DNA from: an uncultured Candidatus Saccharibacteria bacterium | GTDB lineage: Bacteria; Patescibacteriota; Minisyncoccia; 2-02-FULL-40-12; GWA2-44-9 | DNA length: 58,406 nucleotides | Assembly (NCBI GenBank): GCA_964513645.1 | Contig: CAZENF010000004.1 | Span: 1 to 58,406, forward strand | Direction: 5' to 3' | In this document: positions 1 to 58,406 of the stretch, one piece after another | Numbering within the stretch: the stretch's first letter is position 1 | Layout: each line of letters begins with the position of its first letter | Notes under the pieces: generated by a model | Database searches by the model: none | Seen by the model: the letters and a program-made list of their open reading frames with translations, nothing else | What the model was told of the DNA's origin: nothing | Made by a program: the position numbers and the translations under genes

Positions 1-2899
<2,899 letters not shown>

Positions 2900-2979
2900 C
2901 GATCTCTGAGTAATGTCCACGCAATTTCTTATTGTTGATTATTTTAATTTAATTACCCGCTAACATATGAGGCTTCTTT

Positions 2980-3118
2980 TAAGACAATTCTTTCTGCTGC
3001 AATTTTCATATTTGGGCTACGACTTTGATAAAATTTTTCGACATAGCACCGCTATGCCTCAAAATTTTATCTTCGTCTCGCATCAAATCTGAAAATTTCG
3101 CTACGAAAGATTATCTTA
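2980..3118 (-). other. ~139-nt imperfect long hairpin in the 23S 5' leader
   Basis: The left arm TAAGACAATTCTTTCTGCTGCAATTTTCATATTTG...GATAAAATTTTTCGACATAGC mirrors the right arm GCTATGCCTCAAAATTTTATC...CAAATCTGAAAATTTCGCTACGAAAGATTATCTTA. The centre is ACC at 3048-3050. Confidence 0.5.
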
Positions 3119-3164
3119 CAAGAAACCTATTTATAAATTTGCTTGCATTAACTGCCAGTGACTA

Positions 3165-3193
3165 ACTTTATTAAATCAGTCATCGAAAGTCAA
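3165..3193 (-). promoter_or_regulatory. Weak promoter candidate, TTGACT-17-TAAAGT
   Basis: rc 3188-3193 is TTGACT, followed by a 17-nt spacer and rc 3165-3170 TAAAGT. It lies downstream of the terminator and upstream of 23S. Confidence 0.25.
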
Positions 3194-3212
3194 TGTCTTA
3201 AAAATACCCTAT

Positions 3213-3240
3213 AAAAACGAAAAACCGCTCTAAGCGGCTC
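3213..3240 (-). terminator. Intrinsic terminator-like hairpin between map and 23S
   Basis: The minus strand reads GAGCCGCT-TAG-AGCGG followed by TTTTTCGTTTTT. An upstream AAGCGGCT (rc 3306-3313) can pair with the 5' arm instead. Confidence 0.6.
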
Positions 3241-3358
3241 TGATAATACGCCCACCCTCCTAATTTTTTTCAAAATTTAGGCGGGCAAGAAAAATGGACG
3301 TTTTCAGCCGCTTGTTTGTTTGGTTTTTATGTAAGTATTCATTTACTTTTGTAGCTGT

Positions 3359-3388
3359 ATTATAGCAAATCAGGTATCCACAAGTCAA
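3359..3388 (-). promoter_or_regulatory. Near-consensus sigma70-type promoter, TTGACT-18-TATAAT
   Basis: rc 3383-3388 is TTGACT, rc 3359-3364 is TATAAT, and the spacer is 18 nt. It starts 10 nt after the map stop codon and points toward 23S. Confidence 0.5.
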
Positions 3389-3397
3389 GAGGCTAAA

Positions 3398-4162
3398 TTA
3401 TAGGGCCGTCAGAACCTTTGGTCCTTTTTCTGTGATAGCAATTGTGTGTTCGAAATGGGCGGCAAGTGAACCGTCTTTGGTTTGAAAAACAAATCCATCC
3501 GGACCTTCTTTTGTCCGCCAGTTACCGGTCACAACCATCGGCTCAATCGCGATAACCATGCCGGGTTTAAGCGTTTCTCCTTCTCCGGCTTTGCCATAAT
3601 TAGGAACCTGAGGAGATTCGTGAAGTTCTTTACCTATTCCATGGCCGACCAGTTCTCTCACAACACCGAAACCGTTTTTCTCGATATGTTTTTGGATTGA
3701 TGAACCGATATCGCCCGTCTTCTTACCTGGTTTAGCTTCTTTTATTCCTATCTCGAGCGCCTCTCTCGTTATACGGATAAGTTTTTTCTTGAGCAAAGTT
3801 TTTTTATCTAATGATAACCCGCCTCCAACCAGAACTGTTACTGCGGAATCTGTGTTAAACCCCTTGAACAAAACTCCCATATCCAATTTTATAATGTCTC
3901 CTTTTTTTAATTCCCTCTCAGAAGGAACACCATGAACTATTTCGTCGTTAACTGAAGTACACAAGACTGCAGGGAAACCGTTATAATCTAAGAAAGCGGA
4001 CCTTGCTCCAAATTTAAAAACAAGCTCTTTGGCGAGCTTTTCTAAATCGAGAGTGGTAATGCCCGGTTTGGCCTTAGCAGATAATTCTTTTAGAATTTCT
4101 GCCAAGATCTTTCCGCCCTCACGCATTACTTCTATTTCTTTTTCCGATTTTATTTTTATCAT
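3398..4162 (-). CDS. map: Methionine aminopeptidase type I
   Basis: 254-aa ORF with the MetAP fold signature (...DEIVHG..., ...GHGIGKELHE..., ...IEPM...). It is the last gene of the spc-type cluster and overlaps adk by 4 nt. Confidence 0.9.
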   Translation of the reverse strand: MIKIKSEKEIEVMREGGKILAEILKELSAKAKPGITTLDLEKLAKELVFKFGARSAFLDYNGFPAVLCTSVNDEIVHGVPSERELKKGDIIKLDMGVLFKGFNTDSAVTVLVGGGLSLDKKTLLKKKLIRITREALEIGIKEAKPGKKTGDIGSSIQKHIEKNGFGVVRELVGHGIGKELHESPQVPNYGKAGEGETLKPGMVIAIEPMVVTGNWRTKEGPDGFVFQTKDGSLAAHFEHTIAITEKGPKVLTAL

Positions 4163-4839
4163 TCTTCGTTCAGTCCTTTTAATATATCTTCCTGAACCTC
4201 ATCTATCGCCTGTTCACCTTCCACTTCAACTATCTTGTATCCTCTTTCTTCCAAAAATGAAAGTATCGGCTGGGTCCGTCTTAAATAAACTTCGTATCTG
4301 ACTCCGATGGTTTCCGGAGTGTCGAGCTCGCGCTTCAAAAGCAGACTTCCATCCTTAGGACAGGTTGTAATATCTTTGAACATCGGGAAATCCGGTATTG
4401 TATGCCGGTTGGCCTGACAAATCCGGCGGCCTGAATTCCTTTTTATAGATTCTTCTTTGGTCAAATTTAAGTGAACAACTTTTACGTTATTTTTCCCGAA
4501 ATATTCCTCAAAAGCCGGAACCTCTTGTTCCGCTTCATACATCGTCCTTGGGTTACCACTTAAAACAACGCCGATGCCCTTATCAGCCATGTTCTTGATC
4601 TTTTCGAGAGTCCACTGAACGATAACTTCAGGCGTCATCAATTCTCCCGACTGCCATATTTTTTTCTCTCTCTTGATTATCTCGTCGTTAGGATCTGAAT
4701 TTTTAAATTTGTCTTCGATGACCTGGGATATCTCAAAATGGACCAAATTCAACTTCTCGGCCAACAATTCCGCCTGTGTCCCCTTTCCCGAACCCGGAGG
4801 CCCGATTAGAAGTATTGCCATTTTTTTGGTCAGTGCCAT
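4159..4839 (-). CDS. adk: Adenylate kinase
   Basis: P-loop LIGPPGSGKGTQ, a LID region with Cys residues, and position after secY. The start could instead be the internal MAILLIG. Confidence 0.9.
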   Translation of the reverse strand: MALTKKMAILLIGPPGSGKGTQAELLAEKLNLVHFEISQVIEDKFKNSDPNDEIIKREKKIWQSGELMTPEVIVQWTLEKIKNMADKGIGVVLSGNPRTMYEAEQEVPAFEEYFGKNNVKVVHLNLTKEESIKRNSGRRICQANRHTIPDFPMFKDITTCPKDGSLLLKRELDTPETIGVRYEVYLRRTQPILSFLEERGYKIVEVEGEQAIDEVQEDILKGLNEE

Positions 4840-4845
4840 GGTTAG

Positions 4846-4874
4846 TTTATAATAACATTTTTAATTAAAACCAA
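4846..4874 (-). promoter_or_regulatory. Promoter candidate TTGGTT-17-TATAAA, 6 nt before the adk ATG
   Basis: rc 4869-4874 is TTGGTT and rc 4846-4851 is TATAAA, followed by CTAACC and then ATG. This would make the mRNA leaderless. Confidence 0.3.
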
Positions 4875-4897
4875 AAAACCGCTTGGAAGCGGTTTTT
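4873..4897 (-). terminator. Intrinsic terminator after secY
   Basis: The minus strand reads AAAAACCGCTTCCAAGCGGTTTTTTGG, directly after the secY stop. Confidence 0.6.
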
Positions 4898-4909
4898 CTA
4901 TCCTCAAAA

Positions 4910-6169
4910 TTAATACTCGTACATCGAAAGCTGGGCATCAACCTGTTTCATTATTTCTATCGCCACAGAGACAACGATTAGAATCGAAGTGCCGCCGATA
5001 GTAAAGGCCTGGATACCGGTATAACCTTTTACAATGTTGGGCAAGATAGCAATGACGCCTAAGAATATCGCTCCGACAAGAGTAACTCGGTTCAGCAAAT
5101 GTGTCAGAAACTGGGCAGTCGAAGGACCGGGTCTGATGCCTGGAATATAACCTCCCTGTTTCTGGATATTTTCAGAAATAGAACCCGGGTCAAAAGTAAC
5201 TGCGGTATAGAAATAGGTAAAGACAACCACCAAAATAAAGTAAAATATCGAATACCAAAGATTCGATTGTAAAAATTCGTTAACTTTTATAGAAATTGCC
5301 GAAATGTAAGGGATGTGATAGGCAGCCAAGAAATTAACGACCATTCCCGGAAAAAGTAAAATCGATAAAGCAAAGATTATCGGAATAACACCGGCATTAT
5401 TGACCCTCATCGGAAGGTAGGTCGAAACTCCGCCGTAAACTTTTGAGCCCCTGATACGTCGGGCATAATTTATGGGAATATTTCTCTGGGCCTCGGAAAT
5501 ATAAATTACACCGACGATAACTGCCAGAGCAACAAGGATAAAAGCAACATAAGTGAAAAGTTGGTCGGCACTGTACGTGAAGGCGGCCTGCTTGATATTC
5601 GTCGGGAACCTCGCAACAATACCTGACAAGATAAGAAGCGAAACGCCATTGCCAAGATTTTTTTCAGTAATAAGCTCGCCAAGCCACATCAAAAACACGC
5701 TTCCGGCCGTAACCGTAGCAATCGTGGCTATCCAGTCGAGAGTGCTCAACTGCCCGATAACGCCCTGACGTGATAAGAGGGTTAAAAATCCAAAACTCTG
5801 AAGCATTGCCAACGGCACGGTGATAATTCTTGAATACTGATTGAATTTCGCCCTGCCAGCTTCGCCCTCATATTTATACATTTGTTCAAGCTGAGGAAAT
5901 ATCATGGTCAAAAGCTGCATAATAATAGATGAGGTGATATAAGGACCCAGGCCGAGCATTCCGATAGATAATGCGGTCAAAGAACCACCGGTGAAAGCGC
6001 TGACCAGACCGAAGAACTGGTTCTGGGCAAAAAATTCTCTTAAATGAGTAGCATCGACGGCCGGAATCGGAACATTGGAAATTATTCTGAAAACTAAAAG
6101 TAAAGACAGAATAAAAATAACTTTGTTCCTTAACTCGGGTCTTTTAAAAATTTGTAAGATCTTGTCCAT
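4910..6169 (-). CDS. secY: Preprotein translocase subunit SecY
   Basis: 419-aa polytopic membrane ORF in the canonical position after rplO. Confidence 0.93.
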   Translation of the reverse strand: MDKILQIFKRPELRNKVIFILSLLLVFRIISNVPIPAVDATHLREFFAQNQFFGLVSAFTGGSLTALSIGMLGLGPYITSSIIMQLLTMIFPQLEQMYKYEGEAGRAKFNQYSRIITVPLAMLQSFGFLTLLSRQGVIGQLSTLDWIATIATVTAGSVFLMWLGELITEKNLGNGVSLLILSGIVARFPTNIKQAAFTYSADQLFTYVAFILVALAVIVGVIYISEAQRNIPINYARRIRGSKVYGGVSTYLPMRVNNAGVIPIIFALSILLFPGMVVNFLAAYHIPYISAISIKVNEFLQSNLWYSIFYFILVVVFTYFYTAVTFDPGSISENIQKQGGYIPGIRPGPSTAQFLTHLLNRVTLVGAIFLGVIAILPNIVKGYTGIQAFTIGGTSILIVVSVAIEIMKQVDAQLSMYEY

Positions 6170-6176
6170 TAATATT

Positions 6177-6650
6177 TTACTTAATACTTCCTCCGGCCTT
6201 TGAAACCTTCATCTTAGCCTTTTTTGAAAATTCCAAACCTTGAAAATTTATCTTTCCTTTTATCTCACCGTCGCCCAAAACTTTCACCCTGTCTTTGGGA
6301 TCGGCTAAATAGCCCTTTTTATTTAACAATTCTGGATTAACAATTTCTTCTGTAGTGAATTGGTTAAAAAATCCCAAATTAAATACCGTCGGCTTTTCAT
6401 GCCTCAACTGGTAATAGCGATGCTTTTTATGCGCTCCTTTTCCGCCTGGCTTTTTTGAAGCTCCTCTATTCTTCGGAAAGAGTTGCCAAATTCGATTATC
6501 GCCGCCACGAAATCCAGCCTTAACCCCGGCTCCAGCGCGTGACTTTTGGCCTTTGGTTCCACCGCCGGATGAAAAACCTCTTTTTCCTCCGCGACCAACA
6601 CGCTTAATTGATTTCCGTAAAGTTTTTGGTTGTAATCTGCTTAAATCCAT
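6177..6650 (-). CDS. rplO: 50S ribosomal protein L15
   Basis: G/R/K-rich N-terminal region (GRGGKRGFSSGGGTKGQKSRAG) and operon position. Confidence 0.9.
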   Translation of the reverse strand: MDLSRLQPKTLRKSIKRVGRGGKRGFSSGGGTKGQKSRAGAGVKAGFRGGDNRIWQLFPKNRGASKKPGGKGAHKKHRYYQLRHEKPTVFNLGFFNQFTTEEIVNPELLNKKGYLADPKDRVKVLGDGEIKGKINFQGLEFSKKAKMKVSKAGGSIK

Positions 6651-6653
6651 GTT

Positions 6654-7253
6654 TTAAGATTTAGGATTTTGATTATTAGTACTGACTTGGGGTTTAACTC
6701 TTATTTTTTTCAAAGCCTCAAGAGTAGCTCGGGCGATATTTATCTTGTTGTTGGTCCTTTCGATAAGCTTACCGGTCAAACCTTTTAACCCCGCTAATTT
6801 AGCAACGACACGTACCGGACCGCCGGCCTTAACCCCGCCTTGAGCTGGTTTTAACAAAACTACTGCGCTGTGGAATTTTGATTCTACCTGATAAGGAATA
6901 GTTCCGCTAACTATTGGTACGGTGATGAGATTCTTTTTTGCACGGTTAAAAGCTTTTTGCATCGACTGGGCAACATCTATCCCCTTGCCGATACCGAAAC
7001 CGACTTTAGATTTGCCGTCGCCGATAACGATAGCTGTTCTGAAGCTAAAGCGTTTTCCGCCTTTAGTAACCCTGGTTACCCTGGCGATATCCAAAACTTT
7101 CTGATCGTATTCTGATTTGGCTTCCCGGGAACCGTCAAACTTGCGGCCGCCCCGCCTGTCTCCGCCCCCACGGCCACGTCTGAATCCGCCCTGTCCTTGT
7201 CCTCCGCCGAATGATCTCGCTCCAACTGAATTGTTTTGATTATTTTGTTCCAT
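6654..7253 (-). CDS. rpsE: 30S ribosomal protein S5 with a G/R-rich N-terminal extension
   Basis: Core VTRVTKGGKRFSF...GFGIGKG, sitting between rplR and rplO. Only 3 nt separate it from rplO, so there is no rpmD. Confidence 0.92.
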   Translation of the reverse strand: MEQNNQNNSVGARSFGGGQGQGGFRRGRGGGDRRGGRKFDGSREAKSEYDQKVLDIARVTRVTKGGKRFSFRTAIVIGDGKSKVGFGIGKGIDVAQSMQKAFNRAKKNLITVPIVSGTIPYQVESKFHSAVVLLKPAQGGVKAGGPVRVVAKLAGLKGLTGKLIERTNNKINIARATLEALKKIRVKPQVSTNNQNPKS

Positions 7254-7255
7254 AA

Positions 7256-7615
7256 TTAAAATTTAAGTCCACCAGCCCGTAAACCATCAGCTAATGACTT
7301 GACCCGGCCATGATATTTATAACCGCCGCGGTCAAAGATAACCTCGGTGATACCTGCTTCTTTTGCTCTTTTGGCCAAACCCTCGCCTATCTTCTGAGCA
7401 GATTCTGATTTTTTTGATTTTGAAGCAGATTTTTTTCCGGAATGAGCCTGACTGCTGACTATTGTTTTACCCGAAGAATCATCTACTAACTGGACAAAAA
7501 GGTATCTATTGCTTTTGAAGACGGAAACCCGGGGACGCTCTTTGGTGCCCAAAACTCTCGCCCGTACTCGCTTGTGACGCATTTTTCTGTTAAGTTTTTT
7601 CTTTTTGTTATTCAT
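7256..7615 (-). CDS. rplR: 50S ribosomal protein L18
   Basis: 119 aa with C-terminal DRGGYKYHGRVKSLADGLRAGGLKF. Confidence 0.92.
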   Translation of the reverse strand: MNNKKKKLNRKMRHKRVRARVLGTKERPRVSVFKSNRYLFVQLVDDSSGKTIVSSQAHSGKKSASKSKKSESAQKIGEGLAKRAKEAGITEVIFDRGGYKYHGRVKSLADGLRAGGLKF

Positions 7616-7625
7616 ATCATTAATT

Positions 7626-8165
7626 CTATGCTCCGGCTGTTGCCGCTTTCTTTCCGGCCTTTCTTATCAGAACCTCACCCGAATATTTTATACCGCTGCC
7701 TTTGTAGGGTTCAGGTAATCTTTTTGATTTTATTTCAGCTGCAAAGTGGCCGATAAGTTCTTTGTCTATACCGCTTATCTTAATTACGCTTTTTTCGATC
7801 TTAACAGTTAATCCGGCCGGAATAGCGATTGATATCGGGTGTGAATATCCTAAATTAAGTTCCAAATTATCTCCCTTAACATTGGCCTTATAGCCGACCC
7901 CTTCAAATTCCAATGCTTTTTCAAAACCTTCGGTAACACCTTTGACCATATTCGATAGCAAAGCCCGGGTTAATCCCCAAAGTGATCTTTCTGCACCATC
8001 CTTCAAAGAGACGGATAATTTGTCGCCTTCAACTGAAACATTAACCGAACTGTTTAATTTGAACCTCAACTCCCCTTTTGGACCTTTGACTGAAACCAAA
8101 CCACCGCTGACATCAACATCAACGCCTTTGGGAATTTGAATTATTTTTTTTCCGATTTTACTCAT
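7626..8165 (-). CDS. rplF: 50S ribosomal protein L6
   Basis: 179 aa starting MSKIGKKIIQIPKGVDV, plus the ...YKGSGIKY... motif. Confidence 0.92.
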   Translation of the reverse strand: MSKIGKKIIQIPKGVDVDVSGGLVSVKGPKGELRFKLNSSVNVSVEGDKLSVSLKDGAERSLWGLTRALLSNMVKGVTEGFEKALEFEGVGYKANVKGDNLELNLGYSHPISIAIPAGLTVKIEKSVIKISGIDKELIGHFAAEIKSKRLPEPYKGSGIKYSGEVLIRKAGKKAATAGA

Positions 8166-8269
8166 AATTGTTGATTATATTCGGCCTGCTGACCTAAGTA
8201 CTTCCTACGTTCACTCTGCTGAGTTCAGTACTCCTTCGCCACAGCTCAGTCGTCGCTCACGCTCGGTCG
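8166..8269 (-). other. GC-rich 104-nt spacer between rpsH and rplF
   Basis: Markedly more GC-rich than its flanks. It contains repeated AGTACT cores and the strings GTACTTCCTACG and AGTACTCCTTCGCC, which resemble parts of the TIR-element family. Confidence 0.4.
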
Positions 8270-8674
8270 CTACCAGATCTCAAACAACATTTCTCCGCCC
8301 AAACCTTGCTTCTTCGCATCCTTGGAACTCATCACGCCCTTGGAAGTAGAAATTATTCCTATCCCATACCCAGATCTGATGGACTTAAGCTCGCTCGCCT
8401 TTACATACATATGTCTCGACGGACGACTTATAAGTTTGAAACCGCTGATTGCCGGTGTCTTATCTTCGGCATATTTTAAGGAAACGAACAAATACTGTAT
8501 CTCGCTTTTTTTGCCCTTTTTCGTCCTTTTTTCAATATCGCTTATCATACCGCTGTCTTTTAAAATTTTAGCGATGCTAAACTTCATATTAGAAGCCGGA
8601 ACCGAAACATGCTCTTTGCCTACGGCTTGAGCATTCTTGATCTGTACTAACATGTCGCCTATTGGATAACTCAT
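8270..8674 (-). CDS. rpsH: 30S ribosomal protein S8
   Basis: 134 aa starting DMLVQIKNAQ and ending ...GGEMLFEIW. Confidence 0.92.
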   Translation of the reverse strand: MSYPIGDMLVQIKNAQAVGKEHVSVPASNMKFSIAKILKDSGMISDIEKRTKKGKKSEIQYLFVSLKYAEDKTPAISGFKLISRPSRHMYVKASELKSIRSGYGIGIISTSKGVMSSKDAKKQGLGGEMLFEIW

Positions 8675-8708
8675 GATGATTTATTTGGTGATTTTGATTC
8701 AAAAAAAC

Positions 8709-8894
8709 TTACCAGCTTGATTTCTTAACTCCCGGCAATAAACCCTGGCTAGCCAGCTCCCGGAAATGAATTCTGCACAAACCGAACCTTCTCATATATC
8801 CGCCTTTGCGGCCGCAAAGAAAACAGCGCCTAACAAGCCGGCTTGAGAATTTCGGCTTTTTATTTGAACGTGCAATTGTGCTTTTTTTCGCCAT
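8709..8894 (-). CDS. rpsN: 30S ribosomal protein S14, short zinc-type form
   Basis: 61 aa with [25 protein letters not shown]...LPGVKKSSW. Confidence 0.9.
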
Positions 8895-8906
8895 ATCTTC
8901 GATGTT

Positions 8907-9449
8907 TTATTTTTTAAACGGGAAGCCCATTAATTTTAACAGCTCCATTCCTTGTTCTTTGTTTTTTGCAGTTGTGACAACCGTTATCTCCAAACCGAAT
9001 ATATCCTTCAAACTTTCGTAATGTATCTCAGGAAAAATACTGTGTTCTTTGACACCAAAGTTTAAATTCCCATATTTATCAAAATTCTTAGGATCAATAC
9101 CCCTGAAATCCTTTGAACGCGGCAAGGCAACATGAATGAACCGGTCAAGAAAATCATACATTCTTTTACCTCGAAGTGTGGTCATAAGACCGATATTCAT
9201 TCCCTGCCTCGACTTGAAACCTGAAATTGACTGCTTTGCTTTTCTAAAAATCGGCTTTTGGCCCGACAAAAGACCAATATCGCGAATTATCTTCTCGATA
9301 AATTTGTCTTCCTTCGCTACACGCCCGATACCGACATTTATTACAACCTTGGTTATCCTCGGTACGGCCATAACGTTCTCAATGCCAAACTTCTTCTGCA
9401 TCGCAGGGAGGACATCTTTTCTGTATTTTGTTAATAAATTTACAGACAT
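8907..9449 (-). CDS. rplE: 50S ribosomal protein L5
   Basis: 180 aa, operon position, and the NFGVKEHSIFPEI motif. Confidence 0.92.
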   Translation of the reverse strand: MSVNLLTKYRKDVLPAMQKKFGIENVMAVPRITKVVINVGIGRVAKEDKFIEKIIRDIGLLSGQKPIFRKAKQSISGFKSRQGMNIGLMTTLRGKRMYDFLDRFIHVALPRSKDFRGIDPKNFDKYGNLNFGVKEHSIFPEIHYESLKDIFGLEITVVTTAKNKEQGMELLKLMGFPFKK

Positions 9450-9452
9450 ATA

Positions 9453-9758
9453 TTATACTTCACTTTTACACTTTTTACAAATTCTTATTTTATTCTCGCT
9501 CTCGAACTTAAATCCGATCCTGGTCTGTTTTCCGCAAGCTTTGCAAACCAGAGCGACAGAAGAAACTGAAACAGCCCGTTCTTTTGAAACAACCTGGCCT
9601 TTCTGTCCCTGTTGTTTGGCCCGCAAATGTTTTTTGACCAAATTTAAACCTTCAACCACAACCTTGTCCTGGTCAAACAGAACCTTTGTTATCTTTCCCT
9701 TCTTGCCCCTGTCTTTACCGTTAAGCATTATTACATTGTCATTTTTCTTTAATTTCAT
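9453..9758 (-). CDS. rplX: 50S ribosomal protein L24
   Basis: 101 aa with KOW-like KKNDNVIMLNGKDRGKKGKI and a Cys-containing C-terminal region. Confidence 0.9.
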   Translation of the reverse strand: MKLKKNDNVIMLNGKDRGKKGKITKVLFDQDKVVVEGLNLVKKHLRAKQQGQKGQVVSKERAVSVSSVALVCKACGKQTRIGFKFESENKIRICKKCKSEV

Positions 9759-9763
9759 AAATT

Positions 9764-10132
9764 TTAGACCAATTCTTCCGCTAAAGAAGCTATCGTATTA
9801 AAACCTTTTTCTTTAATTTCGCGCGGTATCGGACCGAATATTCTACCGCCTTTTGGTTCGGTACCACCTTCGAGAATAACGACGGCATTGTCGTCAAACC
9901 TAATGTAAGTACCGTCTTTGCGTCGATAAGGATTTCTCTGTCTGACAACCACAGCTTTTAGGACATCTTTCTTTTTAACTACTTTTCTCGGTTCGGCTAC
10001 TTTTACCGAAACTACGACGATATCTCCAAGCTGGGCGTATCGCCGGCGCGAACCTCCAAGCACTTTGAAAACACCGACCTTTTTGGCTCCGGTATTGTCT
10101 GCCACGGTTACAATTGAACGAAGTTGAAGCAT
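9764..10132 (-). CDS. rplN: 50S ribosomal protein L14
   Basis: 122 aa starting MLQLRSIVTVADNTGAKK. Confidence 0.95.
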   Translation of the reverse strand: MLQLRSIVTVADNTGAKKVGVFKVLGGSRRRYAQLGDIVVVSVKVAEPRKVVKKKDVLKAVVVRQRNPYRRKDGTYIRFDDNAVVILEGGTEPKGGRIFGPIPREIKEKGFNTIASLAEELV

Positions 10133-10147
10133 ATTATTGTTTTATAA

Positions 10148-10399
10148 TTAATCGGCCTTGCCGGTAATCTTCCATCTTTTACCTTTCGACATTGGCCTTG
10201 TTTCCTCGATAAAAACTTTGTCTCCGGTATGATAGTGGTTATCAGGATTTTCGGCTTTAAAACCTTTGCTGACTTTGAAATATTTTTTATACTTTCGGTG
10301 TTTCTTGAGCCTTAAAATTTCAACCACAGCAGTTTTCTGCATTTTATCGGAAACAACCACGCCCTTCAGAACTCTGGTTTTTTTATTATTTGATTCCAT
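10148..10399 (-). CDS. rpsQ: 30S ribosomal protein S17
   Basis: 83 aa with [16 protein letters not shown] and operon position. Confidence 0.9.
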
Positions 10400-10400
10400 G

Positions 10401-10589
10401 TTATTTTTTTGTTGATTTAAGCTCGGTCAAAACCCGGGCAATGTCTTTTTTTAATTTTTTGAGCTGGCTTGTATCTTTAACCTTATTGTCAGCCATATCA
10501 AAATTAAGCTTCAAAAGTTTTGTCTTCATCTCGGTCAATAAGTGATTAAGATCATCTTTTGTTCTGTTGTGTAGATCTGCTGGTTTCAT
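10401..10589 (-). CDS. rpmC: 50S ribosomal protein L29
   Basis: Coiled-coil L29-like sequence. I place the start at MKPADL (ATG 10589; MTMKPADL at 10595 is possible). The ORF-track start at 10631 reads into the structured spacer. Confidence 0.85.
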
Positions 10590-10595
10590 GGTCAT

Positions 10596-10744
10596 CGAGG
10601 GACCCATTAGGTCGCCCGCGAGGGGCCCCATTGTCTAACTCCCTATCTTACTGGCTCCCTCCAGACCGAGCCCTAAGTCTTTATGGGCTCAGGTCTCGAG
10701 AGAGGGACAATGGGGACACGCGTAGGCGACCAAGAGGATCGATG
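10596..10744 (-). other. ~149-nt GC-rich nested-palindrome insert between rplP and rpmC
   Basis: Outer arms are CATCGAGGGACCCATTAGGTCGCCCGCGAGGGGCCCCATTGTC and GACAATGGGGACACGCGTAGGCGACCAAGAGGATCGATG. The inner hairpin is TCCCTCCAGACCGAGCCC-TAAGTCTTTAT-GGGCTCAGGTCTCGAGAGAGGGA. Confidence 0.7.
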
Positions 10745-11152
10745 TTAATGTCTTTTAATTACTCTGGTTTTAATTGGCAATTTATGTCCGGCCATTCTCA
10801 ATGCTTCTTCAGCTGTACCTTCCGAAACACCATCTATTTCAAATATGACGCGGCCAAGTTCTATTGGAACCACGAAGTGAGAAAGTCCACCTTTTCCGCC
10901 GCCCATACCCACTTCGGCGCTCTTAGCTGTTCGAGGTTTATCCGGAAAAACGCGTATCCAAATTTTACCGCCGCGCTGAAAGTATCTGGCCAAAACCTTA
11001 CGGGCAGATTCGAGCTGATTCGATTTAACCCATGAAGCTTCGGTGGCTTTAAGTCCGTAGCTGCCAAAGCTAAGCTCGGTGCCTCTCTTGGCCCGCGTTC
11101 TTAACCTTCCTTTATGAACCTTTGAATGTTGTATTCTTGCTGGTTGAAGCAT
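10745..11152 (-). CDS. rplP: 50S ribosomal protein L16
   Basis: 135 aa starting MLQPARIQHSKVHKGR. Confidence 0.95.
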   Translation of the reverse strand: MLQPARIQHSKVHKGRLRTRAKRGTELSFGSYGLKATEASWVKSNQLESARKVLARYFQRGGKIWIRVFPDKPRTAKSAEVGMGGGKGGLSHFVVPIELGRVIFEIDGVSEGTAEEALRMAGHKLPIKTRVIKRH

Positions 11153-11166
11153 ATTAGTTTGAAAAA

Positions 11167-11802
11167 TTATTCGAACTTTTCTCCTTTATATATCCAAACT
11201 TTAATTCCAATCGTACCATATGTCGTATGCGCCGTGGCTTTTGCGTAATCGATATCGGCCCGCAATGTTTGGAGCGGCAAGCTTCCCTCTTCCAAATGTT
11301 CCGACCTTGCTATTTCGGCTCCGTCGAGTCTTCCACCCATCATAAGTTTTGCGCCTTTAACTTGCTTATTAGATATTATTTTGGCCAAGGTTTGTTTTAA
11401 TATTCTTCGGAAAGGGATCCTTTTCTCCACCTGTTCAGCCATTGATTCAGCCATTATCTTGGCCGAGGCTTCAGGATTTTTTATTTCTTGGATCTCAAGC
11501 CGAACACTGACCTTTTTCTTAAGAATATTCTGTATCTGAACTCTTAATTCTTCGACGCCGGTTCCGCCTTTACCTATGAGAAAGCCAGGTCTTGAAGTAT
11601 AGATGATAACATTTAAAGCATTGGCGCCTCTTTCAAACTCTATCCTATCGATGCCCATATTTTTGAGTTTCTTGTCAAGAAAAGCTCTGGCCTTCAGGTC
11701 GTCTTTGAGGTAACTCTGGTATTTGCGGCCACCAAACCAACGGGATGCCCAATCCTTATTAATACCGGTTCGTAATGAAGTTGGTGATATTTTTTGTCCC
11801 AT
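11167..11802 (-). CDS. rpsC: 30S ribosomal protein S3
   Basis: 211 aa starting MGQKISPTSLRTGINKDW, with a KH domain. Confidence 0.95.
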   Translation of the reverse strand: MGQKISPTSLRTGINKDWASRWFGGRKYQSYLKDDLKARAFLDKKLKNMGIDRIEFERGANALNVIIYTSRPGFLIGKGGTGVEELRVQIQNILKKKVSVRLEIQEIKNPEASAKIMAESMAEQVEKRIPFRRILKQTLAKIISNKQVKGAKLMMGGRLDGAEIARSEHLEEGSLPLQTLRADIDYAKATAHTTYGTIGIKVWIYKGEKFE

Positions 11803-11806
11803 GGTT

Positions 11807-12340
11807 TTAAACCACTTTTCTTTGGAATAATTTTTTACCGAAATTGCCCAATATACCTTTCGAGCCGATCTCTCTTTTTACTTCGTGCCGCCCTTGGCGA
11901 GCCTCGCCGCTGGCGGGCTTCTTTGTCTCGTGGGTCTTTGTCTCGTGAACATGCTCTTCGGCAGCTTCTTTTTTAACTTTTTTCTTTTCCATTCTCAAAC
12001 CCGGAGTTCTTTCATCCAAAACTAATTTGATATGGCTTGTTTTTTTCTGGACAGGTTCAGCTCTGCCAAAACCTTTGGCACGGAATCTTTTTAATTTAAT
12101 TCCCTCATCAACGATAAGTTCTTTGATATAAAGATTATCTTTCACCATATTAAAGTTATTTTCCGCATTAGCAATAGCAGAATTTATAAGCTTTTTAAGC
12201 GGTTCTGACGGACGACGGACATAAAACTCAAGCTGGTTAAGAGCTTCGGTAACATTCTTGCCTTTAACCAAACCGGCCACAGCCCGAACTTTTCTCGGGG
12301 CAAGACGTAAGTTATTTAATTTTGCGGTTACTTCTGCCAT
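11807..12340 (-). CDS. rplV: 50S ribosomal protein L22 with a charged C-terminal extension
   Basis: 177 aa. The L22 core is followed by a ~60-aa K/E-rich tail. Confidence 0.9.
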   Translation of the reverse strand: MAEVTAKLNNLRLAPRKVRAVAGLVKGKNVTEALNQLEFYVRRPSEPLKKLINSAIANAENNFNMVKDNLYIKELIVDEGIKLKRFRAKGFGRAEPVQKKTSHIKLVLDERTPGLRMEKKKVKKEAAEEHVHETKTHETKKPASGEARQGRHEVKREIGSKGILGNFGKKLFQRKVV

Positions 12341-12345
12341 AAAAT

Positions 12346-12696
12346 TTATTTTTTAGCTTCACCTTCAGCCGGTACTGCTTTGGCGGCCTGGGCTACTTCT
12401 ATTTCTTTTTGTTTTTGGGCTGCCTCAAGTTCTCTCTGCATTCTTCCACCATGTCTTACGAACTTACGAGTATGTGAAAATTCTCCTAACTTATGGCCGA
12501 CCATATCTTCAGTGACTAAAACGGGAATATGCACCCGGCCGTTGTGAACACCAAAGGTATAACCGATCATTTCAGGAACTATCGTACACGCGCGTGACCA
12601 TGTCTTAATAACAGTCTTATCTCCCGCTTTAAGCTTGGCTATCTTTTTCAAAAGCCTTTCATCTACGTATGGACCCTTTTTAAGTGATCTGCTCAT
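12346..12696 (-). CDS. rpsS: 30S ribosomal protein S19 with a C-terminal extension
   Basis: Starts [12 protein letters not shown] and contains ...[13 protein letters not shown]. It has about 25 extra C-terminal residues. Confidence 0.93.
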
Positions 12697-12699
12697 GGT

Positions 12700-13524
12700 T
12701 TATTTTATTCTTCTTCTCATTATAAATTTACCCGATTTCTTTTTTCTGTTTCTTGTCTTATGACCTCCAGTAATTTTACCCTGGGCTGTCTTAGGCCTTC
12801 GGGTTCCTCTGCCTTGTCTGCCTTCTCCTCCGCCGTACGGATGGTCAACCGGGTTCTTAACGCTACCGCGAACTTTCGGTCTTCGGCCGAGCCAGCGCGA
12901 ACGTCCAGCCTTACCCAAAATAACTGAACTATGTTCGCTATTTGAAACTTGTCCGATCGAAGCATAACAATCTTCGGAAACCATTCTTATTTCTGATGAA
13001 GGCATAACCAGCTGAACATGACCCCGATCTGAAGCCAATACTGTTGCGCCTGAACCGGCTGAACGGACTATTTTGCCGCCCTGTCCAGGGAATAATTCTA
13101 TATTATGCACAATCATGCCTTGAGGTATGTTCTTGAGCTTCATTCTGTTCCCCGCTTTAAGCTGGCCTTTTTCTGAAGTGATTATCGTTTCCCCGGTCTT
13201 TAATTCTTGAGGAGCAATTATATATCTTTTTTCACCGTCGGCATAATGTAATCTCGCTATTCTTGAAGTTCGGTTCGGATCATATTCAAGAGCGGCAACA
13301 TAAGCTGGAATATTGAATTTATCCTGCCTGAAATCTATCTCGCGGAATAATCTCTTGGCGCCGCCGCCGCGATAATGACTAGTAACCCGGCCTTTATTAT
13401 TGCGGCCAAAAGCACGTTTATTAAAACGAGTCAGATTCTTCAAGGGTTCGGCTTTTGAAAGCTTAGAAAAATCATAGCCTGTCATTTCTCTCCTTGATGG
13501 TGTTGTTGGGTTATACGATTTCAT
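12700..13524 (-). CDS. rplB: 50S ribosomal protein L2
   Basis: 274 aa with ...VKNPVDHPYGGGEGR.... Confidence 0.95.
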   Translation of the reverse strand: MKSYNPTTPSRREMTGYDFSKLSKAEPLKNLTRFNKRAFGRNNKGRVTSHYRGGGAKRLFREIDFRQDKFNIPAYVAALEYDPNRTSRIARLHYADGEKRYIIAPQELKTGETIITSEKGQLKAGNRMKLKNIPQGMIVHNIELFPGQGGKIVRSAGSGATVLASDRGHVQLVMPSSEIRMVSEDCYASIGQVSNSEHSSVILGKAGRSRWLGRRPKVRGSVKNPVDHPYGGGEGRQGRGTRRPKTAQGKITGGHKTRNRKKKSGKFIMRRRIK

Positions 13525-13532
13525 AGTTTAAA

Positions 13533-13955
13533 TTATGGCTTAGCTTGGCCAATAGCATATCCTTCCTTAAGAACAACGACGGCTTTTTTAAAACCTGATC
13601 TTTCTCCAGGGTGTCTTCCGAAATCTCTTCGCTTTTCCGGCATATTCAGGATCTTTACGGTCTTAACTTTAACATTAAAAAGCTTTGAAACTTCTTTTTT
13701 TATTTCTGATTTGTTGGCGTCCTTTTCGACACTAAAAGTGTAGTGGTTAAAAGAATTACCCAAAGAAGATTTTTCGCTGACATAAAACCCTTTCAGGATC
13801 TTGTGGGCACCGTGGCTTCCGACGCCGGAAAAAGAATCGCTACCTTGACCAGAAGATTTTTCTTCTGAAGTTTCCGAAGATGTTTCTTCCTTTTGAACAT
13901 CCCTTAATTCTTTGCTATCAGTGTTTTTAGTTTTCTTGAACGGGTTTAATTTCAT
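13533..13955 (-). CDS. rplW: 50S ribosomal protein L23 with a ~45-aa S/E-rich N-terminal extension
   Basis: The C-terminal ~95 aa are L23-like (KSEIKKEVSKLFNVKVKTVKILN), and the gene sits between rplD and rplB. Confidence 0.85.
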   Translation of the reverse strand: MKLNPFKKTKNTDSKELRDVQKEETSSETSEEKSSGQGSDSFSGVGSHGAHKILKGFYVSEKSSLGNSFNHYTFSVEKDANKSEIKKEVSKLFNVKVKTVKILNMPEKRRDFGRHPGERSGFKKAVVVLKEGYAIGQAKP

Positions 13956-13957
13956 GA

Positions 13958-14602
13958 TTATTGGTTAAACGTTCTGCTGATAACTTCAACAGCATCCTTC
14001 ATTAATAAAAGATTTTTTCTGGCTATTACATCCAGTGCATTAAGGTTCCGAGCCTCCATTACATCCACTTTGGGCAAATTTCTCGTAACTCTTTCTACCG
14101 TATCCCCCATTTTATGGCCGGTTATGACAAGCAGGCTTCCATGTTTTGAAGGCAACAGGTCTGATAATTTATTTAAAACGCTGGACATTTGTTTTGTTTT
14201 CCAATTCTCGAGCTTTATCTCATCAAGAACTAAAAGTTCTTTGTCGCGAGACTTGGAAGACAAAGCAACAAACAAAGCTTTACGGGCCATTTTTTTATTT
14301 ATATCTTTTTTGAAATTTCTTTCTTTGCGGGGACCAAAAGTTGTCCCGCCGCCCTTCCAAATAGGTGAACGAATAGAACCATGACGAGCACGTCCGGTAC
14401 CTTTCTGGCGCCACGGTTTTTTACCGCCTCCTCTGACCTCTCCTCTGTCTTTGGTATGAGCAAGGTTTTGTCTTTTATTGGACATCTGAGAAGTAACAAC
14501 CTGGTACAATAGATCCTTGTTCATCGGCACGTCAAAAACATCTTCAGGTAAGGTTACCTTGCCGACTTTTTCCGCCTCCTGATTGTACATTGGATATTCC
14601 AT
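13958..14602 (-). CDS. rplD: 50S ribosomal protein L4
   Basis: 214 aa with GGGKKPWRQKGTGRARHGSIRSPIWKGGG. Confidence 0.95.
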   Translation of the reverse strand: MEYPMYNQEAEKVGKVTLPEDVFDVPMNKDLLYQVVTSQMSNKRQNLAHTKDRGEVRGGGKKPWRQKGTGRARHGSIRSPIWKGGGTTFGPRKERNFKKDINKKMARKALFVALSSKSRDKELLVLDEIKLENWKTKQMSSVLNKLSDLLPSKHGSLLVITGHKMGDTVERVTRNLPKVDVMEARNLNALDVIARKNLLLMKDAVEVISRTFNQ

Positions 14603-15210
14603 TATTGTGTTTGAATCAGAACCAGCCCTCCCTTGTTGCCGGGCACAGCTCCTTTTATCGCCAAGAGGTTATTTTCAGTATCAACAACGACTACCTTTAA
14701 CCCACGGACGGTCAATTTATCGTTGCCCATCCTGCCAGGCATTCTTAAACCTTTCAAAGTATGTTGAGGGAAACGTTGGCCGATCGAACCGGCATGGCGC
14801 TGAACGGAACGATGACCATGGCTTCTGGGCATACCATGAAAACCATGTCTCTTAACTACTCCCTGAAAACCTTTACCCTTGGTCACGCCACTAACCTTAA
14901 CGGCGTCACCGGGAGCAAAGGTTGAAACATCTATTTTATCACCAACTTTTTTATCACCAGCTTCTACTCTGAATTCTTTTAAGACCGTGAAATTGCCTAA
15001 GTTTTTAAAATGGCCTTTCTGGGCCTTAGCGATATTTTTTTCTTTTCTAACGCCGAAACCAACCTGAACTGATTCATATTTATCTTTTTCTTTATTTTTA
15101 ACCTGAACAACCGTGTTTGGTTCCGCTTCAATAACTGTCACAGGAATGACATCGCCGTTTTCACCATAAACTTGGGACATACCTAATTTTTTTCCGATTA
15201 TATATGCCAT
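14602..15210 (-). CDS. rplC: 50S ribosomal protein L3
   Basis: Starts MAYIIGKKLGMSQVY and contains ...GKGFQGVVKRHGF. I place the start at ATG 15210. The ORF-track TTG at 15222 adds 4 codons. Confidence 0.93.
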   Translation of the reverse strand: MAYIIGKKLGMSQVYGENGDVIPVTVIEAEPNTVVQVKNKEKDKYESVQVGFGVRKEKNIAKAQKGHFKNLGNFTVLKEFRVEAGDKKVGDKIDVSTFAPGDAVKVSGVTKGKGFQGVVKRHGFHGMPRSHGHRSVQRHAGSIGQRFPQHTLKGLRMPGRMGNDKLTVRGLKVVVVDTENNLLAIKGAVPGNKGGLVLIQTQ

Positions 15211-15219
15211 AATTACAAA

Positions 15220-15245
15220 CAAAAAACCCAGATTAGCTGGGCTTA
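15220..15245 (-). terminator. Terminator/attenuator-like hairpin 17 nt upstream of rplC
   Basis: The minus strand reads AAGCCCAGCTAATCTGGGTTTTTTGTTTG, then AATT and ATG. Confidence 0.45.
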
Positions 15246-15327
15246 ACCATGCTAAACTTATTATTTTCTAAACTATTTTGGTTTTGTATTTAAAACCAAT
15301 ATTTCTTAACAATTAAGATATATTCTC

Positions 15328-15406
15328 GAAGGTATTTTTAGAAACCGTTTTGCCAAATGTTCTCACTTCCGTGAACTTTTCTGGCAATTGCCGGATAAAT
15401 ACCTTT
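15328..15406 (-). other. ~79-nt hairpin element in the rpsJ-rplC spacer
   Basis: Arms AAGGTATTT (15329-15337) and AAATACCTT (15397-15405) enclose the GGCAATTGCC palindrome and the GTTCTCAC..GTGAAC stem. Confidence 0.45.
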
Positions 15407-15466
15407 TCAAATTACTACCTTATTCCCCCGCACATAATAATTATATGCGAGGAGTAAAGTAATAAA

Positions 15467-15796
15467 TTACATCTTAACCTCAATATCGACTCCCGCAGGT
15501 AAGTTCAGATTCATCAGGGAATCGATAATCTTCGGGGTTGGTGATGGAACATCAATTATTCTCTTATGTGTCCTCATCTCGAACTGTTCTCTGGAATTTT
15601 TATCAATGAAAGTCGAGCGATTCACAGTATATTTATGTATCTCTGTCGGCAACGGAATAGGTCCGGTCGGTTTCCCGCCGTAACGCTCTATCGTTTCAAC
15701 TATCTGCTGGGCCGACTTATCGATTATCTTGTTATCATAGGCCCGCAGTTTGATACGAATCTTCTGGTTTAAATCTTTGTCTTTTTTCGTTGCCAT
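15467..15796 (-). CDS. rpsJ: 30S ribosomal protein S10
   Basis: Starts [21 protein letters not shown]. Start placed at ATG 15796; the ORF-track TTG at 15811 lies inside the upstream hairpin. Confidence 0.93.
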
Positions 15797-15810
15797 GTTG
15801 CCAAAGAACA

Positions 15811-15840
15811 ATTAAGCATCCTCCTCCAAGGATGCTTAAT
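15811..15840 (-). other. 11-bp hairpin between tuf and rpsJ with a GGAGGA loop
   Basis: The sense strand reads AUUAAGCAUCC-UUGGAGGA-GGAUGCUUAAU, then UGUUCUUUGGCAAC and AUG. Confidence 0.5.
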
Positions 15841-15844
15841 TTAT

Positions 15845-17047
15845 TTATGCGTGGATCTTTGTTACGACTCCTGCGCCGACAGTTTTACCACCCTCACGGA
15901 TAGCAAATCTCTGTTTTTCCTGCATAGCGATAGGAGCGATTAATTTAACTTTCAAATTAGCGGTATCACCCGGCATAACCATTTCAACATTGGCCGGAAG
16001 CATCACTTCACCGGTAACATCAGTGGTTCGGAAGTAAAATTGAGGTTTATATCCCTTGAAGAATGGGGTATGCCTGCCGCCTTCTTCTTTGGTCAAAACA
16101 TAGATCTCTGCATCGAATTCCGTGTGGGGAGTGATTGAACCAGGTTTAGCAAGAACCTGTCCGCGTTCAATGTCTTCTTTCTTTACACCTCTCAAAAGTA
16201 TACCGGCATTGTCTCCGGCCATGCCTTCGTCAAGTGATTTATTGAACATTTCAATACCGGTAACAACGGTTTTCGCAGTAGGTTTAATACCGACTATCTC
16301 AACTTCTTCGTTTACCTTAACAATTCCTCTTTCGATACGACCAGTAACAACCGTACCGCGGCCTTCGATTGAAAAGATATCTTCGATAGGCATCAGGAAT
16401 GGCTTGTCGGTTTCACGAACCGGGTCCGGAACGTAATTGTCGAGCTGGTCAATAAGTTCTTTGACTTTTTTGGCCCATTCATCGTCTTTTGATTTGGCTT
16501 CGAGAGCTTTCAAGCCCGAACCGCGGATTATCGGAGTTTTGTCTCCGGGAAACTGATATTTATTCAAAAGTTCGCGGATCTCGGTTTCAACGAGGTCAAT
16601 CATTTCCGGGTCATCAACCTGGTCTACTTTGTTCAAGAAAACAAGAAGATAAGGCACGCCGACCTGGCGGGCAAGAAGAATATGTTCACGGGTTTGAGGC
16701 ATTGGACCGTCCGAAGCGGCAACCACCAAAACAGCCGCATCCATTTGAGCGGCGCCAGTGATCATGTTCTTGATATAATCCTGGTGACCAGGAGCATCGA
16801 CGTGAGCGTAGTGTCTCTTAGGTGTTTCATACTCCGAGTGGTGCAAAGCAATGGTAATACCACGTGCTCTTTCTTCTGGAGCATTGTCGATCTGATCGAC
16901 GGCTTCAACACGGGCAGTATAACCTTCGTCTTTAAAAAGATTCAAAGTATGCAAAATTGCCGCGGTTAGAGTTGTTTTACCGTGGTCAACGTGACCGATT
17001 GTGCCGACATTCAAGTGCGGCTTAGATCTTTCGAATTTTCCTGCCAT
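15845..17047 (-). CDS. tuf: Elongation factor Tu
   Basis: 400 aa with [14 protein letters not shown] and NKVD motifs. Confidence 0.98.
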
Positions 17048-17166
17048 TTGGCTGTCTTGTAGCTTGTAGCATAGTAGATTTTAGGACAAACCTAAAAGGC
17101 TAAAGGGCTAAAAAGCTACACTATTTAGTTTAATAATACGTAAGTTCTATTTTAATCTAAAGCTCC

Positions 17167-17469
17167 CTATTCGTCAACCCCGAACCTTGATAACCCTTTC
17201 TCTTCCATTTCTATCTGGCTTTTAAGAGCGAGTATCTCTTTATTGAGTCTTTCTAAGATTTCAGTCTCACGCTCGAGATAATTTTGGTTAGTACCGGCAA
17301 CGGAACCATTAGCCGATTGGTGTATTTTGACTGGTTTTTCCTCAATCTTATCCGCAACCATATCCTTATAAGCATTGTAGCCAAGGACCACAAAGGACGG
17401 TTCGCCATTTTCCATGACCAAAACCGCAGTTGAGGTTTTGATGAGTTTTTTTATCTCTGAAATATCCAT
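17167..17469 (-). CDS. Phd/YefM-like antitoxin-domain protein with a coiled-coil tail
   Basis: The N-terminal AVLVMENGEPSFVVLGYNAYKDM resembles the Phd/YefM fold signature. No toxin partner is visible. Confidence 0.45.
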   Translation of the reverse strand: MDISEIKKLIKTSTAVLVMENGEPSFVVLGYNAYKDMVADKIEEKPVKIHQSANGSVAGTNQNYLERETEILERLNKEILALKSQIEMEEKGLSRFGVDE

Positions 17470-17537
17470 AACTTGGTCATATTATTAAAAATTCCTAAAA
17501 AATGCAAACCATTCATTCCGCCTTCATCATTTCTCAT
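17451..17537 (-). CDS. Possible 28-aa small ORF with a strong SD
   Basis: GAGGAGG lies 7 nt before the ATG, and the ORF encodes MRNDEGGMNGLHFLGIFNNMTKLWIFQR*. It overlaps the start of the Phd-like gene by 19 nt. Confidence 0.2.
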   Translation of the reverse strand: MRNDEGGMNGLHFLGIFNNMTKLWIFQR

Positions 17538-17762
17538 CCCTTCGCCTCCTCAACAAATATCTCTCTATTTATTATGTTGTTATGCTCATACCGGAGCTGT
17601 AACAACTATTATTCCGACAAAAATTTAGCATCCGTTCTTCCTTTCAGGATTTTCCGGCTAAATTTTTGTGAATCGGAATAATTTAATAAATAGCTCCTAT
17701 TTGTAGTGACTCGGCTCATTGGATTTGAAACGATGATAGCTGCGCTTTGATTTAAAATAGAT

Positions 17763-17790
17763 AAAACGAAAGACCGCTGGGAAGCGGTCT
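17763..17790 (-). terminator. Intrinsic terminator after the 17833-18147 gene
   Basis: The minus strand reads AGACCGCTTCCCAGCGGTCTTTCGTTTT. Confidence 0.65.
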
Positions 17791-17832
17791 GATGGGATAG
17801 TCGGCTCGACATTTGACGACAGCTGGCCATAG

Positions 17833-18147
17833 CTACGGGATCTCTACGCCTAATTCTGACAAAAGGTGATTCTTGAGGTCGGTGATCTTCCAGTTTGCTT
17901 TTGGTGGTTCAGGCAGAGGAAGTGTTTGGTCACGCTCCCATTTCATTACCACCAAAACACAGCACCTGGCAGTTTCGGCGACGGCTTCAGCATCATAATA
18001 AGTATGGTCCCATGTCGCCGAAGCCATGGTTCTCTTGGATTTTTCAACGACTCCCTTGAGATGTTCTTTCATCTGTTCGGTATTTCCGGTTGGTCCCTCA
18101 TAGTCAAGCTTCTCCAGCCATTTCTTAAGGTCGTTAAATGATGCCAT
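17833..18147 (-). CDS. Hypothetical 104-aa protein
   Basis: A clean ORF preceded by SD AGGAGGTG (rc 18153-18160) and a consensus promoter, and followed by a terminator. I recognise no family. Confidence 0.7.
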   Translation of the reverse strand: MASFNDLKKWLEKLDYEGPTGNTEQMKEHLKGVVEKSKRTMASATWDHTYYDAEAVAETARCCVLVVMKWERDQTLPLPEPPKANWKITDLKNHLLSELGVEIP

Positions 18148-18179
18148 TTGCCACCTCCTATATTTATATTATATATTAA

Positions 18180-18208
18180 ATTATACTCTTTTTAAATGAT
18201 TTTGTCAA
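18180..18208 (-). promoter_or_regulatory. Perfect-consensus promoter, TTGACA-17-TATAAT
   Basis: rc 18203-18208 is TTGACA, rc 18180-18185 is TATAAT, and the spacer is exactly 17 nt. Confidence 0.7.
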
Positions 18209-18289
18209 GATAGATAAGGCGAGATCGTATCTAATTTTTTATCTCTATCCGCAGGCAAAGAGATGGTTAAAGAACTATGCCAGATTTAT

Positions 18290-18357
18290 CCGATAATGCA
18301 CGAGGTCGAGCGCTCGCCGAAGGCGAGAGGCAAGCGAGGTTTACTTGTGATTATCGG
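18290..18357. other. 68-nt hairpin element downstream of fusA
   Basis: Arms CCGATAATGCAC and GTGATTATCGG enclose a GC-rich interior containing CTCGCC-GAAG-GCGAG. Confidence 0.45.
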
Positions 18358-18431
18358 TCAACAAATCCAGGTCTATATTCGAAGACATCGAAGTAGACGA
18401 GGACCGGAAAGAAATTAGGTATGGCTGAGTG

Positions 18432-20537
18432 CTATTTTTTACCTTCGATTATTTGCTGGGCAACGTTAGCCGGAACCGGCTCGTAATGATCAAATTCCAT
18501 CGTAAATGTTCCCCGGCCTTCAGTCAGCGATCTTAGAGTCGTCGCATAGCCGAACATTTCAGACAAAGGAACTTTAGAATCAACGACCTTCAAACCGAGA
18601 GTGCCTCGGTCGCTTAGGTTGTTTATCTGTCCCCTGCGTGAAGCCAAGTCACCGGTTGTTTCACCCATGAATTTTTCAGGCGTGATTATATCAAGTTTCA
18701 TTATCGGTTCAAGTAAGACCAATTTAGCCCGTTTTGAAGCTTCTTGCAATGCCATGGCACCGGCGATCTTGAAAGCAATTTCTGAAGAGTCGACTTCGTG
18801 GTAAGAACCGTCGTAAAGAGTAACCTTGATGTCCACTAACGGAAATCCGGCAAGAACACCTTTGTCCAAAGCCTCCCGGACGCCCTTTTCGGTCGGATTG
18901 ATAAATTCTTCAGGAACCACGCCGCCTTTGATAGCATTAACAAATTCAAAACCCTTGCCCCTTTCGAGCGGCTCCACTCTCAACCAAACATGGCCATATT
19001 GACCACGACCGCCTGATTGACGAATATATTTGCCTTCGGCCTGGGCTTCCTGGGTAATTGTTTCTTTATAAGCAACCTGCGGCCGACCGACATTAACGTT
19101 TACACCAAATTCACGCCTCATACGGTCAACAATAATATCCAAATGTAACTCGCCCATTCCGGAGATTATGGTCTCGGCTGTTTCTTGATCAGTCTTTATT
19201 CTGAAGGTCGGATCCTCATCCGAAAGTTTCCTCAAAGCGATAGACATTTTTTCCTGGTCAGCTTTGGTCTTAGGTTCGATTCTCAATGAAATAACTGGTT
19301 CCGGAACATCAATACCCTCGAGAACTATCGGGTTGGCCGGATCACAAAGCGTGTCTCCAGTTTTAGTATCTTTCAAACCTACTGTCGCCGCGATATTACC
19401 AGCATAAATATCTTTTATCTCTTCACGCTGGTTGGCATGCAAACGGACTATACGGCTGATGCGTTCCTGATTACCAGTACGGGTATTCAAAACATAAGAA
19501 CCAGACGAAAGTTTACCTGAATAAACCCTGAAAAAGGTGAGCGAACCGACAAAAGGATCGGTCGCAGTTTTGAAAGCCAAAGCGGCGAACGGAACATTGT
19601 CACTCGGCAAAACCTCTTTCTCCTGATTCGTTTTCTGGTCAATGCCTTTTGTCGGAGGGATATCGAGCGGTGAAGGCAAATAGTAAACTACAGCATCGAG
19701 CACAAGCTGGATGCCTTTGTTCTTCAGAGCCGAACCGCAAAAAACTGGAAAAAGTTTGTTTTCGATAGTTGCCTTGCGGATTATTTTTCTCAATCTTTCT
19801 GTTGAAATTTCTTTGCCGTCGAGATATTCAGCCATTGCATCATCATCTTGTTCAACGATTTTTTCGATTGCAGCAGTCCTTTCTTCTTTTGCTTTTTCGA
19901 CCAAATGAGCAGGGAGCTCGCCTTTTACCACCTTTTCGCCTTTATCCCCCTCAAAGGTGTAATAGGTCATGGTCAAAAGGTCAACAATTCCCTTGTGCTG
20001 ATCCTCATGACCGTCGGGTATTTGAAGCTTAACCGCGTTCGGGGATAATCTTTCAAGGATAGACTGGAAAGAGCGGTCAAAAGATGCACCCAAGCGGTCG
20101 AGTTTGTTAACAAAACAAATACGCGGAACCTGATAGTCATCGGCATAGCGCCAGTTTGTTTCTGACTGAGGCTCAACACCGGCCACACCGTCAAAAACAA
20201 CAACTGCGCCGTCCAAAACCCTTAACGAGCGTTTAACTTCAATGGTGAAATCAATGTGCCCCGGAGTATCGATTATATTGAACTTAACCTTCTCGGTATT
20301 TTTATCCTTAGCATCGGTCGGAGACCAATAAGCAGTCGTGGCGGCAGCAGTAATGGTAATTCCTCTCTCACGTTCCTGTTCCATCCAATCCATAACCGTA
20401 TCTCCTTCGTGAACTTCTCCTATCTTATGTGAAATTCCGGTATAAAAAAGGATCCTCTCCGAGGTTGTTGTTTTTCCGGCATCAATATGAGCAATAACAC
20501 CGATATTCCTAATTTTCTCGATTGGATAATCTGCCAT
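18432..20537 (-). CDS. fusA: Elongation factor G
   Basis: 701 aa with AHIDAGKTT and DTPGH motifs. Confidence 0.98.
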
Positions 20538-20580
20538 GTGAAATTTGTCTATGAGCGTAGCGAGTAGCTACAAATGAGCT

Positions 20581-20656
20581 ATCCCGTACGAAGTAGCCTC
20601 GCCGAGGTCCCCTTAAGGACTCGTGCCAAAGGCACGAGCGAGACTTCGTACGGGAT
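20581..20656. repeat. TIR hairpin element, copy 1 (76 nt)
   Basis: ATCCCGTACGAAGT (20581-20594) and ACTTCGTACGGGAT (20643-20656) form a perfect 14-bp inverted repeat. The interior folds as a CTCGC/GCGAG stem plus two hairpins. Confidence 0.85.
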
Positions 20657-20695
20657 TACTTTTTTATAATCAATTACTTCGTTCTTGAATAAAAA

Positions 20696-21163
20696 CTACC
20701 ACGCAAAATGAGCAAAGGCCTTGTTGGCCTCAGCCATACGATGAACATCATTTCTTTTCTTAACGGCATTTCCGGTATTGTTCGAGGCATTAATTAATTC
20801 TTCGGCTAACTTTTCGCTCATTGGTTTGCCTTTTTGAGAACGGGCCGCTTCAATTATCCAACGCAAGGCGAGGGCAGTCTTTCTTTCAGGCCTGACTTCG
20901 ACTGGGACCTGGTAGTTTGCACCGCCGATCCGGCGGGAACGCAGCTCCATCTGAGGAGTGACATTGTTCATGGCTTTTTCAAAAATTTCTAAAGCCGGCT
21001 TTTCAGTTTTCTTTTCAATGATGTCAAAAGCATCGTAAGTAACTCTCAAGGCCACGGCCTTTTTGCCGCTTTGCATAATGTAATTGATAAGTTTGGCGAT
21101 CAAAAGATTCGAATATTTAATATCCGGTTCGATTTGGGCTCTTTTTTTGACTGGACGACGCAT
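20696..21163 (-). CDS. rpsG: 30S ribosomal protein S7
   Basis: 155 aa ending ...NKAFAHFAW. Confidence 0.95.
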
Positions 21164-21181
21164 AGTTTAAAGTATTTAAAA

Positions 21182-21592
21182 TTATTTAGGCCTTTTGGCT
21201 CCGTATTTAGAACGTTCCTGTCTTCTTCCTTCAACACCGGTAGAATCCAATACACCTCTAACTATATGATATCTTATACCAGGCAAATCTTTAACCCTGC
21301 CTCCGCGGAGCATAACCACGGAGTGTTCTTGTAAATTATGCCCGACACCGGGAATATAAGCAGTTACTTCCATACCGTTGGTTAAACGGACCCTGGCAAC
21401 TTTTCTCAAGGCCGAGTTAGGTTTCTTAGGAGTCATCGTTTTTACCTGAAGACAAACTCCCCTCTTAAACGAAGAAGGATAATATTTCGGGCGGTTCTGC
21501 AAAGTATTGAAACCGAACTCCAAAGCCGGCGACTTTGTTTTCGCTCTGGTAACTTTCCGAGGCTTCTTTAGTAATTGTCTGAATGTAGGCAT
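21182..21592 (-). CDS. rpsL: 30S ribosomal protein S12
   Basis: 136 aa with [10 protein letters not shown] and ...[15 protein letters not shown].... Confidence 0.97.
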
Positions 21593-21618
21593 ATAAAAAG
21601 ACCTTGAAGGTCGTGGTC

Positions 21619-21648
21619 AGTATATCAGATGAATGTATAAATTGTCAA
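21619..21648 (-). promoter_or_regulatory. Promoter candidate for rpsL, TTGACA-18-TATACT
   Basis: rc 21643-21648 is TTGACA and rc 21619-21624 is TATACT. It lies directly after the upstream gene's stop. Confidence 0.5.
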
Positions 21649-21649
21649 T

Positions 21650-22270
21650 TTAACCGGTGAGGCCAGTAACGAGGTGGAATATCCAAAATATAAGCGGGGA
21701 AGCGAAGAACATAAAGACTATCAAAAACACCGGAAATATGAATAAGGTATTTTTATATAAAAAAGTTTTGAAGGAGTCGAACTTGGGAGGCAAAAGAGTC
21801 ATCAACAGCCAGTGCCCATCAAGCGGCGGAACTGGAAACATATTAAATACCGCCAAGGAAAGATTTAAAAGAACTATCCTTGAAAAAAGGTCAACAACAG
21901 AAGCGGAGCCGATAAAGCCTTCGGCAAAACGCAAGGTAAACCCGAAAAGAAGCGCTAAAACGAGATTTGAAGCAGGGCCGGCAAGGGCAACCTTAACAGG
22001 ACCATACTTTCTGTCATCGAGATTGTTAGGATTATAAGGAACCGGTTTGGCATAACCAAAAGCAAAACCTGTGGCCATATAAAGAATGAACGGCAAAATT
22101 ATCGAACCAAAAAGATCCAGGTGTTTTAAGGGATTCAAGCTCAAACGGCCAAGGTCTTTGGCCGTTGTATCACCTAAAGAATTTGCCATTAGGCCGTGAG
22201 AAACCTCGTGTATTGTAACAGAATATAGAATGACTATTATGTAGAAAATAGGTAGTATTAAAGTCTCCAT
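21650..22270 (-). CDS. Site-2 protease family (M50) membrane metalloprotease
   Basis: HEVSHG plus NMFPVPPLDG in a polytopic protein. I place the start at METLIL (ATG 22270). The ORF-track extension to 22423 reads through repeat copy 2. Confidence 0.8.
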   Translation of the reverse strand: METLILPIFYIIVILYSVTIHEVSHGLMANSLGDTTAKDLGRLSLNPLKHLDLFGSIILPFILYMATGFAFGYAKPVPYNPNNLDDRKYGPVKVALAGPASNLVLALLFGFTLRFAEGFIGSASVVDLFSRIVLLNLSLAVFNMFPVPPLDGHWLLMTLLPPKFDSFKTFLYKNTLFIFPVFLIVFMFFASPLIFWIFHLVTGLTG

Positions 22271-22344
22271 CCTGTACGAAGTAGCCTCCGCCGAGGTCTC
22301 TAAAGAGACTCGCGACTTCGTCGCGAGCGAGACTTCGTACGGGA
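22269..22344. repeat. TIR hairpin element, copy 2 (76 nt)
   Basis: Arms are ATCCTGTACGAAGT and ACTTCGTACGGGA. It has the same architecture as copy 1, with compensatory changes in both internal hairpins. Confidence 0.85.
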
Positions 22345-22351
22345 CCAGTAC

Positions 22352-22380
22352 TTGAAATGTTAGCAAGTTTGATGTAGAAT
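22352..22380 (+). promoter_or_regulatory. Promoter candidate TTGAAA-17-TAGAAT toward rpmB
   Basis: 22352-22357 is TTGAAA and 22375-22380 is TAGAAT. A mirror-image candidate, TTTACA-17-TAACAT, sits on the minus strand at 22357-22385. Confidence 0.4.
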
Positions 22381-22432
22381 GTAAAACACAAATTAAATAC
22401 GTATTGACTAACATCGACCCCAAATATTTCTA

Positions 22433-22484
22433 ACAGATAATCTTATCGGCTACGGTCGTTACGGCGACCGGCCGATTATCTGTT
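22433..22484 (+). promoter_or_regulatory. rpmB leader hairpin 1 (52 nt)
   Basis: Arms AACAGATAATC and GATTATCTGTT form a perfect 11-bp stem. Inside are the CGGCT/GGCCG and GGTCG/CGACC stems. Confidence 0.5.
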
Positions 22485-22487
22485 ACC

Positions 22488-22598
22488 GATGAATTCTGGT
22501 AAAGAAGCAAATCTCTACAGAGAGCAATCTCGGCTAAAGCTCAAGATGCACTACGAGACGGAAGCAACAAGGCAGGGACTTCTTTACCAAAATTCATC
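22488..22598 (+). promoter_or_regulatory. rpmB leader hairpin 2 (111 nt)
   Basis: The 20-nt arms GATGAATTCTGGTAAAGAAG and CTTCTTTACCAAAATTCATC match at 19 of 20 positions. Confidence 0.5.
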
Positions 22599-22626
22599 TG
22601 AAATATGTTGTGGCCCCTCGACGTAA

Positions 22627-22812
22627 ATGGCTACACGTTGTCCAAATTGCGGCAAAAAACCGACGATGGTCACAACTCGCAAGCTTTTGCGTGGTCATTA
22701 TAATCCGACCTCACGCTCAAGGCGCTACCCCAATCTCCAATGGGCTAAAATAGGCGGTGAAAGGATAAAGATTTGCACTGATTGCATCAAGACTCTACAT
22801 AAGGCACAATAG
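22627..22812 (+). CDS. rpmB: 50S ribosomal protein L28, zinc-ribbon form
   Basis: 61 aa with CPNCGKKP...RRYPNLQ...ICTDCIK, matching the L28 pattern (N-terminal CxxC-GK, PNLQ, C-terminal CxxC). Confidence 0.6.
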   Translation: MATRCPNCGKKPTMVTTRKLLRGHYNPTSRSRRYPNLQWAKIGGERIKICTDCIKTLHKAQ

Positions 22813-22816
22813 GAGA

Positions 22817-23272
22817 ATGGAAAAGACTCCTTCTCTCGAGATATACAACCTCGAAACCCTCAGCGCCCAGAGCAAAATGAGATATATTTTGGAAATTTTT
22901 GATTTGGGGAAAGACAAAGAGAAGAATAATGAAAGAAAAGAAAAATTCATGGACCTAATAAGACAGTATCGCGAGTTAGCAACCCAAAAAAATAAAAAAA
23001 CCAAAGAAATGATATACGGTTCAGACACGGAAAGGAAAAAAGTACACGACAAGATAATGGATATTATAATCAAAATGTCCATGTCTGTAGGACTTTCAGA
23101 AGACCAGAGAAGGTTAACAGAATACCTCGCTAACAACCGTGATGAGGTAGAAATGATGATAAAAGGATACTTTATGGTTAGCGCCCCGGTTACAGTTAAC
23201 TCAAGTGAGTATTTAAAAATGAAAGAGCAATTAAATGCTCTCGGCAGCAATACAGGACCCGAAGAAGAATAG
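22817..23272 (+). CDS. Hypothetical K/E-rich 151-aa protein
   Basis: ORF begins 5 nt after rpmB. The antisense ORF at 22795-23367 is considered spurious. Confidence 0.5.
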   Translation: MEKTPSLEIYNLETLSAQSKMRYILEIFDLGKDKEKNNERKEKFMDLIRQYRELATQKNKKTKEMIYGSDTERKKVHDKIMDIIIKMSMSVGLSEDQRRLTEYLANNRDEVEMMIKGYFMVSAPVTVNSSEYLKMKEQLNALGSNTGPEEE

Positions 23273-23286
23273 ATTAGGTTAATTCT

Positions 23287-23357
23287 CGGACCGTCGGATA
23301 ATGGTAGTCCGTACCCTTGGGGTGGGTATAGCCCGAGTTCGATTCTCGGCGGTCCGA
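23287..23357 (+). tRNA. tRNA-Pro (GGG)
   Basis: Cloverleaf: acceptor CGGACCG/CGGTCCG, D stem GGAT/GTCC, anticodon stem TACCC/GGGTA with loop TTGGGGT, T arm CCGAG-TTCGATT-CTCGG, discriminator A. No CCA is encoded. Confidence 0.85.
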
Positions 23358-23363
23358 CATTCA

Positions 23364-23399
23364 TCACCTAAAAACCGCTTTCAAGCGGTTTTTAGGTGA
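23364..23399. terminator. Bidirectional terminator hairpin
   Basis: TCACCTAAAAACCGC-TTTCAA-GCGGTTTTTAGGTGA. Confidence 0.7.
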
Positions 23400-23568
23400 T
23401 CCCTCTGATATTCGCTAAGGCTTTAGCAATTTACCAAAGATGGATGTTCGCAATGTAATCTGTCAGAATCCGAGAGGTTTCATCAAAATTACAAGATTTA
23501 GAACTTCCGGGTATAATTATTTGTCCTAAAGCTTGGGCAAAAACAGAAGGACTAATTTGATTATAGCA

Positions 23569-24042
23569 TTAAATCTCGTCCTCAGCGTAGTAGAAGTGGA
23601 TATCCGGTCTGGAATAATTAAAAAGTTCTTTACTGCTAAAAAATATAGCTATTTCCCTCTTGGCGGCCTTCAAATCTTCAGACGAATGGATGATGTTGTT
23701 GGAAACGGACATACCGAAATCCCCTCTTATTGTCCCGGCCGAAGCATTTTTACCGTCGGTCGGTCCGCAAATCGCCCGCACAACCTTAACAACTTCCAGA
23801 CCTTCCAGGACAACGAGTATCACCGGCAATGATTTCATAAACTTCTTGAGCTTGGGCAAAAAATGCTTACCTTTGTGTTGAGCGTAATGCCTGTCCAGCA
23901 ATAAATCCGACATTTTTATCATTTTCACACCCACTGGCCGGATACCTTTTCTCTCGAACCGATGTAAAATTTCACCGACCAATCCGCGGTGGACCGCATC
24001 GGGTTTTAAAATCACAAGCGTACGTTCTTTAATTTTTGCCAT
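23569..24042 (-). CDS. ndk: Nucleoside diphosphate kinase
   Basis: RTLVILKPDAV and ...NIIHSSED motifs. Confidence 0.92.
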   Translation of the reverse strand: MAKIKERTLVILKPDAVHRGLVGEILHRFERKGIRPVGVKMIKMSDLLLDRHYAQHKGKHFLPKLKKFMKSLPVILVVLEGLEVVKVVRAICGPTDGKNASAGTIRGDFGMSVSNNIIHSSEDLKAAKREIAIFFSSKELFNYSRPDIHFYYAEDEI

Positions 24043-24043
24043 A

Positions 24044-24883
24044 TTATTGTTTTAAAATTTTATAATTAATCCCGTCACTTATCAGCTTGATCTCGCCCCC
24101 GGAAACATTCTGATAATACTTTATACCATAATCATCGAGTAATTTCAAAACATCTCCCGACTCACCAGATATTATTGCAGTTCGCGGATTTACTGCAGAA
24201 ATAAATTCTTCGGGCATTTTTGAACCTGAAAAATATATAACATCGGATTTTATATCCGTGCCGTTCATGATCATCGAGCGTTCTGACAAAGGGCTCATGT
24301 TCCCGCTTATCATTAGTCTTAGAGATTTATAAAACAGCATCAGGCCGATATTCGCATTGCCTTTTTTATCAGTTCCTGCATCAAAAGAACCAGAAGAATA
24401 AACAACCTTAAGAGAGAGGTCACCGACATCTATTGTTTTGCCGGCGAGGGCTTCTGTCGTTCTTATTTTATTTTTAGTAATCAGGTCCTGCCAAGATTTG
24501 GATTGAGGTGAATCATCGGAATTCTTGGCTTCAAGAATATCGCCTGCTCGATACCGATTAAGAACACTAATCAAACCTCCCAGGTGAATATGGTCGGTAA
24601 CCACAACCAAGTCGATAGTTTTGTCATAAAAGGGCATTAATTCACCTAATTTTTGTAATATCGTATTGTCATTCCCGCCGTCTATAAGAATGTGGGTTCC
24701 TTTGGGAGTTTCGATAAAAACACTCCCTTGCCCAAGACTAATGAAATATATTTTAAGCAGTCCGTCTTTTTGACTGAAAACGCTGTTCAAAGAATAAGAA
24801 AAAACCACTAAGCAAAGAACTGCTATCAAATGCTTCATTGAAAGATTTTTTGGCTGCATTGAGCTTAAATAACATAAATTCAT
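24044..24883 (-). CDS. Secreted MBL-fold (ComEC C-terminal-like) hydrolase
   Basis: LKIYFISLGQGSVFIETPKGTHILIDGG...VVVTDHIHLGG, with an N-terminal signal/TM segment. Confidence 0.7.
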   Translation of the reverse strand: MNLCYLSSMQPKNLSMKHLIAVLCLVVFSYSLNSVFSQKDGLLKIYFISLGQGSVFIETPKGTHILIDGGNDNTILQKLGELMPFYDKTIDLVVVTDHIHLGGLISVLNRYRAGDILEAKNSDDSPQSKSWQDLITKNKIRTTEALAGKTIDVGDLSLKVVYSSGSFDAGTDKKGNANIGLMLFYKSLRLMISGNMSPLSERSMIMNGTDIKSDVIYFSGSKMPEEFISAVNPRTAIISGESGDVLKLLDDYGIKYYQNVSGGEIKLISDGINYKILKQ

Positions 24884-24884
24884 G

Positions 24885-24911
24885 AAAAAATAAAAGCCGC
24901 TTTTGGCGGCT
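24885..24911 (-). terminator. Intrinsic terminator
   Basis: The minus strand reads AGCCGCCAAAAGCGGCTTTTATTTTTTC. Confidence 0.6.
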
Positions 24912-24913
24912 GG

Positions 24914-25702
24914 TTATTTACAGGTCTGAGAAATTTCCGGAAAACTTTCAAACTCTCCCGTAAAATGATTAAAGACAAATGAACTGTTCCATTCAAAACA
25001 ATGTAAAGGCCTGGCAAAATCTGTTTTTTCATAGCTCACAGATTTAGGAACATCTTTGGTTCTATAAATACAGGTCCGGAACTGCAAAGAAATATTGTGC
25101 CCAATACCCTGTTCGTAAAAAGCACTGCCCGGATGATCAACGATATAAAGCTGGGGATATTTGGGTTTTTTCTGTCCGTATAAGAGTTCAGTATCAGTAG
25201 CAAATGAACCACGTACTTTATTCCAACGGTAACCGTAAAACCTGGACCTGCCCGGGACAGTCGAATAAACCGGGTCCGGATCATAAGAATCGAGTGTCCA
25301 TTCCGGAAAATTAAATGGTACGTTGTCGTATGTTCTCGGATAAACTACGTCATAATAAAATCGAACATCTCCGTCGACAAGTTGCGACGAAAAATCACAA
25401 CCCTTGATGAATTGGACAAATACATATTTTTCAAGCTCGGTTGTTGAATTAGTTGTATATCTGGCAAAAAAACGCGTTCCATAATTATCTCCTTCACTGA
25501 TATTTATTTTGTAATTTTCTACAATATATTCGACCGTCTTCAAACTACAAGTCCGAGTAATATGGCAATTGGTATTCGTAAATACCGAAATTTTGTGATC
25601 GAGAATTGTCAGGAGACTTTCCTGTGCTTTAATACAAAAACTTAAAAGCAAGACAAAAATCAGAGCAGAGATTATTACCCTCACCTGATCCTCTTTTCCC
25701 AA
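24914..25702 (-). CDS. Hypothetical secreted Cys-containing protein
   Basis: 262-aa ORF with a signal-like N-terminus (VIISALIFVLLLSFCIKAQE). It overlaps the upstream ORF by 22 nt. Confidence 0.6.
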   Translation of the reverse strand: MGKEDQVRVIISALIFVLLLSFCIKAQESLLTILDHKISVFTNTNCHITRTCSLKTVEYIVENYKINISEGDNYGTRFFARYTTNSTTELEKYVFVQFIKGCDFSSQLVDGDVRFYYDVVYPRTYDNVPFNFPEWTLDSYDPDPVYSTVPGRSRFYGYRWNKVRGSFATDTELLYGQKKPKYPQLYIVDHPGSAFYEQGIGHNISLQFRTCIYRTKDVPKSVSYEKTDFARPLHCFEWNSSFVFNHFTGEFESFPEISQTCK

Positions 25703-26265
25703 TCACCGGGAATATATTTTTTTACTTTCTGACCTTCGATCCCCATTACCGGTCCGTTCAGTTCAAAAACCGTTTTACGTCCGACTTTTACTTTCACCCA
25801 CTGGCTACCGTTAGAGTATCCCGATTCCTGACGACGAAATTGAATAGAAAAATTTTCACTCTGATATTGCATCTGAAGCCAGCGTGAGAAGGGATGGCTG
25901 CCGCGGTCAATTATCTTAGAATCAGGGTTCTTGTCCACGAATTGCATACATTTCAAAGCAAGACCGGACATTTTAAATTGCTGTTGGTCGAATTCTTCTT
26001 TTTCGGCCTCCACTTTTTTAAGTTCTGTCCAAGTTTTTTCTCTTTCGGCCAATATGGCTAAATATTTTTGGTTGAGCTTTTTCAGTTCTTCTTCCGAGAT
26101 ACCAACTTCTTTTAGTTTGCTCAGTCTGACATTAATTGATGCTTTAATAACCTCCGGATCAGATATTTTAGCAAGTATTTTACCTATATAATCGTTGGAG
26201 ACTAAAAGAGTGGCAGACCGGATGAGACAAAAAGCTGAAGCGTCACGGCCGGATATAGTTCCCAA
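25681..26265 (-). CDS. Hypothetical 194-aa protein (TTG start)
   Basis: ORF with a central coiled-coil. I recognise no family. Confidence 0.5.
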   Translation of the reverse strand: MGTISGRDASAFCLIRSATLLVSNDYIGKILAKISDPEVIKASINVRLSKLKEVGISEEELKKLNQKYLAILAEREKTWTELKKVEAEKEEFDQQQFKMSGLALKCMQFVDKNPDSKIIDRGSHPFSRWLQMQYQSENFSIQFRRQESGYSNGSQWVKVKVGRKTVFELNGPVMGIEGQKVKKYIPGDWEKRIR

Positions 26266-26301
26266 AATTCACCTGTTTTTTTATGAACTGGACACAAGTT
26301 A

Positions 26302-27648
26302 TCAAAATGTGGCTAAATATTCAACTATGTTTAGTTGGTAGGTTGTTATCGCCCAGGCAACGTATCCGAATATTTGTCCGGCCGATCGGGACAAAAGGCC
26401 GGCTAAACCGGTAACAAATCCGGCCAGCATTGCCGCCGGAACAAAAGGCAGTATAAGGATATTCGCCGGTAAAGCTACGGCCGAGAACTGGTTAAAATAA
26501 TATATAAGCAAAGGCAGTACAACAATCTGGGCGGAAACGGTCATTAAAACAAGTTCTTTCAGACCACCTATATCCGGAACTTTATTTAATTTTGATTCAA
26601 GTTGAGGATAAATATAAATCAAACCCAGGACCGCGGCGAATGAGAGCTGGAAGCCGACGTCAAAAACCAAAACATAAGGATTGAACCAGACCATCAATCC
26701 TCCGGCAAGAATTATTGAATTTTTCTGGTCATAAAGACGCCCATAGGCGTTGGCTGACAATAATATGAGTCCCATAACCGACGCTCTGACCACCGAAGCT
26801 GATGCGCCGGTCAAGATGGTAAACAAAATTATCATCAGAACTGTGATCCAGAAAGCTGTCCGCCGCCGGAAGAGCCAAACCAGGCCTAAAAGCAAAAACT
26901 CTGACAAAATTGTAATATTATAACCCGAGATGGCAAGAACATGGGTCGTACTCGTTTTATTAAAATCATTCTGCAGGTCTTTCGGGATATTCTGCCTCGA
27001 ACCCAGTAAAATCCCGTTAACAAACGAGGCATTCGGTTCGGGTAGCGAATTATCTATCGATGCTTCGAAGCTTTGTTTAATTTCGAAAATCTTTCGGTAA
27101 ACGTGGATTTTATACTTATCACTCAAACCAGGATTAAATTCACTTCCGCTGATACCAGGATAGGACATTATGGTCCTTACACCTTCCTTTTTTAAATAAG
27201 TTATATAATCAAAATTATCAAAATTTTTAGGCAACTGGATCTTCCCTTCAAGTCTAAGAAGGTCGCCAAACTGACGTTCAGGATAAGCTCCAGTGGTCAC
27301 TAAGATGTTATCTCCTTCGTCAGTCCGGAGGATAAATTTCATTTTATTGCCGTCGGACTCGGGTTCATTGTTAATATAGCCATTAACAACAATGTTCCGG
27401 CCGGCCATATTTTCCAACCCGCTCCGATACGAACTGACTTGATCGAAACGGGCAATTCCGACAGCAAATGAAAGTAAAATAAACCCTGATAAGATAAAAT
27501 ATTTATTCTTAGCCGAAATTACGAACAGAGATATCCCTGCCAGAGTTAAAAACAAAACAACCGATAATGAGATTGGGAACAGTGAAGTAACAAAAACCCC
27601 GCCAAGAAACGAGGCTATTAAGTAAAAGAATATCTGGGATTTATGCAC
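26302..27648 (-). CDS. comEC: ComEC/Rec2 competence channel, N-terminal and membrane domains only
   Basis: 448-aa polytopic protein with a ComEC-like core (...TSTTHVLAISGYNITIL...) and no MBL domain. Confidence 0.8.
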   Translation of the reverse strand: MHKSQIFFYLIASFLGGVFVTSLFPISLSVVLFLTLAGISLFVISAKNKYFILSGFILLSFAVGIARFDQVSSYRSGLENMAGRNIVVNGYINNEPESDGNKMKFILRTDEGDNILVTTGAYPERQFGDLLRLEGKIQLPKNFDNFDYITYLKKEGVRTIMSYPGISGSEFNPGLSDKYKIHVYRKIFEIKQSFEASIDNSLPEPNASFVNGILLGSRQNIPKDLQNDFNKTSTTHVLAISGYNITILSEFLLLGLVWLFRRRTAFWITVLMIILFTILTGASASVVRASVMGLILLSANAYGRLYDQKNSIILAGGLMVWFNPYVLVFDVGFQLSFAAVLGLIYIYPQLESKLNKVPDIGGLKELVLMTVSAQIVVLPLLIYYFNQFSAVALPANILILPFVPAAMLAGFVTGLAGLLSRSAGQIFGYVAWAITTYQLNIVEYLATF

Positions 27649-27786
27649 GCGGGAACCTTAGCAGAATTTAATAAATTTAAAAAGGCCTTTTAGGCCTTTC
27701 GTAATTCGACTAAACCTTTCAAATCAAGACGAACCACCTAAAAGATACTTTATAGATTATAATTTTTTATTCGATTAAAGCAACCT

Positions 27787-27820
27787 AAACAGAAAGGCGG
27801 GATCACCCGCCTTTCTGTTT
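27787..27820 (-). terminator. Strong hairpin terminator after the RNR gene
   Basis: AAACAGAAAGGCGGG-ATCA-CCCGCCTTTCTGTTT, with a 14-15 bp stem. Confidence 0.7.
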
Positions 27821-27873
27821 ATTAAATTGACCATAATTTAAGCTATATCCTATCTCCCATAAATTAGCCGTGC

Positions 27874-27971
27874 GTTTAGTCAAGTTCGAGGCGCAGCCGA
27901 GGAGCGAACTGAGTCATAGTAAAACTATGATGAAGGAGCACTGCAGGCCGCAACGAAGAAATTGACTAAAC
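27874..27971. promoter_or_regulatory. 98-nt imperfect palindrome carrying the conserved TCATAGT-N3-ACTATGA core
   Basis: Arms are GTTTAGTCAA and TTGACTAAAC. The core CTGAGTCATAGTAAAACTATGATGAAG (27909-27935) recurs at 52236-52261. Confidence 0.55.
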
Positions 27972-28023
27972 CCTTGTGGCTTGCTGTGAGCTTCATTCTT
28001 TAAGAAGCCCGGCAAGCGCACAG

Positions 28024-30903
28024 CTAATTACACACTCCGGTTGTGGTAAAGCAATTCGGACACGAATAACACGAGCCAGCGCGAATCATCAGCGAACCGC
28101 AATTGACACAAGCTGGGGCGCTCGCCTCGCCCGCCTCGCTGAAGACGCGAGTCGAGGTTGGGCTGTAGCTATGGCGAAGCGGGTCAGCATTGGTCACTAC
28201 GGTCGTTTCAACATATTGATGTTGATTAGCAGATGCCAGAACTGGTTCATTTTTTTCAGACTGAACAGAAATATCGCCATTTGAGTTATAAGCACCCACT
28301 TGAGTAGCTGGCCCGAAGATTTCCTCACGGTCTTTTTCATTGAGATATCTCATACCGACATAGCGGAAAATATAATCCATTATTGACTTAGCTGTCGGAA
28401 TATCTGGGTTGTTAGTGAATCCAGCCGGTTCAAAACGAACATCTTTAAATTTCCTGACCAAGGTTTTAAGCGGCACACCAGATTGCAAACACATCGAAAC
28501 CAAAGTTGCGATCGTATCAAAAAGTCCGGAGATAGTACTTCCTTCTTTGGCAGTAGTGATAAATGTTTCACCAGGCTGTTTACTGTCCGGATAAAACCCG
28601 ACAGTAAGATAGCTCTCGAAACCACCTACCGAAAACTTGTGGGTTATCGAGGGCCGTTCGTCCGGAAGTTTAACCCTTGTATAGCCATTGGTCTTTTCAA
28701 CTAATTTTTCGTCCTTTGAAGTATTAAGCGGTTGAATAGATTTGCACCCATCTCGGTAAACAGCGATTGCCTTAAGGCCTAACTTCCAGCCCTGAACAAA
28801 AACATCCTTAATGTCTTCACGGGTAGCGTCATTCGGCAGATTAACCGTTTTGGAGATCGCACCTGAAATGAACGGCTGAGCGGCAGCCATCATTTTAACA
28901 TGGCCCATGTAATGGATACTGCGTATTCCGTTAGCAGCTTTGAAAGAACAATCAAATATCGGCAGATCTTCTTCGAGTAAATGGGGGGCGCCTTCAATGG
29001 TTTCATTTTCTAAAAGGTATTCGGAAATATTTCCGATCTGTTCCTCGGAATAACCCAATTTTTGAAGTGCTTTCTTAACTTGGTTATTTACTAATTTAAG
29101 AGTGCCGCCGCCGACAAGTTTTTTGTATTTAACTAAGGCCAATTCGGGTTCTACTCCGGTAGTATCACAATCCATAAGAAAAGCGATTGTTCCGGTCGGA
29201 GCCAAGACCGTCACCTGTGAATTCCGAATCCCGTATTTCTTGCCTAAAGTAAGAGCATCGTTCCAAACTATTCTTGAATAATTTAATAACTCATCATCTT
29301 CGGTCGAAAGTTTAACCGACTTGCGGTAAAGTCTTTCAGCTTCTTCGGTATGCTTTTCTATTACGCCCAGCATCGGTTCCTTGTTAAGCTGATAACCATT
29401 AAACGGCCCTTTTATATCGGCGATAAGAGCCGACATCCGATAAGCCTCTCCGCACATAAGTGAGGTCAGTTGCCCCGCAACCGCCCTGCCCTTTTCCGAA
29501 TCATAAGGCAAACCCAGAACCATCAACAAGGAACCGAGGTTGGCATAACCAAGCCCTAATTCCCTGAAATTATGTGCATTAGTACCGATCTTTTCTGTCG
29601 GATAAGAAGAATTATCAACAACAATATCTTGAGCCAAGATCATAGTGTCAACCGCTTTACGGTAAAGATCGGCATCGATTCGGCCGTCTTCATTCAAAAA
29701 TTTTAGTAAATTAAGCGAAGCTAAATTACAGGCGCTGTTGTCGAGATGCATGTATTCTGAACATGGATTAGAGGCATTGATACGGCCGGTATTAGGACAG
29801 GTATGCCAGTCATTGATAGTCGTATCGTATTGAACTCCCGGATCGGCGCTTTCCCAGGCAGCATCCGCCATCCAATCCATAACTTCCCGAGCTCTCACCC
29901 TTTCCATCGCTTCTCCACTGGTGACAGCTTTAAGATTCCAAAGAGAGTCATTTTCAACCGCACGCATAAAGTCATTGGTTACCCTGACCGAATTATTGGC
30001 ATTCTGGTAAGGAAGCAAGGTATAGGGGTCAAAAATATCCGCTTCAATAGAATCTTTTATTCCCGACTGAGCCAAAGCTTTGGTCATGTCTTCGATTATT
30101 TTTTTACAGTAAATAAAATTCTTAACATCCGGATGGTCGACATTCAGAACCACCATCTTGGCTGCCCGCCTGGTTGTGCCACCTGAACGAATAGAATTAG
30201 CAACACCGTCAGCGCCCTTCATGAACGAGACCGGCCCTGAAGAATAGCCACCTTTAGATAAGGGTTCGCGCGATGATCTTAATTTTGAAAGATTTGTTCC
30301 TGAACCTGAACCGTATTTGAATATCCAGCCCTCATCCCGATACCAATCAAGAATAGACTGCATATTGTCTTCAACGGCAAGAATGAAACAGGCGCTACAT
30401 TGGGGTTTGGCATGAACCCCGACATTGAACCAAACCGGGCTGTTGAACGCGGCATACTGGTTTATAAGTATCCATTTCAGATCGAGGGAGAAATTTTCAG
30501 CATCCTCGGCAGAAGCAAAATATCCGTCTTTCAATCCCCATTTAGTGATAGTGTTCGAAACCCTGTCTACCATTTCCCGGGCGCTATACTCTCTGTCCGA
30601 TGAATTAAGCTGGCCGCGGAAATACTTCGAAGCAACTATATCTGTTGCGGTCTGGGTCCAAAATGCCGGAACCTCAACACCGTTCTGTTCAAAAACAACA
30701 GTCCCGTCGCCCTTAGTTATCCTGGCACTTCTTTTTTCCCATTCGATCTCGTCATAAGGATGTCCGGTACCGAACAGTCTCGGCCAGACAAAACCTGTTT
30801 TATGTAATCCGTTACCGGGAACAGCATCTTCTATCGTACTCTCGTAATCCATCGGTTCATATTCGACCGTCTGAAGTTGCTTGCGCTGGTAGTTCTGTTC
30901 CAT
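28024..30903 (-). CDS. nrdJ: Class II (adenosylcobalamin-dependent) ribonucleotide reductase
   Basis: 959 aa with active-site ASNPCSEY...ACNLASLNL and a C-terminal CVNCGS...CYSCPNC zinc-ribbon tail. Confidence 0.9.
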   Translation of the reverse strand: MEQNYQRKQLQTVEYEPMDYESTIEDAVPGNGLHKTGFVWPRLFGTGHPYDEIEWEKRSARITKGDGTVVFEQNGVEVPAFWTQTATDIVASKYFRGQLNSSDREYSAREMVDRVSNTITKWGLKDGYFASAEDAENFSLDLKWILINQYAAFNSPVWFNVGVHAKPQCSACFILAVEDNMQSILDWYRDEGWIFKYGSGSGTNLSKLRSSREPLSKGGYSSGPVSFMKGADGVANSIRSGGTTRRAAKMVVLNVDHPDVKNFIYCKKIIEDMTKALAQSGIKDSIEADIFDPYTLLPYQNANNSVRVTNDFMRAVENDSLWNLKAVTSGEAMERVRAREVMDWMADAAWESADPGVQYDTTINDWHTCPNTGRINASNPCSEYMHLDNSACNLASLNLLKFLNEDGRIDADLYRKAVDTMILAQDIVVDNSSYPTEKIGTNAHNFRELGLGYANLGSLLMVLGLPYDSEKGRAVAGQLTSLMCGEAYRMSALIADIKGPFNGYQLNKEPMLGVIEKHTEEAERLYRKSVKLSTEDDELLNYSRIVWNDALTLGKKYGIRNSQVTVLAPTGTIAFLMDCDTTGVEPELALVKYKKLVGGGTLKLVNNQVKKALQKLGYSEEQIGNISEYLLENETIEGAPHLLEEDLPIFDCSFKAANGIRSIHYMGHVKMMAAAQPFISGAISKTVNLPNDATREDIKDVFVQGWKLGLKAIAVYRDGCKSIQPLNTSKDEKLVEKTNGYTRVKLPDERPSITHKFSVGGFESYLTVGFYPDSKQPGETFITTAKEGSTISGLFDTIATLVSMCLQSGVPLKTLVRKFKDVRFEPAGFTNNPDIPTAKSIMDYIFRYVGMRYLNEKDREEIFGPATQVGAYNSNGDISVQSEKNEPVLASANQHQYVETTVVTNADPLRHSYSPTSTRVFSEAGEASAPACVNCGSLMIRAGSCYSCPNCFTTTGVCN

Positions 30904-31123
30904 AAATATTAATTTAATTTATTAATGTATAATTAAAAATAATTTTTGACAATAGACCCCGCTAAGGCGGGTAAAATTGCCTTCTAAAGAAGTTTTAAGC
31001 CCGCTTAAAAGCGGACTTTATTCAGCTTGAGTGTCTTATTGTTAAACATACACTCATTAATTTTATTCTAACTCCACTACAAACTTTTTCAAGACTAAAA
31101 AAAGTGGATAAGTAGAAAAATTT

Positions 31124-31156
31124 AATAAAATAACCGCATTTTGCGGTTATTTTATT
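31124..31156 (-). terminator. Terminator after ftsZ
   Basis: AATAAAATAACCGC-ATTTT-GCGGTTATTTTATT. Confidence 0.65.
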
Positions 31157-31162
31157 AATAGT

Positions 31163-32332
31163 TTATTTCATTTTCCTACGTATGAATGCTGGGATGTCAA
31201 AATCCTCTTCCATTGCGGTCGGGTCAACGAATTCCTTGACCGAACCGTTGCCGTTTCCATTGTTCTGATGCTGGTGAGATACTACGGGATTAATTACGGG
31301 TGCTCTTTTTTCCGGTTGGTTATCAAAAAGATTGGGTCTTTGCTGGAGAATAGCCGGCCTTGGTTGAACAGCATGGCCGTTGTTAAATCCAGTGGCTACG
31401 ACGGTAATTTTTATTTCCCCTCTTTTAAGTTTATCGTCCAAAACAGCGCCGAATATGACTTTGGCATCTGGGTCAATATGTTCTGTGATTATCCGTGCCG
31501 CTTCATTTATTTCCGCCATTGCCAGGTCTGTTCCGCCGGATACATTGAACAAAACACCTTTAGCACCGTCGATCGAAACTTCAAGCAACGGAGAATTAAT
31601 AGCCATCTTGGCCGCTTCTATCGCCCTATCTTCTCCGGTTGCACGACCGATACCCATCAAGGCAGAACCCGAATTCGCCATCACTGCCTTAACATCGGCA
31701 AAGTCAACGTTAATTATTCCGGGAATAGTTATAAGGTCAGAAATTCCTTGAACACCTTGTCTCAAAACATCATCAACGATCGCAAAAGATTCAAGTAACG
31801 GAGTTTTACGGTCAATTATAGAAAGAAGTCTGTCGTTGGGAATTGTTATCAAAGCGTCGACTTTTTCACGTAAAGCATGCCATCCGTCTTCGGCAATTCT
31901 CATTCTTTGAGCGCCCTCGAACATAAACGGCTTAGTGACGACACCGACAGTAAGAGCGCCGACGTCTTTGGCAATTTCAGCGACTATCGGTGCGGCACCT
32001 GTACCGGTACCTCCGCCAAGACCGCAGGTTATAAAAACCATATCCGAACCTTTGAGAGCGGTGCTTATTTCTTCTTTGGTATCTATCGCCGCCTGTTTGC
32101 CGATATCAGGATTCATCCCCGCCCCTAATCCTTTTGTTAAACTTTTACCGATATGAATCTTGGTCGGAGCATTAGTGTTGTGCAAAGATTGGGCATCCGT
32201 ATTAACCGCAATAAACTCAACGCCATGTATCCTGGCCTCGATCATTCTTGCCAGAGCGTTTCCGCCGCCGCCGCCACAACCGACAACTTTTATCCTGGCA
32301 AATGTTTCAAATAGTGGTTTTATCTGAGCCAT
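31163..32332 (-). CDS. ftsZ: Cell division protein FtsZ
   Basis: Tubulin signature [10 protein letters not shown]. Confidence 0.97.
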
Positions 32333-32437
32333 AATTTATCTTGTATTTATCACAAAAAAAATTAACTAGCAAATTTTTACGCTAATTATGTGGATAACTT
32401 GTTTATAAAGAGATTCGGCCTAATAGACCCCTTGATA

Positions 32438-33682
32438 TTAAGGCATAAAATTCTTAAGCCAATCGGTCATTTTTTTGAAAGATTCATTCGAATTTCCTCC
32501 GCCCGAACCCTTAGTATTGTAACCTCCATCTTCCTGTTCCATTCCCCACATAACCGCACCCATGGCCACAGAAAATGCTGGATCATCAACAACTTCGGCC
32601 ATGCCCTCAAAGTGAACTGACCTTGCTATTTTGACGGGTAAACGGAGCTTTTCTTTCGCCAGTAGCGCCAGGCCTGGCAAATTTACCCCGCCGCCCGAAA
32701 GAACCACACCAGCCGGCAGAATCCCAACCTTAGAAATTTTCTTCAGCTCATTATTAACAATATCAAATAATTCATGGGCTCTGGCATCGATAACCCGGAT
32801 TATCTGTTTCTTGGGTATTATATATTCCTGTTCTCCAACTAACTCTGAAAGATCAACATCCCCTCTCTTACGCTTATCATCGGCCTCGGAAGTAGAGCCA
32901 TGTTCGAGTTTTATTCTTTCCGCAACATCCAAGGATGTCCGGAGTAAAACCGCGAGATCATTCGTAATGTGGCGTGAACCTATCGGCAATATCGAACTCC
33001 GAAGAAGATCAGCTTCTTCAAAAACAGTCATACTCGAAGTTCCTCCGCCGAAATCAATATTAATTACACCGTACTCTTTCTGGTTCTTATCGAGGACGGA
33101 CAAAGAAGAAGCTATAGGAGCATAAACCCGGCCAATCACTTCAATATTATTTTCTTCAACGCATTTAACAATATTCCTTAGATAAGGAGAGAGTCCGTCT
33201 ACTATCAAAACATCGGCTTCGAGTCGGACGCCTTTCATGCCTAACGGGTTTTTAACATATTCGGTGCCGTCTACGATAAAATTCCTTGGGATGACATGGA
33301 TTATTTCTCTGTTCGGCGGCAGACTGACCACGGAAGCGGCTTTGATAACTCGATCGATATCGCTTTGGGTAATTTCATTATCCGGTCTTGAAACAGCGAT
33401 CACACCCCGCGACATCTGAGTATTAATATGCAGGCCGCTGATGGCAAGATAAGCTTTTTTTATCGGGAAGCTAGCCATGGCTTCGGCCCTTTGTGAAGCT
33501 GAGCGCACATTATCTATTGTTTCCTCCATATCAACCACGATACCGCGCCGCAAACCATTAGACGGGCCGCTTCCCCAGCCGATTATTTGAGGTCTTGAAT
33601 TATCACCCTCCACCTTGGCGACAACTATCTTAACTTGAGAATTGCCTATATCAATTCCTGTAATTATATGGGGTCTGGGCAT
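32438..33682 (-). CDS. ftsA: Cell division protein FtsA
   Basis: 414-aa actin-like ATPase (GIDIGNSQVK, DFGGGTS) immediately upstream of ftsZ. Confidence 0.9.
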   Translation of the reverse strand: MPRPHIITGIDIGNSQVKIVVAKVEGDNSRPQIIGWGSGPSNGLRRGIVVDMEETIDNVRSASQRAEAMASFPIKKAYLAISGLHINTQMSRGVIAVSRPDNEITQSDIDRVIKAASVVSLPPNREIIHVIPRNFIVDGTEYVKNPLGMKGVRLEADVLIVDGLSPYLRNIVKCVEENNIEVIGRVYAPIASSLSVLDKNQKEYGVINIDFGGGTSSMTVFEEADLLRSSILPIGSRHITNDLAVLLRTSLDVAERIKLEHGSTSEADDKRKRGDVDLSELVGEQEYIIPKKQIIRVIDARAHELFDIVNNELKKISKVGILPAGVVLSGGGVNLPGLALLAKEKLRLPVKIARSVHFEGMAEVVDDPAFSVAMGAVMWGMEQEDGGYNTKGSGGGNSNESFKKMTDWLKNFMP

Positions 33683-33689
33683 TAAAATT

Positions 33690-34163
33690 TTATTTATTCA
33701 ATGAGGTTAATATTTTGTCTTCTAATTCAAGCATTTTCTTTTCTTCGGCCTTTGATGTTTCATGGTCATATCCTATCAAATGCAAAAAACCATGCGCAGT
33801 CAGGCGTGCAAGTTTTCTTTCTATATCTATATTTTCCCTCTTTGCCTCTTTTTTTGCAAATGGCAGACAGATGAACACATCGCCCAAGTCACCAACTTTG
33901 GTCTTGGGATCATGAATTTCTTTTTTTTCTGCCATCGGAAAGGATAAAACGTCGGTGACCCTATCTTTGTGCCGGTATTTATTGTTCAAACTTCTTATCT
34001 TCCGTCCTTCTACTAAGCTGACGCTGACCTGTATATTTTTATTACGAAGTCCGGTCGTTTTTACAACGGAATTTAAAACTTTCTCAAAAAACCTTGAAGA
34101 ATATTTTTTGTCAGAGGTCGAATTTTGAAAAACTATCTCCATATTGTGCATTGATTTTATCAT
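33690..34163 (-). CDS. ybeY: rRNA maturation endoribonuclease YbeY
   Basis: HGFLHLIGYDHE metal-binding motif. Confidence 0.9.
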   Translation of the reverse strand: MIKSMHNMEIVFQNSTSDKKYSSRFFEKVLNSVVKTTGLRNKNIQVSVSLVEGRKIRSLNNKYRHKDRVTDVLSFPMAEKKEIHDPKTKVGDLGDVFICLPFAKKEAKRENIDIERKLARLTAHGFLHLIGYDHETSKAEEKKMLELEDKILTSLNK

Positions 34164-34183
34164 AGAAATAAAAAAACTACCAT

Positions 34184-34495
34184 TTAGGTAGCTTCGTCAC
34201 GAAAAGCGTTGTGATGAAGAGTGAGAATATTTTTCTTTAAAGATGGGTCTCCGGAAAATAGTCTATTCACAACCTCGGTTCTTAACTTAAGTTCCGCAAT
34301 AGGCGCTAAAAATTCTTTATTATTAAGAGCTCTTGTCAGGTCTTTTTTATCCAGCCCGATCAACTCAGCCGCTTCAGATTTATTTATCCCGATATGCCTC
34401 ATTAAAAGAGCTATTTCTTCACCTTTTAAGTGGCGATTAAGTATCAGCATCTCGGAAAGGCCGATCCGGCTCTCGTGATGTTTTGTGTCTGTCAT
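34184..34495 (-). CDS. Hypothetical HTH-containing 103-aa protein
   Basis: HTH-like segment INKSEAAELIGLDKKDLTRAL. Confidence 0.5.
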   Translation of the reverse strand: MTDTKHHESRIGLSEMLILNRHLKGEEIALLMRHIGINKSEAAELIGLDKKDLTRALNNKEFLAPIAELKLRTEVVNRLFSGDPSLKKNILTLHHNAFRDEAT

Positions 34496-34536
34496 TTACC
34501 CCCTCTTCAATTCCGGTTAATAATAAAGTATTTTTA

Positions 34537-34585
34537 AAGAATTGTCAAAATAACCGGGTTTAACCCGGTTATTTTGACAATTCTT
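34537..34585 (-). terminator. 22-bp perfect palindrome overlapping the yqeY stop
   Basis: AAGAATTGTCAAAATAACCGGG-TTTAA-CCCGGTTATTTTGACAATTCTT. The right arm encodes the last codons (...EELSK*). Confidence 0.6.
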
Positions 34586-35060
34586 CTTTAACTAATTTAC
34601 TTACAAGTTGGCCGTCCGCTTTACCTTTAACTTTGGCCATTACAGCACCTATGACCTTACCCATATCTTTGGGACTGGAGGCTCCGGTCTGAGAAATCGC
34701 TTTTCTAACCTCTGCCCTTATATCATCTTCGGACATCTGTTCCGGCATGTACGTCATTAATATATCTATCTCGGCTTTTTCCTTGGCCGCCAGTTCCGGC
34801 CGGCCGCCTTTCTCGTATTGTTCTATTGAATCTCGTCTTTTTTTCATTTCAGAACTTAGAACTTCGATAATCTCTTCGTCGTTTATTTTACTTTCTTCTT
34901 CAAGCTTAGTCGCATCCGGTTGAGACTTGCTAAGCTTTGTCCTTTTCTCAAGTTCTCTTGTTTTAATTGCGCTTAAAACCAAACTCAAAACCATCCGCTT
35001 TTCGGAATTACCCGACTTGAGAGCTTCTTTAACGTCACTACTAAGTTTTTCTTTTAACAT
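34569..35060 (-). CDS. GatB/YqeY domain protein
   Basis: 163 aa starting LKEKLSSDVKEALKSG, with a YqeY-like helical repeat. Confidence 0.75.
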   Translation of the reverse strand: MLKEKLSSDVKEALKSGNSEKRMVLSLVLSAIKTRELEKRTKLSKSQPDATKLEEESKINDEEIIEVLSSEMKKRRDSIEQYEKGGRPELAAKEKAEIDILMTYMPEQMSEDDIRAEVRKAISQTGASSPKDMGKVIGAVMAKVKGKADGQLVSKLVKEELSK

Positions 35061-35072
35061 TATCGGATTATA

Positions 35073-35339
35073 CTACAGATTAAGTTCCTGTTTAAGTTTG
35101 CGCTTCTCTTCTTCGAAAGTATCATCATCATATTTGCCGAGCTTCTCAAGCTTCTTGCGCAGATGACTTAAATGCATGCCCATAATTGCGGCGTTCTTCT
35201 CTTTTCTCTCGGTTACATTCTTGGCCCGGTATTGTGATTTTTTTGCCTTAACCAAAACCCCGCTTTGCTGGACAAAACGGTTGAACCGGCGCATTAAGCT
35301 ACCGATAGATTCATTTGGTTTTCTTTTTACTTCAACCAT
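35073..35339 (-). CDS. rpsU: 30S ribosomal protein S21
   Basis: Starts MVEVKRKPNESIGSLMRRFNRFVQQSG. Start placed at ATG 35339, 6 nt after SD AAGGAGG (rc 35346-35352). The ORF-track start at 35378 reads into a hairpin. Confidence 0.88.
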   Translation of the reverse strand: MVEVKRKPNESIGSLMRRFNRFVQQSGVLVKAKKSQYRAKNVTERKEKNAAIMGMHLSHLRKKLEKLGKYDDDTFEEEKRKLKQELNL

Positions 35340-35353
35340 AAATAACCTCCTTT

Positions 35354-35557
35354 CAAATTTGTCCGCGAGGATTTGCAATCCTTGCAGACGAGCGGGTACA
35401 AATTTGAGGACCCCGCACCATCTGGGCTCAAAGTATGTGCTATCACATTACTTTAGCCGTAAGGCGGCTATCGCCTTTTTACCTTCTGAAATATATAACC
35501 TTGATTCCAGATGGTGCGGGGTAAGGTGCCGTAGCGAATCGCTACGCTCTTCGACGG
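35354..35557 (-). promoter_or_regulatory. ~200-nt multi-hairpin rpsU leader
   Basis: Three units. The first is 35354-35406 (CAAATTTGTCCGC.../...GCGGGTACAAATTTG). The second is 35411-35521, bounded by a perfect 15-bp inverted repeat (CCCCGCACCATCTGG/CCAGATGGTGCGGGG). The third is 35527-35558 (GGTGCCGTAGCGAATCGCTACG...GACGGCTACC). Confidence 0.6.
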
Positions 35558-35914
35558 CTACCTTACTATCTTCGGTCCCAGTCTCCTGCCTCCCAATAAA
35601 TGAATATGTAAATGAGGGACTAATTTGCCACCGTACTCTCCTTCGTTGATTATCAAACGATAACCCTTTTCGGCCATATTCATCTGATGAGCAACTTTGT
35701 GGGCAACGATCAACGCCCGGCCTAACAGCCCGTCATTATCACCCTCCATAAAATCTTCAAGGGAGGTAAAATGTTTGACCGGTACTATCAGTAAATGAAT
35801 AGGAGCCTGGGGATTAATGTCTTTAAGAACTATAAACTCCTTGTCTTTGTAGACCGTGTCGCTTTTAATCTCGCCTGCTACGATTTTACAAAATACATCG
35901 TCAATCATTCTCAT
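35558..35914 (-). CDS. HIT family hydrolase
   Basis: Histidine triad HLHIHLLGG. Confidence 0.9.
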   Translation of the reverse strand: MRMIDDVFCKIVAGEIKSDTVYKDKEFIVLKDINPQAPIHLLIVPVKHFTSLEDFMEGDNDGLLGRALIVAHKVAHQMNMAEKGYRLIINEGEYGGKLVPHLHIHLLGGRRLGPKIVR

Positions 35915-35920
35915 CGAGAG

Positions 35921-37204
35921 TTATTTCTTCAACCTCTTCTTAATTTCGTCTACAACTTTTGTCAAAAGTACTGTTTCTTGTATTCCTGTATCCATCTCTC
36001 GAATTATTATTGTACTCTCGAGGGCTTCTTTCTGACCGAATATCAAAGTGTATTTTACCCCTAACCGGTGTGCAATACGAAGCTGGGATTTAATACTGTC
36101 GCGTCCAAAAGATGATTTAACCTCGACTCCGGCCTTGCGCAAGTTTTCGAATAGAACCAGACTTTTCCTCTTGGCGGCATCTCCAAGTTGGGCGAGAAAA
36201 ACTTTGGGCTTAATTCCGATTTCCGGAACCGAAGCATTCTTTTCTTTCAAAGCCAGGATAACCCTCTCCAATCCCATCGCCCATCCGGCGGCAGGAGTTT
36301 TAGGTCCGCCCAAAAAATCTATCAGCCGATCATAGCGGCCGCCCGAAAGAATAGCCGTCTGTGCCCCTGAACCTTCTTCAGGTAAGAATTCAAAAACCGT
36401 CCTGGTGTAATAATCCAATCCCCTGATGAGGTGAGGATTCAAGATATAAGGCGTCTTGGTCTCATCAAGGAATTCAAGAACTTTCTTGAAATGGTTTTTA
36501 CACTCATCGTCGAGAAAATCTACGATCGGCGGAGCATCTTTAGCCACTTCTTTGCAGCCTTCCTCTTTGCAATCAAGCATTTTTAGAACATTTTTCTTAT
36601 ACCTTACCTTACACTGGGGACAAACTTTTTTAAGACGATTCTTGTAAAAATCCTTCAGCGCTCTAAGATAAGCCGGCCGACAGGAAGCGTCACCCATACT
36701 GTTTATATGAACGTTGTAATTATCCAAACCGACAGAATCAAGTATCCGGCAAGCAAGAAATATCAATTCAGCATCAACAACTTCGGTTGCATCTCCTATC
36801 GTTTCAAGTCCCAATTGGTGGAACTGCCGGTAGCGGCCCTGCTGGGGCTGGTCATGGCGGAACATAGGCGCAACGTAATAAAGTTTGACGGGATGAGGCC
36901 GAACATTCATCCCATTCTCAAGATAAGCTCTGACAACTGGAGCGGTGCCTTCAGGACGCAAGGCCAGATCGTCCCCGCCACGAGTTTTAAAGGCATACAT
37001 TTCTTTATCGATAATATCCGTACCTTCTCCGACCGAACGCATAAAAAGCTCGGAAGATTCAACTATCGGTGTTTCTATTTTTTCGAAACTATAATCCTGG
37101 ATCAATGATTCGGCTTTCTTTAAAAGATAATGCCAATATTTCTGGTCTTCCGGCAGAATATCGTGCATTCCTTTTGGCGCTTGTAGTTGTTTTGATTTTG
37201 ACAT
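35921..37204 (-). CDS. hisS: Histidyl-tRNA synthetase
   Basis: 427-aa class II aaRS with LRPEGTAPVVR and GGRYD motifs. Confidence 0.93.
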   Translation of the reverse strand: MSKSKQLQAPKGMHDILPEDQKYWHYLLKKAESLIQDYSFEKIETPIVESSELFMRSVGEGTDIIDKEMYAFKTRGGDDLALRPEGTAPVVRAYLENGMNVRPHPVKLYYVAPMFRHDQPQQGRYRQFHQLGLETIGDATEVVDAELIFLACRILDSVGLDNYNVHINSMGDASCRPAYLRALKDFYKNRLKKVCPQCKVRYKKNVLKMLDCKEEGCKEVAKDAPPIVDFLDDECKNHFKKVLEFLDETKTPYILNPHLIRGLDYYTRTVFEFLPEEGSGAQTAILSGGRYDRLIDFLGGPKTPAAGWAMGLERVILALKEKNASVPEIGIKPKVFLAQLGDAAKRKSLVLFENLRKAGVEVKSSFGRDSIKSQLRIAHRLGVKYTLIFGQKEALESTIIIREMDTGIQETVLLTKVVDEIKKRLKK

Positions 37205-37205
37205 T

Positions 37206-37853
37206 TTAATAATTAACTCTTGGGATAACTTTTAAATCTTGGAAGGGCCATAATCTGACAAAAGCCCGGCCGGTTATATTGCCTGACGGGACAGGACCCC
37301 AGCGGCGTGAATCGGAACTTTGAAGCCGATTGTCACCCATTACGAAAAACTCATTCCCGCCAAGTTTTAATTTCATATCGCCGAGGGTTTGTTGACCATT
37401 GGAAAGATATTTTTCATCAAGCAAGAGACCCTTAGAGTCTTGACCGTTAAAAACAGTTACTTTGTTATCCTTGACCTCGACCGTCTCATTGGGCAGGCCG
37501 ATTATTCTTTTTATATAGAACTGGCTTGGATTCTCGGGATACCGAAAAACGATCACATCCCCTCTTTCCGGCTGTTCAAACCTATAGGTTATCTCGTCGA
37601 TAAGGATGTAATCCCCATCCTGAAAATTGTTCTCCATTGATGCCCCTTTGACGAAGAACGGCTGGACAAGATAATACCTTACCGGAACAATTATGACAAG
37701 ACATATCGCAACGAGCTTAATCGTCTCCCAGATGAAAAGCCAAACTTCGCTTTTTCTTGACCTATCGTGTCCGTCGTTCGGATTTGCTTGCTGTTCTTGA
37801 ACCGCATTCGGACTGGTATTTATTGAATTCAGCACATCCTGTTCTTTAAGCAT
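37206..37853 (-). CDS. lepB: Signal peptidase I
   Basis: GASMENNF (catalytic Ser region) and GDNRLQSSDSR. Confidence 0.9.
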   Translation of the reverse strand: MLKEQDVLNSINTSPNAVQEQQANPNDGHDRSRKSEVWLFIWETIKLVAICLVIIVPVRYYLVQPFFVKGASMENNFQDGDYILIDEITYRFEQPERGDVIVFRYPENPSQFYIKRIIGLPNETVEVKDNKVTVFNGQDSKGLLLDEKYLSNGQQTLGDMKLKLGGNEFFVMGDNRLQSSDSRRWGPVPSGNITGRAFVRLWPFQDLKVIPRVNY

Positions 37854-37908
37854 TCAGATATGATAGCATGGTTTTTCGGTTAATTCAACAAAATAAAAAG
37901 ACCGTTCT

Positions 37909-38040
37909 TCAGCGGTCTTTTTTAAGATTTCTTATTAATCTCATTACCCTATTGCCTAAGATATATTTTTCACCACCCGCAATATTCATAGCAGCTGAAT
38001 ATAAAACTGCGAATGACAGGAGGCCGAACATAAGCTTCAT
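37909..38040 (-). CDS. Possible 43-aa small membrane/secreted peptide
   Basis: Encodes MKLMFGLLSFAVLYSAAMNIAGGEKYILGNRVMRLIRNLKKDR, followed at once by the hairpin AAGACCGCTGAAGAACGGTCTTTTT (37897-37925). Confidence 0.3.
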   Translation of the reverse strand: MKLMFGLLSFAVLYSAAMNIAGGEKYILGNRVMRLIRNLKKDR

Positions 38041-38052
38041 TTTATTGTCACA

Positions 38053-38081
38053 TTGAAAAAGAAAGAAACTAGATATAGAAT
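38053..38081 (+). promoter_or_regulatory. Promoter TTGAAA-17-TAGAAT, 6 nt upstream of the pth ATG
   Basis: 38053-38058 is TTGAAA and 38076-38081 is TAGAAT, followed by GACAGA and ATG at 38088. Confidence 0.5.
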
Positions 38082-38087
38082 GACAGA

Positions 38088-38660
38088 ATGAATACAAAAA
38101 TCAAACTAATTATCGGCATCGGCAATCCTGATGAAGAATATCAAGGAACGCGGCATAATGTCGGATTTATGTTCGTTGACCATATCGCCAAAAAGAACGA
38201 CTGCGATGATTTCGAATTTAACAAAAAACTGAACACTCTGACCGCTAAAGGCAAGATCGAAGGTTCGAGTTTGGTCCTCGCCAAACCTCAGACATATGTG
38301 AACAAAACTGGTGAAGCAGCAGCTAAGTTAAAAAATTTCTATAAAGTTAAGCCAGAACAGATACTGGTCATCCAGGATGACCTTGATGTGCCGTTCGGTA
38401 ATACCAAAATTTCATTCGACAAGAACTCGGGTGGCCACAAAGGCGTTGAATCAATAATGAAGGCTCTGAAAACTAAAAAGTTCTACCGCCTTCGGATAGG
38501 TCTTGCCAAACCGGCTCTTCAAAAAGCCCGCCAACAGTCGGATAAAAAACGTGATGAATTTGTGGTAAAAATGGTCCTCTCAAAGTTCTCCCCCGCCGAG
38601 CAGGATGAACTTAAGAAGATATTCAAAGAAGGGTACGAAAAAATACTACATTTAATATAA
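38088..38660 (+). CDS. pth: Peptidyl-tRNA hydrolase
   Basis: LIIGIGNPDEEYQGTRHNVGF. Confidence 0.93.
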   Translation: MNTKIKLIIGIGNPDEEYQGTRHNVGFMFVDHIAKKNDCDDFEFNKKLNTLTAKGKIEGSSLVLAKPQTYVNKTGEAAAKLKNFYKVKPEQILVIQDDLDVPFGNTKISFDKNSGGHKGVESIMKALKTKKFYRLRIGLAKPALQKARQQSDKKRDEFVVKMVLSKFSPAEQDELKKIFKEGYEKILHLI

Positions 38661-38671
38661 ATGACCGGCTG

Positions 38672-39064
38672 TTAGCCGGCCATTTTCTTTAAGACCTTGA
38701 AAAAGCTTTTTGGAGAATCCGCCAGATCGTCCATCTCTTGGGCTTCTTCTTTGTTGATTATGTGAATTATTTTGTTGCATTTCATCAATTCACAAAGAAA
38801 AAATAGCGCGCCCAAATCAAACTTTGAACCGACACTTTTTTCGTCATACCAGACATGGACCTCATCGGCTTCGAACATTGCCCGCAAATTCGTTTTGCAA
38901 ATATTGTATCCGCTAGTCGGATCAGCCTGCTTCGTATCTCTCGGCGGCCAGTGAACTTTATATCCCCTACCCTCGAGAACAGAAACATAAGCTGATAGGC
39001 CGAACATTACAGAAGAATCGGCATTTCTGACGGGACAGATAATAAAAACTCTTTTAGCCGTAAT
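38672..39064 (-). CDS. Nucleoside 2-deoxyribosyltransferase-like protein, start codon unclear
   Basis: The ORF-track start (ATG 39007) cuts off an in-frame conserved-looking N-terminus, ITAKRVFIICPVRNADSSV. That frame is open back to the TGA at 39065-39067 and has no ATG, GTG or TTG. Confidence 0.5.
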   Translation of the reverse strand: MTAKRVFIICPVRNADSSVMFGLSAYVSVLEGRGYKVHWPPRDTKQADPTSGYNICKTNLRAMFEADEVHVWYDEKSVGSKFDLGALFFLCELMKCNKIIHIINKEEAQEMDDLADSPKSFFKVLKKMAG

Positions 39065-39185
39065 TCACCTGAATGGTAAAAGACCTGAAGGGATTATGCC
39101 AAAATGATCTTATCAAATCAATTCCTTGCCCATAGAAACTTTTGTGTTAAACTGTGTCCACGCAGCTTGATAACTTAATAAACCG

Positions 39186-39827
39186 ATGAATTCAGGTAAA
39201 ACCAAGTCCCCATTTCACCACATAACAAACTGCCTGAACCCCAAGTATCATCCGGCTGAACCAAATTTTGAGTCCATGGTCATGCTCCAGGATTGGTTTA
39301 AAAATAATGGGTATAGTCATCACGAATATGAGTCAAATAAACTTATTCGTGTCGCCCAGCTTTGCGAATTTGGCGGTGTAATGTGGAAAACTCCGTTCGG
39401 ATATGGTGATACTGAAAAAGCCTGCGGCACATGGGCCTTATGCCCGGTTTGCCACGAAGTTATGATGTGCGGATATAATGATAACACGGGTCTTGGACCA
39501 AAACGTTGTGATAAATGCCGATGCCTGCTTCGCCTGCAGGACTATTTTCAACCCATATATAAAGGCGGCTTTGGCTGCCCAGAAGAAAATTACTGCCGTG
39601 AACACAAAATGATCCACCACCCTGAAACAATGGTCAAGATTAGAAATGCCGCTATGCTCGCCTTAGCCAGAGAAAAATCAATGAATGTAGATGTCTTAGT
39701 TAAAGAATTACAAAGAGCACTTCCAAATGTATTAAAAGATAACTTACTTTCAATGATCTGGTCAGAAAGAGACCGTTGGGGATTAGATTTTGATAAAGAT
39801 TGGAAAATATTTAAATTAGATAACTAA
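39186..39827 (+). CDS. Hypothetical Cys-rich 213-aa protein
   Basis: CPVCHEVMMCGYNDNTGLGPKRCDKCRC plus further Cys/His residues. I recognise no family. Confidence 0.6.
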   Translation: MNSGKTKSPFHHITNCLNPKYHPAEPNFESMVMLQDWFKNNGYSHHEYESNKLIRVAQLCEFGGVMWKTPFGYGDTEKACGTWALCPVCHEVMMCGYNDNTGLGPKRCDKCRCLLRLQDYFQPIYKGGFGCPEENYCREHKMIHHPETMVKIRNAAMLALAREKSMNVDVLVKELQRALPNVLKDNLLSMIWSERDRWGLDFDKDWKIFKLDN

Positions 39828-39850
39828 AACCCCGCAGATGCGGGGTTTTT
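39827..39850. terminator. Bidirectional terminator
   Basis: AAAACCCCGCAGATGCGGGGTTTT between convergent genes. Confidence 0.75.
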
Positions 39851-39871
39851 AATTTTATTATTTTTAGAATT

Positions 39872-41893
39872 TTACTTGACCAGAAATTTTGCGATAAGGA
39901 GAGCGACAATGTTAGCTACCTTGATCATGGGATTGATAGCAGGTCCGGCGGTGTCCTTGTAAGGATCCCCTACCGTGTCTCCTGTCACTGCTGCTTTATG
40001 GGCGTCGGAACCTTTGCCGCCATAATTACCCTCTTCGATATATTTCTTGGCATTGTCCCAAGCCGCACCACCAGAAGTCATCGAAATAGCTACGAATAAT
40101 CCGGTAATTATCACTCCCACCAAAAGTCCGCCCAACGCCTGTGGTCCGAGCAGAAATCCGATAGCTATCGGGAATACGATCGGAATAAGCGCCGGCAGTA
40201 TCATTTCTTTTATCGCAGCCCGGGTAACAATATCAACCGCGTTGCCGTAATCCGGCTTTTCCATGCCCTGCATAATGCCAGGCATTTCTTTGAACTGTCT
40301 CCTGACCTCATCCACAACCGCCGCACCGGTCCGGGCAACCGCTTCCATCGCCATTGAACCGAAAAGATACGGCATCATTCCGCCCACAAACAATCCTATC
40401 AAAACTCGAGGATCCTGAAGTTCAAAAAATAACTGACTACCCAAGCTTGAAAGTTCTTGAATATAAGCGCTAAACAAAACCATCGCCGCAAGTCCGGCTG
40501 AAGCGATAGCGTAACCTTTGGTCACCGCTTTGGTCGTATTACCAACCGCATCCAAAGCATCGGTCACCTCTCTGACAGAGTCAGGCAAGTGTGACATTTC
40601 AGCGATCCCGCCCGCGTTATCAGTTATCGGACCGAAGGCATCGATGGCAACAACAATTCCGGCCAGTGAAAGCATGCTCATCGTCGCTAAAGCAATTCCA
40701 TAAAGACCGATGACATAAAAAGCAAGATAAATACCCAGACAAATGACAACAATCGGCAAAGCAGTGGCCTGCATCGAGACGGCCAAACCGGCAATAATAT
40801 TTGTGCCATGGCCGGTGGTAGAAGCTTTGGCGATAGTCTGGACCGGACGGAATTTTTTAGAAGTATAAAAATCAGTTATCAGAACCATTAGCGCGGTTAC
40901 ACCGATACCGATCATCATCGCCCAGAAAACATCCATCCGGTTAACTAAGCCGTTAGATAATTTATCGAGGTCACGGATATAGGTGAGCTTGTTTACCATG
41001 TAATAGAAAATGCCGGCCAGAACAACGGCTGTCACGGCCAGACCTTTATAAAGAGCGTTCATTATTCCGCCCATAATACCCTCGCCCAGACGAACAAACA
41101 AAGAACCGATTATCGAAGCGACCACGGCCGAAGCGCCGATTATCAAAGGCAAAATGGTATAGCCCGGTTCGGAAGGAATAAGTAAACTGCCGAGCAGCAT
41201 AACAGAAACAGCAGAAACAACATAAGTTTCAAAAAGATCGGCCGCCATACCCGCATCATCACCAACTTCATCCCCAACCAAATCAGCAATGACTGCGGGA
41301 TTTCTCGGATCATCTTCAGGAATTCCGGCTTCAATCTTACCAACAAGATCCGCTCCGACATCGGCACCCTTGGTGAAAATTCCACCGCCCAAACGGGCAA
41401 AAACAGAAATAAGAGAAGAACCAAAACCCAAACCAATGAGGGCTTTGACATCTTTGGTTACCCAGTAGAAGAATGTGACCGAGATGAGGGCGAGACCGAC
41501 GACGAAGAAACCTGTCACCGCGCCGCCTTTATAAGCCAGGCCAAAAGCTTCAGCGAGACCTTTTTTAGCTTCCTCGGCAACTCGGACGTTCGCCCGAACC
41601 GCAACCATCATTCCGACATAACCGGCTGCAGCTGAAGCGATCGCACCCAATAAAAATCCAATGGCAATGGTTTTGCCAAGCCCGACAAACAATATTGCCG
41701 CAACCACAATACCAACGGCAAAAACGGTCGTGTTCTGACGTTTAAGATATGCTTCGGCGCCTTCCTGTATCGCCTTCTGTATCGACTGCATTTTTTCATC
41801 GCCGGTCGATTTATTTAATATCTGCCAGATCAGGAAAGCTCCGTAGGCAAGTGATGCCACGCCCGCTCCGATCGGCAACCAGAGAATATTCAT
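39872..41893 (-). CDS. hppA: Membrane-bound proton/sodium-translocating pyrophosphatase
   Basis: [20 protein letters not shown] and [19 protein letters not shown] motifs. Start placed at MNILW (ATG 41893). The ORF-track start at 41908 lies inside repeat copy 3. Confidence 0.93.
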
Positions 41894-42010
41894 CCCGTAC
41901 GAACTCATATGCTACGCATATTATGGTCAAACGTTTGACAATAATATAACCAGCGATGAGCTAAATTAATATTATTTTTGCAAACCCGTCAGGGTGAGTT
42001 CGTACGGGAT
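41892..42010. repeat. TIR hairpin element, copy 3 (119 nt)
   Basis: Arms are ATCCCGTACGAACT and AGTTCGTACGGGAT. The interior contains GGTCAAACGTTTGACA. Confidence 0.8.
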
Positions 42011-42151
42011 TCACCCCATTCGAACCACATCAGCTCACAGGCAGCTTCCTTTCATCAGATCTGCTAATTAGATTGGTAACTTAAAAACAACAAAATAAAG
42101 GATACTATAATTATCCCGGGGATTCAACTGTTAAGCCCTGTGGGGTCTTTG

Positions 42152-43225
42152 TTAATCTTTGTCTTCTGAATGTGGACCCTCGACTAAATGCGTGTCTATT
42201 TCTAGAGATTGCCCCGTAATTTTAAATACGTCTTTATCTACCTTTTTAAACTCTTTGGCTGCATTATTGTAAAAATTTACAGTTGTACCAAGGTGTCCTC
42301 CTAGTTTTTTAAAATAATCATCATAACTTTGGAGGTGTTTACCTAAGGATTCTACATTTTTTCGTATTTCTTTTGCAGACTCTTCAATTTGCAATGCTCG
42401 CAAGCCCTGAAGTACGGTTTGCAAATATGCCAGAAAGGAGGTTGGTGAAACTATTATTACATGTTTTTTAAATGCATAATCGACAAGATTCTCCTTAGCG
42501 GCTCCTGTTTGAGTTGTCAATAAATCATAATAAATTGCTTCGTGCGGAATAAACATGAAGGCGAAATCCATAGTCCCCTCGTCAGTTTTTACATACTTTG
42601 ATGTTTCATCGATTCTCTTTTTGAGATCTTCTCTGAATACTTTTTCAAGACGTTCCCTCTCCAACGGATCAGTTTCATCACTTGCTCGATTATAATTTTC
42701 GAGAGAATACTTTGAATCTATAGGAATAATCTTGTCTTTAACAAATACAACCGCATCAACAATAGTTCCATCTTTGAAAGAATACTGCATCTGATAGTTT
42801 TCCGGCGGAAGAACGTTGTCTAGAATAGTTTTCAAATAGTATTCGCCGAGAATACCTCTCCGCTTGGGGTTCTCAAGCATTTTTTGAAATCCTTGTATCT
42901 GGTTTGCAAAACCAGACATCTGTTTTCCTGCTTCTTCAACCCGTGTCACCTTTTCTGTAATGTTGGTTAATTCCCTAATAAATTGATCGCCGAGCTTTTT
43001 AGATTCCGAGAGTTGGTTGCGAATGGAATCAGTAGAAACTCGGTTTGCTTCACTAAGCTTTAAATCTAATACCTTTGCCATATCAGACAGCCTCTGATCA
43101 AACAGCAGTATCGATTGATCGGGTTCTTGTTTGGGCTTTGGTTTTAATTGAATCCAAATAATCAAAAAAATACCCGCTAAAACTAGGATTCCAAATATAG
43201 AAATTAAAATTATCGGCAATTCCAT
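42152..43225 (-). CDS. rmuC: DNA recombination protein RmuC
   Basis: 357 aa with an N-terminal TM segment, a coiled-coil and a RmuC-like C-terminal region. Confidence 0.8.
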   Translation of the reverse strand: MELPIILISIFGILVLAGIFLIIWIQLKPKPKQEPDQSILLFDQRLSDMAKVLDLKLSEANRVSTDSIRNQLSESKKLGDQFIRELTNITEKVTRVEEAGKQMSGFANQIQGFQKMLENPKRRGILGEYYLKTILDNVLPPENYQMQYSFKDGTIVDAVVFVKDKIIPIDSKYSLENYNRASDETDPLERERLEKVFREDLKKRIDETSKYVKTDEGTMDFAFMFIPHEAIYYDLLTTQTGAAKENLVDYAFKKHVIIVSPTSFLAYLQTVLQGLRALQIEESAKEIRKNVESLGKHLQSYDDYFKKLGGHLGTTVNFYNNAAKEFKKVDKDVFKITGQSLEIDTHLVEGPHSEDKD

Positions 43226-43227
43226 AA

Positions 43228-43467
43228 CTATTTTTTATTATTTTCGGAGTTTAAATATTCCGAAACAAGCTGAGATAGTTTTTCGTGATGTTCCTTCTGG
43301 CTTTTAATTGTTGTAGCCATTTCATCTAAACGCTTATGTAGTGCCAAGTAATCATTGTTACCATTCTGCATATGCCGGCGGGATTTAAGCATCAGATAAA
43401 TATTGATGCCGAGCATGCTCAAAACCGCCAAACTAACCAATGATATTAGAACATAAAAAGGATTCAT
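43228..43467 (-). CDS. Small membrane protein (79 aa)
   Basis: One N-terminal TM helix. It lies 2 nt upstream of rmuC. Confidence 0.6.
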   Translation of the reverse strand: MNPFYVLISLVSLAVLSMLGINIYLMLKSRRHMQNGNNDYLALHKRLDEMATTIKSQKEHHEKLSQLVSEYLNSENNKK

Positions 43468-43577
43468 CCCGTACGAAGTAGCCCTTGCAGGGTCCGAAGG
43501 TCAAATGATTGACATTCATATCCGGGCAAGAACCCCATTATTATCCCGACTGAAGTTTTTACTACTTCGTACGGGAT
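43466..43577. repeat. TIR hairpin element, copy 4 (112 nt)
   Basis: Arms are ATCCCGTACGAAGT and ACTTCGTACGGGAT. There is an extra internal TIR-like ATCCCGACTGAAGT at 43543-43556, and the interior contains GGTCAAATGATTGACA. Confidence 0.85.
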
Positions 43578-43594
43578 TTACTTCCATTAGAGTA

Positions 43595-43623
43595 AATCTA
43601 TCATTAAAAAAACATGTTTTCAA
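43595..43623 (-). promoter_or_regulatory. Promoter candidate TTGAAA-17-TAGATT just upstream of copy 4
   Basis: rc 43618-43623 is TTGAAA and rc 43595-43600 is TAGATT. Confidence 0.45.
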
Positions 43624-43626
43624 TTA

Positions 43627-43648
43627 AAAACGGCTTATGCCGTTTTTT
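43627..43648. terminator. Terminator after the tRNA locus
   Basis: AAAAACGGCTTATGCCGTTTTT. Confidence 0.7.
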
Positions 43649-43654
43649 AATTTG

Positions 43655-43924
43655 TGGACCCTACTGAGCTCGAACCGGTTACCTCCACATTGTCCCGATA
43701 AATCATGATGGGCCGCAAGTGGACCGTAGGAGACTCGAACTCCTGACCTCCTCATTGCAAATGAGGCGCTCTACCAACTGAGCTAACGGCCCATCATGAT
43801 TTATCAAGGATCCTCGACTTCATTACCCTAATTTTAAATTGTAAGTCGGGACAAATGTGGCGCTCCTCGCCCGACTGAACAATGTCAGTCGTTCGGGCGG
43901 GTACCAACTAAGCTAAGAGCCACC
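43655..43924 (-). other. Outer tRNA-Ala-like shell, disrupted or intron-like, enclosing tRNA-Ala
   Basis: rc 43902-43924 corresponds to tRNA positions 1-21. Next is a 36-nt hairpin (43866-43901). Then GAGC-G-CCACA-TTTG (43852-43865) corresponds to positions 22-35. A 159-nt insert follows (43693-43851). Finally CAATGTGGAGGTAACCGGTTCGAGCTCAGTAGGGTCCA (43655-43692) corresponds to positions 36-73. Confidence 0.55.
43720..43792 (-). tRNA. tRNA-Ala (UGC)
   Basis: The rc reads GGGCCGT-TA-GCTC-AGTTGGTA-GAGC-G-CCTCA-TTTGCAA-TGAGG-AGGTC-AGGAG-TTCGAGT-CTCCT-ACGGTCC-A. The G3:U70 pair is present. Confidence 0.9.
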
Positions 43925-44004
43925 AGAATTATGGAACCCCTTCATTTTATTCTTATTTTCTGTTATATTTTACCACAGATTTTTAACATTAGAAAGAGGC
44001 TCGA

Positions 44005-44358
44005 ATGATAACGGTGACCGAGAAAGCGGCTGAAAACATACGTGAAATAATGAAAAATGAAGACAAAGAACCCGAAAAAGTTCACTTGCGAATATTTGTA
44101 CAGGGTGGCGGATGTTCCGGTTTTCAATATGGATTAATGATTGATGAAAATGGCAAGAATGCTGCAGACCAAGAATTTGAATCGACGGGTATCCGATTAC
44201 TTGTTGATCCTATCAGTATCCGTTATGTCGACGGAGCAGAAATTTATTTTAACGAAACTCACAACGGGATTGCGATTAAAAACCCCAATGCCACTTCGAC
44301 CTGCGGCTGCGGACAATCTTTCAACAATGATGATCCGCCAAAAGATGACTGTCACTGA
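44005..44358 (+). CDS. IscA/ErpA-type Fe-S cluster insertion protein, copy 1
   Basis: MITVTEKAAENI...GGGCSGFQY...STCGCGQSF, with SD AAGAGG upstream. Confidence 0.88.
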   Translation: MITVTEKAAENIREIMKNEDKEPEKVHLRIFVQGGGCSGFQYGLMIDENGKNAADQEFESTGIRLLVDPISIRYVDGAEIYFNETHNGIAIKNPNATSTCGCGQSFNNDDPPKDDCH

Positions 44359-44674
44359 AAAAGCGGCAGTCCGCTTAAAACAAATACTGGCCCGAAACCA
44401 GCCCAATAATCCTGAAGCGGGAATACGCATCTCCGTCAGGGCCGGCGGCTGTTCCGGTTTCATATACTCTCCCCTTTCCTCTGAATCCAAGCCAAGCAAA
44501 TATGACAAAGTATTTGAATCCAAAGGAGTCAGGATATTCGTTGATCCTAAAACCCTGGTCATCGTCAAAGGCACGGAAATTGATCACGGCGACAATCTTC
44601 TCGAAAGTTTTATTTTCAACAACCCTAATGCAAAGAATTCTTGCGGTTGTGGAACCTCGTTTGAGTTAAAGTAA
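44345..44674 (+). CDS. IscA/ErpA-type Fe-S cluster insertion protein, copy 2
   Basis: MTVTEKAAVRL...AGGCSGFIY...NSCGCGTSF. The start overlaps copy 1 by 14 nt in another frame. The ORF-track start at 44141 is an out-of-frame overlap artefact. Confidence 0.8.
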   Translation: MTVTEKAAVRLKQILARNQPNNPEAGIRISVRAGGCSGFIYSPLSSESKPSKYDKVFESKGVRIFVDPKTLVIVKGTEIDHGDNLLESFIFNNPNAKNSCGCGTSFELK

Positions 44675-44699
44675 AATCCCCTTTATGGGGGATTTTTTT
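44674..44699 (+). terminator. Intrinsic terminator
   Basis: AAATCCCCTTTATGGGGGATTTTTTT. Confidence 0.7.
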
Positions 44700-44726
44700 G
44701 TTTAAAAAACTTTAAATCATAGCCGT

Positions 44727-45338
44727 CTAATGAGGTAGGCCAGGCAAAGAAGAAGGACTCGGCGAAGGTGACTTAATATAACTATTAGGATTCAACCTGC
44801 CCGGTCCTAGCGGATTATATCCGTTCTGAACCTCTTCTCCGTCCAAAAAACCGTCACCGTCGGTATCTTTATTATTCGGATCGGTGCCATATCTTAATTC
44901 CTCCACATCCGGCAAACCATCGTTATCACTGTCTTTTAAAGGTTGAGCTATATCAGTCGGAATAGATTTGATCTTAAACAATCCTGGCAAACCGATCTTA
45001 ACCGCCAGTGGTTCAAAAGCCGGTTCAATGTAAGGAGAAACATACTTTACGTATTGAGGGAAATAATTAACGATAACAAAATAGCCGCCGATAATGGCAA
45101 GAAACAGTACAAACAGAGCCATGAATATTGTTCCGAATATCTTGAAAAACTTGGAAGATGCGCCAGGAGGATTATCTCTTTTTGAGATCAATTCAAAAGC
45201 TTTTTCAATATTTTTAACCGAATAGCCGGCGTTAAGCAAAACCTGTCTTACCGTGGCTTCATCTATGGCCATATCCCTTGAGTGCGTTATATAATCTGCT
45301 ATTTGCTGAGTAGAAACATACATAAACACATTATACAT
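44727..45338 (-). CDS. Membrane-anchored protein with thrombospondin-type-3-like Ca-binding repeats
   Basis: One TM helix, then DSDNDGLPDVEE...DPNNKDTDGDGFLDGEE. Confidence 0.6.
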   Translation of the reverse strand: MYNVFMYVSTQQIADYITHSRDMAIDEATVRQVLLNAGYSVKNIEKAFELISKRDNPPGASSKFFKIFGTIFMALFVLFLAIIGGYFVIVNYFPQYVKYVSPYIEPAFEPLAVKIGLPGLFKIKSIPTDIAQPLKDSDNDGLPDVEELRYGTDPNNKDTDGDGFLDGEEVQNGYNPLGPGRLNPNSYIKSPSPSPSSLPGLPH

Positions 45339-45430
45339 CCGATATCATTCTTTTATTATCCACTACTCAAAATAAAGAAAAAATAAAATTGATAAATATC
45401 AGAAAAAGTGCTATCTTATATGAGTAATTT

Positions 45431-45502
45431 GGGTGCGTAGTTCAGTGGTAGAACGCGTTCCTGATAAGAACGAGGCCGTAGGTCCGATTCCTACCGCACC
45501 CA
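45431..45502 (+). tRNA. tRNA-Ile (GAU)
   Basis: GGGTGCG-TA-GTTC-AGTGGTA-GAAC-G-CGTTC-CTGATAA-GAACG-AGGCC-GTAGG-TCCGATT-CCTAC-CGCACCC-A. The T-loop reads TCC rather than TTC. Confidence 0.85.
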
Positions 45503-45518
45503 CAAAAAAGGAGCTTTT

Positions 45519-47279
45519 TCAGCTCCTTAGCAGATCTTCAGCTATCTTATCCGAGATACTTTCAATATTCTCTGGCGTAAATTTAAGAAAGCGCCGGACC
45601 ATAGCCAAGGCTGTCTTGTTGGTATCACCTTCGGAAGACATGGAAATGACCCGACGGACAGTTTTCTCTATCTCAAAAAGTGAATCGTCAAAAATAAGCC
45701 GAGTCAGAAGTTCATTCAACTTGGTTCGGTTCTTCTTCAAAGCCGCCAGACAGCTCTCCATCGCGTAAATTTCCATCATACAGTCGCTCAAGCCGAGCAG
45801 GACCACTTGGTGTTTTTCGAGGCCGAAATTAAATTTCTCGTAGGCCAGGCCAGCCGACAACAGCACTACATTCTTGACGCTGTTCAGGCGGTTAAACAGC
45901 TTATCAATAAGCTCTTCGGGTTCAGCTTGAATCGAGACCGACATTGCCGCGTTGCTTATTTTCTTGATCTCGGAAAGGAGCGGAAGAGAACCTCCCATTG
46001 CCTTCTTTAAGAGCATCCCAACGACCAAAAGTCGGTTTATCTCGTTAGTACCCTCAAATATTCGATTTATCCTTGAGTCGCGGTAGTGTCTTTCCGGTGC
46101 ACCTTCACAAAAACCTGAACCGCCATGAACCTGGACATTCTCGTCGACAATATAGTCCAAAGATTCGCTACAAAAAACCTTGACCAATGAACATTCGATG
46201 GCAAATTCTTCGATCGCTTTCAGAACCGCCTTGGAATCATTGGTATCGACGGCATGAGCCGCATCCTGAAGGTAGCCAGCAGTCCGATAGACAACCGACT
46301 CCATCGCGTAGTTCTTAGCCGCCATTTTGGCAAGTTTGAGCCTGATGGCTCCGAAACTTGAAATAGAATGGCCGAACTGTTTCCTATATTGCGAATATTG
46401 GACCGACTCTTGAAGCGCAGCTCGGCCTCCGCCCAAACAGGCTGCACCAAGCTTGAACCGGCCAAGATTCAAAATATTGACCGCAATCTTGAAACCTTTA
46501 CCAAGCTCGCCTAAAACATTTTGTTCCGGAACTACGACGTTATCAAAAGATACTGGAGCAGTAGAAGATCCACGGATGCCCATTTTATGTTCTTCGGCAC
46601 CGACATTAACTGCCAGCCAATTTCTTTCGACCAAAAACGCGGTTAAACCATAGTCTTTAACTTGAGCAAAGACCGTAAACAAGTCGGCAAAGCCGCCATT
46701 AGTAACGAATATCTTGCTGCCGTTCAAGATATAAAAATCATCATGTTTTGTAGCAACGGTTTTGACCGAATTGGCATCCGAGCCGGCGCCGGTTTCAGTC
46801 AGACAGTAAGCGGCAACCCACTCCCCATTCGTAAGTTTGGGTAAATATCTTTTTTTCTGTTCTTCCGTGCCGAAAAATCTTAAAGGCAATGTTCCGATAC
46901 CGGTATGGGCTAAGAAAGTGCAAGCAAAGGAACCTTGCTTAGAAATTTCTTCAGCCACAATAGCTGCCGCTACCGGCCCAAGATTAGCACCACCATAATC
47001 TTCAGGTATCTCTACACCCAAAAAGCCTAATTCGGCAAGGTTTTTAAGCAGACTTCTCTGGAAGCACAGATCCTTTGATTCAATAAGCTTAACCGCCTCG
47101 TCAGTAGTGATAGTTTTAGCGACGACCTCTCGGATGGTATCCCTTATCATCCTTTGCTCTTCGGTCAGATCATTGACCGTGAAAATATCAGCCAATTGAA
47201 CTGCCGGAAGTATAAATTCTCCGCCCTTTGAAGCCATTTCTTTCACCTTGTTAAGGTCCGTGTATCCGATACTTAACAA
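45519..47279 (-). CDS. Long-form acyl-CoA dehydrogenase family protein
   Basis: 586 aa with ACAD-like blocks (...AAYCLTETGAGSDA..., ...QVHGGSGFCEGAPERHYRDSRINRIFEGTNEI...) and a ~150-aa C-terminal extension. The start may be the internal MASKGG. Confidence 0.8.
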   Translation of the reverse strand: MLSIGYTDLNKVKEMASKGGEFILPAVQLADIFTVNDLTEEQRMIRDTIREVVAKTITTDEAVKLIESKDLCFQRSLLKNLAELGFLGVEIPEDYGGANLGPVAAAIVAEEISKQGSFACTFLAHTGIGTLPLRFFGTEEQKKRYLPKLTNGEWVAAYCLTETGAGSDANSVKTVATKHDDFYILNGSKIFVTNGGFADLFTVFAQVKDYGLTAFLVERNWLAVNVGAEEHKMGIRGSSTAPVSFDNVVVPEQNVLGELGKGFKIAVNILNLGRFKLGAACLGGGRAALQESVQYSQYRKQFGHSISSFGAIRLKLAKMAAKNYAMESVVYRTAGYLQDAAHAVDTNDSKAVLKAIEEFAIECSLVKVFCSESLDYIVDENVQVHGGSGFCEGAPERHYRDSRINRIFEGTNEINRLLVVGMLLKKAMGGSLPLLSEIKKISNAAMSVSIQAEPEELIDKLFNRLNSVKNVVLLSAGLAYEKFNFGLEKHQVVLLGLSDCMMEIYAMESCLAALKKNRTKLNELLTRLIFDDSLFEIEKTVRRVISMSSEGDTNKTALAMVRRFLKFTPENIESISDKIAEDLLRS

Positions 47280-47301
47280 TATATAAATTCATACGTCAAG
47301 C

Positions 47302-47330
47302 TTGTCAAGATTTAATTCCTATGTTAAACT
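47302..47330 (+). promoter_or_regulatory. Promoter candidate TTGTCA-17-TAAACT
   Basis: 47302-47307 and 47325-47330, upstream of the UDG-like gene. Confidence 0.45.
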
Positions 47331-47354
47331 ACAGCATTGGTTTAATCTTGAAAT

Positions 47355-47903
47355 ATGGCCAACGAGCTTCAACAAGTTAATAAGGGGCTCAAGAAAAAAT
47401 TCTCAACTAAAAAGCTGATCTTCGGCCAGGGTTTTGACGGAGCAAAAGTTGTCTTTGTGACCGACCCGCCGACCAGTAAAGAAGAAGAAGCCAACAAACC
47501 GATCACCGGCAGCTCGGAAAAAATACTCAACAAACTTCTCAAAAATATCGGCATTAACAAAAGCCGGATATATATAACCAATGTCGTAAAATACACCGTT
47601 CCAGGCCGGGTCCACACCCTTAAAGAGATCAAATCTTCTGTCCCGTTCCTGAAAGAAGAGATAAAAAGCATCCAGCCCCAGATCGTTGTAACCCTCGGCA
47701 CAACGGCTCTAAATGGCATCGGATTGCGCCAGCCTCTGGTCAATATCCGCGGCCGAGTCTTCAACTTCGGAAGCTACGAACTCCTGCCTACCTACCACCC
47801 TGATAATGTATTAAAAGACCCAAGCTTGCAGATGTATCTCGAAGCTGATTTTCTCAAATTAAAACAGCTTCTAAAAACCAAAAGAGAAGAGGTCGCCAAC
47901 TAA
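47355..47903 (+). CDS. Uracil-DNA glycosylase superfamily protein, family 4-like with an atypical motif A
   Basis: VVFVTDPPTSKEEEANKPITGSSEKILNKLL aligns to the family-4 GEAPG..E..G.PFVG.AG block, and HPDNVL is at motif B. Confidence 0.65.
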   Translation: MANELQQVNKGLKKKFSTKKLIFGQGFDGAKVVFVTDPPTSKEEEANKPITGSSEKILNKLLKNIGINKSRIYITNVVKYTVPGRVHTLKEIKSSVPFLKEEIKSIQPQIVVTLGTTALNGIGLRQPLVNIRGRVFNFGSYELLPTYHPDNVLKDPSLQMYLEADFLKLKQLLKTKREEVAN

Positions 47904-47927
47904 AAATAATCCCGCCAGCCGGCGGGA

Positions 47928-48920
47928 TTATTTTTTTCTCTTAAATACTTTCCTGACCGCTTCTTTGATAGAGTTGACTCCCATCCCGAAATGTTCGAGA
48001 AGCTCATTCATTTCACCGGATTCACCAAAACGGTCGTGAACTCCGATGAATTCCTGGGGCACGGGATGATTGCGCGAGAGACATTCAGCCACGACCGAGC
48101 CCAATCCCCCGTTGACCTGATGTTCCTCGACAGAAACAACCGCATTGCATTTCTTAGCCGCTTCGGAGATAGTTTTTTCATCTAAGGGTTTAATGGTGTG
48201 AGAATTTACAACCATGCAGTCTATTTTTTCATCACGGTAAAGTTCCTCGGCTGCAACTAAAGCATTATATAAAAGTATTCCGCAGCCGATTATAGCGACA
48301 TCCGAACCGTCACGGAAAACTTCCGCCCGGCCGACCTCAAACGGCGTCTGAGGGGTGGTGAAGACCCAAGACTTTTCACGGCCGACGCGAAGATATGACG
48401 GCTTGCCGTTGAAGGCGATGGCAATCGTTGCTTTTTGAGCTTCAACCGCATCACACGGCACGATAACATTCATCCGAGGCTGAACTCTCATTAAGGCGAC
48501 ATCTTCGAGTTGCTGATGGGTCGCACCGTCAGGCCCGACAGAAATTCCGGCATGACAGCCAATAACTTTGACCGGAACATTGTTAAGAGAGATAGTGGTA
48601 CGTATCTGCTCATTGTTCCGTCCAGGACTAAACGCGGCATAGGAAGTGATAAAAGGAATTTTGCCGCAATTGGCCATACCTGAGGCGACGGTTGCTAAGT
48701 TCTGTTCTGCCACGCCCATCTGGATAAACCGAGCCGGGAATTTTTCCGCAAACCAATGAGTTCTTGTTGATTCGGTCAGGTCGGCGCACAAAGCCACGAC
48801 CCGTTCGTCCTTCTCTCCCGCTTCAACCAAACCCTTCCCGTAACCATCACGGGTCGGAACCATTTGGATATTCTTTTTATCTATCAGATTGTCGACTAAA
48901 TTAGCGTCTTTATTGAGCAT
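47928..48920 (-). CDS. Transketolase, C-terminal (pyrimidine-binding) subunit
   Basis: 330 aa; ...FIQMGVAEQN... is typical of the split-transketolase B subunit. Confidence 0.88.
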   Translation of the reverse strand: MLNKDANLVDNLIDKKNIQMVPTRDGYGKGLVEAGEKDERVVALCADLTESTRTHWFAEKFPARFIQMGVAEQNLATVASGMANCGKIPFITSYAAFSPGRNNEQIRTTISLNNVPVKVIGCHAGISVGPDGATHQQLEDVALMRVQPRMNVIVPCDAVEAQKATIAIAFNGKPSYLRVGREKSWVFTTPQTPFEVGRAEVFRDGSDVAIIGCGILLYNALVAAEELYRDEKIDCMVVNSHTIKPLDEKTISEAAKKCNAVVSVEEHQVNGGLGSVVAECLSRNHPVPQEFIGVHDRFGESGEMNELLEHFGMGVNSIKEAVRKVFKRKK

Positions 48921-48992
48921 TATTTTTTACTAATTTTTGGCCACCAGTTTCCTGATAGCCAATTTTAATAAATAATTAAGCGCGCATAGTTA

Positions 48993-49253
48993 TTATTTGC
49001 ACATCCCACAGCCGCCGCACTTGCAATCATCACCGTGACCGCAGCCGCACATCTCACAACAACCGCAGAATTTAGTCATATACATCAAAACTCCGAGGAT
49101 AACTACATCTTTAAAGAAGTGTTCGCTATCCATCCATAAAAATGTCTGCTTAAAAGCCGATGCCCACCAGAATCCTACAGCTGAAACCCAGAGTAAAACA
49201 AGCATGACCTTAATGGCTGTGTGGTGAGGACATTTACATTTTCCCTCCATCAT
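48993..49253 (-). CDS. Small 2-TM protein with Cys-rich termini
   Basis: N-terminus MMEGKCKCPHH, two hydrophobic helices, and a C-terminal CGCCEMCGCGHGDDCKCGGCGMCK. Confidence 0.6.
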   Translation of the reverse strand: MMEGKCKCPHHTAIKVMLVLLWVSAVGFWWASAFKQTFLWMDSEHFFKDVVILGVLMYMTKFCGCCEMCGCGHGDDCKCGGCGMCK

Positions 49254-49306
49254 ATCTTCATACCCCCTTTCTTTTAAATTTTTAAAAAATAAACCTATCT
49301 CTTCAT

Positions 49307-49849
49307 CTATTTTTCGTTAAATCTGCCTAATCTCTGAAGGATACCGTGGTGGCCCGCTTCTTCCAGGGTCTTTATCAGATACTTTCTGTCAAAAAATCTT
49401 AAGATATCGAACCGGCTGACCACCCCGATGAGTTTTTTGTTCTCATCTATTACCAATATCGGATTGACGCGGTGGTGCTGGATGAATTCCTTGGCCAGGT
49501 CATCAAGCCTGACCTCCGGTCCGACCACAAGCGGGTCTTCATTCATAATGTCCCTGACCCTTATCATCTCCACTCTTTCGAATTGTTCTTTTAAAATATT
49601 CTCGTCGGCTTTTTTGCTGTAAATATCCTCGAGAATATTTAAGAGCGCCGGCAAATGCGTAGCATAACTCTGGCTGACCATATCGTAAGCCGTAACCAGT
49701 CCCAAAAGCATCCCGTCGTCATTCACTACCGGAAAACCATCAAAATTATGCTGTTCAAAAAGATCAGTTACTTTGTCCAAAACATCGTCCGGATGAAGGA
49801 CAGAGACCTTTTTGGTCATTATGTCTTTTACTTTTACAAGTTCGCTCAT
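49307..49849 (-). CDS. CBS domain pair protein
   Basis: 180 aa with two CBS-like repeats (IMTKKVSVLHPDD..., IMNEDPLVVGPEV...). Confidence 0.8.
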   Translation of the reverse strand: MSELVKVKDIMTKKVSVLHPDDVLDKVTDLFEQHNFDGFPVVNDDGMLLGLVTAYDMVSQSYATHLPALLNILEDIYSKKADENILKEQFERVEMIRVRDIMNEDPLVVGPEVRLDDLAKEFIQHHRVNPILVIDENKKLIGVVSRFDILRFFDRKYLIKTLEEAGHHGILQRLGRFNEK

Positions 49850-49878
49850 GTTCTATTTATTATACCACATCTATCCCA

Positions 49879-50772
49879 CTATTCGTGTTCAGACCTTATC
49901 TTCCCGCCTAAAGTCCTAAGTCGGGCAAGCATTTCCTTGCCTTGAGTGGCTTTGTCTTTAAAAACATCGGTCGGGCCGGAACCGGGCGGATTGCCATGCC
50001 AACGGTAATCGAACTCTATTTCAGGTATCCCCTTTCCTGGAATTGTGTGAGCAAGGATAAGCGTCGGTTTTTCATATATTGTCCGCGCTTCTTCGGTCGC
50101 ATCCACGAATTGTTCCAGATTGTGGCCGTCTATTTCCAAAACATGCCAGTTAAAGGCCTCGTATTTTGCTTTAAGAGATTCGAGGGGCATAATGTTTTCG
50201 GTCATGCCGTCTATCTGGATATTGTTCCGGTCGAGAATTCCGACAAGATTGTTGAGTTTGTATTTTCCGGCAAAAAGAACCGACTCCCAGATATTTCCGG
50301 CATCATGTTCGCCATCCGACATTATGCAGTAGACTCGGTTTTTCTTTCCGTCCATCATATGCGCATAGGCGATGCCGCAGGCCTGGCCCAGACCCGAACC
50401 CAAAGGCCCGGAGGTTGTTTCAACTCCCGGCAGACGTTCACGTTCAGGATGCCCCTGAAGACGTGAACCAAATTTTCTCAAAGTTTTAAGTTCTTCTATC
50501 GGAAAATAGCCGGCTTGAGCCATCGACACATATCTTATCGGCGTAATATGGCCATTGGAAAGTATCAGCCAGTCGCGCTCCGGCCATGAAGTGTTCTTAG
50601 GGTCGTGTTTTAAAACATGGAAATAAAGCGCCGTAAAAATATCAGCCATCCCTAACGGCCCGGCCGTGTGGCCTGAACCGGCAGCCATTAATTCCTCTAT
50701 CAAAAGTTGTCTGGCCTCATTGGCCTTTATTTCGAGTTCTTTAATTTTATCATCATGTATATACTGTGACAT
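49879..50772 (-). CDS. Transketolase, N-terminal (TPP-binding) subunit
   Basis: GSGHTAGPLGMADI..., ...SDGEHDAGNIWE.... Confidence 0.9.
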   Translation of the reverse strand: MSQYIHDDKIKELEIKANEARQLLIEELMAAGSGHTAGPLGMADIFTALYFHVLKHDPKNTSWPERDWLILSNGHITPIRYVSMAQAGYFPIEELKTLRKFGSRLQGHPERERLPGVETTSGPLGSGLGQACGIAYAHMMDGKKNRVYCIMSDGEHDAGNIWESVLFAGKYKLNNLVGILDRNNIQIDGMTENIMPLESLKAKYEAFNWHVLEIDGHNLEQFVDATEEARTIYEKPTLILAHTIPGKGIPEIEFDYRWHGNPPGSGPTDVFKDKATQGKEMLARLRTLGGKIRSEHE

Positions 50773-50795
50773 TGTTTTAATTTTGTCATCGCCTG

Positions 50796-50854
50796 CCCCG
50801 TACCAAGCCCGCCCCTTTTCTTAATGGCGGCCAGCGGAAAAGCTTGGTGTGGGG
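50796..50854. repeat. Diverged TIR-family-like hairpin (59 nt)
   Basis: Arms CCCCGTACCAAGC and GCTTGGTGTGGGG form 13 bp, including two G.T pairs. The interior contains CCGCC..GGCGG. Confidence 0.5.
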
Positions 50855-50867
50855 TGGATGTGTTGGC

Positions 50868-51098
50868 TCATAAAAATACCAGTGCCGCAAGCGATATCAC
50901 TCCGGCCACAAATCCCAATCCTGCCGCCATCATGTAGCCACGGAAATGCTTCATCTCGTCAGTTTCAGCAACAACATTTCTCTGTATCTTGGTCGTCAGG
51001 ATTCCAGCAATCAGGAATATCTGCATAAAGAATAACGAGAAGGAAGCTACTATCGTAAAGGTTATTATCGGCTGAAAAATTATCCTTATAAATCCCAC
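50868..51098 (-). CDS. Small membrane protein (76 aa)
   Basis: Two hydrophobic helices. It sits between gap and the transketolase N subunit. Confidence 0.5.
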   Translation of the reverse strand: MGFIRIIFQPIITFTIVASFSLFFMQIFLIAGILTTKIQRNVVAETDEMKHFRGYMMAAGLGFVAGVISLAALVFL

Positions 51099-51106
51099 TT
51101 TTTAAA

Positions 51107-52141
51107 TTATAAAAGTTTCGAAACCTTGATCACATGTTCAACCAGAGTATTCGTATAACCAAACTCATTGTCATACCAGGAAAAAACTGCGCACATATCG
51201 CCGTCAACGACCCGGGTCAAACTGAGGTCTATCACGGCCGCATGTGGATCACCGACAATATCGGATGAAACAATCTGGTCTGAAGTGGTCTTGAGTATCC
51301 CCTTCCAACGCTCTTCAGTTTCTGATTCTTTAAAAATATTATTTATTTCTTCAACGCTTAAAGATTTTTCTAAAAGCATGACCAGACATGACAAGGAACC
51401 GGTTATGACCGGAACGCGCATTGAAGCCCCATCGAATTTGCCGGCCAAAGGTTTGACCGCTCTCGTTGTCGCAATAGCTGCACCCGTCCAGGATGGAGAA
51501 ATATTCGCAGCTGCCGAACGGCCCCGACGCATGTCCTTACCCTTAACCGGCCCGTCGATAAGATTCTGGGTGGCAGTATAGCCATGAGTGGTCGAAAGGA
51601 ATGCCTTTTTAACCCCGACTTTTTCTGAAAGTATTTGCATGACCGGTGAAACAGAATTAGTGGTGCAGGAACCGTTGGAGGATATAGAACAAGTTTTGAG
51701 ATCATCTTCGTTCACGCCCATTAAGACAGTCTTAGCATCCGGACCGTCCTCGTCTTTGGCCGGAGCGGTAATGACTACACGCTTCGCACCGGCGGTTTTA
51801 TGAACCTGGGCTTTTTCATAACTGTCAAAAATTCCCGTCGCTTCAACGACTATTTCAACGCCTAAAGCTCCCCAGGGCAACATTGTCGGTTCTTTTTCTT
51901 GAATAAATAAAATATCATGGCCGTCAACGATAAGGTGCTTTTTACCTTCGATGTCTTTGGTCTCTATCGTTTTGTCGTAACGGCCGTAAGCTGAATCGTA
52001 TTTAAGCAAATAAGCCAAGTTCTCTATGTCCCCCAGATCATTTATGGCAACTACTTCGAGTTCTTTTTTTGTCAGAGCTAATTTAAGGAAAGCTCGTCCT
52101 ATCCGGCCAAAGCCATTAATGGCGACTTTTGTTTTTTTCAT
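51107..52141 (-). CDS. gap: Glyceraldehyde-3-phosphate dehydrogenase
   Basis: INGFGRIGR and SCTTN motifs. Start placed at MKKTKV (ATG 52141), 10 nt after SD GGAGGG (rc 52152-52157). Confidence 0.93.
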   Translation of the reverse strand: MKKTKVAINGFGRIGRAFLKLALTKKELEVVAINDLGDIENLAYLLKYDSAYGRYDKTIETKDIEGKKHLIVDGHDILFIQEKEPTMLPWGALGVEIVVEATGIFDSYEKAQVHKTAGAKRVVITAPAKDEDGPDAKTVLMGVNEDDLKTCSISSNGSCTTNSVSPVMQILSEKVGVKKAFLSTTHGYTATQNLIDGPVKGKDMRRGRSAAANISPSWTGAAIATTRAVKPLAGKFDGASMRVPVITGSLSCLVMLLEKSLSVEEINNIFKESETEERWKGILKTTSDQIVSSDIVGDPHAAVIDLSLTRVVDGDMCAVFSWYDNEFGYTNTLVEHVIKVSKLL

Positions 52142-52235
52142 ACCTTGTTCGCCCTCCACTTCCGCCAGCTGGCGGATTGAGTGGTACGGGCCTTTCAGGT
52201 TTGGCCAATATTTTCGTTAAAAATTCCGTTCCTCC

Positions 52236-52261
52236 CTCATCATAGTTATACTATGACTCAG
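52236..52261. promoter_or_regulatory. Second copy of the TCATAGT-N3-ACTATGA motif, in the gap upstream region
   Basis: CTCATCATAGTTATACTATGACTCAG is nearly identical to the rc of 27909-27935. Confidence 0.55.
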
Positions 52262-52385
52262 TCCGGTACTCATTTTTGCCTCAATCTTGGCTCAAACGAC
52301 CTAAGTTCTGACTATACTTATGTATTTTATCAAAAACAAAAGCCCTGAAGCAAAGAGCTTATAAACACTTGCGGAAAGGATATTT

Positions 52386-52802
52386 CTATTTTTCCAACAA
52401 ATCCAGAAGATATGTCAGTTCGAGATTAGACATTGAATCAATTTTAGAATACAGCTCTTTTATATATTCGTCGTCTTGGGGGTATTTTTTCATCTCTTCT
52501 CTGATCTTTGCCAAATAGCTATCCTGCCCGATGACAAACCCTTCTCTTCTTAAAGAAGCGGCAAATACGGACAAAAACCCAGGATCATCATTTTTGATGA
52601 CTTTGTCCTGCCAAGTTCTGACCTCATCCTTACCTTCTCCCGTGATCTGCTGTTCCTTGAATTTAACCCCATTTTTAAGAGCTCCTTCGTATAATTCCTT
52701 GAGGTTTGACCTTAACCCAATTTCGGTAAAATTAAGGAAATTTTTTTCAGTATCAACGACTGCCAGCAATTCTCTTTTTTTATTTTTAATTTCAACCTTC
52801 AT
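52386..52802 (-). CDS. Hypothetical 138-aa protein
   Basis: ORF begins 1 nt after the upstream metallopeptidase-like gene. I recognise no family. Confidence 0.5.
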   Translation of the reverse strand: MKVEIKNKKRELLAVVDTEKNFLNFTEIGLRSNLKELYEGALKNGVKFKEQQITGEGKDEVRTWQDKVIKNDDPGFLSVFAASLRREGFVIGQDSYLAKIREEMKKYPQDDEYIKELYSKIDSMSNLELTYLLDLLEK

Positions 52803-52803
52803 A

Positions 52804-53604
52804 TCATTTATTTAAATTATCTGTCCAAATATCACCCACTATGCTTAGTCGTTTATTCAAATTATCCATCAAATCATAATTCGGATCATTCTTGTGAACT
52901 ACCCCGTCAACGAGCTGAAAGTCTTTAATATTTAGGGTTGTTGGATCGGTAAAATAGGCCGAGCAAACTTCGGCCCAATATTCGTGATCAATCGTAACTC
53001 CATTGACATGCTTCGCTATCAAGGATTCGATATAAGGCGATAAATACCTGTCAGATGAACGAACCCTTTCTCTCAAATCCATAAAGAGCTTATCTTTATC
53101 CGACTGTTTTAGCTCGTTATCGGTTGAAAAATCATTCCCATGACCGATCTCGTGGGCTAAAATGCCTAAAACTTCTTCCCGTCCGATATTTTTTAAGTTT
53201 TCCGCATTGAATTCTATTTTCCCTGAAAACGGACGATATTCCGCATCTGCCTGTTCGTCCAAACTTGGCACCACCTCTATGGCGCTGACCTGGCCGGTAG
53301 CCCAATTAGCAGGTAGACTTTCAAGATATTTCCTTATAACGTCAGCTTTCAAAGTCCCGTCCTTGCATTCCATATCTTCCACTTTTTCTAATTTGAATTT
53401 TTCTTTTTCAATATACCCGGCGGCTTTTGCGCCCTCGAGAGCTCCGAAACCAGCCGATAATATCATTCCTGTCAGGACAAATTCTTTCATTAATTCTTTT
53501 ATCTTTTTCAATTTATCCTGTTTTTCTGTTTCAGGATTAAAATGAACCTTTTCATTTTCAGGTTCTTGGACAGGTAATTTTTCTTCTGATATTTCGAATC
53601 CCAT
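52804..53604 (-). CDS. Membrane-anchored HExxH zincin-like metallopeptidase
   Basis: HEIGHGNDF plus a downstream EYWAE, with one TM segment. The arrangement recalls M34/ATLF-like zincins; that comparison is from memory. Confidence 0.45.
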   Translation of the reverse strand: MGFEISEEKLPVQEPENEKVHFNPETEKQDKLKKIKELMKEFVLTGMILSAGFGALEGAKAAGYIEKEKFKLEKVEDMECKDGTLKADVIRKYLESLPANWATGQVSAIEVVPSLDEQADAEYRPFSGKIEFNAENLKNIGREEVLGILAHEIGHGNDFSTDNELKQSDKDKLFMDLRERVRSSDRYLSPYIESLIAKHVNGVTIDHEYWAEVCSAYFTDPTTLNIKDFQLVDGVVHKNDPNYDLMDNLNKRLSIVGDIWTDNLNK

Positions 53605-53606
53605 AG

Positions 53607-54239
53607 TTAATATTTTAATCTAAATGATTTCCTATGTATATCACATGGTCCCAGAGCAGTAAGACGAACTTGATGGAATTTGGTCCCATAACCTTTATGT
53701 TTTTCAAATCCATAGCCGGGATATTTACAAGCATACCGAGCCATAATTCTATCCCGGTAAACTTTGGCGATTATCGAAGCGCAGGCAATCGCAAAGACCT
53801 TCCTGTCCCCTTTTACAATTGCCTGTTGTTCTAATTTAAGGCCATTAATTTTGGTCTTGCCGTCAACCAACACAATGCTTTTTAAATTTAAATTCGGTTT
53901 TAATTTCTCTACAGATCTCTTCATTGCCATCCGAGCGGCATTGTAGATATTGAGCTTATCGATAGTTTTGGGCTGCGCCAAGGCCAGAGCATAAACAAGG
54001 TCTTTCTCTTTCAGAAGTTCGGCTGAAAATATTTCTCTTTGCTTGGCTTGTAAAAGTTTTGAATCTCTGACCTTTCTAAGCTTCTGGTGAACTTTTTTAT
54101 AGAATTGATTCGTCATCGCTACTGCGCAAACCACTACCGGTCCAGCCAGACAGCCCATCCCGACCTCATCTACAGCATAAATCAACCGGTAATCATCGGC
54201 GAATAATTTTTTTTCTAAAGTTTTGTTAGGTAATTTCAT
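53607..54239 (-). CDS. rnhB: Ribonuclease HII
   Basis: VDEVGMGCLAGPVVV and ...DSKLL... motifs. Confidence 0.9.
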   Translation of the reverse strand: MKLPNKTLEKKLFADDYRLIYAVDEVGMGCLAGPVVVCAVAMTNQFYKKVHQKLRKVRDSKLLQAKQREIFSAELLKEKDLVYALALAQPKTIDKLNIYNAARMAMKRSVEKLKPNLNLKSIVLVDGKTKINGLKLEQQAIVKGDRKVFAIACASIIAKVYRDRIMARYACKYPGYGFEKHKGYGTKFHQVRLTALGPCDIHRKSFRLKY

Positions 54240-54709
54240 TTAATTAATTCGTATAAAGCAATGCCGGTTGCTACTGAAACGTTTAAGGATTCCTTCTTAC
54301 CATACATCGGTATAAAAATTTTACTATCACAATATTTTAAAATTTTAGGACTTATACCCTTAACTTCGTTCCCTACCACAAGTGCCATAGAAAAATCTGG
54401 TTTGAATTTAAAAATATCTTTAGCGTCTTTGACTTGTTCCAATCCGATAATCTTAATTTTTGTCTGCCGACTGATGGATTGATTTTTAATTTGAATCAAA
54501 CATTTCCATGTTTGTTTATAATACTCCCACACAACATAATTTTCAGCTCCGAGGGAAGTTTTGGCGATTTTGGAGTGAGGAGGAATCGGAGTAATGCCGC
54601 ACAAATAAATTTTCGATACCCCGGCCGAATCAGCGGTACGGAAAATAGAGCCGACATTTTCACGACTGCGGATATTATCCAGGACCAAATATATTTTCCT
54701 ATTTTTCAT
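54236..54709 (-). CDS. SpoU/TrmH family RNA 2'-O-methyltransferase
   Basis: LVLDNIRSRENVGSIFRTADSAG...LNVSVATGIALYE. Confidence 0.85.
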   Translation of the reverse strand: MKNRKIYLVLDNIRSRENVGSIFRTADSAGVSKIYLCGITPIPPHSKIAKTSLGAENYVVWEYYKQTWKCLIQIKNQSISRQTKIKIIGLEQVKDAKDIFKFKPDFSMALVVGNEVKGISPKILKYCDSKIFIPMYGKKESLNVSVATGIALYELIK

Positions 54710-54832
54710 TAACTAAATCTATCTTGAACCTGAATATTTATCAAATTTAGAGATTAGGGCCACCGGCTTGATTTTTGTCTAAATATTAGGTAATATATTT
54801 GACAATAAGTCCAGTGGAGAAGATCTTTCAAA

Positions 54833-55687
54833 ATGAGGCCGAAACTCCTGCTATTGAGCTTTTTGGCGCTATTCGTGTCTGTGATGCCGGCAATAGCCCA
54901 ACATGAAATTCCTTTACCAAACGAGGGTTCAGAAAGAAAATTTGAGTTCGGTTTTTCGGAAAACCTGATTGGTTCAAGTTTCAAAGCTCCGGAGAATGTT
55001 ACACCGTCCGGCCACCCTACGCTTTACACAGGTTTTTCGTTAAGAAAAATTCCGGGAGATATTAAACTTAATTTTGAATCCAGTTATGCCGATTACAGGA
55101 ATATGCTCATCTCTTCAAGTGGTCATTATCAGTTATTCAAAAAAGGTATGACGTCTACCCGGCTCGGATTTAATTACTTTTATTCCGGAAACAGAGAAAA
55201 GCTTTTCTCTCAATCCTCTCCCCCGATTGAGGCCTGGGGTTACAATCACAGGCACAGTTTGCTGTTTGAAACTTCAGAAAAAATATCTTTCAATTTCATC
55301 AATTTCGGATTTTCATTTCTGACAGGAGAAACTTTGTTAATAGAAAAAGAGAAACTTTACAGTAACGGCCGTCAGCTAAATATCGAATTCGATGATGTTT
55401 ATACTACCCAAGTTTTTCCCAATGAAATGCGACCCCTTGTCGGACTTGGAAGTTCTGTTGACCTGAAGTTTAGGAACATTAAAGCATCCGCCCAGTACCA
55501 AAGAATGACCGTTATTCGTAATTCTACCCGACTGATGCCTGACAATCCTTATCTTCTGGAAGCAGAGACGGAATATTTTCCGTCAAAACACTACGGTTTT
55601 GGAGTGAAATACACAAATAGTAATGCTTACAAGGGTGCGCCGGTTCATCCCGAAGGATTGGCTGTTAAATTTTTATTCAGGTTTTAA
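54833..55687 (+). CDS. Secreted beta-rich protein ending in an OMP-like C-terminal Phe
   Basis: Signal peptide MRPKLLLLSFLALFVSVMPAIAQ, alternating hydrophobic pattern, and a C-terminal GLAVKFLFRF. Confidence 0.55.
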   Translation: MRPKLLLLSFLALFVSVMPAIAQHEIPLPNEGSERKFEFGFSENLIGSSFKAPENVTPSGHPTLYTGFSLRKIPGDIKLNFESSYADYRNMLISSSGHYQLFKKGMTSTRLGFNYFYSGNREKLFSQSSPPIEAWGYNHRHSLLFETSEKISFNFINFGFSFLTGETLLIEKEKLYSNGRQLNIEFDDVYTTQVFPNEMRPLVGLGSSVDLKFRNIKASAQYQRMTVIRNSTRLMPDNPYLLEAETEYFPSKHYGFGVKYTNSNAYKGAPVHPEGLAVKFLFRF

Positions 55688-55691
55688 AATT

Positions 55692-55716
55692 AAAACCCCG
55701 CATGTGCGGGGTTTTT
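55692..55716. terminator. Bidirectional terminator
   Basis: AAAACCCCGCATGTGCGGGGTTTTT. This is nearly identical to the terminator at 39827-39850. Confidence 0.75.
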
Positions 55717-55719
55717 AGT

Positions 55720-56793
55720 TCATTCGATGGCTAAAATGGTGTTGACCAAACCCATCATCGTCGAAGAACTTGTTTCAGGCAAGTTATTGGGATAAAGACG
55801 CTGATTAAAATCACCTTTGTAATCAAGCCAGCTTTGAACCAGAATGAACTCCTGATTCCGGAGACCGAGGATATTTTGGACCCGCTGGGCCTCGATCAAC
55901 GCTCCGTTAACAGCCGACTGGCTTGAATCGCCATGTCCGCCGATCAGAATAACTCCGAAAGGTATGCCGTGGTTACGGCAAAAATTTCTCAATTCCCGGA
56001 TATCTCCACTAAAATCGATGTTTGTGTATCCGGGGTCAAAATCAAGATGGAAAAACGGCAAATGGACACCCTTGGACTCGAGAGTATCTATTGAATTCTC
56101 TATCAGACCAGCGCTTAGGTAAGGATAGGGTTCGATCAATCCGACCTGTACCGCCGGATCATATGCATGAACCTGGTCAATGTAATATTTTACAAATTCA
56201 GCCGCCATGTCCATCGTGTAATCACAATGTTTGCTCGTATCGAATCCCTGTTGATTGGGTAAACCGGAAGCAAAGGGCTCATCCATTCCGATAAAACTCA
56301 ATTCCCCACCGGATGACCTGACACTACTGATAGCGCCGAGTGCCGCCGAAACCGCATCATCGGGTGGCCGGCCGCAATTAAAAGACTTGACCGCTCCCGC
56401 CTCCATTCCTATCCTGATTCCCTTGTTGTTCAACCAGCGGAACGCCCCCTCGGGAACAATTTGGTTAAAATTACCCAAAGTATTCAGTCCGCAAATAGTA
56501 CATTGCCCTGGCCGAAGCATATAATCGTAGAACTTGAACGCTGTGATCTTAGAACGGGCCTGTGACCATTGGTCAGGCTTGGTGAAGAGATCAAGAAAAT
56601 CTCCGGAAGTCACATTGGGAGTAACCCAGACCTCCTGATTTGATCTACCCGGACCCAATCCGCTCGGTGAGGTCGTAGAAGCGACGGATTTAACGAAATT
56701 GCACCCGCAAAACATAAACAGAACAATACATGCAATTAAGCCAAAAAGGACTGTCTTAAGCATCTTTACCCTTTCAAAGAACATTTGTTTCAC
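55720..56793 (-). CDS. Hypothetical lipoprotein/secreted protein, possibly a TIM-barrel hydrolase
   Basis: Signal sequence plus Cys (LFMFCGCNF). The GMDEPF and GLIEPYPY motifs hint at a glycoside-hydrolase-like pair of acidic residues; this is weak. Confidence 0.45.
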   Translation of the reverse strand: MKQMFFERVKMLKTVLFGLIACIVLFMFCGCNFVKSVASTTSPSGLGPGRSNQEVWVTPNVTSGDFLDLFTKPDQWSQARSKITAFKFYDYMLRPGQCTICGLNTLGNFNQIVPEGAFRWLNNKGIRIGMEAGAVKSFNCGRPPDDAVSAALGAISSVRSSGGELSFIGMDEPFASGLPNQQGFDTSKHCDYTMDMAAEFVKYYIDQVHAYDPAVQVGLIEPYPYLSAGLIENSIDTLESKGVHLPFFHLDFDPGYTNIDFSGDIRELRNFCRNHGIPFGVILIGGHGDSSQSAVNGALIEAQRVQNILGLRNQEFILVQSWLDYKGDFNQRLYPNNLPETSSSTMMGLVNTILAIE

Positions 56794-56817
56794 ATAATAT
56801 AATATATTTTTACAAAT

Positions 56818-57660
56818 TTGTCAATTTTAGAAAAACTTAAGAAGTATTATAATAAGATCTATATGAACAACAATTATAAATATCTTGTCTGGTCGGCGAA
56901 TGCGGTCTTAGTGGCATTGTTTATTTACATCATTGCCATTACTAATCAGACCTTAAATACCGCGACAACAACCAACACCATTTCTTTCAACGGTGAAGGT
57001 AAGGTCAGCGCCATTCCGAATATCGCAGAGGTCGGCTTTTCAATAGTTACCGAGGCAGCCACCTCCAAAGCCGCGCAGGATTCTAACTCGGCTAAATCCC
57101 AGAAGATAGTTAACTTTCTCAAACAACAAAGCGTGTCCGACAAAGATGTTAAGACTTCCGGCTATAATGTTTACCCTCAATACAGCAACACATATAAGCC
57201 CTGTCCCGTTATTGAAAATAGCGGCGTCCAGACCATGATGGCGCCTGCTTATCCGTGCGACACCGGTACTCAAAAAATAACCGGTTATCAGGTTACGCAG
57301 TCGTTTGATATTAAGGTCCGCGACCTGAATAATGTCGGAAGTATTCTCGATGGCTTGGTTGCCCAAGGCGCAAACCAAGTTAATAATCTCGGTTTTCAAA
57401 TCGAGAACCAGGAGCAATTAAAAGACCGGGCCAGACAAATGGCAATTCAAGATGCTGATCAAAAAGCTAAAACCCTTCAGAGTCAATTAAATATCCGCTT
57501 GGGCAAGGTTATTAATTTTTCAGAATCCGGCAACGGTTATCCCTATCCTTACATGCTTGAAGCTAAGACTATGGGGAGCAGAGATTCAACCGCACCTTCT
57601 GTTCCGACCGGAGAGAACGAGATAACAGTAGACGTAACGGTAACATACCAAATCAGATAA
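56818..57660 (+). CDS. SIMPL/DUF541 family protein
   Basis: ITGYQVTQSFDIKVRDLNNVGSILDGLV...ARQMAIQDADQKAKTLQ. TTG start, or ATG at 56863. Confidence 0.75.
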   Translation: MSILEKLKKYYNKIYMNNNYKYLVWSANAVLVALFIYIIAITNQTLNTATTTNTISFNGEGKVSAIPNIAEVGFSIVTEAATSKAAQDSNSAKSQKIVNFLKQQSVSDKDVKTSGYNVYPQYSNTYKPCPVIENSGVQTMMAPAYPCDTGTQKITGYQVTQSFDIKVRDLNNVGSILDGLVAQGANQVNNLGFQIENQEQLKDRARQMAIQDADQKAKTLQSQLNIRLGKVINFSESGNGYPYPYMLEAKTMGSRDSTAPSVPTGENEITVDVTVTYQIR

Positions 57661-57715
57661 GAAGTAGCGTCTAAACAAAAGGCGCTATTATAGCGCCCGG
57701 ACACTTCCCAAACTT

Positions 57716-57738
57716 AAAATCCCGCTTAGCGGGATTTT
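57716..57738. terminator. Bidirectional terminator between the SIMPL gene and the 16S 3' end
   Basis: AAAATCCCGCTTAGCGGGATTTT. A second hairpin, GGCGCTATTATAGCGCC, lies at 57681-57697. Confidence 0.7.
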
Positions 57739-57974
57739 AAGTTTCTCAACTTTATATAGCTTCCCAGTATTGCCTTTTGACAGAAATTTTTATTCGAGCT
57801 GTCATAGAATTCCGATTTAGCCTTCGGATCAGGCATCAGAATTAATTCCGATATCGACTTCATTTTTTTGAAAGTGTTTAGAGTATAGACGTGAAAAAGT
57901 AGAAAATACTTCTTCCCGTTTTTCGCCTCCACACTTTAAATCCTTTCGTGCATCCAAGAAAAATCTTGAATAGA

Positions 57975-58406
57975 AAGGAGGTGATCCAAGAGCAGCTTCC
58001 GCTACCCTTGCCTTGTTACGACTTAGTTCCTGTCATCGAGCTTACCGTGTCCCTACATATAAAATAGGTCTTCAGGTATTCCCGACTCCCTTAACTTGAC
58101 GGGCAGTGAGTCCAAAATTCGAGAACGTATTCACCGCTGCGTTCTGATCAGCGATTACTAGCAATTCCGGCTTCAAGAAGGCAAGTTGCAGCCTTCTATC
58201 CGAACTGAGGGTGCTTTTGATGGGATTAGCTCCACCTCGCGGTTTGGCAACCCATTGTGACACCCATTGTATCATGTGTGTAGCCCAGGACATCAAAGGG
58301 CCACGCTGACTTGACGTCATCCCCACCTTCCTCCTTCTTACGAAGGCAGTCTCGTCTGACACGTATAACAGACGATAGGGGTTGCGCTCGTTAATCCACT
58401 TAAGGA
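57975..58406 (-). rRNA. rrs: 16S rRNA, 3' ~430 nt; the 5' part runs off the window end
   Basis: The rc ends ...AAGTCGTAACAAGGCAAGGGTAGCGGAAGCTGCTCTTGGATCACCTCCTTT. Also present are CGGTGAATACGTTC and the GGGGATGACGTCAAGTCAGC block. Confidence 0.95.

Follow-up and report, generated by a model that had tools for sequence, protein, structure and literature searches.

The four repeat elements of the window (the whole 58,406-nucleotide stretch of DNA analysed here) are probably non-autonomous, MITE-like DNA transposons. They would represent a large superfamily, not described before, whose members regenerate start codons; it is widespread among the ultra-small Patescibacteria (CPR) and seemingly confined to them. 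The window organism is Yanofskybacteria-like. In the proposed mechanism, an element would be inserted onto the TG of a start codon, and the last base of the element would restore the ATG. The small non-coding size, conserved terminal inverted repeats (TIRs), locus-varying target-site duplications (TSDs), and empty orthologous sites are those of MITEs. Collectively, the elements are best read as an undescribed and unusual MITE rather than a riboswitch.

Elements in the Window

The TIR 14-mer ATCCCGTACGAAGT, searched with up to two mismatches, has eight matches in the window that form four inverted pairs (20581-20656, 22269-22345, 41892-42010, and 43466-43577), compared to 0.3 matches expected by chance in the shuffled window; eight were reached in none of 100 shuffles. 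The repeat family with conserved inverted-repeat ends and structured interiors, described in a first-pass annotation of this DNA, is therefore genuine, and its four members do share one inverted-repeat pair. The arms, however, are 13 nt long rather than the 14 nt proposed there: the elements are bounded by 13 + 13 nt with T…A ends, and the outer A/T of the 14-mer belongs to the flank. The general layout is TCCCGTACGAAGT–interior–ACTTCGTACGGGA, with perfect arms in copies 1 and 4, one mismatch in each arm of copy 2, and a co-varying arm variant, GAACT/AGTTC, in copy 3. The elements and associated features are as follows.

20582..20655, minus strand: copy 1, type A, 74 nt, perfect 13-nt TIRs, GC-rich three-hairpin interior
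22270..22344, minus strand: copy 2, type A, 75 nt, one mismatch per arm, 73 bits with covariance model R1
22357..22385, minus strand: predicted native promoter of the M50 gene (TTTACA, 17 nt, TAACAT), from consensus
41893..42009, minus strand: copy 3, 117 nt, AT-rich interior, GAACT/AGTTC TIR
42010..42014, minus strand: upstream target duplicate of copy 3, GTGAA, made up of the old GTG start and the TSD TGAA
41889-41892: downstream TSD copy of copy 3
43467..43576, minus strand: copy 4, 110 nt, perfect TIRs, same family as relatives L144 and L154
50796..50854, minus strand: possible fifth, degenerate relative with another TIR type (CCCCACACCAAGC … GCTTGGTACGGGG)

The interiors of copies 1-4 measure 48, 49, 91, and 84 nt, in keeping with the 48-91 nt given earlier, and the whole copies range from 74 to 117 nt. 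A GC-rich, multi-hairpin interior had been ascribed to all four; this holds for copies 1 and 2 but not for copies 3 and 4, whose relatives have approximately 35-43% GC. When both strands of each copy were compared with shuffled sequences, seven of the eight folds were far more stable (z of −4.2 to −7.0), whereas the minus-strand fold of copy 2 showed a weaker excess (z of −2.6). The fold of copy 1 with P1, P2, and hairpins A and B was reproduced by folding.

The host genes of the elements all lie on the minus strand, and in three of the four copies the terminal A of the element is the A of the downstream ATG (M50 protease, H+-pyrophosphatase (PPase), and a 79-aa protein). The first-pass annotation was read on the plus strand, and the TSDs, the docking on ATG, the fixed orientation, and the in-frame copies therefore went unnoticed.

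Copy 1, in the rpsG-fusA spacer, is oriented in the sense of fusA, lies 44 nt upstream of the fusA ATG, and shows no recognisable TSD; it scores 89 bits with covariance model R1 on the minus strand versus 39.5 bits on the plus strand. Copy 2 ends in the A (22270) with which the ATG of the M50 peptidase gene (21650-22270) begins, and the predicted native promoter of this gene ends 7 nt before the old start-codon position, which corresponds to a leaderless geometry. The last A of copy 3 (41893) likewise opens the ATG of the PPase gene (39872-41893), identified by a Pfam scan, and the last A of copy 4 (43467) opens that of a 79-aa membrane-like ORF (43228-43467) preceding rmuC. The TSD of copy 4 reads TAAA/TGAA with one mismatch, and a promoter-like TTGAAA-17-TAGATT (43623-43595, minus strand) is found just upstream; an exact look-up of the RmuC protein of the window returned no record. 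The possible fifth relative precedes the start codon of the transketolase gene by 23 nt and matches R1 weakly (20 bits, E ~0.02). A TIR type similar to it (ATCCCGTACCAATC…) was also seen in the rpsG-fusA spacer of locus L276.

Empty Sites

Relatives of the PPase in reference genomes (≤69% identity) were too distant, and the empty-site comparison was made with orthologues from a protein collection. Three of these (L150, L151, and L152) are empty at the site of copy 3 (GTGAATATTCTTTGG / ATGAATATTTTATGG), and in-silico removal of copy 3 together with one TGAA yields GTGAATATTCTCTGG, which matches the start of the L150 orthologue. In L149 and L153, the PPase start holds a different family member, and the site has therefore been struck repeatedly. 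Read by eye, the orthologous copy in these two loci is more conserved than the flanking UTR.

The M50 orthologues of L279 and L280 have homologous flanks and no element (...TTTACA-17-TAACAT-ttcaagc-ATGGAT), and thus the predicted M50 promoter is kept in the empty-site relative. The start codon upstream of copy 2, like those in L149/L153, has decayed, so the gene there relies on the A of the element.

The rpsG-fusA spacer is 158 nt long, as first stated, and is identical to that of the window in two contigs of the same species (L274 and L275). In L279-L282 the spacer is without an element, and across relatives it is empty or holds another element or an extra ORF; by these sequences, the str operon does not contain copy 1 as a conserved part.

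Target Duplication and the Rebuilt ATG

A search of related CPR genomes for the inverted pair, as had been advised, returned many copies in Patescibacteria with a bias to start codons. Exact-TIR scans yielded 28, 40, and 120 loci, nearly all from Patescibacteria, and the TIR variant TCCCGTTAGAAGT added 68 copies. The resulting set comprises 226 non-redundant copies (158 and 68 of the variant) from Patescibacteria genomes and metagenomes; as perfect TIRs were demanded, it may favour copies retained by selection. Most copies have a perfect 13-nt TIR, and the arms co-vary in the variants GAACT, GTTAG, and GAAAT, while the interiors fall into more than 30 families. With lengths of 67-128 nt, the elements have no room to encode a transposase. 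Judging from match positions, several contigs in the fetched loci seem to start or stop at an element.

A perfect 4-bp direct repeat surrounds 113 of the 158 copies and 45 of the 68 variant copies (~70%; chance ~1/256 per copy). The commonest TSDs are TGAA (69) and TGGA (28), followed by TAAA, TCAA, TTAA, TTGA, and TGAG; ten distinct tetranucleotides occur in the larger set and at least eight in the smaller. The target is a loose TNNA that is duplicated over 4 bp. An ATG is present at the 3′ junction of 130 of the 158 and 55 of the 68 copies (82% overall; chance ~1/16), and an ORF of at least 60 aa follows in 113 and 45 of these, respectively. Because the element ends in A, an insertion that duplicates the TG of a start codon together with the next two bases (A|TGAA, A|TGGA) rebuilds ATG at the right end. 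The rebuilding is independent of whether the old start was ATG, GTG, or TTG: in L001, L002, and copy 3 of the window, the old GTG or TTG is retained in the upstream TSD and the downstream copy reads ATG.

The host genes are functionally diverse and, from their first residues, presumably include dnaA, rplC, rplI, rpsR, and pgk. Fewer than 20% of the copies lie away from start codons, although TNNA is far commoner in intergenic DNA, and random insertion followed by purifying selection may not suffice to account for this bias. Occupied and free ATG[AG]A starts differ modestly (G at −3 in 36% versus 17%), and the search for an extended target motif found only a modest enrichment of G at −3/−4.

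Mobilization

A DDE-type transposase acting in trans would presumably mobilise the elements. An autonomous element, or related autonomous IS, with the same TIRs was found neither in 1.8 Mb of fetched loci nor in the window, and we therefore infer transposition from the TSDs and empty sites only; the largest TIR-bounded elements in these loci measure 190-278 nt, and none encloses an ORF. The earlier statement that no RAYT or transposase gene lies nearby is borne out, in that no transposase, RAYT, or Y1_Tnp domain occurs among the scanned ORFs of the window.

The piggyBac and IS1380-type DDE transposons duplicate a 4-bp target of the T..A type and have ends of the form (T/C)CCC…GGG(A/G). The variant copy L023 (TTAA|CCCCGTACG…CGTACGGGG|TTAA) resembles them, but the target of the present elements is looser than TTAA, and no transposase of any family was found beside or between the TIRs in the fetched loci. 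A link to these transposons may be regarded as a possible lead.

Movement as REP/REPIN palindromes by a RAYT (an IS200/IS605-like Y1 transposase) is a most improbable alternative. It shares with the present elements the short palindromic repeats in many copies and the absence of a classical transposase nearby, and a relaxed scan did recover, from other phyla, a family of long hairpins whose core (TCCCGAGCGAAGT…) is similar. However, those non-CPR hairpins are flanked by inverted (GTCA…TGAC) rather than direct repeats. The 4-bp direct duplications described above are real and vary by locus, and Y1/HUH transposition, as in IS200/IS605 and REP biology, is not known to produce such duplications. 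Copies are found at start codons and inside genes rather than extragenically, and no Y1_Tnp domain was found among the scanned ORFs of the window. The GTAG tetranucleotide, which had been placed within the TIR as a sign of REP likeness, does not lie in the conserved arm at all: copy 3 lacks it, and in the other three copies (1, 2, and 4) it is formed only as AAGT|AG over the boundary of the TIR.

Orientation and Copies Inside Coding Sequences

The AT-rich families contain stop codons and are almost confined to gene starts, with the right end always toward the gene; at gene starts, the orientation of the non-A families is 63:0. Type A, the GC-rich, three-hairpin family of 71 nt to which copies 1 and 2 of the window belong, occurs both at gene starts and in frame inside coding sequences, where both orientations are found (~29:0 at gene starts versus 8:5 within coding sequences; Fisher p = 0.0015). 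The two ends are asymmetric in a manner common to unrelated interiors (left ...GAAGT-C, right CT-ACTTC...), and counts of G·U versus A·C (26 to 17), taken to tell which strand is folded, were not decisive. No base-composition skew was found as a cause of the orientation, and the predicted accessibility of the start region differed between actual and flipped elements not at all in the AT-rich families and only slightly in type A. Stop codons, base skew, and predicted accessibility all fail to account for the invariant orientation that type A shows at gene starts.

The 71 nt of type A together with a 4-nt TSD give 75 nt, which are 25 codons without a stop. Seventeen of the 63 type A copies lie within long ORFs, in frame and stop-free, compared to 0-3 of the 95 non-A copies that span an ORF. 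The copies within coding sequences are always 71 or 74 nt long, and with the 4-nt TSD are divisible by three. The hosts include RuvB, SecA, UvrC, an FAD oxidase, and other genes; the insert falls between residues 230 and 237 of PDB 1in4 in RuvB and adjoins residue 707 of 3iqm in SecA, and the 577-aa ORF of the FAD oxidase continues straight through its copy. These copies would be retained in the mRNA and translated, and those at gene starts would also not be removed, with translation probably beginning at the regenerated AUG. Gene callers begin some proteins within or upstream of an element ('MSSYGM…', 'MNPVRS…TSYGM…'), and the M50 gene is called through copy 2; annotation errors follow where proteins are called from element sequence.

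The direct repeats at the base of a perfect helix could also be those of an intron-like or bypassed element, in which the helix juxtaposes the duplicated tetranucleotides and either the RNA is excised and religated or the ribosome hops to the downstream AUG. The toleration of insertions in essential genes, the sense orientation at gene starts, and an AUG that is otherwise predicted to be sequestered are consistent with it. A stable hairpin between matching take-off and landing sequences in a reading frame is known from T4 gene 60 and the mitochondrial byps, and the hairpin between matching flanks is a likeness to these, but the distribution of the present elements argues that they are read and not skipped. 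If they were excised or skipped, stop-bearing families should be harmless in coding sequences, yet such copies are nearly all of type A, their length with the TSD is a multiple of three, which would be needless, and both orientations occur. In addition, there is no common catalytic core and no match to a ribozyme or intron family. We consider this explanation barely credible.

RNA Structure, Promoters, and Initiation

The covariation check proposed in the first-pass annotation gave a positive result for type A: helices P2-P4 contain nine pairs with changes on both sides, and 96.6% of their cells are paired, compared to ~40% with slid partners. The conserved hairpins with compensatory changes and the conservation between L149 and L153 suggest a host-level function, although gene conversion between copies could be another cause of these features.

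These covarying hairpins, the strong folds (z down to −7), the position 5′ of genes in sense orientation, and a stem sequence kept in distant Patescibacteria would also fit a cis-regulatory structured RNA, such as a riboswitch, a protein-binding leader, or a thermosensor, with the 13-bp stem as its core, so that the distribution would reflect a regulon signal rather than mobile DNA. This is, however, very unlikely. The more than 30 unrelated interior families offer no common pocket for a ligand or protein, the host genes have no functional relation, and the TSDs and empty sites indicate insertion. Furthermore, the same element lies in frame in RuvB, SecA, and UvrC in both orientations, the copy in the str operon is missing in close relatives, and no Rfam family matches.

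The start-codon MITE proposed here raises the question of how initiation could proceed. Predictions for full-length transcripts put the pairing of the 3′ arm, in which the A of the AUG lies, at ~90-99% (~91% in type A and ~98% in the AT-rich families), and such predicted pairing of the start-codon A should hinder initiation. Two solutions may be envisaged. In the first, the transcript would start within the element, where several AT-rich families have conserved −10-like boxes on the sense strand, 8-70 nt upstream of the ATG; without a left arm, such a transcript would be unable to form the 13-bp helix. In the second, leaderless-type mRNAs of these Shine-Dalgarno-poor genomes would tolerate a compact, helix-closed structure at their 5′ end. 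Copy 2 would require this second solution.

The 120-nt family has a conserved TTAATT-17-TGnTATAAT 70 nt upstream of the ATG; TATTAT at −32 recurs in the 79-nt family, all 13 copies of which also carry TAACTT 8 nt upstream of the ATG; and the 100-nt family has TAYnYT at −14 (92%) and TATTAT at −43. The genome of the window is poor in Shine-Dalgarno sequences and has many TATAAT boxes 6-9 nt upstream of ATG.

Several other routes to initiation were considered and rejected. General read-through from the old start is inconsistent with the stops, as only type A is open, and the stops of the non-A families are variable and in all three phases. A uORF stop coupled to the AUG, by an ATGA overlap or by a TAA preceding the right arm, occurs in few copies and is not conserved, and neither is a Shine-Dalgarno sequence within the element. 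A −10 box in the right arm (TACTTC) for a leaderless start has no conserved final T and no −35; a proper box, TAACTT, is found in the 79-nt family only. An ECF-like GGAC-N16-CGTA motif was seen in type A and is not generalisable.

It is conceivable, and we hold it as a tentative reading, that the elements are domesticated gene-start cassettes of mobile origin, whose start-codon copies are now kept by the host as functional 5′ modules that carry, along with the ATG, a promoter, a short or leaderless 5′ end, or both. For type A, the 5′ structure would stabilise the mRNA or tune initiation, and both orientation and conserved structure would reflect this function. The orientation, absolute at gene starts and mixed within coding sequences, argues for such cassettes, as do the end asymmetry kept over unrelated interiors, the conserved sense-strand boxes of several families, and the SD-poor genome with TATAAT boxes close to its ATGs. 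The dependence of the gene on the A of the element in copy 2 and L149/L153 and the covariation of type A point in the same direction. However, a crude promoter score showed no overall excess of the sense over the antisense strand, and AT-rich sequence gives such boxes by chance on both strands. Moreover, type A is without AT-rich promoter-like sequence, the host genes form no regulon, and relatives express the same genes without an element.

A stronger form of the transposon explanation, which we put forward with considerable doubt, is that the elements are portable gene-start modules that reach start codons by targeting, or are kept there by positive selection, and that bring a transcription start site and/or a helix-capped 5′ end together with the A of the ATG. 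If so, a mobile element could rewire promoters and turn GTG and TTG starts into ATG in a streamlined, Shine-Dalgarno-poor, leaderless-prone genome, and an AUG at the base of a 13-bp helix would be an efficient initiation site in these bacteria.

Comparison with Known Families

The first-pass annotation had not recognised the class, and the database and literature searches agree with it. Rfam gave no match on any copy, either at the gathering score or at E ≤ 10, and no match was found in phage and plasmid collections or viral contigs. Literature searches by sequence string and by topic returned nothing relevant. In a 2024 review of prokaryotic MITEs, start-codon docking and ATG rebuilding are not among the listed effects, and the term 'start codon' is absent.

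The attC core sites of integrons carry R''/R' (RYYYAAC … GTTRRRY) at the 3′ ends of cassettes; in contrast, the present elements end in TCCCGTACG…CGTACGGGA and lie 5′ of genes. The Correia/nemis elements of Neisseria are also MITEs with conserved TIRs that are co-transcribed with their neighbours and fold into hairpins; they can create promoters at their ends and alter the expression of adjacent genes, and they have longer TIRs, a TA duplication, an IHF site, and documented RNase III cleavage (PMC2649163; PMC10969869). Their promoter creation is the nearest analogue of the behaviour proposed for the AT-rich families. The present elements are set apart by description, with a 13-nt TIR and a 4-bp TNNA TSD, and start-codon docking, ATG rebuilding, and in-frame genic copies are not reported for Correia elements.

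Type A resembles in behaviour the Rickettsia palindromic elements (RPEs), which are short palindromic mobile repeats of reduced genomes that lie in frame in unrelated, often essential genes (Ogata et al. 2000, as summarised in PMC10969869); the short peptide added in either case is tolerated by the protein. The comparison is one of behaviour, length, and host; the host phylum is unrelated, and the sequence probably is as well. The RPEs measure ~100-150 bp, whereas type A measures ~71 nt with a sharp 13-nt TIR and a 4-bp TSD. Unlike the RPEs, the present copies mostly dock exactly on start codons rather than lying inside genes, and type A has AT-rich, non-coding sister families that share its ends.

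Significance

Docking on the start codon and rebuilding of ATG by the terminal base of the element would represent a new MITE strategy. If targeting or selection underlies the pattern, it would be a new mode of survival for a mobile element in a genome that is ~90% coding. Type A provides an RPE-like case from another phylum with reduced genomes, with inserts in RuvB, SecA, and UvrC. The elements are also a natural experiment on how translation is initiated in CPR bacteria, for which direct study is difficult.

Elements and Junctions in the Window

A repeat family bounded by 14-nt terminal inverted repeats had been claimed in the first-pass annotation, and it was borne out: the 14-mer ATCCCGTACGAAGT, with up to two mismatches, occurs eight times as four inverted pairs at the places claimed, against 0.3 matches expected from shuffled sequence, and none of 100 shuffles reached eight. 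The true element has T…A ends and 13-nt arms.

20582-20655, minus strand: copy 1, in the 158-nt rpsG-fusA spacer, oriented as copies 2-4, 44 nt before the fusA ATG
22270-22344, minus strand: copy 2, last base is the A of the ATG of an M50 peptidase gene (21650-22270, minus)
41893-42009, minus strand: copy 3, last base is the A of the ATG of the H+-pyrophosphatase (PPase) gene (39872-41893, minus)
43467-43576, minus strand: copy 4, last base is the A of the ATG of a 79-aa ORF (43228-43467, minus)

The arms are perfect in copies 1 and 4 and carry one mismatch each in copy 2, and the GAACT/AGTTC variant of copy 3 changes both arms together. When both strands were folded and compared with shuffled controls, z lay between -4.2 and -7.0 for all but one of the eight folds; the exception was the minus strand of copy 2 (z -2.6). 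The fold proposed earlier for copy 1 was reproduced. Two points of that description changed: the interiors are GC-rich in copies 1 and 2 but not in copies 3 and 4, and GTAG, described as a component of the arm, only spans the arm/interior boundary in three copies.

Run over the window, a covariance model built from type A, the GC-rich three-hairpin subtype, clearly matched copy 1 (89 bits) and copy 2 (73 bits), both on the minus strand, and neither of the other two copies. Its weak match at 50796-50854 is a degenerate inverted repeat (CCCCACACCAAGC…GCTTGGTACGGGG) of another arm type, located 23 nt upstream of a transketolase start codon; a similar arm type (ATCCCGTACCAATC…) is found in the rpsG-fusA spacer of L276 (L-numbers denote loci fetched from other genomes and metagenomes). 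The 58 kb contain four clear copies and one possible relative. Degenerate arm-like sequences also lie on either side of copy 1 (20676-20688 and 20545-20566; ACTTCGTTCTTGA, plus, and GCTACTCGCTACGCTCAT, minus), and from these copy 1 may have inserted into, or beside, the remains of an older element.

By ORF listing and Pfam, the genes adjoining the elements (tuf, fusA, rpsG, rpsL, M50 peptidase, PPase, and rmuC) are all on the minus strand. The minus-strand 3′ ends of copies 2, 3, and 4 read …ACTTCGTAC(G/A)GGA|TG, and direct repeats border copy 3 (GTGAA|element|TGAA).

Empty Sites at Orthologous Positions

Insertion is shown by empty sites. The closest relatives of the window PPase are Yanofskybacteria-like, with 83% identity, and among these and the window the start codon exists in three states. 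L150/L151 (…aac GTGAATATTCTTTGG) and L152 (…gta ATGAATATTTTATGG) are empty, L149 and L153 contain a type A element whose arms are of the GTTAG variant, and the window has the 117-nt element. When the window gene is stripped of the element and a single TGAA, GTGAATATTCTCTGG remains, which matches the L150 start. At the copy 2 site of L279/L280, homologous upstream DNA continues directly into ATGGAT. Same-species contigs are identical to the window at the copy 1 site; in relatives the spacer is 113 nt long and element-free, contains an element with different arms, or includes an extra ORF, and therefore copy 1 is no conserved part of the str operon. In one relative, a 23S_rRNA_IVP (PF05635) ORF lies between rpsG and fusA at the place of copy 1 (L281 1722-2066; L282 793-1137). 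The long 5′ UTR of the PPase gene varies among relatives; in the empty-site leaders of L150 and L152, about 130 nt upstream of the start, tandem AT-rich repeats (ttgaaaattgtaaatt…) follow a conserved promoter-like TTGAAA-17-TATCCT.

The gene at copy 2 is predicted to be leaderless: its predicted promoter (TTTACA-17-TAACAT) lies 7 nt upstream of the former ATG and is conserved in the empty-site relative. In the window this old ATG has decayed to ACTGG, and the inserted 75+4 nt are not a multiple of three, which argues that the M50 peptidase start must be the AUG at the base of the copy 2 helix. The recorded window PPase (678 aa, 'MSSYGMN…') has its called start inside the element, in the stretch 41893-41908; the call for the M50 gene of the same-species contig L274 (1692-2456) runs through copy 2 to give 254 aa; and a TrmD-like ORF, judged by eye, in L206 (1258-1983) starts 'MNPARSLARAKGASPKDLGGATSYGM…', the start that a gene caller would choose. 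Starts called within or upstream of the elements are a systematic annotation artefact of these genomes.

Distribution of the Family

Exact-arm scans of reference genomes gave 28 and 40 loci, nearly all in Patescibacteria, with matches in Yanofsky-, Nomura-, and Zambryskibacteria, Paceibacterota, and 'Saccharibacteria'-labelled MAGs; the metagenome scan gave at least 120 loci. Among the matches listed, ATG stands at the right junction in 130 of 158 non-redundant copies, and a perfect 4-bp direct repeat flanks 113 of the 158. An ORF of at least 60 aa follows 113 of the 130 ATG junctions in the exact-arm set, where the repeats, again among the matches listed, are TGAA (69), TGGA (28), and more rarely TGAG, TAAA, TCAA, TTTA, TTGA, and TTAA. 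A G or T before the upstream repeat (GTGAG, TTGAG, GTGAA) does not affect the ATG of the downstream copy, since its A comes from the element. A second arm variant, TCCCGTTAGAAGT, first noticed where the PPase gene begins in two relatives and afterwards recovered by a relaxed scan, behaves in the same way (68 copies: ATG junction in 55, perfect duplication in 45).

The host genes, identified by eye from their first residues, include dnaA, rplC, rplI, rpsR, pgk, a GTPase, FtsX, and glycosyltransferases, and form no regulon. A riboswitch-type leader is unlikely in view of the unrelated interiors and hosts, the duplications, the empty sites, and the genic copies; no Rfam model matched the elements even at E <= 10. 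REP/RAYT does not fit either, since a target-site duplication is present and the GTAG head absent, and a Y1 transposase was not found in the window.

Start codons account for more than 80% of the copies in the perfect-arm search, even though TNNA occurs far more often at other places. Occupied and free ATG[AG]A starts differ solely in a modest enrichment of G at -3/-4, and the excess may reflect targeting, positive selection, or perfect-arm ascertainment.

The superfamily also has longer members, which still lack room for a transposase gene, in L119 (3660-3937 and 7620-7897, 278 nt) and L174 (5972-6161, 190 nt), with arm variants GAAAT and GTTAG and duplications TGAA/TTCA. A long-hairpin repeat, GTCA-TCCCGAGCGAAGTCGAGGGA…TCCCTCGACTTCGCTCGGGA-TGAC, is found in L283-L395 (e.g., L283 6457-6531, L295, and L312) from Acidobacteriota, Verrucomicrobiota, Gemmatimonadota, Thermomicrobiales, and Novosphingobium genomes; its core resembles the Patescibacteria arm, but its flanks are inverted, not direct.

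Type A and Stop-Containing Families

Interior clustering of the exact-arm set gave 36 families among the matches listed. Type A, with 63 copies among these matches including window copies 1 and 2, has a GC-rich stem and three helices (P2-P4), in which nine pairs are changed on both sides and 96.6% of cells are paired, compared with about 40% when partners are slid. Type A most often measures 71 nt; together with the 4-nt duplication it adds 75 nt, or 25 codons, and its start-codon phase is free of stops in both orientations, except in 2 of 17 copies checked, window copy 1 among them, which carry a stop in one orientation or the other.

For 17 type A copies, the element is embedded in a long ORF with one frame open on both sides, for example in a 577-aa FAD oxidase. 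In RuvB, PDB 1in4 aligns to query residues 1-127 and 158-246, with the insert opposite residues 231-236, and in SecA the insert lies directly ahead of residue 707 of 3iqm. Stop-containing families are essentially absent from ORFs (0-3 of 95 copies). Splicing or ribosomal hopping would make these families harmless in genes, where they are nevertheless lacking, and would render the multiple-of-three length of in-CDS copies needless. The distribution thus argues that the in-gene element remains in the mRNA and would be translated.

At gene starts, stop-containing families show one orientation (63:0, eleven multi-member families), and type A at true gene starts is always sense (about 29:0), whereas in-CDS copies are about 8 sense and 5 antisense (Fisher p = 0.0015). 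Strictly oriented insertion is excluded by copies reversed relative to the target, for instance those in L186 (TTCA) and L003, and by the antisense in-CDS copies. Neither stop codons, skew, nor accessibility explains why type A never departs from the sense orientation at gene starts.

Mobilisation and Expression

Three steps of the proposed mechanism are demonstrated: the element inserts at a T..A-type target, which is duplicated over 4 bp; its terminal A rebuilds the ATG; and type A persists in frame within genes. Mobilisation would occur in trans via a DDE-type transposase, as we infer. The (T/C)CCC…GGG(A/G) ends and TNNA/TTAA duplications are reminiscent of piggyBac/IS1380. A search of 1.8 Mb of loci found neither an autonomous partner nor a transposase for these repeats.

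In the window genome, Shine-Dalgarno sequences are all but absent before genes and many TATAAT(-like) boxes stand 6-9 nt ahead of an ATG, a leaderless geometry, yet the 16S rRNA 3′ end is ordinary (…CACCUCCUUUCU, 57974 region, ending in CCUCC). The element ends are asymmetric and conserved (…GAAGT-C left, CT-ACTTC… right), and folding of full-length RNA predicts about 90-99% pairing of the right arm. Several AT-rich families carry conserved sense-strand -10-like boxes: TTAATT-17-TGnTATAAT at -70 (sense strand) in a 120-nt family, TAACTT 8 nt before ATG in 13 of 13 copies of a 79-nt family, and TAYnYT at -14 in 92% of copies of a 100-nt family. Transcription from such boxes would give transcripts without the left arm, which would account for why the orientation never varies and why, in an organism prone to leaderless transcripts, the junction has to be exact. 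Type A is without this box, and a crude promoter score gave no general sense-strand excess.

Other Features of the Window

The 23S and 16S rRNA genes (1-2899 and 57974-58406, both minus strand) lie about 55 kb apart, with ribosomal-protein, tuf/fusA, ftsA/ftsZ, RNR, and PPase genes between them, and are therefore unlinked. The 23S match covers model positions 1-2621 over 2899 nt, suggesting about 280 extra nt, perhaps an insertion. A tRNA-Ala (43719-43792, minus) lies within a perfect 19-nt inverted repeat (43697-43715/43787-43805), whose 5′ arm overlaps the 5′ strand of the tRNA acceptor; the repeat may serve as a processing stem or offer an alternative pairing. Imperfect, GC-rich inverted repeats also occur at 10601-10740 (35-nt arms) and 35353-35522 (25-26-nt arms). 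Neither region matches an Rfam model, both overlap ORFs without a Pfam match, and they are candidates for unannotated structured RNAs or further repeat elements.

Comparison with Known Systems

In behaviour, type A comes closest to the Rickettsia palindromic elements, which are in-frame palindromes in genes of reduced genomes (PMC10969869), and the AT-rich families to the Correia elements, which are co-transcribed, promoter-creating MITEs (PMC2649163). Docking at a start codon, with a base donated to the initiation codon, is reported for neither, and a 2024 MITE review does not mention start codons. We class the family as a kind of MITE undescribed in the literature searched.

Follow-up and report, generated by a model that had tools for sequence, protein, structure and literature searches.

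A probable non-autonomous inverted-repeat element at the start codon of a Saccharibacteria M50 peptidase gene, from a family with GIY-YIG nuclease-bearing members

Introduction

The M50-family peptidase gene of the window analysed here (the whole 58,406-nucleotide stretch of a Candidatus Saccharibacteria contig) begins directly behind a short, stably folding sequence, of which a second copy lies between rpsG and fusA. A first-pass annotation had noted paired base changes between the two copies and read them as a structure under selection rather than a decaying repeat. The locus thus raises the question of whether this sequence is a leader RNA made for the M50 gene or a repeat that arrived there by insertion. 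Our analysis indicates that repeat versus structure is a false choice, the element being a mobile repeat in which pairing is kept.

Results

The first-pass annotation placed copies 1 and 2 at 20581-20656 and 22269-22344, both 76 nt long, and the sequence is as it described; in their shared frame copy 2 has one additional internal C and lacks the final base. The limits adopted here are given in Table 1. The ends of copy 2 are complementary at 12 of their 13 positions, its fold is stable (-39 kcal/mol, z -3.6 versus shuffles), and the covariance model gives it 80 bits for the minus strand against 23 for the plus. In its interior, an extended helix is a possible alternative fold. Copy 2 is without coding capacity, since the ORFs crossing its 75 nt all enter from outside. 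The earlier reading of the last two bases of the terminal repeat as the A and T of the start codon holds for the A, which belongs to the element; the T already belongs to the duplicated target, as its first base.

Table 1. Positions of copy 2, its host gene and the other copies in the window
Feature	Position	Strand	Description
Copy 1	20582..20655	(-)	Interior class as copy 2; between rpsG and fusA; 91.9 bits (covariance model)
M50-family peptidase gene (host)	21650..22270	(-)	206 aa; PF02163, E 2.6e-13
Right target-duplication copy	22266..22269	(-)	TGGA; with the A of the element gives ATGGA, the M50 start
M50 ATG	22270-22268	(-)	A is the last base of copy 2; T and G are duplicated target
Copy 2	22270..22344	(-)	75-nt ORF-less element; T at 22344 is the sense 5' end
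Copy 2, sense 3' end	22270	(-)	A of the M50 ATG
Copy 2, sense 3' inverted end	22270..22282	(-)	ACTTCGTACAGG-A; 1 mismatch (C.A), three pairs from the ATG end, alignment column 5/88
Copy 2, interior	22283..22331	(-)	3 small hairpins: 22285-22296, 22296-22309, 22309-22327
Copy 2, sense 5' inverted end	22332..22344	(-)	T-CCCGTACGAAGT; family consensus
Left target copy, decayed	22345..22349	(-)	ACTGG, expected ATGGA; from comparison of empty and filled orthologous sites
Predicted transcription start	22349	(-)	A
Predicted M50 promoter	22357..22385	(-)	TTTACA-17-TAACAT, TG preceding the -10 box; promoter scan; conserved in M50 orthologues
Copy 3	41893..42009	(-)	117-nt member, interior differs; adjoins the H+-pyrophosphatase ATG (41893-41891)
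Copy 4	43467..43576	(-)	110-nt member; adjoins the ATG (43467-43465) of a 79-aa ORF

The TTTACA-17-TAACAT promoter proposed earlier for the M50 gene was recovered by our scan and is conserved at more than 70 orthologous loci. Because this promoter would start transcription about 5 nt upstream of the element, the element would indeed fill the predicted M50 5' UTR, as had been claimed. However, 74 of the 79 M50 orthologues have no element, and at these empty sites the promoter lies in leaderless register directly on the ATG, ending 7 nt upstream of it, a spacing (~7 nt) as expected for a leaderless mRNA. The M50 start is filled at 4 of the 79 orthologous sites, at the same nucleotide and by differing interior classes; L066 holds another filled M50 site, and L090, also at M50, has lost the upstream ATG as copy 2 has. 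The target duplication of copy 2 itself has decayed (CTGG versus TGGA).

The element belongs to a family whose 13-bp inverted ends read T-CCCGTACGAAGT…ACTTCGTACGGG-A. The paired ends are matched at 71 loci, 69 of them in Patescibacteria MAGs, and relaxed end matching raises the count to 98 copies. The inverted ends are perfect in 57 of 76 orientable copies, a figure inflated by sampling, since members were collected by the exact end pattern with 43-101 nt spacing, which favours young, intact copies. The flanks are laid out as A|TGRA|T-element-A|TGRA, and 51/71 copies have an exact 4-nt duplication, whereas shuffles average 20.9 and reach at most 32. About 80% of duplications are TGAA or TGGA, and where ATG stands on both sides the fourth duplicated base agrees in 42 of 44 copies (30 A/A, 12 G/G); CGCA, TAAA, TTTA, TTGA, TTAA and TCAA are also found duplicated, and the left flank of several copies is GTG, TTG or a non-start. 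To the right stands an ATG in 63/73 copies, and these ATGs open long ORFs in unrelated host genes (among them H+-PPase, M50, L3, S17, L9, L34, PGK, FtsX). One copy, in L016, is nested in another with a CGCA duplication, the uninterrupted sequence being present in L045, and L001 carries serial copies. Since the element is absent from 74/79 orthologues, and since its class precedes unrelated genes, target duplications flank family members and one copy is nested, these sequence comparisons mark it as a MITE-like insertion and not as a regulatory leader made for the M50 gene.

A -10-like box lies 5-9 nt upstream of the left target copy in 34 of 71 copies, versus 7-14/71 at shifted registers, and the genes of the window are mostly without a Shine-Dalgarno (SD) sequence, many with a TATAAT-like box 6-9 nt upstream of the ATG. 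An SD-like GGA stands directly upstream of the left ATGAAT; it is more likely a promoter discriminator, or a remnant left by an earlier right end (…CGGGA|TGAA), as seen in L001, than an SD. The commonest interior class lengthens the sequence by exactly 75 nt (25 codons), in most cases with the reading frame open throughout, but other lengths occur (73, 77 and 98-120 nt) and the frame is not generally kept.

The orientation of the interior relative to the gene is fixed in every class, which the symmetric ends do not explain for the ORF-less copies. An internal outward promoter was considered as a cause and rejected, as a consensus scan of 44 long copies gave no sense bias in promoter-like matches (8/44 sense versus 8/44 antisense). 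By eye, one 117-nt class has a conserved TGnTATAAT-like box. An invertible promoter was dismissed on the same fixed orientation, and on a segment of just 49 nt.

The compensatory changes seen by the first-pass annotation were largely borne out. Hairpin B changes from CGTGCC/GGCACG to CGCGAC/GTCGCG, two swapped pairs that both remain Watson-Crick. Hairpin A changes from GTCC/GGAC to GTCTC/GAGAC, with one compensated pair (C-G to U-A) and a U.G that becomes C-G on the sense strand, but the bulged G said to be conserved there is not identifiable in the folds. Aligning copies 1 and 2 shows full compensation at three pairs, a single G.U and, in copy 2's terminal stem, one C.A without compensation. 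Paired substitutions generalise over the family. In an alignment of 21 members, 98.5% of cells are paired, 33 cells are doubly changed versus 9.6 in shuffles, double changes fall at 9-10 pairs, and the covariation score is reached by 0/500 shuffles. Left and right ends also co-vary (TACG to TTAG/CTAA; AAGT to AAAT/ATTT), and the loops are hypervariable. As a sign of selection at the RNA level we looked for an excess of sense-strand G.U pairs and found none in the hairpins (about 9 G.U versus 6-8 A.C) or in the inverted ends (0 G.U versus 4 A.C); these counts have no strand asymmetry and therefore do not demonstrate selection on the sense RNA rather than on DNA. The earlier reading is thus upheld in its paired substitutions, which amount to significant covariation across the family, but not as a leader selected for M50, whose orthologues mostly do without the element.

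Longer copies of ~275 nt with the same ends carry a single gene, for a GIY-YIG nuclease of 86-89 aa. The last four codons, which specify its C-terminus (F/L-R-T-G), fall within the right end; the stop codon, TGA, derives from the duplicated target bases and overlaps the ATG of the host gene. Two such copies of 276 nt with intact 89-aa ORFs occur in L019 (Pfam GIY-YIG, E 2.9e-16). We found 1978 homologues of the nuclease and counted tails, starts and motifs in the best 120 of them: the nuclease motifs are conserved, the right-end-encoded tail is present in 107, of which 96 stop exactly at [FL]xTG*, while 11 of the 120 read on past the tail, mostly with W (TGG), and about 12 begin with M-N/D-P-V-R-N, the translation of the left target copy and left end. 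The tail was absent in all of the best 150 distant cluster representatives inspected, and the link with inverted ends was seen only in the Patescibacteria subfamily of the nuclease. In the contexts read, upstream of an SDR gene, rplI and folA, the same ends flank the ORF and it overlaps the next gene by ATGA; in the L175 copy the next gene lies about 50 nt downstream.

The full-length copy in L167 carries exactly the ends of copy 2, and GIY-YIG copies lie beside ORF-less ones in L001, L019, L032, L058 and L097. The class of copy 2 and the nuclease-bearing copies have only their ends in common; subterminal homology between ORF-less and ORF-bearing copies is weak (z <= 3), with none for the class of copy 2. 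Pairs of ends 0.3-4 kb apart, searched over about 1.1 Mb of loci, enclosed no transposase; such pairs were all neighbouring short copies or chance matches.

The window contains 8 occurrences of the inverted-end 12-mer versus 2.5 expected, and copies 1-4 all fold far more stably than shuffles (z -3.6 to -8). The fusA ATG lies 44 nt downstream of copy 1, whose flanks have no recognisable target duplication. The left flank of copy 3 is GTGAAT, so the original start of its host gene was probably GTG. No promoter was found within copies 1 or 3, and no nuclease gene of the GIY-YIG element family within the 58-kb window. The covariance model of the copy 1/2 class yielded no additional copy in the window and gained a single new member, L118 9982-10054.

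Several other identities were set aside. Rfam has no match for the element at gathering score or at E <= 1, and a tRNA-like element was rejected, ARAGORN finding just three normal tRNAs. The motif ACTTCGTA is shared with the arms of loxP; we treat this as coincidence, there being no spacer-type site and no recombinase. Integron attC sites, with their GTTRRRY/RYYYAAC cores, cassette arrays and nearby integrase, were discarded because the copies are dispersed before housekeeping genes; GTTAAC- or GTCAAC-like flanks occur in a minor subfamily only and fit the 4-bp duplication. Copy 2 is not a free-standing GIY-YIG homing gene, such an ORF being present only in its longer relatives, and spread by break repair at a single cognate site without ends was rejected, as inverted ends and duplications are present and many host genes are occupied.

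Discussion

The best overall explanation, which we regard as likely, is that copy 2 is a non-autonomous MITE inserted in the M50 start, from a family with full-length GIY-YIG members that may mobilise it. The ancestral M50 gene would have had a leaderless-type promoter ending 7 nt upstream of its ATG. The element would then have inserted behind the A of this ATG, duplicating the next four bases, TGGA; because it ends in A, a new ATGGA start would have formed at its far end, and the old upstream target copy would later have decayed to ACTGG. M50 would now be transcribed from its old promoter, with the 75-nt element as a tightly folded 5' UTR. The nuclease could mobilise the full-length copies and the ORF-less ones alike, the paired ends probably being recognised in DNA as a hairpin or cruciform. 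Complementarity of the stems would then be maintained on both strands, which would account for the compensatory changes. The captured host promoter may drive the nuclease gene, and stop/start coupling could allow translation of the host gene downstream of its ORF; where the ORF is missing, as in copy 2, ribosomes might use the host AUG directly where it stands at the stem foot, or do so once the stem has been processed in the RNA.

A dedicated cis-regulatory RNA, in which a cloverleaf-like 5' UTR controls translation or stability of M50 (as thermosensor, protein-binding leader or 5' stabiliser), would draw on the stable fold of copy 2, the family covariation, and a predicted 5' UTR that the element fills with the A and U of the AUG paired in its stem. 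We consider it very improbable in view of the 74/79 orthologues that lack the element, the occurrence of the same class before unrelated genes and also inside an operon, the target duplications and nested copy, the hypervariable loops, the missing G.U excess on the sense strand, and the want of any Rfam match even at E <= 1. Translational bypass, with a ribosome starting on the old 5'-terminal AUG and hopping the hairpin to an identical AUG-RA, as in T4 gene 60 or the mitochondrial byp elements, is scarcely credible: most copies do have matched take-off and landing sequences (ATGRA...ATGRA) around a stable hairpin, but target duplication accounts for these, neither copy 2 nor L090, which lies at the same gene, retains the upstream ATG, and several left flanks are GTG, TTG or non-start.

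The remaining alternatives concern how the family moves and what it does after insertion. Inverted ends with a fixed-length duplication classically signal a DDE transposase, and the 4-bp duplication here, together with unrelated interiors that have only ends in common, is what an ordinary MITE moved by a conventional, unseen DDE transposase would leave, the GIY-YIG gene being a passenger or a separate selfish gene in the same ends. We think this unlikely, because the roughly 1.1 Mb of loci showed no transposase between end pairs 0.3-4 kb apart and because in most of the best 120 homologues the nuclease ORF matches the ends with single-nucleotide precision, 107 having the tail and 96 of these stopping at the target-made TGA. 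GIY-YIG enzymes are known as homing endonucleases, and a homing-like spread can be imagined in which the nuclease cuts A|TGRA and repair copies the donor via 4-6 nt of microhomology (ATGRA), mimicking a target duplication. The preponderance of TGAA and TGGA (about 80%) and the repeated use of the same site (M50 six times, serial copies in L001) point that way, but homing strikes us as distinctly unlikely, since unrelated duplications such as CGCA or TTTA exist, since it has no need of conserved, covarying inverted ends, and since the protein is an 86-aa catalytic core without a further DNA-binding domain. The element could also have acquired an RNA role, its 13-14 bp stem being cut in RNase III-like fashion to leave a near-leaderless mRNA at or beside the AUG, or a 5'-terminal stem protecting the mRNA. 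This is possible, though we lean against it, and it is compatible with the insertion of a MITE rather than exclusive of it. It fits a host lineage that appears reliant on leaderless or SD-less starts, an AUG exactly at the stem foot in most copies, the fixed orientation of the interior relative to the gene, and the non-intron insertions with GIY-YIG ORFs reported in CPR rRNA genes by a paper that also notes the removal of such intervening sequences by RNase III without ligation (PMC11270868). Against it, a 13-bp stem is short for RNase III and the wobble pairs lack strand asymmetry.

Beyond the MITE at the M50 start, we tentatively propose a new class of prokaryotic transposable element which, at ~275 bp, would be among the smallest autonomous ones. 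Its sole protein, the 86-aa GIY-YIG nuclease, would act on hairpin or cruciform ends, and the element would enter leaderless genes at their first codon, in a single orientation and possibly via DNA melted at the transcription start, taking over the host promoter and returning a start codon and a coupled ATGA; copy 2 would be an ORF-less hitch-hiker. To our knowledge, no GIY-YIG enzyme is known to transpose, and the literature searched contained no account of these elements or of inverted ends enclosing only an 86-residue GIY-YIG nuclease. If the proposal is true, this would be the first bacterial inverted-repeat element with target duplication tied to a GIY-YIG enzyme, and many Patescibacteria genes annotated as GIY-YIG nuclease family protein (close homologues in about 2000 clusters at 90% identity) would not be repair genes but the central part of a mobile element. 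It would describe a parasitic strategy suited to leaderless genes, which is to enter the start codon, borrow the host promoter and return the ATG. Annotation would be affected by mis-called starts (N-terminal MNPVR… extensions) and by hairpins taken for regulatory leaders, and the copies would offer natural test cases for initiation behind a strong stem in SD-poor, leaderless-rich bacteria.

Among known systems, the Correia elements of Neisseria are short ORF-less MITEs with inverted ends and a TA duplication, whose hairpin is co-transcribed in mRNA. The elements described here are likewise short and ORF-less, with inverted ends, a short duplication, many copies adjoining genes and a hairpin transcribed in mRNA. 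They differ in end sequence, in a 4-bp (TGRA) rather than TA duplication, in fixed orientation, in entering the start codon itself and restoring the ATG, and in a candidate autonomous partner that is a GIY-YIG nuclease and not a DDE transposase. Rickettsia palindromic elements are, like ours, small palindromic mobile elements that coding sequence tolerates within it or at its edge, and the commonest class here measures 25 codons; our elements, however, sit on the first codon rather than inside ORFs and do not generally conserve the frame. The closest solved relatives of the nuclease are UPF0213/YhbQ-type proteins (PDB 1ZG2, 1YWL; E 5e-9), of the same size and single domain. Free-standing GIY-YIG homing endonuclease genes are represented by the phage T4 Seg proteins and I-TevI (PMC2988022), and like these, the nuclease gene is a selfish insertion flanked by conserved genes (thyA/folA in L167, for instance); in contrast to them, the protein here is an 86-aa core with no DNA-binding domain, there are 13-bp inverted ends, a 4-bp duplication and ORF-less derivatives, and the element has spread to many unrelated genes in one genome. 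GIY-YIG ORFs are also reported in short insertions of CPR rRNA genes that belong to neither of the intron groups I and II (PMC11270868); those insertions share the phylum and the GIY-YIG ORFs with the elements described here but are located in rRNA genes.

Results

Copy 2 (c2) is one of four copies (c1–c4) of an inverted-end element in this Patescibacteria contig of ~42% GC, whose two ends carry 23S and 16S rRNA. It is 76 nt long and is bounded on the + strand by CCTGTACGAAGT … ACTTCGTACGGG, the adjoining CAT being, on the minus strand, the ATG of a gene for a 206-aa M50 peptidase. Eight occurrences of the end 12-mer, forming four pairs, were counted in the window, where 2.5 would be expected. 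c1 and c2 have a common interior, c3 and c4 share only their ends with them, and all four fold far better than shuffled sequence on either strand. The M50 gene is divergent from an L28-like gene, and their spacer holds two more inverted repeats besides c2.

Element copies and other features in the window and in loci retrieved from other genomes and metagenomes (L-numbers)
Feature	Position	Context
c1	20581-20656	between rpsG and fusA
c2	22269-22344	abuts M50 ATG
c3	41892-42010	abuts H+-pyrophosphatase ATG
c4	43466-43577	abuts ATG of 79-aa ORF
M50 promoter	22385-22357	TG before -10 box
M50/L28-like spacer	22391-22626	357 nt, vs ~45-60 nt in orthologues
Spacer repeat	22431-22485	12-mer arm recurs only as scattered single matches
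Spacer repeat, longer	22483-22603	no second occurrence among loci examined
L28-like gene	22627-22812	+ strand
Perfect palindrome	34537-34585	24 + 24 nt (AAGAATTGTCAAAATAACCGGGTT / AACCCGGTTATTTTGACAATTCTT)
23S rRNA	1-2899	~55 kb from 16S, same strand
tRNA-Ala	43719-43792	away from rRNA genes
tRNA-Ile	45431-45503	away from rRNA genes
16S rRNA	57974-58406	
L118, L111, L097, M50 site		long classes; junctions ttcaagt-ATGGAT[…]ATGGA
L090, M50 site		69-nt class; left target copy decayed to ATTAGT
L097, 64-nt insertion	~4812-4875	CCAGGTAGTGAATTTTTCAG…CTGAAAAATCTACTACCTGG, flanked by TCAA
L016, nested copies	3999-4178	duplication CGCA
L001, adjacent copies	1560-1921 (minus)	
L058, nuclease-bearing copy	7679-7936 (minus)	C/G-type ends
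L061, 111-nt element	7125-7235	Ktedonobacterales MAG, outside Patescibacteria
L118, second copy	9982-10054	69-nt class, left end decayed, duplication TAAA

Relatives of the M50 protein were searched in metagenomes, giving 80 loci (44-83% identity) with the start on the contig in 79, and 74 of these starts lack the element. Empty sites read TTTACA/TTGATA-N17-TAACAT/TAGGAT-ttcaagN-ATGGA…; their promoter is that of the window and stops 7 nt short of the ATG, spaced as for a leaderless mRNA. The TTTACA-17-TAACAT promoter suggested by the first-pass annotation was recovered both by a scan of the window and in the M50 orthologues. In four orthologues an element occupies the identical nucleotide position (Table), L066 is a further filled case, and the window junctions are ttcaagt-ACTGGT[…]ATGGAG. 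Orthologous sites being empty or filled at the same nucleotide, c2 has inserted itself between the M50 start codon and a leaderless promoter, and the old start has since been lost. In 34/71 copies a -10-like box is found 5-9 nt upstream of the left target copy; at shifted registers this holds for 7-14/71. An SD sequence is missing from most window genes even with a normal 16S 3′ end, and a TATAAT-like box precedes the ATG of many window protein genes by 6-9 nt. Upstream of the main element in L097, between the -10 box and the M50 start, lies an inverted-repeat insertion of another kind, 64 nt long, a single case among the loci examined.

In gene orientation the junctions read A/TGRA/T-CCCGTACGAAGT … ACTTCGTACGGG-A/TGRA/N. 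The four bases before the element's T equal the four after its A in 51/71 copies (shuffles: mean 20.9, maximum 32); ATG stands on both sides of 44 copies, the fourth base agreeing in 42 of them (30 A/A, 12 G/G). The base beside CCCG is T in 67/71 copies and that after CGGG is A in 69/73, and these near-invariant bases are therefore the element's own, so that the ends measure 13 bp and the duplication 4 bp. In a minor subfamily the ends are C…G and the duplicated bases TTAA or TCAA. At the right junction, 63/73 copies have an ATG, and real genes begin there. Since left GTGAAT or TTGAAT faces right ATGAAT in c3 and L065, and left GTGAGT/TTGAGT faces right ATGAG in L006 and L007, the element's A can convert a GTG or TTG start into ATG. 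The sequence preference at insertion is only A/TGRA, yet real start codons are often struck. In L016 one copy lies within the hairpin of another, and the uninterrupted sequence is present in L045. Together, the duplications, regenerated ATG, nested copy and uninterrupted site indicate insertion by a mobile element. The ends of the L016 copies are cross-complementary, nested pairs having one mismatch each and interleaved pairs none. In L001 a decayed nuclease copy (tail …FLFLRE-stop, eroded ends) is directly followed by a 99-nt ORF-less copy at a regenerated A/TGAA, which looks like serial insertion at one start codon; older right ends may have left behind the GGGA that frequently precedes left ATGAAT.

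Compensatory changes had been proposed between c1 and c2, and alignment of the two copies bears them out: hairpin B has two exchanged pairs, and hairpin A one exchanged pair and one U·G to C-G change. Hairpin B has another compensated pair at its base, the loops vary freely, and the terminal stem of c2 has one uncompensated C·A. A cloverleaf-like structure (terminal stem plus three hairpins) was scored on 21 members of the c1/c2 class (69-nt class), aligned in sense orientation. It pairs 98.5% of cells, with both-side changes at 9 pairs, 33 doubly changed cells against 9.6 ± 2.1 in shuffles, and a covariation score of 0.178 against 0.072, equalled by 0/500 shuffles; the signal is gone when partner columns are shifted by 1-3. 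Every combination of the polymorphisms is found, an argument for repeated events. The ends also change in concert (TACG to TTAG/CTAA; AAGT to AAAT/ATTT).

Nuclease-bearing copies have the same ends. L019 contains two of 276 nt (end variant AAAT/ATTT), flanked by ATGAAT/…/ATGAAA and ATGAAT/…/ATGAAC, each with an intact 89-codon ORF from an ATG within the left end; the codon before the stop (GGA) ends on the element's final A, and the stop TGA is the first three bases of the duplicated target. The protein matches Pfam GIY-YIG (E 2.9e-16), its nearest solved relatives being the UPF0213 proteins 1ZG2 and 1YWL. A database search gave 1978 homologues at E <= 1e-5, mostly 86 aa, annotated as GIY-YIG nuclease family protein and coming from MAGs of Paceibacterota, Nomurabacteria and Parcubacteria. 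The Y-x-Y, Y-T-G, R, H-N and E motifs are among the conserved positions. Among the best 120, 96 end exactly in [F/L]-x-T-G-stop, the translated right end plus TGA, 11 read on past the right end, mostly with W (TGG, duplication TGGA), and about a dozen begin M-N/D-P-V-R-N, the translated left target copy and left end. In the wider protein family, none of the 150 best distant representatives has this tail. As the right end is coding and the left end must match it, the ends are strongly conserved in sequence. Where the next gene encodes a short-chain dehydrogenase or is rplI or folA, the ORF runs in the same direction as that gene and overlaps it by ATGA (flanks ATGAAT/CCCGTACGAAAT … ATTTCGTACGGG/ATGAA). 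L175 differs, its ORF running 4 codons beyond the right end to a TAA in the flank, ~50 nt before the next gene. The L167 nuclease copy has exactly the ends of c2, nuclease and ORF-less copies adjoin in L001, L019, L032, L058 and L097, and no nuclease copy was found within the 58-kb window. The L058 nuclease has no stop at the right end and reads in frame into a type IV pilin-like N-terminus (…LPLTG/FTLIEVLI…), the prepilin cleavage motif following directly.

An exact search for paired ends, with one genome per species, returned 71 loci, 69 of them from Patescibacteria MAGs (labelled Nomura-, Yanofsky- and Zambryskibacteria, Paceibacterota and "Saccharibacteria"); relaxed matching across all loci examined gave 98 copies. 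Lengths cluster at 69, 77, 98-100 and 107-120 nt, and interior classes have nothing in common except the ends. Relative to the downstream gene, all interiors of a class point the same way, and ORF-less copies do so despite symmetric ends. Genes behind c1/c2-class copies include L3, FtsX, phosphoglycerate kinase, sugar transferase and M50. The L061 element has the same 12-nt ends, extended to ~22 nt, with a weak GIY-YIG match (39% identity) ~4 kb away. The second L118 copy lies at the 3′ end of a small ORF that runs through it to a TAA formed by the element's final A and the duplication.

Discussion

Our data establish that the element inserts at start codons, duplicates 4 bp, restores the ATG with its last base and keeps a fixed orientation, and that nuclease-bearing copies with the same ends exist. 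We suggest that every copy is moved by the nuclease, which might recognise a hairpin or cruciform formed by the paired ends. Branched DNA is cut by other GIY-YIG enzymes, for example Slx1. A captured host promoter would express the nuclease, and stop/start coupling would then give translation of the host gene.

The pairing is under constraint, at a level, RNA or DNA, that the wobble counts do not tell apart: no strand signal was found in the hairpins (~9 G·U against 6-8 A·C) or in the ends of 76 oriented copies (912 pairs: 0 G·U, 4 A·C, 4 other mismatches). Recognition of a hairpin or cruciform would constrain both strands, which fits this absent asymmetry. The cloverleaf also has a competitor, an extended stem (columns 15-19 with 70-75) that scores equally well and is preferred by RNAalifold; because columns 16, 67 and 74 change together (T/T/A, G/G/C, T/T/G), both mutually exclusive helices are maintained in the 69-nt class. 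For c2, transcription would start near 22349, making a 75-nt fold the entire 5′ UTR, and M50 translation would begin at an AUG with its A and U paired at the foot of the stem, where the single C·A mismatch weakens the helix. An attractive alternative is that the stem is cut, leaving a near-leaderless mRNA.

The element behaves like a MITE, showing every defining feature that can be tested, with a putative link to the mobilising enzyme. Correia, REP and ERIC elements, attC sites, invertible switches and curated RNA families were each rejected as its identity. In the literature searched, neither start-codon insertion in Patescibacteria nor an inverted-repeat element with a minimal GIY-YIG nuclease at its core is described. 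There is a considerable chance, if less than an even one, that this family forms a new class of transposable element. In CPR rRNA genes, GIY-YIG ORFs have been described within non-intron insertions (PMC11270868).

Follow-up and report, generated by a model that had tools for sequence, protein, structure and literature searches.

The palindromic repeat that adjoins the start codon of hppA, the membrane pyrophosphatase gene, is probably one member of a large non-autonomous, hairpin-forming (MITE-like) mobile family of CPR/Patescibacteria whose niche is the start codon. It is the third of four copies in the window, by which we mean the whole 58,406-nt stretch of DNA analyzed here. The gene is not broken by the insertion: its real start is the ATG abutting the element. 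A literature search that included the arm sequence itself found no description of such an element.

Copy 3 and the true start of hppA

The features of the hppA locus are as follows.

41892..42010, minus strand: copy 3, a 119-nt palindromic element of the long class and the CCCT(N)ACGGGT group, adjoining the hppA start
41995..42010, minus strand: 5' arm of copy 3, in gene sense AUCCCGUACGAACUCA, 16 nt, 100% complementary to the 3' arm
41892..41907, minus strand: 3' arm of copy 3, in gene sense UGAGUUCGUACGGGAU, its last AU being the first two bases of the hppA AUG
41918..41947: internal 30-nt near-perfect palindrome, a small internal hairpin with core GTCAAACGTTTGAC at 41926-41939
42009..42014, minus strand: GTGAAT, upstream copy of the hppA start region (family rule, ATGNA-T-element-ATGNA)
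39872..41893, minus strand: hppA (PF03030) with corrected start, 673 aa
41891..41893, minus strand: true hppA start codon, ATG (protein MNILW...), placed by the N-termini of 119 orthologues
41906..41908, minus strand: false ORF-track start codon (MSSYGM), at the inner edge of the 3' arm

Copy 3 is closed by a fully complementary 16-nt inverted repeat, ATCCCGTACGAACTCA (41892-41907) and TGAGTTCGTACGGGAT (41995-42010), with 87 nt between the arms. On the gene (minus) strand the junction with hppA reads ...CATATGAGTTCGTACGGG-ATG-AAT-ATT, and the A and T of the ATG (41893-41891) are the last two bases of the repeat arm, as the original prediction stated. That prediction took the contact between element and gene for a chance feature of this locus; it characterizes the entire family and is accompanied by a duplicated start codon on the element's far side. 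The GTGAAT upstream of the element may be either a decayed ATGAA plus T or an ancestral GTG start, and two HppA orthologues (P0015 and P0030) do start with GTG.

The same prediction described a perfect palindrome in the interior of copy 3 that recurs in copy 4, and both were found, the latter as GGTCAAATGATTGACA. Its further proposal that copies 3 and 4 define a second subfamily is weak: the two have a common length class and a GTCAA..TTGAC hairpin, but they are just 57% identical (80% for copies 1 and 2, 47-55% between classes). The relatives of copy 3 elsewhere do not keep GTCAAACGTTTGAC; what they have in common is CCCT(N)ACGGGT instead.

It had also been considered that copy 3 might be missing from independent assemblies, and there is a general risk with repeats in metagenome assemblies; contigs of both runs examined here tend to break close to element copies. 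Yet contigs from two independent metagenome samples (X1 and X2) span copy 3 with 0 differences, and no joint skips the element. With as many as 2 mismatches permitted, the window contains the 14-mer of the arm 4 times versus 0.19 times expected, a count reached by none of 100 shuffles; the RNA folds at -50.3 kcal/mol (z = -4.06 versus shuffles), folding z-scores being about -4; and hundreds of related copies occur in independent genomes. The chance that copy 3 is a fortuitous palindrome or an assembly artefact is thus practically negligible.

HppA matches PF03030, and among the 8000 relatives found the best, from Ca. Yanofskybacteria, is 83% identical; the related loci listed for HppA were for the most part distant orthologues from outside the CPR. 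The N-terminus is MNI, MNT, or MSI in 86 of 119 orthologues. The distance from the Met to a conserved ASLAYGA motif is 12 residues in 85 of the 103 orthologues in which this motif can be located, versus 17 residues in the ORF-track HppA. The true start is therefore the ATG at 41893, which bears out the MNILW start that had been proposed, and MSSYG is a false 5-residue extension read from the repeat arm. That HppA really begins with MSSYGM, for which there is an in-frame ATG at 41908, is very improbable: besides the motif spacing, which matches the MNILW start, the five extra codons lie within a 16-bp perfect stem. A search of the orthologues for an MSSYGM-type N-terminus, which the original prediction had named as the result that would speak against it, turned up one similar prefix, the predicted ...TSYGM of P0105. 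Because the ATG of that gene bears the same kind of element, which encodes the prefix, this is the same artefact and no refutation; P0117, 93% identical to P0105, has neither element nor prefix.

The remaining copies lie in the same 58 kb, and all four are in sense on the minus strand.

20581..20656, minus strand: copy 1, 76 nt, GC-rich short class, between rpsG and fusA
22269..22345, minus strand: copy 2, 77 nt, GC-rich short class, abutting the ATG (22270) of an M50-peptidase-like gene
43466..43577, minus strand: copy 4, 112 nt, abutting the ATG (43467) of a 79-aa membrane ORF upstream of rmuC
50796..50865, minus strand: possible fifth, degenerate relative, CCCCGTACCAAGC...GCTTGGTGTGGGG, about 24 nt upstream of the gene for a transketolase N-half

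Three of the four end as ...CGTAC(G/A)GG-ATG on a gene start. Copy 1 stands 43 nt from the fusA ATG, and so is off the start codon, and it has no flanking repeat. The upstream ATG has decayed in all four (GTG, GTA, none, and none).

A family of elements at start codons

The family was surveyed with two pattern scans over 185,579 species genomes, in which the arm sequence was set by the search pattern, so that the apparent conservation of the arms is partly ascertainment. There are at least 224 CPR-like copies, and among those listed 189 (84%) directly abut an ORF (at least 30-40 aa), which starts with ATG in 186 cases and with GTG in 3. An ATG stands exactly 6 nt before the 5' arm in at least 137 copies, and identical 5-mers (ATGNA repeated upstream) flank both sides of 133 of the 189 abutting copies listed. 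Against the observed share of 84%, start codons account for 4% of ATNNA and 24% of ATGNA among tolerated sites in the window. The arm motif also flagged MAGs labelled Nanoarchaeota and Gammaproteobacteria, which are probably mis-binned or mislabelled.

Members range from 60 to 122 nt, with closing stems of 12-25 bp, some carrying CGCGGACGC/GCGTCCGCG extensions, and with termini 5'-T-CCCGT...ACGGG-A-3' that are mostly extended to AT...AT. The middle is AU-rich or GC-rich, varying by lineage; many subfamilies have an ACGGG(A/G) motif near the 5' arm, and a small hairpin is stacked on the 3' arm. Where the arms are of the variant type CCCGTTAGAA/TTCTAACGGG, both sides change together.

The flanks define what is duplicated. 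Position 5 covaries between left and right and is therefore part of the duplication; left position 6 is T or C regardless of the codon, pairs with A or G on the right, and therefore belongs to the element. The duplication is TGNA (4 bp), or ATGNA (5 bp) if the A is counted, and copies off start codons have TNNA-type repeats (TCAA, TTAA, TAAA, CTAG), as expected for target-site duplications. A duplication of 2 bp, with an AT...AT element, was ruled out by the covariation at position 5 (AGT/AGN), and one of 6 bp by a match at position 6 that is at chance level only (35-38%).

Copies cluster by genome and not by gene, with at least 8 in each of several single MAGs, and tandem and nested copies exist. 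The genes that carry them are core genes, including those for ribosomal proteins, release factor, and RRF as well as dnaA, murG/J, pgk, and metK. Hot-spot genes were considered and rejected, as the gene families hit repeatedly are about as many as independent insertion into a restricted pool of ATGRA starts predicts. Among the matches listed, none is intragenic, and the element occurs on a single viral contig.

Comparing orthologous loci for presence or absence, as had been proposed for hppA, gave a patchy picture. The hppA start has an element of the long type in the window, L001, L205, and L314, one of a short GC-rich type with the different arms CCCGTTAGAA/TTCTAACGGG in L317 and L318, and none in L119, L120, and L319, and these types do not match the HppA protein tree. 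L001 is filled where L320 and L322 are empty at 93% protein identity, a comparison between species and not within one population; the -10 box before the old ATG is conserved between them. At prfB, rplI, recR, murG, murJ, and frr, different subfamilies sit at the same nucleotide. In orthologous pairs with the same subfamily, interiors are 82-93% identical versus 41-51% at third codon positions, a difference that, together with the mostly intact upstream ATGNA, would fit purifying selection, and with it a function, as well as recent insertion. No transposase or autonomous partner was found in the window or beside lone arms in about 300 loci, and the scans of the genome collections covered arms up to 600 nt apart. 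As candidate ends of an autonomous element, these lone arms came out either as small copies that have diverged or as coincidental matches within coding sequence.

Mechanism and comparison with known systems

In the properties by which MITEs are recognized, the family has terminal inverted repeats (perfect over 16 nt in copy 3), target-site duplications in the 133 abutting copies noted above (those of the window copies have decayed), small non-coding multicopy members, and presence/absence polymorphism, here between species. Comparison of the flanks shows that the element sits directly after the first bases of a coding sequence and that TGNA (ATGNA, counting the A) is duplicated. The upstream duplicate keeps the old ATG, plus the promoter if the gene is leaderless, while the terminal A or AT of the element and the duplicated TGNA rebuild an intact ATG-NAN before the untouched ORF. 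We propose that the element would then be co-transcribed, forming a stable hairpin in which the A and U of the AUG pair, and that translation would begin at the downstream AUG. We lean toward a genuine preference for A|TGRA targets at gene starts, perhaps aided by the open promoter complex that leaderless genes offer, with insertions elsewhere being purged as well; purging alone seems the less likely cause. A transposase acting on symmetric terminal repeats leaves unexplained both the strong orientation bias described below and the G at target position 3, so that strong selection or a strand-specific mechanism must be added; the one-sided orientation may reflect an effect at the RNA level.

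Several known repeats resemble these elements. The Correia elements of Neisseria are MITEs with a TA duplication and repeats of about 26 bp that occupy varied intergenic positions in either orientation; they are co-transcribed with neighboring genes, and their hairpins are RNase III substrates that alter the expression of adjacent genes. Like the CPR family they are short (about 60-150 nt), non-coding, and multicopy, with terminal inverted repeats, a short duplication, and long hairpins. However, the CPR family, with termini TCCCGT..ACGGGA and hosts among CPR bacteria, sits on the start codon in about 84% of the copies listed, duplicates (A)TGNA, has one orientation, and rebuilds the ATG with its own terminal base or bases. 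Rickettsia palindromic elements are likewise palindromic selfish repeats of reduced genomes that insert into genes without destroying them, but those keep the reading frame and are translated, giving the protein extra peptide segments. The CPR elements have lengths that are not multiples of 3 and many upstream-frame stops, the upstream frame ending in or just past the element in 76 of 76 cases tested, and they lie outside the final ORF. Mycobacterial interspersed repetitive units (MIRUs), tandem direct repeats that carry small ORFs between genes in operons, also have ends that overlap start and stop codons and preserve gene boundaries; unlike the CPR elements, they have no closing inverted repeat and no start-codon duplication.

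Bypass elements, such as the T4 gene 60 gap and the byps of Magnusiomyces mitochondria, are hairpin inserts that are also flanked by matching short sequences. They lie inside ORFs between matched sense codons, and byps are regarded as mobile. The CPR element differs in lying at codon 1-2, followed by a normal ATG and a complete ORF, so that bypass is not required. REP/BIME sequences and integron attC sites share with the family imperfect palindromes with conserved ends and structure, a variable center, and a fixed orientation to genes, and they act as single-stranded hairpins handled by dedicated enzymes (RAYT and IntI). The CPR family, in contrast, has no GTAG-type REP head and no R''/R' GTTRRRY cores, its termini being CCCGT/ACGGG rather than RYYYAAC/GTTRRRY, and it lies at the gene start and not the end, with a target duplication; neither a RAYT nor an integrase is adjacent. 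A Pfam scan of the 10 unassigned window ORFs gave no integrase.

Possible roles of the element in RNA

Several observations bear on a possible role of the element in RNA. Among the matches listed, the interior has the same orientation relative to the gene in 171 cases and the opposite one in 2, and the sense strand folds slightly better than the antisense strand (P = 0.009). Few of the copies off start codons could be placed in a subfamily from which their orientation to neighboring genes might be read. The internal hairpins contain compensatory changes, with loops such as AAAAAAUAAU fixed while the stems covary. In predicted folds the closing stem takes up the A and U of the AUG in base pairs, and a stem of some -20 kcal/mol reaching to the AUG should hinder initiation. 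The commonest position of a -10-like hexamer is -12 relative to the upstream ATG, SD-like sequences are nearly absent, and about 40% of the upstream ATG copies among the matches listed lie 6-7 nt past a -10 box, a spacing that is, judged by sequence, the signature of a leaderless start. SD sequences are missing from most genes of the window organism, so short-leader initiation is normal for it. An internal promoter in the element (TTGACC plus a -10 box) was rejected since the spacings do not fit, as was a GGAGG upstream of the L001 element as an SD sequence, comparison with L320 showing it to be the spacer that separates a conserved TGnTATTTT -10 box from the leaderless start. No usable RNA runs were found for the Rifle groundwater, rplB, and Hainich groundwater S10-operon loci, and the runs behind the window itself contain DNA only.

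The mobile element may have been domesticated as a cis-regulatory module, a reading compatible with a mobile origin, in which translation initiation or mRNA stability in many housekeeping genes is set by a 5' hairpin; the hairpin could either sequester the AUG until a signal opens it or act as a cap that shields the 5' end from 5'-dependent RNases. We hold this to be possible but doubtful. The strict orientation, the better folding of the sense strand, the covarying stems with their fixed loops, the pairing of the AUG, the core genes concerned, and interiors far better conserved than synonymous sites all speak for it. Yet interiors are wholly different between lineages (60 to 122 nt, AU-rich to GC-rich) and contain no universal core resembling a ligand pocket, copies cluster by genome and not by gene, and close relatives are without the element. 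Searches against Rfam 15 gave no gathering-score match in the window, nothing at E ≤ 1 for six loci drawn from different subfamilies, and none better than chance at E ≤ 10 on 41850-43650. It is decidedly unlikely that the element is instead removed from the RNA without re-ligation, by analogy with the RNase III-excised intervening sequences of rRNA: the closing stem would be cut, the 5' piece and loop discarded, and a short-leader mRNA with a free AUG left behind, which would account for the restriction of tolerated elements to the 5' edge of ORFs. The closing stems of 20-25 bp in many subfamilies, including those with the extensions mentioned above, are consistent with such cutting, as are the position of the element at the extreme 5' end of predicted leaderless transcripts and the normality of short-leader initiation in genes without SD. 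RNase III, however, cuts within stems and not at their base, so that a leader of about 10 nt would remain, and this reading does not account for the lower frequency of insertions a few nucleotides upstream of the ATG.

The duplicated AUG could itself be functional, with ribosomes loading on a 5'-terminal AUG and translating a short ORF in the element (M-X-P-V-R-...), thereby melting the stem, and then re-initiating at the authentic AUG or sliding or hopping over the hairpin, a take-off/landing arrangement like that of T4 gene 60. In 70% of copies the upstream ATGNA remains intact, even in pairs with saturated synonymous sites; the upstream ATG lies at the transcription start predicted from the -10 box; the hairpin is flanked by matching 5-mers; and in twelve of the short ORFs the stop overlaps the real start as ATGA. 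But the upstream ATG is no better conserved than neighboring positions, is intact in 79% of copies with a -10 box versus 69% without, which we judge to be no excess, and has decayed in every window copy. The stops of the short ORFs are scattered from -67 to +10, and none of the copies listed lies inside an ORF, where true bypass elements could also be found. This reading is a long shot. It is unlikely, if somewhat less so, that in broader terms the duplicated start codon and hairpin form a widespread CPR translation-initiation device, in which the 5'-terminal AUG of a leaderless mRNA would be loaded and the authentic AUG reached only after the hairpin is melted by short-ORF translation, cut off, or hopped over, or that the element locates start codons through the initiating machinery (the open promoter complex at leaderless genes), which it would sense. 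The start-codon mobile element remains the reading we prefer.

Implications for CPR genomes and translation

Among the abutting copies listed, 37 of 189 (about one in five) offer an in-frame upstream start, and longest-ORF callers therefore produce false N-termini. In the window this has happened at two of the three abutting copies: MSSYG was added at copy 3, and the M50-peptidase-like gene of the ORF track runs through copy 2 for 51 false codons, up to the TTG at 22423. As several per cent of the genes in each genome are affected, CPR proteomes carry a systematic error. The arm motif, in turn, is usable as a marker of CPR DNA.

Landing on start codons and paying with the donated A or AT of a new ATG is an unusual solution for life in a tiny, gene-dense genome, and one must ask what could allow a start codon to be targeted. 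Current rules of initiation are hard to square with a stable stem that reaches the AUG of essential genes in organisms poor in SD sequences and with many leaderless genes. Should the element turn out to be an initiation device or to sense the initiating machinery, it would mean that genes are controlled, or transposons targeted, in a new way. The stem at the AUG gives a concrete and testable starting point for studying how an uncultivated radiation translates its genes.

The hppA start codon

Copy 3, the 119-nt hairpin-forming element at 41892-42010, reads on the gene (-) strand as ...GGGGTGAAT-CCCGTACGAACTCA...TGAGTTCGTACGGG-ATG-AAT-ATT, and its 16-nt arms (terminal inverted repeats) include the AT of the hppA ATG. 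The original prediction held that hppA starts at 41893 and that the MSSYGM N-terminus of the longest-ORF call is encoded by the arm, and comparison with relatives upholds this. The closest proteins, from Candidatus Yanofskybacteria and other Parcubacteria, are up to 83% identical. Among HppA relatives, 86 of 119 begin with MNI, MNT or MSI, and the conserved ASLAYGA motif is 12 residues from the methionine in 85 of the 103 in which it could be located. The motif lies 17 residues into the ORF-track protein, whose five surplus codons (AUG-AGU-UCG-UAC-GGG) are supplied by the 3' arm of copy 3. Motif distance and relatives' N-termini thus identify ATG 41893 as the real start. An MSSYGM-type start is not conserved in orthologues: the sole look-alike, the predicted N-terminus ...TSYGM of the relative P0105, comes from a contig with the same kind of element on the ATG, so that this prefix has the same artefactual origin and is no sign of conservation. 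Both the initial observation and its main interpretation are right.

Elements and related features in the window
20581-20656, - strand: copy 1, between rpsG and fusA, not on a start
22269-22345, - strand: copy 2, ending ...CTTCGTACAGG-ATG-GAG, start of an M50-peptidase-like gene
39186-39827, + strand: Cys/His-rich ORF, 213 aa, between hppA and pth
41908, - strand: ORF-track start ATG of hppA (membrane pyrophosphatase, PF03030)
41892-41907 and 41995-42010: arms of copy 3, a perfect 16-nt inverted pair with 87 nt between (repeat finder)
43466-43577, - strand: copy 4, ending ...CTTCGTACGGG-ATG-AAT, start of a membrane ORF (79 aa) that precedes rmuC
50796-50865: GC-rich palindrome with related arms CCCCGTACCAAGC...GCTTGGTGTGGGG, possibly a decayed family member

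All four copies lie in the sense of - strand genes, and through copy 2 the ORF track adds 51 false codons to the M50-peptidase-like gene. The 14-nt arm core, with up to two mismatches, has 4 occurrences in the window where 0.19 would be expected, and none of 100 shuffles had as many. Copy 3 is genuine sequence rather than an assembly artefact, because contigs of two rock-metagenome samples cover it without differences and none skips it; absence from independent assemblies, which would have spoken for an artefact, was thus not found. As RNA it is predicted to fold into a multibranched structure with a 17-bp closing stem (-50.3 kcal/mol, z = -4.06), and the predicted fold of copy 4 is similar (z = -4.43). 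The palindrome reported in copy 3, GTCAAACGTTTGAC, is present as the core of a near-perfect 30-nt palindrome (41918-41947), and copy 4 has the variant described. The proposed second subfamily is only weakly supported, since copies 3 and 4 share 57% identity and the relatives of copy 3 do not keep the palindrome.

HppA orthologues are variously named in the sources as Na+-translocating, K+-stimulated or K+-insensitive H+ pumps. The window protein (39872-41893) has GNTTKA, not GNTTAA, a mark of K+-independent H+-PPases, and for this reason "H+-PPase" may be the better name.

Genomic surroundings

The rmuC-hppA-pth synteny is kept in relatives. The 213-aa Cys/His-rich ORF, which has no Pfam match, is missing from that position in some of them. 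Within 42152-43467, a separate 79-aa ORF stands ahead of rmuC; its N-terminus, MNPFYVLISLVSLAVL, resembles MVNPVYIIISVVSLAVL, the membrane segment at the N-terminus of RmuC in a relative (L120) where RmuC is a single piece, and this may be a partial duplication or a split. The palindrome at 50796-50865 precedes the first half of a split transketolase by about 24 nt.

The 23S (1-2899) and 16S (57974-58406) rRNA genes share a strand but are separated by about 55 kb, which holds the ribosomal-protein operons and about 60 genes. For the 23S gene, 2899 nt correspond to model positions 1-2621, which makes an insertion or intron of about 280 nt likely. The usual place of tRNA-Ala(UGC) and tRNA-Ile(GAU) is the rRNA spacer; here they are isolated on opposite strands (43719-43792 and 45431-45503), tRNA-Ala just upstream of copy 4.

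A family of elements on start codons

We scanned 185,579 species, one genome each, for CCCGTACGAA-N40-70-TTCGTACGGG, then with spacer N80-110; all survey counts are among the matches listed. Named matches are nearly all from Patescibacteria (CPR): Nomura-, Yanofsky-, Zambryski-, Wildermuth-, Moran- and Doudnabacteria, Paceibacterota and Saccharibacteria-labelled MAGs. The few matches from Streptomyces, Achromobacter and genomes of that kind are flanked by GC-rich sequence and lack the CPR-type architecture. MAGs labelled Nanoarchaeota and Gammaproteobacteria (L248, L268) carry typical copies on gene starts, and the first 30 residues of an L248 protein are identical to those of a protein from a CPR MAG (L271); both are likely mis-binned or mislabelled. 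Many "uncultured Candidatus Saccharibacteria" labels may be generic. Only one viral contig carries the element. We found no Rfam match and no description of the element or its arm sequence in the literature, although such absence is no proof of novelty.

An ORF of at least 30-40 aa directly follows the element in 189 of 224 CPR-like copies (84%) among the matches listed, starting with ATG in 186 and GTG in 3; several of the other copies are followed by a very small ORF (25-38 aa). The abutted genes are ordinary core genes (ribosomal proteins, release/recycling factors, dnaA, dnaG, recR, murG, murJ, pgk, metK, greA, tRNA synthetases). Abutment of a start codon is therefore the rule of the family and not local to hppA.

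The start codon is also repeated. Among these 189 listed copies, 137 have an ATG exactly 6 nt before the 5' arm, and the 5-mer ATGNA is the same on both sides in 133, with a further 8 identical in a 7-nt register, which gives the layout ATGNA-T-[CCCGT...ACGGG]-ATGNA-N. Left and right agree at flank positions 2-5 in 85-92% of copies, with covariation at position 5 (left AGT with right AGN). At position 6 they match in 38%, the chance level, and the left base is T (or C), pairing with the A (or G) after ...CGGG. Copies off start codons are flanked by repeats such as TCAA, TTAA, TAAA or CTAG, and position 1 is often unequal between sides. The simplest reading is element termini T...A with a 4-bp duplication, TGNA; a 5-bp duplication is possible. 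Under either, the A of the functional ATG is supplied or mirrored by the last base of the element. The upstream repeats have decayed in the window to GTGAAT (copy 3) and GTAAAT (copy 4). The GTG upstream of copy 3 may be the ancestral hppA start, since two HppA orthologues start with GTG.

Shine-Dalgarno-like sequences are nearly absent before the left ATG. A -10-like TANNNT peaks at -12 from it and occurs at -14 to -12 in 38-48% of the listed copies versus 20% of element-free window genes; this spacing suggests that many target genes are leaderless, with transcription from the A of the upstream ATG. The window's 16S rRNA ends in a canonical anti-Shine-Dalgarno sequence, GAUCACCUCCUUUCU, yet most window genes lack a Shine-Dalgarno sequence. 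In several operon-first window genes a -10 box precedes the ATG by 6-7 nt, so that these genes appear leaderless.

Mobility and possible selection

Orthologous hppA loci carry a long type, a short type or no element, as the comparison called for by the original prediction now documents. The long type, with CCCT(N)ACGGGT past the 5' arm, sits on hppA in the window, L001, L205 and L314. The closest orthologues (L317 and L318, 82-83% identical) have a short GC-rich type whose arms, CCCGTTAGAA/TTCTAACGGG, differ from those of the window by mutually compensating changes, and L119, L120 and L319 have none; this distribution disagrees with the protein tree. Between P0105 (L001, filled) and P0117 (L320/L322, empty), proteins 93% identical, the empty site is TGGTATTTT-AGCGGG-ATGAATACA, an extended -10 box, 6 nt and ATG, and the filled one TGATATTTT-GGAGGTC-ATGAA-T[element]-ATGAATACA. 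L320 also has a perfect 22-bp hairpin with a T-run behind it (1400-1450, ATACAATGGGGGTCTTTGTATA...TATACAAAGACCCCCATTGTATTTT), some 50 nt ahead of the leaderless hppA promoter; this hairpin has no relation to the element and is likely the terminator of the upstream ORF.

Tandem and nested copies exist. In L099 (~144-400) and L046 (4446-4652), two elements with unlike arms (TACG and TTAG types) stand in tandem on one gene start, separated by ATGAAT or ATGAGTTTAAT alone; a duplicated start region can apparently be struck again. In the Taylorbacteria-labelled L120 (627-785), a composite upstream of rmuC has an outer pair of arms, CCTGAACGAAGT/ACTTCGTACGGG, with a further small element, itself complete (CCCCGAACGAAAC...GTTTCGTACGGGG), nested between them; TCAAT repeats border the composite, which lies away from start codons. 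A search of the window ORFs and of the surroundings of lone arms in the collected loci revealed neither a transposase nor a longer element bounded by these termini.

How far insertion accounts for the pattern can be judged from the window, which has 455 intergenic ATNNA sites, 67 of them ATGNA, and 21 ATGNA start codons. If insertions are tolerated only at intergenic and start-codon sites, 4% would fall on starts without a G preference and 24% if ATGNA were absolute, against 84% among the matches listed. Some 90% of these have RAN as codon 2, so the preference for A|TGRA is real; by itself this preference falls short of the observed excess. In prfB, rplI, recR, murG, murJ and frr, one and the same nucleotide is taken by different subfamilies in different genomes, about as often as expected if elements insert independently into a limited set of ATGRA starts. 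The polarity is not accounted for by a transposase acting on symmetric ends: gene-oriented interiors match in the same orientation in 171 listed pairs and in the opposite one in 2.

Interiors are specific to each genome or lineage (60 to 122 nt, AU-rich to GC-rich), with two recurrent features: an ACGGG(A/G) motif shortly past the 5' arm, and a small hairpin that stacks on the 3' arm, whose stems covary and some of whose loops are fixed. In same-subfamily orthologous pairs interiors are 82-93% identical versus 41-51% at third codon positions, and the upstream ATGNA is mostly intact. Recent, very precise re-insertion could produce this; so could purifying selection, which would imply a function. 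Folding is slightly more stable for the sense than for the antisense strand (mean 0.83 kcal/mol, 106 vs 78, p = 0.009), which weakly supports selection on the transcript. A predicted stem this strong that closes on the AUG should impede initiation.

The larger result is a family of MITE-like hairpin elements, spread across the CPR, which sit on start codons, duplicating and rebuilding them. Both the mobile nature of the family and its effect on gene annotation are well supported.

Follow-up and report, generated by a model that had tools for sequence, protein, structure and literature searches.

Four short elements bounded by terminal inverted repeats (TIRs) lie in the 58,406-nt stretch of DNA analyzed here (the window), and one of them, copy 4, runs from the promoter to the ATG of an operon encoding a small hydrophobic protein (small-TM) and RmuC. 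The question raised by this locus is whether such an element is a translational or stability control module of the genes that it precedes, or a mobile element whose target or selection is very narrowly constrained, the two possibilities put forward in the first-pass annotation.

Structure of Copy 4 and Its Surroundings

The coordinates, the sequence, and the promoter-to-ATG span of copy 4 were all reproduced (Table 1). On the sense (−) strand, from 43577 to 43466, the element reads ATCCCGTACGAAGT...ACTTCGTACGGGAT followed by G-AAT, with TIRs of 14–17 nt, and its junction TCGTACGGGATGAAT is identical at hppA (41891–41905), as had been noticed before. The proposed promoter was found again by a consensus scan, which also fits the view that the element makes up the whole 5′ UTR; the candidate (43623–43595) is, however, a 9/12 match only, and 9 such sites occur in the region versus 5.8 expected. 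The short upstream ORF (uORF) crosses the 5′ TIR in the usual frame of the family (…N-P-V-R-S…), and the TGA of the remnant ORF in copy 4 overlaps the host ATG (ATGA). In situ, copy 4 would constitute the operon 5′ UTR, and any regulatory role would be secondary. The 79-aa ORF beside copy 4 had no Pfam match, the relatives of RmuC were at most 68% identical and had a different upstream region without the element, and no exact protein match was on record for the window proteins.

Table 1. Coordinates of the element copies in the window and of the features around copy 4.
Feature	Position	Strand	Remark
Copy 1, 76 nt	20581..20656	-	Same subfamily and orientation as copy 2; rpsG-fusA spacer
Copy 2, 77 nt	22269..22345	-	GC-rich Y-shaped subfamily; on M50 peptidase start codon (ATG 22270-22268)
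Copy 3, 119 nt	41892..42010	-	On hppA start codon (ATG 41893-41891); upstream repeat GTGAA
Relic 3′ TIR-like sequence	42012..42024	-	TTCGAATGGGGTG(AA); adjoins copy 3 upstream
rmuC, second operon gene	42152..43225	-	Pfam RmuC, 4e-53
79-aa small hydrophobic ORF	43228..43467	-	ATG 43467-43465 = A of the TIR plus TG
24-codon remnant ORF in copy 4	43464..43538	-	Nuclease reading frame; MGFLPGYECQSFDLRTLQGLLRTG*
Copy 4, 112-nt non-autonomous (MITE-like) element	43466..43577	-	5′ UTR of small-TM/rmuC operon
3′ TIR of copy 4	43466..43479	-	ACTTCGTACGGGAT; terminal A (43467) = A of host ATG
Internal third TIR-like segment of copy 4	43543..43556	-	ATCCCGACTGAAGT; sense ACUUCAGUCGGGAU
5′ (promoter-proximal) TIR of copy 4	43564..43577	-	ATCCCGTACGAAGT
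Upstream half of copy 4 target-site duplication, decayed	43578..43582	-	GTAAA vs ATGAA downstream
ATG starting 23-codon uORF	43585..43587	-	7 nt past -10 hexamer (leaderless geometry)
Promoter candidate TTGAAA-17-TAGATT	43595..43623	-	Consensus scan; TG precedes -10 hexamer (extended -10)
Terminator-like hairpin	43626..43647	.	Between tRNA-Ala unit and operon, directly upstream of promoter candidate

The TIR 14-mer occurs eight times in the window, in four pairs, against 0.3 occurrences expected by chance; six of the eight cores are perfect and two are off by 1 nt. The ends of copies 2, 3, and 4 coincide with start codons, in agreement with the earlier count of three in four; that of copy 1 does not, lying 43 nt upstream of the fusA ATG. 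The sites of copies 1 and 2 are empty in a relative (L025) with 83% EF-G identity. The relic TIR next to copy 3 suggests an older insertion at the same (hppA) start codon, and the motif TGAA-TCCC|CGGGA at 42115–42126 is a candidate footprint of the element. The best matches among hppA orthologues in metagenomes were 56–66% identical, had different N-termini, and in no case carried the element.

Distribution of the Element Family

A collection scan of one genome per species, in which perfect 11-nt TIR cores were required and lengths extended to about 125 nt, revealed the same TIR pair (TCCCGTACGAA...TTCGTACGGGA) at no fewer than 113 loci, nearly all of them in MAGs labelled Patescibacteria. The counts below refer to 128 elements from these loci (at least 113), for which identity of the 11-nt core was imposed by the scan. 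The short elements measure 62–123 nt; four copies lie in the 58-kb window, and up to at least eight loci came from one MAG. The suspected enrichment at start codons was evident, since the terminal A and the following TG form the ATG of an ORF of at least 60 codons in 104 of the 128 elements (81%) and about 116 end on an ATG of some kind, a fraction that may be inflated because perfect 11-nt cores and a length limit under-sample decayed and intergenic copies.

An exact 4-nt direct repeat (TGAA, TGGA, etc.) flanks 74 of the 104 elements on long ORFs, while the repeat measures 3 nt at 7 other elements and 5 nt at another 3, and the upstream 5-mer is the same as the downstream ATGNN in 71. The duplication follows TNNA and is nearly always the TGNA formed by the start codon and the next two bases. 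An ATG therefore stands on both sides of the element where the upstream copy is kept (85/104), as a consequence of the target duplication, and elements preceded by GTG or TTG are nonetheless followed by ATG, because its A comes from the TIR. ATGGC starts, though frequent among the gene starts of the window, were found only once among the 104 element-bearing genes. The orientation is likewise fixed: similar element pairs had the same sense in 167 cases, versus 20 marginal AT-rich pairs, and at L016 and L046 both members of a divergent gene pair, 2 kb apart, have a copy in the sense orientation. Neither a fixed orientation nor a start-codon occupancy of roughly 90% can follow from a symmetric TIR pair and a TNNA target alone; selection or a further targeting step is required. 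The flanking target-site duplication had been missed in the first-pass annotation.

The genes served by the element are functionally unrelated and some are essential (dnaA, RF1/2, def, topA, and aminoacyl-tRNA synthetases); the proteins of the 104 genes fall into 116 Pfam families, and the element interiors are unrelated between subfamilies. No Rfam match was obtained at the gathering threshold in the window, and nothing credible at E <= 5 between 41700 and 44000. Viral contigs gave one match, which was not on an ATG. At L072, one TIR helix surrounds a whole tRNA-Ser gene in the manner of a processing stem.

Orthologues without the element were found in several comparisons (L048 vs L107, L089 vs L044, L059 and L070 vs the window, and L021 vs L109), and near-identical copies occur inside single genomes (L046, L049, L057, and L067). 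At orthologous filled sites the TIRs stay perfect while the interiors diverge. Common TIRs, a fixed-length duplication, small size, no coding capacity, a multicopy state, and filled and empty sites, by which MITEs are recognized, were all seen in the family.

Two other origins of this pattern were considered; the first found no support and the second was rejected. Targeting of transcription start sites or open complexes is not supported by the frequency of a -10-like hexamer at leaderless distance, 5–9 nt (peak 6–7) before the ATG, which was 39% in element-bearing genes versus 34% in control ORFs, or by the occurrence of elements on internal genes of ribosomal-protein operons (orthologues of rplB, rplC, and rplD). 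An origin of the flanking repeat by reverse transcription or template switching does not agree with the upstream repeat, which matches the target gene and not the donor.

A Full-Length Form Encoding a GIY-YIG Protein

The full-length form of the element, about 278 nt long, has the inverted repeats TCCCGTACGAA(A/G)T ... A(T/C)TTCGTACGGGA and encodes a single 86-aa protein, predicted from its sequence to be a GIY-YIG nuclease of the UPF0213/YhbQ type. At L049, where two 278-nt copies are present, the protein reads ...YTGYTENLRKRL...RLKRFLFRTG*; residues 4–74 match Pfam GIY-YIG (PF01541) at 2.9e-16, and the nearest solved structure is UPF0213 BH0048 (3e-12). Homologues of the nuclease made up 1978 clusters, and in the best 120 of these every named match was from a Patescibacteria lineage, with lengths of 85–114 aa (mostly 86) and identities of 72–92%. 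Most of the 28 homologue sequences read have a C-terminal FRTG. These last codons, F-R-T-G-stop, are the 3′ TIR itself, and because the ORF ends in this way inside the 3′ TIR, its TGA overlaps the rebuilt host ATG (ATGA). The 4-nt overlap with a co-oriented host gene was present in 7/7 independent full-length loci, in which the TIRs and the duplication were also read directly. The 86-aa protein consists of the GIY-YIG domain only, with no separate DNA-binding domain; no DDE or other transposase was seen, and a search of the collected loci for autonomous copies up to 5 kb returned only the 278-nt forms. As judged from the sequences, the nuclease presumably drives the mobility of the element.

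No full-length copy and no GIY-YIG ORF were found within the window, and the link between copy 4 and the nuclease therefore rests on shared termini, which in copy 4 comprise 14–15 nt per end and in other long subfamilies about 25 nt. Because the longer nuclease-coding forms have the same termini, copy 4 is classed as a non-autonomous MITE-like derivative, most probably a gene-less, internally deleted relic of the mobile-element family. We thus favor, with a probability of about 0.78, the reading that copy 4 is a non-autonomous member of a nuclease-coding family that inserts with a 4-bp TNNA duplication on start codons. The mobile-element alternative of the first-pass annotation is in this respect strongly supported by the number of loci, the duplications, the filled and empty sites, the near-identical copies inside single genomes, the start-codon enrichment, and the nuclease-coding form. 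A literature search found no description of the element sequence or of any start-codon-targeting element, and we regard this tiny nuclease-coding family of Patescibacteria, whose insertion at a start codon rebuilds the ATG, as previously undescribed.

RNA Folding and Host Translation Signals

The copy 4 RNA folds with its TIRs closed at −52.2 kcal/mol (z = −4.8), and the internal segment can instead form a local hairpin (−14.2 kcal/mol) with the 5′ TIR, the closed helix being 16 kcal/mol more stable than the open form. The third TIR had been expected to form its hairpin with the right TIR, next to the AUG; the segment and a local hairpin are indeed present, but the hairpin lies at the 5′ end of the transcript, near the transcription start, with about 90 nt between it and the AUG. 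The pair of mutually exclusive foldings predicted for copy 4 proved to be general in the family, as the internal TACGGGA motif is sense-specific (about 30 elements vs 1 antisense) and is a perfect TIR in L101. This internal decoy is absent from about one-third of the short copies, among them the GC-rich subfamily to which copies 1 and 2 belong; in 8 sequences of that subfamily, the inner hairpins show 4 covarying pairs. All elements have just one feature in common, a perfect helix of at least 11–13 bp that ends with its 3′ foot directly at the AUG. A runs are frequent on the sense strand, as in unstructured leaders. G-U wobble asymmetry, used as a test of RNA-level selection, showed no trend, the variant TIRs being too few, and partition-function folding gave an ambiguous asymmetry of TIR sequestration.

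Leaderless starts are widely used in these genomes, and Shine-Dalgarno motifs precede only about 12–15% of genes. Shine-Dalgarno-like motifs were located 0–2 nt from the upstream ATG in 10/15 cases versus 13/70 controls (Fisher p = 5e-4). An ATG-started ORF ending in an ATGA overlap was found in 19 of 68 short copies against 11 expected, and coupling therefore cannot be a general rescue mechanism. Of two further routes to host expression, the first was rejected and the second found no support. An outward promoter within the element would have the fixed TIR (TATTTC-N7) at the right distance from the ATG, but this sequence lacks the -7 T, and nothing resembling a -10 sequence occurs in the GC-rich subfamily. 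For reinitiation at the next AUG past a uORF, uORF stops fall anywhere, sense and antisense strands behave alike, and internal ATGs are commoner on the sense strand (119 vs 66). With dnaA, release factors, ribosomal proteins, and hppA all bearing a strong hairpin at their AUG, initiation must cope with it.

A Model for Insertion on Start Codons

In the mechanism that we propose, insertion would duplicate TGNA, so that the upstream ATG copy would retain the host promoter and initiation signals and the terminal A of the 3′ TIR would form an intact host ATG with the duplicated TG. The element would borrow the expression signals of the host gene and hand the ribosomes on to it. In full-length copies the host gene would probably be translated by termination-reinitiation, and in ORF-less copies such as copy 4 it would be translated despite the hairpin by one of two routes, or possibly by both combined. 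The internal third TIR might capture the 5′ TIR co-transcriptionally, leaving the 3′ TIR and the AUG single-stranded; or short remnant ORFs might be translated into and through the helix, for which copy 4 would offer two, the 23-codon uORF that opens at the transcription-start ATG and the 24-codon ORF ending in ATGA.

How the hairpin is tolerated could also be explained by its removal after transcription, which would make the element phenotypically silent in an intron-like manner, if a double-strand- or sequence-specific RNase, such as RNase III, cut the TIR helix at its foot or close to it to leave a leaderless mRNA starting at the AUG or a few nucleotides before it. We consider this doubtful but worth serious attention, as leaderless starts are widespread and Shine-Dalgarno motifs rare, a perfect helix with its 3′ foot at the AUG is the only universal feature, and the tRNA-Ser gene inside the TIR helix at L072 resembles one within a processing stem. 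Correia elements of Neisseria, whose TIR hairpins in mRNA are cut by RNase III, provide a precedent. The retention of RNase III in CPR bacteria (PMC12641178) speaks for the same idea, as do the non-intron insertions encoding GIY-YIG proteins in CPR rRNA genes, where RNase III-cleaved intervening sequences have been proposed (PMC11270868). However, RNase III normally cuts inside a helix and not at the terminal base pair, so that a message beginning precisely with AUG is not expected; the retained upstream ATG (85/104) and its adjacent Shine-Dalgarno-like motifs would serve no purpose were the 5′ part removed; and the full-length copies are built for stop/start coupling, which requires an intact mRNA. 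It is considerably less probable that ribosomes skip the element, either through transfer of the initiating ribosome, or of fMet-tRNA paired to the upstream AUG, over the closed helix to the identical downstream AUG, in a hop or shunt like that of gene 60, or through looping out of the helix, by which the initiation signals upstream would serve the downstream AUG in the manner of the split T4 gene 38 ribosome-binding site. The identical ATGNN on both sides of the helix (71/104), the helix base as the part best conserved, and a Shine-Dalgarno spacing of 0–2 nt, which is too short for the upstream ATG and would be right for the downstream one with the helix looped out, would suit such skipping, although the Shine-Dalgarno sample is small (15 motifs), about one-fifth of the copies, including copy 4, have lost the ATG on the upstream side of the duplication, the direct contact of helix and AUG, with no nucleotides between them, is sterically awkward for the ribosomal E-site and exit path, and bypass at initiation has no known precedent.

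The element might instead be a host cis-regulatory RNA, a translational or stability switch between alternative folds, two in number, that has spread or been conserved for its benefit to the carrier genes. The conserved, sense-specific alternative pairing with its perfect internal TIR in L101, the compensatory changes in the GC-rich subfamily, the TIRs that remain perfect at orthologous filled sites despite diverging interiors, and the A-run-rich, leader-like sense strand are in keeping with this, and a 5′ hairpin could shield the mRNA from 5′-end-dependent decay. We nevertheless find it improbable, though less so than ribosome skipping, as there is no Rfam match, the subfamily interiors are unrelated, the served genes (116 Pfam families in 104 proteins, among them dnaA, release factors, def, and topA) have no common theme, close orthologues work without the element, the full-length form is a nuclease gene, and target-site duplications and bursts within genomes are traits of transposons; the control-module alternative of the earlier annotation is thus not borne out. 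Finally, three of four might look anecdotal with only four copies in the window, so that the coincidence with start codons could be fortuitous, or an artefact created by repetition of a few palindromes. This can practically be dismissed, given eight TIR 14-mers against 0.3 expected and 104 of 128 independent copies from many genomes ending on the ATG of a long ORF, 74 of those 104 with an exact 4-nt duplication.

Comparison with Known Mobile Elements

The closest likeness to the start-codon family is found in the Correia/NEMIS MITEs of Neisseria, which are also about 60–160 nt long, multicopy, and ORF-less, with identical TIRs, a target-site duplication, and filled and empty alleles, and are transcribed within mRNAs in which the TIRs fold as a long hairpin. 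In contrast to these elements, which duplicate TA, the family duplicates 4 bp (TNNA), lies about 90% on start codons in a single orientation, rebuilds the ATG, has a partner that encodes a GIY-YIG nuclease and not a DDE transposase, and resides in Patescibacteria. Free-standing GIY-YIG homing genes (T4 seg) and intron-encoded I-TevI share with it a selfish, host-oriented GIY-YIG gene that is lodged between host genes and often overlaps neighboring starts or stops, whereas the 86-aa protein is the catalytic domain alone, without a DNA-binding domain, and the family has TIRs, target-site duplications, and ORF-less derivatives. Its presence at more than 100 unrelated genes indicates transposition and not allelic homing, and together with the TIRs and duplications led us to reject a free-standing homing endonuclease acting at one site. 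UPF0213/YhbQ proteins (COG2827; PDB 1zg2, 1ywl) belong to the same fold family as the nuclease (E = 3e-12), with about 90 aa and conserved catalytic-type residues; they are, as far as is known, the products of ordinary single-copy genes of unknown role, which, unlike the element nuclease gene, have no bounding TIRs and no TIR-encoded C-terminus.

IS200/IS605, PATEs, and REP/RAYT resemble the family in that they are minimal mobile units, have a very small nuclease and ends that form hairpins, insert in a specific orientation, and give rise to many ORF-less derivatives, but they use an HUH/Y1 transposase, lack TIRs and duplications, and insert on the 3′ side of a fixed sequence of four or five nucleotides. 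An IS200/IS605-type element or PATE was rejected on account of the TIRs and the variable matched duplications of the family. The bypass elements (T4 gene 60; 'byp' of Magnusiomyces mitochondria) are, like the family, mobile hairpin insertions in expressed sequence with matching flanking codons, and they are tolerated through a translation trick, as the family may be; they interrupt ORFs, however, and depend on a take-off codon with a stop behind it, whereas the family sits at the initiation codon.

Extending the favored reading, it is possible, and we propose it tentatively from the sequences, that the 86-aa GIY-YIG protein itself acts as a transposase, which would be the smallest known, for prokaryotic DNA transposons of a new class that specifically colonizes translation starts and whose TIR hairpin renders the insertion phenotypically silent at the RNA level, being either cut off to give a leaderless AUG or skipped or melted by initiating ribosomes. 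Such an element would be the start-codon counterpart of introns and inteins and might occupy several percent of gene starts, essential ones included, in some Patescibacteria. If our reading is correct, the start codon is a new niche for selfish DNA, in which the host gene is spared by duplication of the ATG, by its rebuilding from the last base of the element, and by the stop/start overlap; the large unexplained family of tiny Patescibacteria 'GIY-YIG nuclease family proteins' would gain a concrete biology, and GIY-YIG might be added to the few enzymes known to mobilize DNA transposons. The hosts that cope with these hairpins are reduced, largely Shine-Dalgarno-less, and often leaderless bacteria, and their initiation mechanism is directly testable. 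The elements also mislead gene callers, which misplace starts at these loci, as with the in-frame alternative hppA start at 41908 inside copy 3, and which call variants of the nuclease with N-terminal (MTPVRN..., MIPYEI...) or C-terminal (...FRTGW...) extensions.

Copy 4 Forms the 5' UTR of the rmuC Operon

The first-pass annotation had placed the fourth copy (c4) of a short element bounded by terminal inverted repeats (TIRs) between a promoter and a start codon, and its sequence and position were confirmed on the sense (-) strand. The window contained eight occurrences of the 14-nt TIR, paired into four copies, where 0.3 were expected, and these copies, c1 to c4, shared one orientation relative to the (-)-strand genes. 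The ATG at the end of c4 is that of a 79-aa hydrophobic ORF, for which a Pfam search gave no match, and the next gene is rmuC (Pfam RmuC, 4e-53). The junction TCGTACGGGATGAAT was the same in c3 and c4, the internal TIR-like motif was present, and the promoter candidate was found as described, with a TG ahead of its -10 hexamer, a 9/12 consensus match and a terminator-like hairpin just upstream.

Features of the window, with strand where assigned
Feature	Position	Strand	Remark
c1	20581-20656	(-)	rpsG-fusA spacer, 43 nt from fusA ATG
c2	22269-22345	(-)	on ATG of M50 peptidase gene
c3	41892-42010	(-)	on hppA ATG
c4	43466-43577	(-)	sense strand ATCCCGTACGAAGT ... ACTTCGTACGGGAT, then G-AAT
Internal TIR-like motif of c4	43543-43556		ATCCCGACTGAAGT
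Retained ORF of c4	43538-43464		24 codons
Promoter candidate	43623-43595		TTGAAA-17-TAGATT
Upstream ATG	43587-43585		7 nt past -10 hexamer
ATG at end of c4	43467-43465		start of 79-aa ORF
79-aa ORF	43228-43467
rmuC	42152-43225
tRNA-Ala	43719-43792
tRNA-like stretch	43644-43712		sense ...GGTTCGAGCTCAGTAGGGTCCA
hppA ORF call	39872-41908		from in-frame ATG 41906-41908 inside c3
M50 peptidase ORF call	21650-22423		from TTG at 22423
TIR-end junction	42115-42126		sense TGAA-TCCC|CGGGA-T
23S rRNA gene	1-2899	(-)
16S rRNA gene	57974-58406	(-)

The upstream half of the target-site duplication of c4 has decayed to GTAAA. From the upstream ATG, 23 codons extend across the 5' TIR in the frame usual for the family (…NPVRS…), and the retained ORF, in the nuclease frame, ends in an ATGA overlap, a feature of only 19/68 short copies (11 expected). 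With the GAAGTA/TACTTC variant (L214), c4 had 14-15 nt in common at each end. c4 is an ORF-less derivative that now serves as the 5' UTR of the small-ORF/rmuC operon. Between tRNA-Ala and the terminator hairpin, a stretch resembling a tRNA 3' half, not called by ARAGORN or Rfam, may be a tRNA remnant.

The Family Occupies Start Codons and Duplicates Its Target

The census, with one genome per species and the pattern TCCCGTACGAA-N(41-101)-TTCGTACRGGA, returned at least 113 matching stretches, almost all from Patescibacteria-labelled MAGs (Nomura-, Yanofsky-, Zambryski- and Wildermuthbacteria, Paceibacterota, Spechtbacterales and Saccharibacteria); the exceptions were L023, labelled Bacillati bacterium ANGP1, and a few labelled "bacterium" alone. 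Among the matches listed plus the window, 128 elements of 62-123 nt were recognized, with length modes at 64, 71, 78-79, 101 and 117-119. The enrichment at start codons anticipated in the first-pass annotation was borne out, as in 104 of these the terminal A of the TIR and the next two bases formed the ATG of an ORF of at least 60 codons, and about a dozen others lay on the ATG of a short or locus-end-cut ORF. The 104 host proteins covered 116 different Pfam families and included DnaA (2), release factors (3), peptide deformylase (2), topoisomerase I, aminoacyl-tRNA synthetases, a hibernation factor (3) and a second H+-PPase; the presence of essential genes shows the element to be compatible with their expression.

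The five bases upstream matched the downstream ATGNN in 71 of the 104 start-codon elements, and the exact direct repeat was 4 nt in 74, 3 nt in 7 and 5 nt in 3. Where the upstream codon was GTG or TTG, the downstream codon was still ATG, indicating that the A belongs to the TIR and that the duplication is a 4-nt TGNN. The duplications fit TNNA (TGAA 61, TGGA 27, then TGAG, TGTA and TGCA), with TTGA, TAAA, TTTA or TCTA at copies off an ATG. ATGGC, a common start, occurred in 1/104 element-bearing genes, indicating a real target preference.

One element ~120 nt ahead of a 16S rRNA gene (L034, 6276-6339) and another ~130 nt past an RNase P RNA gene (L001, 6475-6573) indicated that the family is not confined to protein-gene starts. 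At another locus (L072, 916-1027), a complete tRNA-Ser(CGA) gene is enclosed by the two TIRs, which directly prolong its acceptor stem in the manner of a processing stem; with a 5' fragment of a second Ser-like tRNA just upstream, this may be a tRNA-carrying element inserted into a tRNA gene.

A Full-Length Form Encodes a GIY-YIG Nuclease

Two 278-nt versions, bounded by the same TIRs and flanked by a TGAA duplication, were found in one locus (L049). Their ORF starts right after the 5' TIR, reads MFYTYILKSKKNGRLYTGYTENLRKRL...RLKRFLFRTG* and encodes a GIY-YIG domain (Pfam 2.9e-16), the nearest solved structures being the stand-alone UPF0213 proteins BH0048 and EF2693. The 3' TIR supplies its last codons, TTT CGT ACG GGA, and its stop, TGA, shares bases with the rebuilt host ATG. 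Homologues formed at least 1978 clusters at 90% identity in the protein database; the best 120 were 85-114 aa long (mostly 86) and 72-92% identical, and every named entry among them belonged to a Patescibacteria lineage. The 28 homologue sequences read had thirty invariant columns and mostly a C-terminal FRTG, those running on (FRTGW...) corresponding to TGG duplications. All seven independent full-length loci showed the same layout (upstream ATGNN, 5' TIR, nuclease ORF, 3' TIR, host gene), with 4 nt of overlap between the nuclease gene and a co-oriented host gene; hosts included SDR, rplI, folA downstream of thyA, and histidine phosphatase. At L223, the duplicated host ATG and the nuclease ORF share a reading frame (MTPVRNHLIMFYTY...). 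Long short-form subfamilies have ~25 nt of the full-length 3' end in common (…AAAG-TTTCCTATTTCGTACGGGA). No full-length copy was found in the window.

The Element Is Mobile and Directional

Element interiors fall into subfamilies of unrelated sequence, and orientation to the gene was constant in every one: 167 similar pairs had the same sense, the remainder being 20 marginal AT-rich matches. L016 and L046 each contain a pair of divergent genes, 2 kb apart, with a sense copy on both, indicating that orientation is set by the gene and not by the replichore. Near-identical copies lie at different genes in several single genomes, and orthologous genes were seen both filled and empty, as in L048 (ggTATAATtgaccgtATGGA[element]TGGATATA) and its counterpart L107 (ggTATGATtagtctATGGATATC); further filled/empty pairs were L089/L044, L059/window, L070/window rplB, L021/L109 and L031/L090. 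A relative with 83% EF-G identity (L025) has neither c1 nor c2. These data indicate that the element is mobile and directional.

At L002 (1559-1921), a 101-nt short element lies exactly at the stop/start junction after an older full-length GIY-YIG gene, now devoid of TIRs and ending in ...FLFLRE; this nesting, as at c3, indicates serial insertions at one start codon. Directly upstream of c3, a decayed 3' TIR-like TTCGAATGGGGTG-AA resembles the remains of a previous insertion at that same start codon. For hppA, both the conserved junction and the Pfam alignment speak for a start at the ATG at 41893, and gene callers are likely to misassign starts at such loci. The M50 peptidase frame is open across all of c2, and the protein may be N-terminally extended with element-encoded residues (22270-22423). 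The TIR-end junction, where the first bases of a 5' TIR meet the last of a 3' TIR after TGAA, may have been left by internal deletion or excision of another copy, or may be fortuitous (about 0.4 expected by chance).

Neither the fixed orientation nor the ~90% ATG occupancy follows from a symmetric TIR pair with a TNNA target. Either an additional step may target start codons, or survivorship may be strong, with only insertions that rebuild the ATG in an expressible orientation tolerated; start-codon copies would then be lost only by precise excision, while neutral intergenic copies would decay and be deleted. The census pattern required perfect TIR cores, which makes the two inseparable in this sample. 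Targeting of transcription starts was not supported by comparison of -10 hexamers, nor by the hosts, as operon-internal genes carry elements.

Folding of the Transcript and Translation of the Host Gene

The predicted c4 transcript closes its TIRs in a 17-bp helix (-52.2 kcal/mol, z = -4.8). The first-pass annotation had proposed two alternative folds, and both exist in folding, but the local hairpin (-14.2 kcal/mol) is formed by the internal third TIR with the 5' TIR and thus lies at the 5' end, not beside the AUG. It was predicted for all nascent transcripts of 45 nt or more; energies were -51.3 kcal/mol for full closure and -34.9 kcal/mol for the best fold that leaves the 3' TIR and AUG free. 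The internal third TIR generalizes across the family: TACGGGA-type motifs were in sense in ~30 elements and antisense in 1, and RCGGR showed 66 sense versus 11 antisense. The extreme case of the alternative fold is L101 (1654-1771), where a 118-nt element occupies the start of an HU-like gene; its internal TIR is a perfect copy that gives a perfect hairpin of 36 nt together with the 5' TIR, and its true 3' TIR has a 1-nt insertion.

In the favoured reading, termination-reinitiation would hand ribosomes to the host gene in full-length copies. ORF-less copies would rely on kinetic capture of the 5' TIR, on ribosomes from a retained upstream start melting the helix, or on both. Alternatively, the RNA might be processed at the TIR helix, consistent with genomes rich in leaderless starts and poor in Shine-Dalgarno motifs, and with the retention of RNase III in CPR bacteria (PMC12641178), or the helix might be looped out, consistent with the position of Shine-Dalgarno-like motifs, which, where they exist, abut the upstream ATG in 10/15 cases versus 13/70 in controls (p = 5e-4). 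Across the 113 loci and the window, a -10-like hexamer lay 5-9 nt (peak 6-7) upstream of the ATG in ~1/3 of long ORFs, and Shine-Dalgarno-like motifs preceded only ~12%, so that leaderless, Shine-Dalgarno-independent initiation seems, from sequence, to be the norm in element-bearing genomes.

Relation to Known Systems and Genomic Context

In anatomy the family resembles a MITE with its partner element, and in enzyme type (GIY-YIG) a homing endonuclease. We know of no described element combining start-codon duplication, an ATG rebuilt from the TIR and a stop/start overlap. No Rfam family matched the element, and a full-text literature search gave no description of a start-codon element family. 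Should the 86-aa nuclease turn out to be the transposase, or the hairpin to be removed or skipped at the RNA level, the element would count as categorically new. The nearest reports concern non-intron insertions in CPR rRNA genes that encode GIY-YIG proteins (PMC11270868) and GIY-YIG genes among horizontally transferred Patescibacteria genes (PMC12455944).

The 23S and 16S rRNA genes are about 55 kb apart, with ribosomal-protein operons and the four elements between them, indicating an unlinked rRNA operon; this, together with the best identity of RmuC (at most 68%) to proteins of Candidatus Paceibacterota MAGs, makes the window look patescibacterial. The 16S 3' end retains the anti-Shine-Dalgarno CCUCC, though few genes have a Shine-Dalgarno motif. 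In the loci of the closest RmuC relatives (L194, 2100-2500; L195, 1860-2170; L197, 2100-2450), a GC-rich stretch of 300-400 nt with no called gene precedes rmuC and may be a structured RNA.
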